Part shown: in pieces, positions 1-19,221 of the stretch
How the letters are laid out: the number at the start of each line of letters is the position of its first letter
How positions within the stretch are numbered: position 1 is the stretch's first letter
From: an uncultured archaeon
Lineage (GTDB): Archaea > Asgardarchaeota > Lokiarchaeia > Sigyniarchaeales > Promethearchaeaceae
DNA: 19,221 nucleotides
Direction: 5' to 3'
NCBI GenBank assembly: GCA_964426185.1
Contig: CAYRPF010000067.1
Coordinates: forward strand, 1-19,221
Made by a program: the position numbers and the translations under genes
Notes under the pieces: generated by a model
Databases searched by the model: none
What the model was told of the DNA's origin: nothing
What the model saw: only the letters and a program-made list of their open reading frames with translations

Positions 1-651
1 ATGATTGCTTCTGAGCCCTTTTTGGGGGTTCACGCCGCTAAAGAATATCTGTTCTTCATTATTTTATCTCCAGTCGGTTCTTATTTCAAAGAGGGTTTCA
101 AACCAGTAAAAATAATGGTGGAAGATAATTACATCAGGGCGGCACCGGGTGGTGTTGGATTTGCTAAAACTGGTGGAAACTACGCTGCTTCCCTAAAAGC
201 GGGAGAAAAAGCAGCGGAGAAGGGTTTTTCCCAAGTTTTATGGTTAGACGCTGTGGAACGCAGATATATTGGTGAAGTAGGAGCTATGAATATTGCATTT
301 CGCATTAACGATGAAATTATCACTCCCGAGTTGGATGGAACCATTCTACCGGGAATTACACGTAGAAGTGTGATAGAATTTTGTAAAAAGCGCGATATTC
401 CCATCACCGAGCGAAAAATCACTATCGAGGAGGTCATCAACGCTGCGAAGGATGGATCATTAAAAGAATGTTTTGGTATGGGAACAGCAGCGGTTATTGC
501 CCCAGTAGGATTGATTCATTATCTAGGTCAAGATTACACCATAAATGATTTTGAAGTAGGGGAATACAGTAGGTTGCTGTTTGATGAAATTACCGGCATC
601 CAAAACGGAGAAAAAGAAGATATTTTCGGTTGGACCGAACCGGTTGAATAA
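1..651 (+). CDS. ilvE: Branched-chain amino acid aminotransferase (fold type IV PLP), 5'-truncated by the window edge
   Basis: AKTGGNYAAS (PLP lysine), QVLWLD, EVGAMN, ILPGITRRS and ECFGMGTAAVIAPV motifs. Aligns by eye to the C-terminal ~60% of the next ORF, so the Met at position 1 is internal. Confidence 0.93.
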   Translation: MIASEPFLGVHAAKEYLFFIILSPVGSYFKEGFKPVKIMVEDNYIRAAPGGVGFAKTGGNYAASLKAGEKAAEKGFSQVLWLDAVERRYIGEVGAMNIAFRINDEIITPELDGTILPGITRRSVIEFCKKRDIPITERKITIEEVINAAKDGSLKECFGMGTAAVIAPVGLIHYLGQDYTINDFEVGEYSRLLFDEITGIQNGEKEDIFGWTEPVE

Positions 652-672
652 AAAACAGCACAGTGAAAAAAC

Positions 673-1740
673 ATGCAGCTCAAATTTACCAAAGCGGTTG
701 AATTGAAACAACTGCCGGAAGACGACTCAAAACTCGGTTTCGGCCAAATCTTTACCGATCACATCCTTTACATGGAATTTGATCGTGCCAAAGGAGGTTG
801 GGGTCCGGCTGAAATACGACCCTATGGTTTACTCAATTTAGAACCAGGATCCGCCTGTTTACATTACGGCCAAATAGTATGGGATGGCTTGAAATGCTAC
901 CGTAGTGAAGATGGTTTGCGCTTGTTTCGACCGCGTGAAAATTTCAAACGTCTCAACTACAGCGCTCGCAGAATGTGCATGCCAGAAGTGGATGTGGAAT
1001 ACATGCTGGCTGCTTTAAAGGAATTACTGAAAGTAGAAGCCCGCTGGGTTCCCAAAACGCTGGGAACGTCTCTTTATATCCGCCCGTGTATGCTGGCATC
1101 CGAACCGTTTTTAGGGCTACATAAGGCTAATCGCTATATTCTATTCATAATGTTAAGCCCATCAGGACCTTATTTCAAAGAGGGTTTCAAACCCGTCAAA
1201 ATTTTAGTGGAAGATAAGTATGTTCGAGCAGCAATTGGGGGGACTGGAGAGGCAAAAACAGCAGGTAATTATGCAGCTTCTTTAAAGTCCACAGATGAAG
1301 CAATGGAAAAAGGTTTTTCTCAAACTCTCTGGTTGGATGCTTGCGAGCGAAAATATATCGAAGAGGTGGGAGCCATGAATATGGCATTTGTGATAAACGG
1401 TGAAGTAGTGACTCCTCCACTGAATGGATCGATTTTAGCAGGAATTACGCGGAAAAGCATTTTGGAAATCTGTAAACATTTAAATATTCCGGCCGTTGAA
1501 CGGAAAATATCGATTGGTGAGGTGATCAAAGGCATTCAGAATGGCAATTTAACTGAAGCTTTTGGCATGGGCACTGCAGCAATTATTGCACCAGTAGGAT
1601 CAATCTATTACAAAGAGAATAATTATACAATCAATAATTTTGAAGTAGGACCAATAGCTACTCAGTTATATCAAGAATTAACAGGAATTCAATATGGTTC
1701 TAAGCCAGATATCTTCGGGTGGATTGAAAAAGTGGAATGA
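673..1740 (+). CDS. ilvE: Branched-chain amino acid aminotransferase, second tandem copy
   Basis: LGFGQIFTDH, LHYGQ..GLK, LFRP..N..RL..SA.R.CMP, SLYIRP, AKTAGNYAAS, ILAGITRKS and GTAA motifs; full length, 355 aa. Confidence 0.95.
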   Translation: MQLKFTKAVELKQLPEDDSKLGFGQIFTDHILYMEFDRAKGGWGPAEIRPYGLLNLEPGSACLHYGQIVWDGLKCYRSEDGLRLFRPRENFKRLNYSARRMCMPEVDVEYMLAALKELLKVEARWVPKTLGTSLYIRPCMLASEPFLGLHKANRYILFIMLSPSGPYFKEGFKPVKILVEDKYVRAAIGGTGEAKTAGNYAASLKSTDEAMEKGFSQTLWLDACERKYIEEVGAMNMAFVINGEVVTPPLNGSILAGITRKSILEICKHLNIPAVERKISIGEVIKGIQNGNLTEAFGMGTAAIIAPVGSIYYKENNYTINNFEVGPIATQLYQELTGIQYGSKPDIFGWIEKVE

Positions 1741-1777
1741 TGAAATTTTTTTGTTTTTATATCTTACAATTCCATTT

Positions 1778-2878
1778 TTAACTTTTTTTCATTTTAGATT
1801 TCAATTTCTTATTATTTCTCCCAAATGGAATTAACTTCCGAGGATCATAAGCTTCTAATCCTTCCCAAACAGCCGAATAAACGCTTTCTGTAAATTTAAA
1901 CCCCAAATTGCGGATCTTCTCGGAAACATATTCATAAGAGAATTCCATATATTCCAAGGCTGTTGGAGACAAAATAGTTTGAGTGAACTCAGATTTCTGG
2001 CCGCAAAATCGAATAAAGGTTAGCAACGGCTTGAACATCAAAAAAAGCCATAATGGAATATTAAACTTGGGCGGAGGTCTTTGATAATACTCTGCAACGA
2101 TATTGAATAATTGATAAAAATTCCAAGGCTCATGTGCAATATTGAATGCTTGCCCGGAATATGAATTCCCATTTTTCACTAAAAATACTTGAGCTCTTGC
2201 TACATCGCGTGCAGCAGTTAATGAAATTTGACCTTTCCCATGGTTGATAAGTTTTGGCAGGGGAAGGGCAAATGCATGAGTCAGAGAAGGAATCATCTGT
2301 CGATCGCCCTTTCCGATGATGGGTCCAAGTCGAGTAATTAAGAATGATTTAGAAGGATAGGAAGCTGCAAATTTTTTTACCAGATCTTCAGCCAATCGTT
2401 TGGTAACTGCATATGGGACATCTTTTCCCTTTTCTTTAGCACCGATGGGAGATTTTTCAGTAAATTTTATCACCTTATTGCGTTTTCGCAGATTTTTATG
2501 GTCATAAACGATAATACTGGAAGTGTGGATAAAAGTCTTGGCAGAAGAATCACAGAAGGCCTCCAACAAATTTTTAGTACCGAGGACGTTAGTGCGGTAC
2601 ATTTCATCAAAAGATGAATGAACCGAAACACAAGCGGCGAGATGAAAGACAAATTCCACCGTATACTCTTGAAAGATGCGAGAGAGAATTTCTTTGTCAG
2701 ATAAATCACCTTGAATTATTTTTACACCTAAACTTTGAAGATCTATCGCTTTGGCAGGAGTTCTCACCAAACATATGAGGTCTTCATGAGAACTTAGGTG
2801 AATATGCTTTTGTTCCAGCAGATATTGAACCAAGTTACCTCCGACTAGTCCTGTTGCGCCAGTTACAAATATTGCCAT
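1778..2878 (-). CDS. Extended SDR, NAD(P)-dependent epimerase/dehydratase / 3beta-hydroxysteroid dehydrogenase-like
   Basis: TGATGLVG Rossmann motif, GDLSD, FHLAA, NVLGT, HTSS and catalytic YAVTK (YxxxK); hydrophobic IPLWLFLMF patch near the C-terminus as in 3beta-HSD/NSDHL/HpnA-like enzymes. Exact substrate not determinable. Confidence 0.8.
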   Translation of the reverse strand: MAIFVTGATGLVGGNLVQYLLEQKHIHLSSHEDLICLVRTPAKAIDLQSLGVKIIQGDLSDKEILSRIFQEYTVEFVFHLAACVSVHSSFDEMYRTNVLGTKNLLEAFCDSSAKTFIHTSSIIVYDHKNLRKRNKVIKFTEKSPIGAKEKGKDVPYAVTKRLAEDLVKKFAASYPSKSFLITRLGPIIGKGDRQMIPSLTHAFALPLPKLINHGKGQISLTAARDVARAQVFLVKNGNSYSGQAFNIAHEPWNFYQLFNIVAEYYQRPPPKFNIPLWLFLMFKPLLTFIRFCGQKSEFTQTILSPTALEYMEFSYEYVSEKIRNLGFKFTESVYSAVWEGLEAYDPRKLIPFGRNNKKLKSKMKKS

Positions 2879-2956
2879 AATTGTCAGAATCCTATCGTTT
2901 CCTTCAGCATCAAAGAAGTTATAAGCGAAATCGGATGTTTCCAGCCGATTTAAGGC

Positions 2957-2983
2957 AAATCTACATATTTTTTATGTAGATTT
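2957..2983. promoter_or_regulatory. Perfect 11-bp inverted repeat (AAATCTACATA-N5-TATGTAGATTT), putative operator in a divergent promoter
   Basis: Read directly: arms 2957-2967 and 2973-2983, mid-way in the 171-bp gap between divergent genes. A second, imperfect repeat (AAATCGGATG-TTTC-CAGCCGATTT) lies at 2928-2951. Function is inferred. Confidence 0.5.
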
Positions 2984-3049
2984 AAGAATTTCCTTCCCGA
3001 TAGCATTATTAAAGAGGAAAGCCTCCATTAAATATTGTATTATTTTTAG

Positions 3050-3844
3050 GTGGAGAAAATAGTGAATATTTTTGGATTTTTAGGATTTAATGAGTCTTTG
3101 TTTCATGAAATTTTAAAATACACAATGATAGGACTCGGAGTTATCGTTTTTATTATGCTTTTCTTCATCACTGCAGGATATGGTAGATATATTGATAAAA
3201 AGTGGGGGCCACAAATAAATAATAAACTGGGTTGGTTTATAATGGAGACAGTTCCCCCTATACTCTTTTTTATTTTTTTCATTATTAGTGATCGTAAAAC
3301 TGAATTGATTTATCTCGTATTTTTAGGAATTTGGGAAATCCATTATGTTCAGCGGGCTTTTATATATCCTTTTTTAATTCGTGGTAATAAAAAGATGCCC
3401 TTAACCATAATAGCAATGGGGATAACATTTAATGGTTTGAATGCTTACATCCAAGGCCGCTATCTTTTCTATATTATGCCCGGATATCCCGAAAATTGGC
3501 TAATCTCGCCTTTTTTTATCATCGGAACGATAATTTGGATTTGTGGATTTATTATTAACATCTATTCTGACTATATTTTAAGAAATTTAAGAGAACCAGG
3601 AGAAAACGGGTATAAAATCCCTTATGGGGGGCTTTTTCGATTTGTATCATGCCCAAATTATTTAGGAGAGATTCTAGAATGGATTGGTTGGGCCGTTCTG
3701 ACTTGGAGCATTTCTGGTCTTGTATTCGCGCTTTGGACCATTGCAAATTTAATACCCCGTGCAATTTCACACCACCGATGGTATCACCAACATTTTGAAG
3801 AATACCCCCAAAATCGAAAGGCAATCATCCCGTTCATACTTTAA
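3050..3844 (+). CDS. 3-oxo-5-alpha-steroid 4-dehydrogenase (steroid 5-alpha-reductase, SRD5A1/2/DET2-like), integral membrane
   Basis: AGYGRY, WFIME, HYVQRAFIYP, SDYILRNLR, GYKIPYGGLFRFVSCPNYLGEILEW and NLIPRAISHHRWY..F.EYP.NRKAIIPF are SRD5A-family signatures; multiple hydrophobic segments; GTG start. Confidence 0.92.
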   Translation: MEKIVNIFGFLGFNESLFHEILKYTMIGLGVIVFIMLFFITAGYGRYIDKKWGPQINNKLGWFIMETVPPILFFIFFIISDRKTELIYLVFLGIWEIHYVQRAFIYPFLIRGNKKMPLTIIAMGITFNGLNAYIQGRYLFYIMPGYPENWLISPFFIIGTIIWICGFIINIYSDYILRNLREPGENGYKIPYGGLFRFVSCPNYLGEILEWIGWAVLTWSISGLVFALWTIANLIPRAISHHRWYHQHFEEYPQNRKAIIPFIL

Positions 3845-3927
3845 ATCAAGAGAAATCAACAGTTATTATAGTTATTATTCCAAGAAGTTATATAATATAT
3901 AAATATAAAAAAGGAAAACAGAGAAAT

Positions 3928-4575
3928 TTAAAAATTTAAAAATCGGCGCAAATCTTCTTCGGTATAAGACATGGTGCGAGTTCCATCAATTTTTTGCACT
4001 AACCCATCACGTTTAGAATAGTAGTCAATTACGGCTTCAGATTGACTGAGGTAAGTGTTCCAACGTTTTTCAAAAGTTTCTTCATTGTCATCAGAGCGTT
4101 GCACCAATTTTGAATCTGGACAAACATCACAATAGCCTTCTTTTTTAGGTTTTAGCTCATCGTTGTAGATATTGTAGATCTTTCCGCATTTAGGACAGCT
4201 GCGGCGGCCTAAAATTCGTTTCTTTAAATCTTCTTTGGCAATTTCGATAACCACCACTACATCCAGGGAAGCAATCTCATCCAACGCTTTGGCTTGATCT
4301 AAAGTACGGGGAAATCCATCTAACATGAAGCCATTTTCCTTAACATCATCTTGATCAATCCGATCCTTTACCATTCCGATTACAACACTATCTGGGACTA
4401 ATTGACCCGCATCAATGTAGCTTTTGGCTTCTTTACCAATGGGAGTTCCGTTTTTAATGTTTGCTCGGAATAAATCCCCGGTACTAATGTGGACCACGGG
4501 ACTGAATTTCTTTATTTTTGCAGCTAATGTGCCTTTGCCGGCTCCTGGTGCTCCGAATAATACTATATTTGTCAT
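3928..4575 (-). CDS. adk: Adenylate kinase with Zn-binding LID domain
   Basis: GAPGAGKGT P-loop, HISTGDLFR, GQLVPD, LDGFPRT, LID CPKC...CDVC, QRSDD. Start placed at ATG 4575 because it immediately precedes the first beta-strand; 4587 or 4596 are possible. Confidence 0.95.
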   Translation of the reverse strand: MTNIVLFGAPGAGKGTLAAKIKKFSPVVHISTGDLFRANIKNGTPIGKEAKSYIDAGQLVPDSVVIGMVKDRIDQDDVKENGFMLDGFPRTLDQAKALDEIASLDVVVVIEIAKEDLKKRILGRRSCPKCGKIYNIYNDELKPKKEGYCDVCPDSKLVQRSDDNEETFEKRWNTYLSQSEAVIDYYSKRDGLVQKIDGTRTMSYTEEDLRRFLNF

Positions 4576-4707
4576 CGTTCTTTCCATCCTTTCCATTCAC
4601 ATCTCAATAACCGGAGAAAGTGAATAATATATTAAAGGGGTAATTCATAACAGTGTTACGGAATAAAAAAAATTTCGTAATATTTCTCGCCTCAACTGAG
4701 AAGATTC

Positions 4708-6060
4708 GTGAAAATTATGTCAATTAGTGATAAAATCCTCGCTGCCCATATCAAACTGCCACAATCCAAGGTTTCTCCCGGTGAATTCATACAAACCACT
4801 ATAGACTACGTAATGGTTCATGAACAACTCGGTGGTAGAATAGCCCCAGAATACGTAAAATTAAATTTAGATAAAGTTTGGGATCCCGAAAAAGTTGTTT
4901 TCATTTTAGATCATTGGGTTCCTCCCCCAGATATCAGAGCTGCAAAAATGCATCAACGTGCCAATGATTTTGCGCAAAAATATCAGTTTAAATGGATTTT
5001 AGGACAACGACAAGGCATATGTCATCAAGTTCTTCCCGAATTCGGATTTGCTCAACCAGGAAAACTTATAGTTGGTTCTGATTCACATACTACTACATAT
5101 GGGGCATTTAATTGTTTCAGTACGGGTATTGGGGCTACAGATGTGGTTACTTTATTTGCTACTGGCGAATTATGGTTTCGAGTACCAGAAACTATTCGAG
5201 TAAATTTTGAAGGATCTCTGAGCCCTTCCGTAATGGGAAAAGATGTCGTTTTGCAAATGCTGCGTGATTTCAAAACAGATGGAGCCATTTATGATGGTTT
5301 TGAATTTGGAGGAGCAGGGTTGCAACATATTTCTATTGATTCTCGGATGACCATCTCGAACATGGTGGTGGAGATGGGCGCCAAATGCGGGATCTTTGAA
5401 GGTGATAACATCTTAAAAACTTGGTTGGCAGAGCACCCCGAGCCAAAATCGCGGAATGAAATTGAACTACCGATCGATAACAAATTTCCCACAAGCGGTC
5501 AAAATCCTTCTAACAATACTACTCCAAAATTTATTACCCCAGAACAAGATTATACTTATAAAAAAACCATTTCTTATGACCTTTCTACCGTAGAACCGAT
5601 GATTGCGCGCCCATATAGTCCAGATAATGTTATTCCAGTGTCCGAAATGGAACCAATCGAATTAGACGAAGCCTTTTTGGGATCTTGCACCAATGGACGC
5701 TTAGAAGATTTACGGATCGCAGCCCAAATTGTAAAGGGTCATCATGCTCCCAATGGTTTGAAGTTTATTGTTATTCCTGCCTCTCGCACCGTCTATTTAC
5801 AAGCGCTGCGTGAAGGATTAATTGAAATTTTCATTCAAGCAGGCGCTGTGGTGGAATACCCAACTTGTGGGCCTTGTATAGGAGGACATTTGGGCGTATT
5901 GGGGCCTAATGAAATTTGTATCAGCAGTTCCAATCGTAATTTTAAGGGGAGAATGGGTCATCCGACATCTCAAACTTATTTGGCATCATCAGCGACCGTT
6001 GCGGCTTCAGCTATCGAAGGGAAAATCACACCACCACCTAAAATCAATATGAAAAGTTGA
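4708..6060 (+). CDS. 3-isopropylmalate dehydratase / homoaconitase family large subunit (LeuC/HacA/DmdA-type)
   Basis: LDHWVP, GICHQV, GSDSHTTTYGA, GKD, TISNM..EMGAK, [4Fe-4S] ligands GSCTNGR and CGPCIGGH, SSNRNFKGRMG. Start may be ATG 4717. Substrate (leuC versus hacA) not resolvable. Confidence 0.92.
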   Translation: MKIMSISDKILAAHIKLPQSKVSPGEFIQTTIDYVMVHEQLGGRIAPEYVKLNLDKVWDPEKVVFILDHWVPPPDIRAAKMHQRANDFAQKYQFKWILGQRQGICHQVLPEFGFAQPGKLIVGSDSHTTTYGAFNCFSTGIGATDVVTLFATGELWFRVPETIRVNFEGSLSPSVMGKDVVLQMLRDFKTDGAIYDGFEFGGAGLQHISIDSRMTISNMVVEMGAKCGIFEGDNILKTWLAEHPEPKSRNEIELPIDNKFPTSGQNPSNNTTPKFITPEQDYTYKKTISYDLSTVEPMIARPYSPDNVIPVSEMEPIELDEAFLGSCTNGRLEDLRIAAQIVKGHHAPNGLKFIVIPASRTVYLQALREGLIEIFIQAGAVVEYPTCGPCIGGHLGVLGPNEICISSSNRNFKGRMGHPTSQTYLASSATVAASAIEGKITPPPKINMKS

Positions 6061-6067
6061 ATTTCAA

Positions 6068-6607
6068 ATGAAAACGAACGCTTCAGATAATATTTCAGAT
6101 TATCCGCCTATTCAAGGACGAATGTGGCGACTGGGTAATAATATTGATACCGATTTAATTGTTCCATCACATGTTCTCACAGCTTCAGACCAAAATACTT
6201 TGCTACAAGCAACTTTGGAATCGATTTTTCCCAATTTTACCAGTGAAGTTCGTTTAGGAGATATTATTGTGGCAGGCACCAATTTCGGTTGCGGATCGAG
6301 CCGAGAAGAAGCAGTTTTTGTGCTAAAAGAATTAGGAATTCGTGCAATAATTGCAGAATCATTTGCCCGTATTTTCTTCCGAAATGCAATAAATTTAGGG
6401 CTTCCTGCAATTAAGATGGAAAATTCTTCTATCTTGGGTCAACACCTGGAGATTATTAGAGTGAATTTATCCAAAGGTACGGTAAAAAATCTTAAAAGTG
6501 AGAAAAAATTCCAATTTGCTCCTTTCCCTTCATTTCTACTACAATTTATTATCAAAGGTGGCGCCATCCCACAAATTAAGGAAAAATTAGATCATTCTTT
6601 GAAGTAA
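6068..6607 (+). CDS. 3-isopropylmalate dehydratase / homoaconitase small subunit (LeuD/HacB-type)
   Basis: NIDTDLIVP, NFGCGSSREEA, AESFARIFFRNAINLGLP; begins 7 bp after the large subunit. Confidence 0.92.
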   Translation: MKTNASDNISDYPPIQGRMWRLGNNIDTDLIVPSHVLTASDQNTLLQATLESIFPNFTSEVRLGDIIVAGTNFGCGSSREEAVFVLKELGIRAIIAESFARIFFRNAINLGLPAIKMENSSILGQHLEIIRVNLSKGTVKNLKSEKKFQFAPFPSFLLQFIIKGGAIPQIKEKLDHSLK

Positions 6608-7182
6608 ATCCAAGAGGGTAAATTTTCTTCAATTTTAATCATATTATTATCGGGTATTACTTCATTTAAGAAATCGATCTGCCATCGAATAGAAACTAGG
6701 CAACCTCCTGGTTTTATCTGCTCCCAAATATGGCGGAATGCCTTCATGCATTTTGGAAACGGATATGCATAAACAACATCATATTTTGAAACATCAAAAG
6801 AAAATAAATCAGCTTCTATTATTTCAATTCTTTCCTTTAAATCCGATGGAACTTCTTCGCCGTTATTGTGGCGATTATCGAAATTGTGGTGATTATCGAG
6901 ATTATCGCGAGATATTTGCATGGTTTGAAGCATTTCCTCATTTATCTCCACTGCGGTGGCATACATTTCATAAAATGATGCCGCAAAAAAAACCACACGC
7001 CCATCACCAGCACCTAAATCCACTAATTTTTTACCATAGAGTGGACTTCTAAGGTTTAATGTTTCAAAGATTGCTTTAATGGTATCTTCCGGGGTGGGTA
7101 GAAATGGAAGATCCATTTGTGCTTGTTCTTTCCAAATTGGGGAATGAAAATACTCATTTCGCACCAATTTCATTTCCTTCAT
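6592..7182 (-). CDS. Class I SAM-dependent methyltransferase, resembling aKMT/FAM173-type protein lysine methyltransferases
   Basis: LPFLPTP pre-motif, LVDLGAGDGRVV motif I, AVEIN post-I, ADLF, YDVVYAY. Subfamily assigned from recalled motif similarity only. Confidence 0.75.
   Translation of the reverse strand: MKEMKLVRNEYFHSPIWKEQAQMDLPFLPTPEDTIKAIFETLNLRSPLYGKKLVDLGAGDGRVVFFAASFYEMYATAVEINEEMLQTMQISRDNLDNHHNFDNRHNNGEEVPSDLKERIEIIEADLFSFDVSKYDVVYAYPFPKCMKAFRHIWEQIKPGGCLVSIRWQIDFLNEVIPDNNMIKIEENLPSWIYFKE
6865..6907. repeat. Imperfect 18-bp tandem repeat inside the methyltransferase gene
   Basis: ATTGTGGCGATTATCGAA / ATTGTGGTGATTATCGAG / ATTATCG, encoding DNLDNHHNFDNRHN on the minus strand. 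Confidence 0.7.
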
Positions 7183-7227
7183 AAGTTATTCTTAGCATTC
7201 TTAGTATGATAACCAAAAAAATGTTCA

Positions 7228-7812
7228 TTAAAAAATTAACCGTAAAATTTCTTCTTCTAGATCTTTAGCACGCTGCAATTGAGTACGTAAAAAAGGTGTT
7301 TCTCCATATTTCAAAAACCATTTCTCGAATCGATGTTCAATAGTGACTTTTCGTGTTCCCATATGATATTTGTCTGCCAAGCAAACTAATTTCTCTTCAA
7401 TCGTTTGGGGACAAAAATTCCGAGCAGGAAGATTAAACATTACAGCTTCCTCGGCAGTTAAACCTGTTAAGGAATGAGTTTCAGCAATACGTGCAATAGA
7501 CTCGGAAAATCCTAAAAAACGAAGCAAAATTCCCCCTTCCACCCCATGACTCATACCATGTGTCTTATATCGGCCGATGTCATGTACCAAGGCTCCGACG
7601 CGAACAGTTTCTATATCAACATCGGTTTTAGTAATATTATAGGCTAAATCAAGGGCTTTTTTCATGACAGCAATCTGGTGATTTATGATATTAGAAGATA
7701 AATGCAGTTTTTTTAAGATTGTTAAAATAGTTTTTCGAGAAGGGAACGATCCAGGAGTAGAAAGTCGCAGTTTTGAAATGTAAGTCGGACTAAAATTATT
7801 TTCTTGTGTCAT
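7228..7812 (-). CDS. HD-domain (HDIG) phosphohydrolase, archaeal TIGR00295-like
   Basis: H..AV, LVHDIGR..THG..HG..GG, IAETH, P.T.EEKLVCLADK. Confidence 0.82.
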   Translation of the reverse strand: MTQENNFSPTYISKLRLSTPGSFPSRKTILTILKKLHLSSNIINHQIAVMKKALDLAYNITKTDVDIETVRVGALVHDIGRYKTHGMSHGVEGGILLRFLGFSESIARIAETHSLTGLTAEEAVMFNLPARNFCPQTIEEKLVCLADKYHMGTRKVTIEHRFEKWFLKYGETPFLRTQLQRAKDLEEEILRLIF

Positions 7813-7899
7813 GATCTAATTGTCCCAAACGAGTTATAATCGAATTATATTGTGATAAAGGAAAAAAGTTAAAATTATTAAGGAAAAAGGTCAAAAAAT

Positions 7900-8433
7900 C
7901 TAAATTGTATTTCTATCAATCATAAGTTCAGAAATATTAGTAAAAGATTGAGCCACATTCAGTCCAGTTTTGGATGAAACTTGAATATATCCCGCCAATT
8001 TATGTCTTTCAACGAAAGCATCAATATCTTCTCGAGCTACTGAAAATGGATGCCCTTCATCAATCAAATCATGTTTTGAAGATAAAAGTAAAATGGGAAT
8101 ATTTTTAGTGTTTGACCGCACGATTTCAATCCACTCATCTAATTCGTGGAAAGTTACAGGTCGTAAAGGATCAAAAAGCATCAAACACCCGCTGGCACCA
8201 AGACAAAAACTAGGGAGCAACGATCTAAACCTCTCTTCACCCCCGAAATCCCAGATCTGCAAGGTTACATTTTGTCCTTTTTCTGTTTTACATTGGGTTA
8301 CGCTAAAGTCAACACCGATAGTCATTTTTGTGCTACCACTGAAAAGCCCCGTTGTATAACGCCTTAGGAGAGTAGTTTTTCCAGAACCGCCCGATCCGGC
8401 AATGATTAATTTAAAGAGATAGTTACCCGTCAT
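7900..8433 (-). CDS. Rab-like Ras-superfamily small GTPase (eukaryotic signature protein type)
   Basis: YLFKLII, G1 GSGGSGKT, TIGVDF, LQIWDFGGEERFRSL, G4 SKHD, G5 SSK; no C-terminal Cys motif. ATG 8433 preferred over TTG 8454. Confidence 0.9.
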   Translation of the reverse strand: MTGNYLFKLIIAGSGGSGKTTLLRRYTTGLFSGSTKMTIGVDFSVTQCKTEKGQNVTLQIWDFGGEERFRSLLPSFCLGASGCLMLFDPLRPVTFHELDEWIEIVRSNTKNIPILLLSSKHDLIDEGHPFSVAREDIDAFVERHKLAGYIQVSSKTGLNVAQSFTNISELMIDRNTI

Positions 8434-8614
8434 TTTTTTCCCCAAAGTTTTCAATATTTATGTGGTGGACTAATATGATTATTTGTTGTTTTTATGTTAA
8501 ATTTCTTATGCTTTAGGATTTTCGATGGAATATTAAATTAACTTTTGCCTTCAGCTTTTGCAAGGCAATGCATCAAATTATTTTTTAAAGTTATACGATA
8601 CATTCGTTCTAAGC

Positions 8615-8965
8615 CTAAGCACAATCTTTGAAATCCCTCCCCATTAGTCGGAAAAGTTCTGCTCGCTTCCAAACACGCCCAATGGGATTGTGGAAATTAC
8701 ATATAACGCACATCTTAATAGATTTAGAGATAGTAGCGGCTTCAATGGCTTCAAAATCCATAGTATAATAATTTTCTTCACATTTCAAAGAGATAGTGAT
8801 AAGTTGACGCCTATTATCAGTTACTGAGTTGTCAAACAAGTTGAAGACTGCATCATAATAAGGTGGTGGAATTAAAGTATAGCCATAAATCCCGTGTTTG
8901 GCTCGATTTTGAACTGCTTGTTGAATTGGAGCAGCTTGTTGAATTGGAGCGGGACATTCGAAAAA
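8615..8965 (-). pseudogene. Decayed PatB/MalY-type PLP-dependent C-S lyase/aminotransferase remnant
   Basis: F.CPAPIQQAVQNRAKHGIYGYT and Y.MDFEAIE..CNFHNPIGRVWKRAEL match the PatB/MalY N-terminal half. The WVADM start, the GVV..GD..PVY segment and the PLP-lysine half are absent. Boundaries approximate. Confidence 0.75.
8916..8950. repeat. 17-bp direct repeat with an 18-bp period (GCTTGTTGAATTGGAGC x2)
   Basis: Exact copies at 8916-8932 and 8934-8950, giving APIQQA-APIQQA in the remnant. Confidence 0.9.
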
Positions 8966-8994
8966 TTGAAATGTTTTGGAGAGTAAATTCTTAT

Positions 8995-10470
8995 ATGGGA
9001 ATTCAACAAAAATCATATGCTTTCAGACAGAAAGTGTCCGCCGATAAAGGGTGGGTATTAACTTTTGATGATGTTATTTGTTTACCTGGATATACTGATT
9101 TTCTCCCTCATGAATGTGATATTGCAACAAATTTAGGCCCTTTTCATTTTGAAAGCCCGATTATCACGGCAGCTATGGATACAGTTACAGAGACACAAAT
9201 GGCAATTGCAATCGCGCGAGAAGGTGGTTTAGGTGTTTTACATAGAAACTGCAGCTATGATCGCCAACTTGAGATGGTAAAGAAGGTTAAGCGGGCACGC
9301 AGTTTTATTATCGAAGATGTAGCCACTGTTTCACCTGATATGACAATTCGTGAAGTTATGCAAAAAATGAAAGAAAAGGGCATCAGCGGTTTCCCAGTTA
9401 TTGATGCCAAAAAAAAGGTGATAGGAATCATCACTTCCCGCGATATTCCTTTTGATCCCGATTTTGAAGGAACCGTAGATCAAGTTATGACAAGAAATCC
9501 AGTATGCTTGCCCGCTACAGTTTCCCGTGAAGAAGGTTTGAACAAATTATACGAAATCCGAAAGGAAAAAATTCCATTGGTGGATGACGATGGCATTTTA
9601 GTAGGTTTAATTACCAAAAAAGACTTGAAACCAACCTATCCTTACAGTTCAAACGATGATAAAGGACGATTGCTTGTAGGATTAGGATGCAGCCCTTTTC
9701 TCCCAAAAAACCAAGATGATTTGGAAACCTTGAAGCAAGCTGCAGCATTAGCAGATATAATGATGACTGATGTGGCAGAATTTTATAAAAAGGCAGATAT
9801 GGTGGCAGCAAAGGAATTAATGAACACTTTAGACTCCAAATTTGTCCTTGGAAATATAGGAACCTATGAGGCTGCCGAAGCCATACTTACATATGATTAT
9901 CCTGAAGATAAATTTATTGGAATTAAAGTGGGAATGGGCTCGGGTTCAATTTGCACCACTTCTATTCAAACTGGCGTCGGAGCACCGACTTTATTTGCAA
10001 CTTCTGAGGTAAAAGATGCTATTATGGATTACAATCCTAAAATGGGATTAATAGCAGATGGTGGATTCAAATATCCCGGTGATCTTGTCAAAGCCTTCGC
10101 AGTAGGAGCAGATATGATAATGTCGGGGCACTTCTTTGCTGGGTGTACCGAATCTCCTGGTTATATTGATACTGTTAAGGGTCGTAAAGTCAAAGTTTAT
10201 CGAGGTATGGGAAGCGCCGAAGCCCGTGCAGTTGGATCCTACGCTGATGACAGATATATCAAAGAATCCAAAAAACTCGCTGAAGGTGTTTCTGGCTATG
10301 TAAGTTTCTTAGGACCGTTAAAAGGGGTATTAGACCAACTTCATGATGGTTTGAAAAATGGTTTAATCTATGGTGGAGTAAAATCCATTAAAGATGCTCC
10401 AAAAATTCGTATGGCCCGTATTACGACTTCTGGGGCAACAGAAGCCCATCCACATGATTTAATTAGCTAA
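8995..10470 (+). CDS. guaB: Inosine-5'-monophosphate dehydrogenase with CBS pair
   Basis: LTFDDV, AAMDTVTE, GGLGVLHRN, CBS domains, catalytic GSGSICTT, IADGG, YRGMGS, flap RY dyad, AEGV. Start moved from 8863 to ATG 8995 because the upstream part is antisense to the PatB remnant and GGAG lies just upstream. Confidence 0.93.
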   Translation: MGIQQKSYAFRQKVSADKGWVLTFDDVICLPGYTDFLPHECDIATNLGPFHFESPIITAAMDTVTETQMAIAIAREGGLGVLHRNCSYDRQLEMVKKVKRARSFIIEDVATVSPDMTIREVMQKMKEKGISGFPVIDAKKKVIGIITSRDIPFDPDFEGTVDQVMTRNPVCLPATVSREEGLNKLYEIRKEKIPLVDDDGILVGLITKKDLKPTYPYSSNDDKGRLLVGLGCSPFLPKNQDDLETLKQAAALADIMMTDVAEFYKKADMVAAKELMNTLDSKFVLGNIGTYEAAEAILTYDYPEDKFIGIKVGMGSGSICTTSIQTGVGAPTLFATSEVKDAIMDYNPKMGLIADGGFKYPGDLVKAFAVGADMIMSGHFFAGCTESPGYIDTVKGRKVKVYRGMGSAEARAVGSYADDRYIKESKKLAEGVSGYVSFLGPLKGVLDQLHDGLKNGLIYGGVKSIKDAPKIRMARITTSGATEAHPHDLIS

Positions 10471-10562
10471 CATTTTAGTATTCGTTTTTTTTCAAATAAT
10501 TCTTTTTCCCACCATTTTACCAAATATATTTTTGGAAAGTATACTTTTCTATCACAATTATC

Positions 10563-12197
10563 ATGAAGTTAATTAAGCGAGCTTTAGTTAGTGTATATGA
10601 CAAATCGGGAATCGTCGATTTCGTTCGGCAACTAGTGGATGATTTTCACATCGAAATTCTATCAACGGGAGGAACCGCAAGAACTTTAGAAAAAGCGGGC
10701 ATTCCTTATACCAAAGTTTCTGATTTTACAAAGTCTCCTGAAATGTTTGACGGAAGAGTAAAAACATTGCATCCTCGAATTCACGGTGGATTACTCATGC
10801 GAAGAGATAATCCTAAAGATGTTGCAGATGCAGAAAAATACGGTATTTTACCCATAGATATGGTCGTTTGCAATTTATATCCATTTAAAGACGTGATCTC
10901 CAAGGCAGAAACTGATTTAAACACAGCTTTAGAAATGATTGATATTGGAGGACCTACTCAGATTCGGGCAGCAGCTAAATCATTCTGTGACGTGGTGGTA
11001 ATCTCTAATCCGACAAAGTACAATGAAATTATTAACTTAATGCATGAAAATAATGGAGATATTCCTTTAAAAACCCGATGGCAGCTGGCTCAAGAAATTT
11101 TTACCACCACTAGCCTTTATGATGCCACAATTGCCAACTATTTAGCTAAAGAAATCAGCAGTTTGGAGAACAAAGAAGTAGACTCGGATTTAAAAGATTT
11201 TCCAGATTTACTTGTAAAACTTTACCGAAAAGTTCAAAAATGTCGTTACGGCGAAAATTGGGAACAACGGGGTTATTTATATGAAGATTCAGATAAAATA
11301 TTAGGGCTTTCGGATTTAAAAAAGCTGCACGGAAAAGCCATATCTTTTAATAATTGGCTTGATATTGATTCTTGCATGCAGGTGTTATTGGATTTTAATC
11401 AAGATCACGCCGATCATCACATCTGTGCCATTTTTAAACACACAACTCCCAATGGTGTTGCAATTGATTACAATTCTCAATTGGAAGCTACAAAACATGC
11501 GTTTTCAACCGATCCCTTATCCGCGTTTGGAGGAATTTGGGGGTTTAATCATCGTCTAACTACAGAAGTCGCCCGCTATATTATTGAAGAGAAGAATGTT
11601 TTTGTAGAAGTTCTATTAGCACCTTCCTTTGAAAAAGAAGCGTTGGAGATTCTTCAAACGAAGGCAAACATGCGCATTGTTGCATTTAACGATTTTTTGG
11701 AGCATCGTAAGGATATCTATTGCCACCCAGAAATCCGCAGCGTCCTAGGCGGTGTGTTGGTGCAAGATTATGATTGGAAACCCATTGTGAAAAATTGGGA
11801 AGTGAAAACTGAGCGCCCAATTTCCCCTCGTGAAAAAGAAGCATTGATATTCGCCTATAGAGTGTCAAAATGGGCAAAATCGAATTCTGCGGTATTTGCT
11901 AAAGAGTATGAAACGGGAGTATATACACTAGGTATTGGTGCAGGGCAACAATCAAGAGTGCATGTTGTTCGGTTAGCTGCAGAAAAAGCCCGTGAATTTG
12001 GACATAATCTTCATGACAGTGTGATGGGCACAGATAGTTTCTTTCCATTTCCTGATGGTTTGGAAGAGACGGTAAAAGCAGGCGCTAAAGCGATTCTTAA
12101 CCCTGGGGGCTCAATTCGTGATGATGCAGTAGTCCAAAAAGCCAATGAATTGAATATTTCCTTGGTTTTCTGCGGTAAACGAGTATTTCGCCATTAA
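10563..12197 (+). CDS. purH: Bifunctional AICAR formyltransferase / IMP cyclohydrolase
   Basis: ALVSVYDKSG, STGGTA, GRVKTLHP, NLYPF, IDIGGP...RAAAK, RYGEN, KH, SAFGG, KSN, GAGQQSRV, FFPF, PGGSIRD, C-terminal FRH. Confidence 0.96.
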   Translation: MKLIKRALVSVYDKSGIVDFVRQLVDDFHIEILSTGGTARTLEKAGIPYTKVSDFTKSPEMFDGRVKTLHPRIHGGLLMRRDNPKDVADAEKYGILPIDMVVCNLYPFKDVISKAETDLNTALEMIDIGGPTQIRAAAKSFCDVVVISNPTKYNEIINLMHENNGDIPLKTRWQLAQEIFTTTSLYDATIANYLAKEISSLENKEVDSDLKDFPDLLVKLYRKVQKCRYGENWEQRGYLYEDSDKILGLSDLKKLHGKAISFNNWLDIDSCMQVLLDFNQDHADHHICAIFKHTTPNGVAIDYNSQLEATKHAFSTDPLSAFGGIWGFNHRLTTEVARYIIEEKNVFVEVLLAPSFEKEALEILQTKANMRIVAFNDFLEHRKDIYCHPEIRSVLGGVLVQDYDWKPIVKNWEVKTERPISPREKEALIFAYRVSKWAKSNSAVFAKEYETGVYTLGIGAGQQSRVHVVRLAAEKAREFGHNLHDSVMGTDSFFPFPDGLEETVKAGAKAILNPGGSIRDDAVVQKANELNISLVFCGKRVFRH

Positions 12198-12222
12198 TCT
12201 TCTCAAAAAATTAAGAAAAAAA

Positions 12223-12507
12223 TTAATTTATGATTTTTTCGATTTCTTCCATTTTTTCTAAGACTTTTTTACCCTTATCTGTTAAGAAAATTACTTTTTC
12301 GTTGTTTTCATTCAATTTAAATTTGATTAATTCTGTATCGAGCAATTGCTTTTTCACACGCAAGTATGCATTGTAATAACTTTCCGATTTTTCGAATTTT
12401 TCGAAAAATTTAGATTGAACTGCTTCGCATTTATCAAAACTACCGAGTACCTTAAGTGTCTCGGCAAAACCACGTCGTTTCATCAAAGTATATAATCGGC
12501 TTGCCAT
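12223..12507 (-). CDS. Small winged helix-turn-helix protein, putative DNA-binding
   Basis: 94 aa; helices followed by LI...KVIFLTDKGKKV wing/terminal helix as in MarR/PadR-like wHTH proteins; AGGA upstream of the ATG. Confidence 0.65.
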   Translation of the reverse strand: MASRLYTLMKRRGFAETLKVLGSFDKCEAVQSKFFEKFEKSESYYNAYLRVKKQLLDTELIKFKLNENNEKVIFLTDKGKKVLEKMEEIEKIIN

Positions 12508-12631
12508 AATTACAGTCCTTCTTTAATTGGTAAGGGAAAAAAAATGTGAGAACATCCGTCTTTCTATATTCGAAATCGGCTGACTCCCATCTTTTCTCTG
12601 AATAAATAACGGATTTTTATTTTAATAAATT

Positions 12632-12647
12632 TTGACACAATTGTCAA
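12632..12647. promoter_or_regulatory. Palindrome TTGACA-CAAT-TGTCAA, candidate operator
   Basis: Perfect 6-bp arms with a 4-bp spacer, next to an AT-rich TATA-like tract in the divergent wHTH / 5-FCL gap. Confidence 0.35.
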
Positions 12648-12744
12648 TATTGGTATCGCCAGTACAAAATTTAGAGAAAAAATCGTTTTTAAAAAGACAT
12701 TAATGGTGAGGTAAGTATTTTTTTAATAGATAATTTAACTTTTT

Positions 12745-13329
12745 ATGGTAACACAATTTAATCCTACCCAATTACGGAAAGAAATATTATCTAAACGCAA
12801 AAATATCTCTACAAAAAAACGTTCAGATGCATTTTCTAGCATACTTAGAACTTTCTTTGAATTACCTGAATATCAAAATGCAAAATCAATTATTGCTTAT
12901 TTTGGAAAGGTTCAATCGGGGGAATTTGATACAAGAGGGCTTCTACTTAAAATTTTGAAAGATGGAAAAAACCTTTACCTCCCCCGATGTAGAGAAGGAG
13001 AGATTGCCTTAGATATATATCAGATCAGTGATATCAGTGTCGACGTGGAAGAAGGCGCTTATGGAATCATGGAACCAAAATCATTTTGCAAAAAACAAGA
13101 GAACGACTCAAGTGATTTAATACTTGTTCCAGGCTCAGTATTTGATATCCGGGGCGCTCGGTACGGATATGGCGCGGGATATTACGATAAATTTTTAGAA
13201 AATAGAACAATTTTCAAAATAGCCTTTGCTTTAGAAATGGCAGTAATGAAAACCCCGATTCCAACTCATCCACATGATATTTTTATGGATGTAATAATTA
13301 CAGAGAAAAATATTTATCGAAAATCATAA
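12745..13329 (+). CDS. 5-formyltetrahydrofolate cyclo-ligase (YgfA/MTHFS family)
   Basis: LRKEIL..R, E.DT, LYLPR, GAYGIMEP, LILVPG..FD..G.R.GYGAGYYDKFL, PHDIFMDVIITE. Confidence 0.93.
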   Translation: MVTQFNPTQLRKEILSKRKNISTKKRSDAFSSILRTFFELPEYQNAKSIIAYFGKVQSGEFDTRGLLLKILKDGKNLYLPRCREGEIALDIYQISDISVDVEEGAYGIMEPKSFCKKQENDSSDLILVPGSVFDIRGARYGYGAGYYDKFLENRTIFKIAFALEMAVMKTPIPTHPHDIFMDVIITEKNIYRKS

Positions 13330-13967
13330 CCCAAAGCGGTAGATTCGTTTATCGCAGCTTCCATTGCGGCCAATAAGTTAGGATCAGAAAGGATCATTAC
13401 AACACCTATCACAAGCAAAATTAAATACCCCAAAGAAATTATGATTGTCAAAATATTCATCCAATTTCGTGTTTCTGTGCGAATTGATTTAATAGCAGAA
13501 ACTAAAGCGAAAATTTCTAAAAATAATCCAAAAAAACTTAAAAATTGAATAAAAGTAATAAGAATACCTATGACTGCAGAAACAAGAGCTATTTTTGACC
13601 GAGAAATATTTACTCGATTATTGTACATCATTGTAAATGGACTTTGAGGCCTATCTGGAGGTGCAAATTGATCCAATGGGCTGTTATCCCTTTGAGAATA
13701 TTGAGATGAAGAAATTAAGGGAGAATTAAAAGAGGGTTCGGATGAAGGTTCAGAAGGAATATTTTGGAAAGTTCTTCTTGGAATTGTTTGAAATTTAACC
13801 GGATAATAGAGTAACTTGAAATCGGAATGCTGTCGCATCATTTTTCGTTGAGAAAAGATGCGTTTTTCATCCAAATCGTGTTGTGTTAATTGAATCGAAC
13901 ACTCACGACATAACTTTCGTTGATCCACATAATTATAATATAATCCACAACCATTACAATACGGCAT
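13314..13967 (-). CDS. Hypothetical membrane protein with N-terminal CxxC..CxxC Zn finger, Pro/Ser-rich linker and ~3 C-terminal TM helices
   Basis: CNGC and CREC at the N-terminus, PSEPSSEPS linker, hydrophobic C-terminal segments. Confidence 0.7.
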   Translation of the reverse strand: MPYCNGCGLYYNYVDQRKLCRECSIQLTQHDLDEKRIFSQRKMMRQHSDFKLLYYPVKFQTIPRRTFQNIPSEPSSEPSFNSPLISSSQYSQRDNSPLDQFAPPDRPQSPFTMMYNNRVNISRSKIALVSAVIGILITFIQFLSFFGLFLEIFALVSAIKSIRTETRNWMNILTIIISLGYLILLVIGVVMILSDPNLLAAMEAAINESTALGYDFR

Positions 13968-13994
13968 GCTTTAATCTCAATTAATTATAATACT

Positions 13995-14987
13995 TTATGG
14001 AATTAAGGATTTCTGCTTCCTTGCCCACATTTTTTGTAACCATTCAGCATCAACATCCAAAAGAGGACTTTCGTTGATAATTATGGGAGTATACTGCCGA
14101 TTTGCAATGATTTGAAATAGAGTATCCACTTTTGGTCCCCAACTGGAAATTTGATTTGGATGATGTTTAATTTCTCCCTTATTCCCATATTCAACGATGG
14201 AATAATGGATGTGTAATGACTGGGCCACTTTTGAACCAAGTTCGCTTTCGATCACATCAAATACATCAAAATAAAACTTAAAATTGGGGATTTTCCCTAA
14301 ATTGCGGGCATATAGGTGGCCAAAATCTACACAAGGTCGGGTACGATTTAATCCAACAGTTTTACAAATCTCAATTATTTCTGAAAGCGTTCCTATTTGA
14401 CCAAACTTTCCCATAGTTTCTGGACACAAGCAAATTTGCCGAAATTTTGATTTTAATTCAGGATATAATTTATCTGCTTGTTCCATTCCTGCTTTGATCC
14501 CTTCAACAATTTGATCAATCTTTGATCGATGAACAACATCGAGCTTTGAAGAATTATTTGGCATAAATTTATTTAAAGATGCCATATTCGCTTTTTTTCT
14601 GGATTTTCCATAGGAACCCGGATGTAGAACAATCCTTTTCGCATTTAAATAGGTTGCCCATGCGAAACTATGAGCCAATCGTTCAATAGATTTATTATAG
14701 ATAGCTTCATCATCGCTTGTAAGAGAGATATAATAAGGCGCATGAAAAGAAACTGAAAGATTATATTTGAGGGTATTTTGCCTGAAAAGTTGATTTTCAG
14801 CAGTATCACTAAATTTGGCCAACCTACCTGCCGGAAATTCATATGCCATTAATTTTTTATTCGTTAAATATTCAGGAATCTCACGACGCTTACCATTTCG
14901 GATTCTACCATTTAAATCTTTGATTTTAAATAGACTCTTTTGAACGCCTGTTGGACCAATCCTTAGTTGATCGTTATCAAACACCAC
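13995..14987 (-). CDS. nfo: Endonuclease IV-like TIM-barrel (archaeal-type AP endonuclease family 2)
   Basis: RIGPTG, FHAPYYISL, VLHPG, CPETMGK.GQIGT..E, CVDFGHLYAR, LHIHYS.VEYG.KGE.KH, INESP metal-ligand motifs. Confidence 0.82.
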   Translation of the reverse strand: MVFDNDQLRIGPTGVQKSLFKIKDLNGRIRNGKRREIPEYLTNKKLMAYEFPAGRLAKFSDTAENQLFRQNTLKYNLSVSFHAPYYISLTSDDEAIYNKSIERLAHSFAWATYLNAKRIVLHPGSYGKSRKKANMASLNKFMPNNSSKLDVVHRSKIDQIVEGIKAGMEQADKLYPELKSKFRQICLCPETMGKFGQIGTLSEIIEICKTVGLNRTRPCVDFGHLYARNLGKIPNFKFYFDVFDVIESELGSKVAQSLHIHYSIVEYGNKGEIKHHPNQISSWGPKVDTLFQIIANRQYTPIIINESPLLDVDAEWLQKMWARKQKSLIP

Positions 14988-15074
14988 ATTTTTTGTAAAA
15001 ACAGCTTTCCCAATAATGATTATTTATCCACTAAATTATTTTAGTTGCTTAATAAAGATTCAGAACAGAAAAAT

Positions 15075-15117
15075 GAAGAAGGGATTCATCACGGCGGAAG
15101 CGAAGAATCCCTTCTTC
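15075..15117. other. GC-rich intergenic stem-loop with a 13-bp perfect stem
   Basis: GAAGAAGGGATTC (15075-15087) pairs with GAATCCCTTCTTC (15105-15117). The interior can fold as TC/GA plus GC-GGAA-GC. Function unknown. Confidence 0.6.
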
Positions 15118-15352
15118 GGGCGGGGGAAATAAAAATTGTCTTTAAATTTTGGAGGAAAAATAATAACTTCTCCTACAGTTATCAACACCAATGAATTATT
15201 TGAACTTGTGCTCTTGAAAAATTTCCAAAGATTTTTTCAATTTTTAAGCTTTTTTTTAAAATTGAAGCGAAAATGCTAATTTTTGGACTAGAATAATTTG
15301 AAATATAAAATCATCATAAAGTACATATAACAAAGAAAAAACTGTGAAAAAT

Positions 15353-17179
15353 ATGAGTAGAAATTCACCCAATTCGGGAGATCTTCCAGAAATTCATTGT
15401 CCCGAATGTCAATTCCGATTAGATCCCCAATTAGTGCAATTACTTCTATCAGGAAAAACTGTTTATTGTGAACAGTGTGGATTTCCATTCCATGGAATTG
15501 AATCAGGTGAAGTTAAACCCTTAGAGAAAAAGCGAGAGGATGCATTTCAGCAGAAAAATTTAACTAAAGAAGAAATCCAATGGATTGAGTGGAAAAAGGA
15601 ATGGCAAAAAATAAAATTTGAATTGAAAAACAATTTTTCCCATCTAATGTCAGAAATATTCCACAAAACATCACACTCATCTAAAAAAGAAATAGATGCT
15701 ACATTATCACATGGAAAAAACACCGAAAAATCGCCCGAAAATTCAAGCAAAATAGCCTCTAAAGCAAACGTGATACATTCTACTAATATTTTCCATCTAA
15801 AAACAGCTGAAAAAGTGCTGACAGATCTCACCCCTTTTTATTATACAGTTATTCTTTTAATCACCTTATTTACAACACTATACAATCAATCTTGGTTCCG
15901 TCTAATAGGATTATTAATTATTGAAATTTATATTATTATTTATGATCATCGTGAATTTCTATATCAAGAACGCAATAATCTGGTGATTCATGCTGGAATT
16001 CCAATGATTCTGTTTGGTTTAGTGAGTTTAGGGGCGAATGGAATTGGAATATTTTTATTGGCTCGTGGGATAATAAGCTTATTAATATTTCTTGACGAAG
16101 TGAAAGAAATTTCCAAGGAACATCCAATTATTCACTCAAATCCGCTTTTACAAATGATCTGGATACGAGAAATTGTGTTTTCTTTTATCCCCTATCTTTT
16201 TGGAATTTTAATTACTTTTTTCATTGCGGGATTGCTTCAAAAGTTAGGATTTTTGATATTTGGAGGAAGAAATTTGGGTAATTTTCTTTATACTCTTATA
16301 TCTGGCGGAATAGTTATCATAATTTTATATGTGCAGATAATTCCTATTCTAAAAACGGAAAAATTGCAAAATATTCCGACAGAAAAAGCCGTTATTTTAA
16401 TCATATGTGGGGTTTTTACATTAAATCTTGGTCCAGGCATATTTTTCGTAATAATGGGTATATTGATTCTGAATTTTCAAAGTTTTAGAAAGAAAACTAA
16501 CCAAAAATTGCCAGAAGTGCGCGAAATTAGAGATTTGGTGGATATATTAGCATATCCATCTCTGTTTTCAGATGACACGCCTTCGCGCATAATTGACCGA
16601 TCTATCCTACCTAAAAGGAAATCCCAGAATATTTCTTCACCGCTCCCATATAAGCGCCCATCTTCTTCTAGAATCAAACGCTATAATGCTCAAACAGGCG
16701 AATTAATAACACCTGATAAGCCATTTACTTCAACACAATTTAAACATCCAGAAATCAGTTTAACCAAGCCAAAAACATCAATTACTACTAACCAAAAAAC
16801 AAAAAAAAAAAATTCAGAAATTAAACAAGAATACATTCGAGCTGTACCAAAAGAAGGTGAAATTTCTCAGTTAATATTCACTGTATTGGAACCAGTAATA
16901 AGAACCAAATTAATGCAATTACCTATTTCAAAGAGTGATAAAGATGAAATTTCAAAAACCTTTCTGTATTTGACTCCAAAACAACAAGAAAAATACCTTG
17001 AAGAGTTGCAGTTAGTTAATTCGATTGTGGAAACAGTAAATGCAAAATATATAAATCAGATTCGTTCTTTGAATATTCCAAGGAAACAACAAGATTTTTT
17101 AATTAAACAATTAAATTATTTACCAGAGGAAGAATTGGATGAATTTCTGTACGTTTTGAAAAAAAACATCCAAAAATAG
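15353..17179 (+). CDS. Hypothetical polytopic membrane protein with N-terminal Zn ribbon and duplicated C-terminal helical module
   Basis: CPEC-x19-CEQC, roughly 7-8 hydrophobic segments, basic/Pro-rich linker, two similar C-terminal helical units. ATG 15353 or GTG 15344 start. Confidence 0.8.
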   Translation: MSRNSPNSGDLPEIHCPECQFRLDPQLVQLLLSGKTVYCEQCGFPFHGIESGEVKPLEKKREDAFQQKNLTKEEIQWIEWKKEWQKIKFELKNNFSHLMSEIFHKTSHSSKKEIDATLSHGKNTEKSPENSSKIASKANVIHSTNIFHLKTAEKVLTDLTPFYYTVILLITLFTTLYNQSWFRLIGLLIIEIYIIIYDHREFLYQERNNLVIHAGIPMILFGLVSLGANGIGIFLLARGIISLLIFLDEVKEISKEHPIIHSNPLLQMIWIREIVFSFIPYLFGILITFFIAGLLQKLGFLIFGGRNLGNFLYTLISGGIVIIILYVQIIPILKTEKLQNIPTEKAVILIICGVFTLNLGPGIFFVIMGILILNFQSFRKKTNQKLPEVREIRDLVDILAYPSLFSDDTPSRIIDRSILPKRKSQNISSPLPYKRPSSSRIKRYNAQTGELITPDKPFTSTQFKHPEISLTKPKTSITTNQKTKKKNSEIKQEYIRAVPKEGEISQLIFTVLEPVIRTKLMQLPISKSDKDEISKTFLYLTPKQQEKYLEELQLVNSIVETVNAKYINQIRSLNIPRKQQDFLIKQLNYLPEEELDEFLYVLKKNIQK

Positions 17180-17236
17180 CGCAATATTATCATGTAATCA
17201 TTAATACTAATAATTAAACATTCTTGGAGGGATACC

Positions 17237-18256
17237 ATTATCGCAGAAAAAGAATTAATAAAACCCACAGAAAAAGAAGAAATTGAGAAAAAGAAAGAGG
17301 AAAATGGTATCCCTAACTCTCTAAGAGATTCTTTTTCAGATGCCAAAACAACCTCAACTAAAGCGAGTTTAAGCGCGAAACCACTAAATTTAGCTCCATT
17401 CCCTCAAACTACATCTCGAGCACAATCTTCGAAATCTTCGAGCGAACGAACAATTCAAGCATTTAAAGCCGCTAAAATTGATCCCCTAAAAAAAATTCAT
17501 GACGATTTTGAAAAACTTTCAGAATTAGAACAAAGTGTTTTGCGAATTGCAGAAGAAATTTTGAAACAAAAGCGATATAAGGCGGAAATATCAGTCGAAA
17601 GGGTTGAAATGCTAAGTCCTTTAATGGAAAAACTCTATTCGAAATGTATTGCCAGATTAACCCATACCAAAGGTTATAGTAAAGATCAGATATTTGAAGC
17701 GATTAAATCTCTTTCTGAGAAAAAATGGATTGTTTCAGAGCAAAGACGATCTCGGCGAGAAATTCTTGAAACCGAAACTCTTCAGAAAGTACTTTCATTT
17801 ATTCATGATTATCCTGGCACACATGCGCGAGATGAACGAATAGAACATATAATTGGAATTACCCGAAACCCTTTTATTAAACACGTAATGGTTCTTGAAG
17901 CTTTTGGATTAGTTCGCTCAAAAAAAATCGGAAGAACCCTAAATTACTTTCTAGCAAACTTACCTGAAATTTTCGATGAATTTGTTGTCCTTTTTTCCAA
18001 TCCTTTAGTGGTAGACATAATTAAACTACTTTTAAAAGAAGAAAATATCGGATTATCTGAAATAGCTCGTCGATTAGGTGTTTACCATGGAGCTATTCAA
18101 TACCATGTTAAATCATTAGAAACTAAGGACATTTTAATTAAAGAAAATAACAAGATGCGCATAAATCGTAATCTCCTTAAAAGTTATAATGATTTGTATA
18201 AAATTCCTCCTTTTCAAGAATTTATATTAAAAAATAGTTCATTCAGCAAAAAATGA
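17237..18256 (+). CDS. Multi-wHTH transcriptional regulator (COG3398-like tandem HTH plus N-terminal extension)
   Basis: FIHDYPG...HV.VLE.FGLVRS...G....YF and IIKLL....GLSEIARRLGV.HGAIQYHVKSLE motifs. The frame is open from 17198; GGAGG at 17226-17230 precedes in-frame ATT 17237 and ATC 17240. Start is uncertain (the track gives TTG 17540). Confidence 0.78.
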   Translation: MIAEKELIKPTEKEEIEKKKEENGIPNSLRDSFSDAKTTSTKASLSAKPLNLAPFPQTTSRAQSSKSSSERTIQAFKAAKIDPLKKIHDDFEKLSELEQSVLRIAEEILKQKRYKAEISVERVEMLSPLMEKLYSKCIARLTHTKGYSKDQIFEAIKSLSEKKWIVSEQRRSRREILETETLQKVLSFIHDYPGTHARDERIEHIIGITRNPFIKHVMVLEAFGLVRSKKIGRTLNYFLANLPEIFDEFVVLFSNPLVVDIIKLLLKEENIGLSEIARRLGVYHGAIQYHVKSLETKDILIKENNKMRINRNLLKSYNDLYKIPPFQEFILKNSSFSKK

Positions 18257-18313
18257 ATTATCCAAATCTAAAAGTTAAATGTTTTAAAAAGATTTTACCT
18301 TCACTAAAATATT

Positions 18314-19221
18314 ATGGCCAATGAAGTTATTCCCGAAATTACACATTCAAATGAGAAACATATTCCAATTGTTGAACTTAATGGAGTTTATAAAATTTTC
18401 AAACAGAAGAAAATAGAAGTAATGGCACTTCGCGGAATTGATCTAAAAATCTATCCAGGTGAACTAATCGTTATTATGGGTCCCAGTGGTTCAGGAAAAA
18501 CCACGCTGTTGAATTGCTTATGCGGAATTGAGCGGCCTAATGCGGGTTCTGTCAAAATAAAAGGTATGGAAATTACTAAACTGCGGGATGAGGGAATTCA
18601 AAAACTTTTACAAGAAGAAATCGGCATCGTTTTTCAATCTTTTAACTTAATTCCCAGTCTTACCGCAGCAGGGAATGTTGAACTTCCTATGATAGTGTTA
18701 GGAAATTTAAAGAAAGAAGAACGTAAGAAAAGAGTTGAAAGTTTATTAACCCAAGTGGGGTTAGATCATCGTCTTCACCATCGTCCTTCTACCCTTTCTG
18801 GAGGAGAAAAACAGAGGTTATCAATTGCAATGGCTTTTGCGAATGATCCAGCAATTGTGATTGCAGATGAACCCACTGCCAATGTCGATTCAGTTTCTGC
18901 GGAGAATATCATGCAAGTTTTCAAAGATTTTATGGCTTCAAATCCCAACAAAGCACTTCTAATTGTTACTCATGATCCGGCTCTCCGTAAAATTGCGGAT
19001 TATACATTAGTTATTCGAGACGGCCAATTTGTGCGGAGAATTGAAAATGTCGATGATCATGATATAGATGTTCAAGCAGACAGCCAAACTGACGATGAAT
19101 TTATAATTAATCTCAATGGATCTAGAACAGATGCTAAGACTTCGCGGGTGATTCAGAAACACAATTATCCACATTTAGCAGAAATTGAAATTTGTCCACA
19201 TTGCCATAGCCGAAATATCGT
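18314..19221 (+). CDS. ABC ATP-binding protein (LolD/MacB/MJ0796-like) with C-terminal extension, 3'-truncated by the window edge
   Basis: Translated by hand: ALRGIDL, Walker A GPSGSGKTT, VFQSFNLIP, LSGGEKQR, IADEPT, VTHD, then an acidic linker and CPHC. No stop before the window end; not in the supplied ORF track. Confidence 0.93.
   Translation, partial: MANEVIPEITHSNEKHIPIVELNGVYKIFKQKKIEVMALRGIDLKIYPGELIVIMGPSGSGKTTLLNCLCGIERPNAGSVKIKGMEITKLRDEGIQKLLQEEIGIVFQSFNLIPSLTAAGNVELPMIVLGNLKKEERKKRVESLLTQVGLDHRLHHRPSTLSGGEKQRLSIAMAFANDPAIVIADEPTANVDSVSAENIMQVFKDFMASNPNKALLIVTHDPALRKIADYTLVIRDGQFVRRIENVDDHDIDVQADSQTDDEFIINLNGSRTDAKTSRVIQKHNYPHLAEIEICPHCHSRNI

Follow-up and report, generated by a model that had tools for sequence, protein, structure and literature searches.

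A head-to-head SDR and SRD5A-family gene pair in a Promethearchaeaceae genome: an ordinary member of a prokaryote-wide set, probably acting in lipid reduction

The extended SDR and the SRD5A-family reductase encoded head-to-head in a Promethearchaeaceae genome appear to form a functionally coupled accessory pair, which would reduce a hydrophobic, probably exogenous lipid of steroid- or isoprenoid-like type. We put the probability of this reading, built from sequence comparisons, at about 0.55. The family assignments of the two proteins, their catalytic residues and the conserved linkage of their genes (by adjacency, in operons and in fusions) could all be established. The pair is a sound but ordinary member of a prokaryotic SDR+SRD5A set, it is not special to archaea, and it gives no evidence of archaeal sterol metabolism.

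Results

The locus and its host

The whole stretch of DNA that was analysed (the window) is 19,221 nucleotides long and belongs to a 3.26-Mb Promethearchaeaceae genome (G000). The head-to-head arrangement across 171 bp described in the initial annotation was recovered exactly, with the following features:

1778-2878, minus strand: SDR gene, encoding P0001, an extended SDR of 366 amino acids
2879-3049: intergenic region of 171 bp between the divergent SDR and SRD5A genes
2957-2967 / 2973-2983: perfect 11-nt inverted repeat found by repeat search, core TCTACATA-N5-TATGTAGA
3050-3844, plus strand: reductase gene, GTG start, encoding P0002, an SRD5A-family protein of 264 amino acids

The suggestion that the host was probably an Asgard archaeon agrees with the nearest proteins, which are from Promethearchaeota / Candidatus Harpocratesius, and with the Ras-family GTPase encoded in the window.

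The inverted repeat (2957-2983) is a candidate operator. Its core palindrome is kept in a genome of the same genus (G001), and the same half-sites are present in G011 as a rearranged palindrome. Elsewhere in the 3.26-Mb genome a perfect copy recurs just once, on contig C79 and upstream of an ORF for an M28 peptidase, and the idea of using a palindrome regulon as a clue to the substrate was dropped, because a peptidase gene is uninformative in this respect. A sigma-70 promoter scan was set aside as not meaningful for archaeal DNA.

The reductase

P0002 matched the Pfam family PF02544 (Steroid_dh) with 193.6 bits against a cut-off of 22.6. HMMER comparisons revealed full-length similarity to PbSRD5A (PDB 7c83; E 2.2e-73, residues 24-263) and to human SRD5A2 (PDB 7bw1; E 3.1e-50), the match to TECR had an E value of 3.4e-17. 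The catalytic Glu and Tyr claimed earlier are both present, in the motifs WFIME (residues 62-66) and HYVQR (residues 98-102): in the HMMER alignments to 7bw1 and 7c83, E66 and Y99 are matched to E57 and Y91 of SRD5A2. All NADPH residues are present as well, N170, D174, R181, N203, E207, R237, H241 and Y245 being the counterparts of N160, D164, R171, N193, E197, R227, H231 and Y235 of SRD5A2, and E66, Y99, R102, D174, R181, E207, R237 and Y245 are invariant in 120 P0002 homologs. P0002 thus resembles PbSRD5A and human SRD5A2 in whole-length alignment, in the catalytic pair and in the NADPH residues.

It differs from them in the residue preceding the catalytic Glu, which is Met (M65) instead of the Gln of the published Q-E-Y motif, a substitution that the first reading of the sequence had overlooked, and in having an extended SDR as partner. 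M65 is invariant in the 120 homologs and in 80 genomic loci, and among 150 representatives the Gln position was occupied by Met in 96, Gln in 26, Phe in 7 and Leu in 2 cases. Named proteins of chytrids and diatoms carry the Phe, thus the position is variable within the family. P0002 can be assigned, from its sequence, to a Met-type ("MEY") prokaryotic subfamily of the SRD5A family. PbSRD5A reduces progesterone in vitro, and the Q56A/L mutants of human SRD5A2 are inactive (PMC7815742).

In a quick tree, computed without SRD5A3, TECR, DET2 and gut 5AR references, the Asgard reductase clade (98*) fell among the prokaryotic sequences of Met type (support 93) and was separate from those of named eukaryotes, and the bacteria grouping with it were Spirochaetota, not Bacteroidales. 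The tree is poorly resolved and leaves the order of Asgards, bacteria and eukaryotes unsettled: an AU test did not reject a clade of the bacterial Met-type sequences set against Asgards plus eukaryotes (p 0.49). A 2025 study listed the SRD5A1 family as archaeal in origin (PMC12872463). The named eukaryotic matches of the reductase (36-43% identity) bear SRD5A1/2-type names. No specific affinity to eukaryotes is visible in our tree.

The SDR

P0001 carries the Rossmann motif TGATGxxG (residues 6-13) and the catalytic tetrad N97/S120/Y156/K160. In an alignment of 50 sequences the Gly motif (T6-G7-x-x-G10-x-x-G13) and the tetrad are invariant or nearly so, and R39, which follows beta-strand 2, is invariant; this Arg suggests that P0001 is of the NADP(H) type. 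A hydrophobic helix was located by hydropathy at approximately 274-292.

The best Pfam match of P0001 was the generic Epimerase family (PF01370, 118 bits), not PF01073 (74.8 bits). The top NCBIfam match was HpnA (TIGR03466) with 94.6 bits, below the cut-off of 367.65, and SdmB (NF052578) gave 60.5 bits, below the cut-off of 600. P0001 shares the Rossmann motif and the N-S-Y-K tetrad with these enzymes of the hopanoid and sterol pathways, but it scores under the curated cut-offs and comes from a genome in which no SQS_PSY family match (squalene synthase) and nothing above cut-off for squalene cyclase was found. HpnA and SdmB are its nearest curated relatives, yet the kinship is distant and stays beneath the thresholds of both models. 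The AlphaFold2 model (pLDDT 94.5) gave generic extended-SDR matches in Foldseek (TM 0.65-0.73), mostly nucleotide-sugar enzymes, which do not discriminate between substrates. In the SDR tree the Asgard-centred clade of P0001 (99*) joins HpnA-named SDRs and bacterial partners of SRD5A with only moderate support (82-83). A grouping with nucleotide-sugar epimerases, which would have spoken against a steroid or lipid role, was not seen, as P0001 stands apart from the RmlB (481 bits on TIGR01181) and GalE-like paralogs of its own genome.

Conservation of the pair in Asgard genomes

The head-to-head pair was found in G000, G001, G011, G012, G013, L010 and L011, in three different flanking contexts. 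In the starred SRD5A clade that includes the window's reductase, 6 of 7 members retain it. In the window, in G001 and in L011, where the pair carries an IS605 insert, it is embedded in a long block of housekeeping genes that these relatives have kept, made up of BCAT (two genes), SDR, SRD5A, adenylate kinase, aconitase-family subunits, methyltransferase, HD protein and Ras GTPase. In G010 the block and the SDR remain and the reductase is gone from the block, while in G011 and L010 the pair persists with quite different flanks.

The reductase is accessory in the Asgards. It was detected in 42 of the 201 sampled genomes, representing 10 of 59 genera, its presence varies within genera, and searches of several Asgard genomes of 98-100% completeness did not find it, 100%-complete ones from genera in which others carry it included. 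It often occurs without an SDR of the P0001 type, the reductases of families f3 and f7 being examples. Across the Asgards the pair is retained in several genera and contexts; the reductase itself is patchy and frequently lacks this partner.

Bacterial operons and fusions

Among 80 related loci, an extended SDR directly adjoins the SRD5A gene in 30, and clustering of the neighbours identified the SDR as the sole neighbour that recurs across lineages. Of these 30 loci, 27 belong to the bacterial clade, which has 43 loci in all and in which the adjacent SDR is HpnA/SdmB-like; 25 of these 27 pairs are on the same strand, and they mostly overlap. Such operons were seen in no fewer than 8 phyla of bacteria, and their carriers in culture include Polyangium fumosum DSM 14668, Sorangium and Luedemannella helvata. 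The curated models that best fit the bacterial partners are HpnA and SdmB (230-270 bits, below the curated cut-offs). P0001 shares 24-30% identity with these partner SDRs, and it was the best ORF of its genome when searched with an HMM made from them (108 bits, next 69). Two proteins in which SDR and SRD5A are fused, P0241 and P0242, were also found; they share 45% identity along their entire length, and one of them was verified on a 225-kb contig. The same pairing occurs in many bacteria as operons and fused proteins and is not an Asgard peculiarity.

Squalene cyclase was rejected as a correlate of the operon, since just 3 of the 10 bacterial genomes carrying the operon have a full-length one. 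A HAD phosphatase as third member was dropped as general evidence, because an SDR-HAD fusion (P0141) and an adjacent HAD gene in L010 represent one lineage; the HADs that lie close to the SDR in L012 and to the SRD5A gene in L014-L016 belong to different subfamilies, and G000 has no HAD ortholog. No steroid or bile-acid genes were seen at the Bacteroidales (L059, L091), Sorangium and Luedemannella loci examined.

Discussion

The kept adjacency, the overlapping bacterial operons and the SDR-SRD5A fusions make it very probable that the two genes are a functional pair, as the initial annotation had proposed, and the occurrence of the same pairing in many bacteria, in operons or fused into one protein, argues for a real lipid-saturating unit. 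The conserved palindrome in the promoter region that the two genes share is in line with their linkage. It must be noted that divergent genes, as in the window, speak less strongly for co-expression than an operon would. Other points against the reading are the Met in place of a Gln whose loss inactivates human SRD5A2, the distance of the SDR from HpnA and SdmB, the position of the pair within the housekeeping block in the closest relatives, from which the reductase is gone in G010, and the reductases of families f3 and f7 that lack an SDR of this clade. A complex prediction for P0001 and P0002 returned a score of 0.00, which is no verdict and speaks neither for nor against binding.

From the residues and the family relationships we infer the order of the reactions, the cofactor and the kind of substrate as follows. 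P0002, predicted to span the membrane seven times, would use NADPH, with Glu66 and Tyr99 polarising a carbonyl, and would saturate a C=C bond conjugated to it, i.e. a 3-oxo-delta4-type enone or a 2-enal, in a hydrophobic substrate. P0001, probably NADP(H)-dependent and membrane-associated through its hydrophobic C-terminal helix, may interconvert a hydroxyl and a carbonyl beside the C=C bond: it could convert the alcohol to the conjugated carbonyl or, more likely, the saturated carbonyl to the alcohol. The two-step redox module suggested earlier would stand as a coupled pair, but its oxidise-then-reduce order is put in doubt, since the invariant Arg after beta-strand 2 points to an NADP(H)-type SDR and the sequence of events may be reduce-then-reduce. 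The pair belongs to a prokaryote-wide SDR+SRD5A family, and its own substrate is most probably an exogenous or non-essential lipid of steroid-like or isoprenoid type, not a self-made sterol.

A rival reading, possible but doubtful in our judgement, is the scavenging of sterols: the SDR would act as 3beta-hydroxysteroid dehydrogenase/ketoreductase and P0002 as 5-alpha-reductase, turning environmental delta5-sterols or 3-oxo-delta4 steroids into 5-alpha-stanones and stanols. The nearest characterised homologs of P0002 are steroid 5-alpha-reductases, the closest kin of the partner SDR family are HpnA and SdmB, the latter acting as a sterol C-3 dehydrogenase/reductase, and an exogenous compound would suit both the patchy, accessory spread in sediment archaea and many bacteria and the lack of squalene synthase and cyclase matches in the genome. 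A precedent is the gut Bacteroidetes 5AR / 3beta-HSDH (/5BR) cluster for iso-allo bile acids, reportedly described by Sato et al. in 2021: there too a prokaryotic SRD5A-family reductase is genetically linked to a hydroxysteroid dehydrogenase/ketoreductase, with reduction of the C=C bond first and of the C-3 carbonyl second. Unlike that cluster, neither the window nor the Bacteroidales loci L059 and L091 have 5-beta-reductase or bile-acid genes. Moreover, neither in the window nor in the 80 related loci is the pair linked to genes for a steroid transporter, an isomerase, a 5-beta-reductase or the side chain, the NADP(H)-type look of the SDR poorly matches an oxidative first step, and the Met in place of Gln near the catalytic Glu may mean a different carbonyl substrate.

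It is also conceivable, although we consider it unlikely, that pairs of Met-type SRD5A and HpnA/SdmB-like SDR, whether in operons, as fusions or head-to-head as in this Asgard genome, serve in anoxic sediments to hydrogenate lipid alcohols of the allylic or delta5 kind, converting stenols to 5-alpha-stanols, or phytol via phytenal to dihydrophytol. If this were true, archaea could salvage dihydrophytol for their phytanyl membrane lipids.

That the two genes are neighbours only, sharing an inherited gene order but no pathway, and that the SDR has a sugar nucleotide or some unrelated carbonyl as its substrate, seems improbable. The long block conserved in the window, G001 and L011, its persistence in G010 without the reductase, the generic Epimerase family as top Pfam match and the mostly nucleotide-sugar enzymes in Foldseek would fit such a view; the survival of the pair between the different flanks of G011 and L010, the operons in at least 8 phyla with the two fusion proteins, and the separation of the SDR from the RmlB and GalE-like paralogs are against it.

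The pair could in principle be an archaeal DHRSX + SRD5A3, leading from polyprenol via polyprenal and dolichal to dolichol. The eukaryotic three-step route likewise employs an SDR and an SRD5A-family enzyme (SRD5A3, Dfg10 in yeast) on a series of allylic alcohol, enal and saturated alcohol (PMC11250103), no alpha-saturating enzyme is known for archaeal dolichol (PMC5088576), and the archaeal origin listed for the SRD5A1 family would be in line with this. However, DHRSX is a classical and P0001 an extended SDR, the named eukaryotic matches bear SRD5A1/2-type names, and no glycosylation or prenyltransferase genes are linked to the pair in the window or related loci. Bacteria generally use unsaturated undecaprenol, yet many of them have the same pair as an operon. 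The housekeeping distribution expected for dolichol glycosylation is not what we see: because the reductase is accessory (42/201), not found in several 100%-complete Asgard genomes and often without a P0001-type SDR, an essential role in dolichol synthesis is disfavoured, and we regard this explanation as very improbable.

Returning to the coupled accessory pair, neither a sterol nor the organism's own polyprenol, the two substrates initially suggested, is supported. A sterol or dolichol reading specific to archaea finds no support because the gene is patchy, the Asgard clade lies, in a poorly resolved tree, among bacterial Met-type sequences, and the genome has neither squalene synthase nor cyclase matches.

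Should this view of the pairing hold, it represents a widespread, uncharacterised two-enzyme unit saturating conjugated C=C bonds of lipids, which would be shared by several lineages of Asgards with many bacteria of sediments and soils, and whose parts are at present labelled "DUF1295", "methyltransferase" or "epimerase" in databases. Identification of the substrate could mend these annotations, could reveal the genes behind classic geochemical hydrogenations, stanol formation among them, and could show what role prokaryotic relatives of the eukaryotic SRD5A family had before steroid hormones.

Organization of the SDR/SRD5A gene pair

The initial annotation had described an extended SDR gene and an SRD5A-family reductase gene lying head to head, and this description was correct as written: coordinates, gap and domains all agreed with our analysis. 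The two ORFs are divergently oriented and separated by 171 bp. The genome is 3.26 Mb long and 92% complete, and the window represents its contig C67. The features relevant here are the following.

1-651 and 673-1740, two tandem class-IV (branched-chain amino acid) aminotransferase paralogs (BCAT)
1778-2878, minus strand, extended SDR (P0001, 366 aa)
3050-3844, plus strand, reductase with Steroid_dh domain (P0002, 264 aa, GTG start)
7900-8454, minus strand, Ras/Roc-family small GTPase (PF00071, 113 bits)
8615-9016, minus strand, 133-aa ORF with a fragmentary class-I/II aminotransferase match
8863-10470, plus strand, IMP dehydrogenase (IMPDH) ORF

The other genes of the window have housekeeping functions (adenylate kinase, aconitase-family large and small subunits, IMP dehydrogenase, AICAR transformylase and others), and the nearest relatives of the encoded proteins are from Promethearchaeota, the nearest named genus being Candidatus Harpocratesius. 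Small GTPases of this kind are typical of Asgard genomes, and related ones are found near SRD5A genes at three further loci (L014, L016, L017). The 133-aa ORF overlaps the 5' end of the IMPDH ORF and may be a gene remnant, unless the true IMPDH start is located further downstream.

The intergenic region contains a perfect inverted repeat (2957-2983, TCTACATA-N5-TATGTAGA), whose core is kept in the same-genus genome G001 and is present in rearranged form in G011, another genome of the family. The genome has only two perfect copies, the second (contig C79:2047-2067, locus L108) preceding an M28 peptidase ORF by about 17 bp. With 125 half-sites genome-wide, two perfect copies are far above chance. 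The palindrome may be a regulator-binding site and is a candidate common operator of the two genes.

The reductase

P0002 matches PF02544 (Steroid_dh) with 193.6 bits, and its alignment to solved structures covers nearly the whole length. It was closest to bacterial PbSRD5A (7c83, E 2.2e-73, 250 bits), followed by human SRD5A2 (7bw1, E 3.1e-50, 175 bits) and the structure of a TECR homolog (E 3.4e-17, 66 bits). The catalytic Glu and Tyr are kept, as the initial annotation had proposed (E66 and Y99 align with E57 and Y91), and so are all NADPH-binding residues given by Han et al. (PMC7815742): N170, D174, R181, N203, E207, R237, H241 and Y245. The protein has Met where the published Q-E-Y motif has Gln, a position at which the Q56A/L replacements inactivate the human enzyme (PMC7815742). 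This Met is invariant among the 120 closest database homologs and in 80 of the 80 genomic relatives fetched; in the top 150 representatives at 50% identity, M (96), Q (26), F (7) and L (2) occur at this position. The named Q-type and F-type proteins are nearly all eukaryotic (fox SRD5A2, Galdieria, Cyanophora, chytrids, a diatom), one Q-type protein being from a Marinimicrobia bacterium. On these grounds P0002 is assigned to a Met-type subfamily that is found mostly in prokaryotes and stands apart within the SRD5A1/2-like group.

Longer reductase forms also occur (P0243-P0249). One type has 527-528 aa, its C-terminal half being uncharacterised, and another, of 583-599 aa, carries a fused PCMD 'putative carbohydrate metabolism' domain.

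In our trees the Asgard reductases and a Spirochaetota subclade formed one clade (support 96-98) nested among the prokaryotic Met-type proteins; the named eukaryotic sequences branched elsewhere. An AU test comparing an Asgard-plus-eukaryote arrangement with this placement of the Asgard enzymes did not separate the two (p = 0.49). A 2025 paper describes the SRD5A1 family as being of archaeal origin (PMC12872463), a view that our data speak neither for nor against.

The partner SDR

P0001 is an extended SDR (PF01370 118 bits, PF07993 75.6, PF01073 74.8) with the Rossmann motif of this class, an N97/S120/Y156/K160 tetrad and a confidently predicted fold (pLDDT 94.5). Arg39, directly after beta-strand 2, is invariant. 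An Arg directly behind this strand usually indicates NADP(H) as SDR coenzyme, thus the sequence points to NADP(H), which makes it more likely that P0001 would act in vivo as a reductase. The helix at about residues 274-292 is hydrophobic and may contact the membrane.

Its orthologs cluster tightly and are nearly all from Asgard archaea, with a single Bathyarchaeia entry. E-values in this clade extend to about 1e-56 and then jump to about 1e-23, the first proteins beyond it being annotated as hopanoid-associated sugar epimerase (HpnA) or dihydroflavonol reductase. The best NCBIfam matches, HpnA (94.6 bits), thioester reductase and OleD, are all far under the cut-offs, and Foldseek searches with the model returned only generic extended SDRs. 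The SDRs encoded beside bacterial reductases, with which P0001 shares 24-30% identity, reach 230-270 bits with both the HpnA model and that of SdmB, the dehydrogenase/reductase of sterol C-4 demethylation. An HMM built from these bacterial SDRs found P0001 as the best ORF of the genome (108 bits, the next one scoring 69). P0001 did not show the grouping with nucleotide-sugar epimerases that the initial annotation had named as a refuting outcome: the tree placed it, with moderate support (82-83), with the bacterial partners and HpnA-named proteins, apart from the RmlB and GalE-like enzymes of the same genome.

Linkage in Asgard archaea and bacteria

The head-to-head pair is conserved in five genomes of the family f1 (G000, the genome of the window, G001, G011, G012, G013) and on two metagenomic contigs (L010, L011). 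In the window, G001 and L011 it is embedded in a longer conserved block, and G010, a related genome, retains the block with the SDR, its reductase gene having been relocated elsewhere. Taken alone, these cases would suggest mere synteny. In G011 and L010, however, the pair is kept between unrelated flanks.

Several local variations were seen. The BCAT duplication is also kept in G001, G010 and L011, and in L011 an IS605 OrfB/TnpB (Cas12f-like) gene is inserted between the two genes (4458-5777). A protein of 446-453 aa with weak ThiI-ferredoxin/THUMP matches is encoded immediately downstream of SRD5A in two genera (L019:9073-10413 in G011, L021:8240-9601 in G010; 38% identity, E 4e-96); it is not adjacent to the SRD5A gene in the window. 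In some lineages the Asgard-type SDR is fused to or precedes a HAD-family hydrolase (fusion P0141, L010:7203-7805, L012:7178-7909); these hydrolases belong to different subfamilies and have no ortholog in the genome studied here. A 3.8-kb contig labelled Spirochaetes bacterium (QNBI01000289.1, L027) carries an Asgard-type head-to-head pair. Its SDR reaches 505 bits with the HMM of Asgard SDRs, and its reductase is nested in the window's clade; misbinning of an Asgard contig or a recent transfer probably accounts for this.

A search of one genome per species gave more than 590 relatives, and neighbourhoods were counted in the best 80 loci. An extended SDR gene lies directly beside the reductase gene in 30 of these 80, and no other neighbour recurs across lineages. 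Within the bacterial clade the SDR is adjacent in 27 of 43 loci, in 25 of them upstream on the same strand, mostly with a few-base overlap. Such loci span Chloroflexota, Myxococcota, Hydrogenedentota, Poribacteria, Bdellovibrionota, Bacteroidota, Actinomycetota and Pseudomonadota. There are also two Met-type SDR-SRD5A fusions of 570 and 600 aa (P0241, P0242; 45% identical over their full length), one of them verified on a 225-kb contig. The unrelated flanks, the bacterial adjacency and the fusion proteins make it very likely that the SDR and the reductase are functionally linked.

Both fusions have an Arg/Pro-rich linker (about residues 300-390) before the first transmembrane helix; if the SDR is cytosolic, its attachment at the N-terminal end of the membrane domain would restrict the topology of this domain.

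Possible function

Beyond the family assignments and the genetic linkage, what can be said about the function of the pair is inference. SRD5A enzymes reduce enones with NADPH: the hydride goes to the beta-carbon, and the catalytic Glu and Tyr act at the carbonyl (PMC7815742). The partner SDR would work on the neighbouring hydroxyl or carbonyl, and the pair could convert a conjugated carbonyl lipid to a saturated alcohol or, alternatively, catalyze a cycle from alcohol through enone and saturated ketone back to alcohol. The homology of both enzymes favours an environmental, steroid-like 3-oxo-delta4 compound as the leading candidate substrate, the main alternative being acyclic isoprenoid enals. 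Self-made triterpenoids do not qualify as the general substrate, because the genome yielded neither a match to the SQS_PSY family nor a squalene cyclase scoring above cut-off, and only 3 of 10 operon-bearing bacterial genomes encode a full-length cyclase.

Of 201 sampled Asgard genomes, 42 were found to encode the reductase (10 of 59 genera); no copy was found in several members of these genera whose genomes are 98-100% complete. The P0001-type SDR is rarer (5 of 201, families f1 and f29). The reductase is thus an accessory enzyme in Asgards. Such patchy occurrence, combined with the bacterial operons, argues against an essential role in dolichol synthesis.

Of the redox module proposed in the initial annotation, the gene pair itself is real and very likely functional, whereas the archaeal sterol or dolichol reading attached to it is not supported. 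Rather than being evidence for such a biology peculiar to Asgard archaea, the pair belongs to a module that is widespread in prokaryotes.
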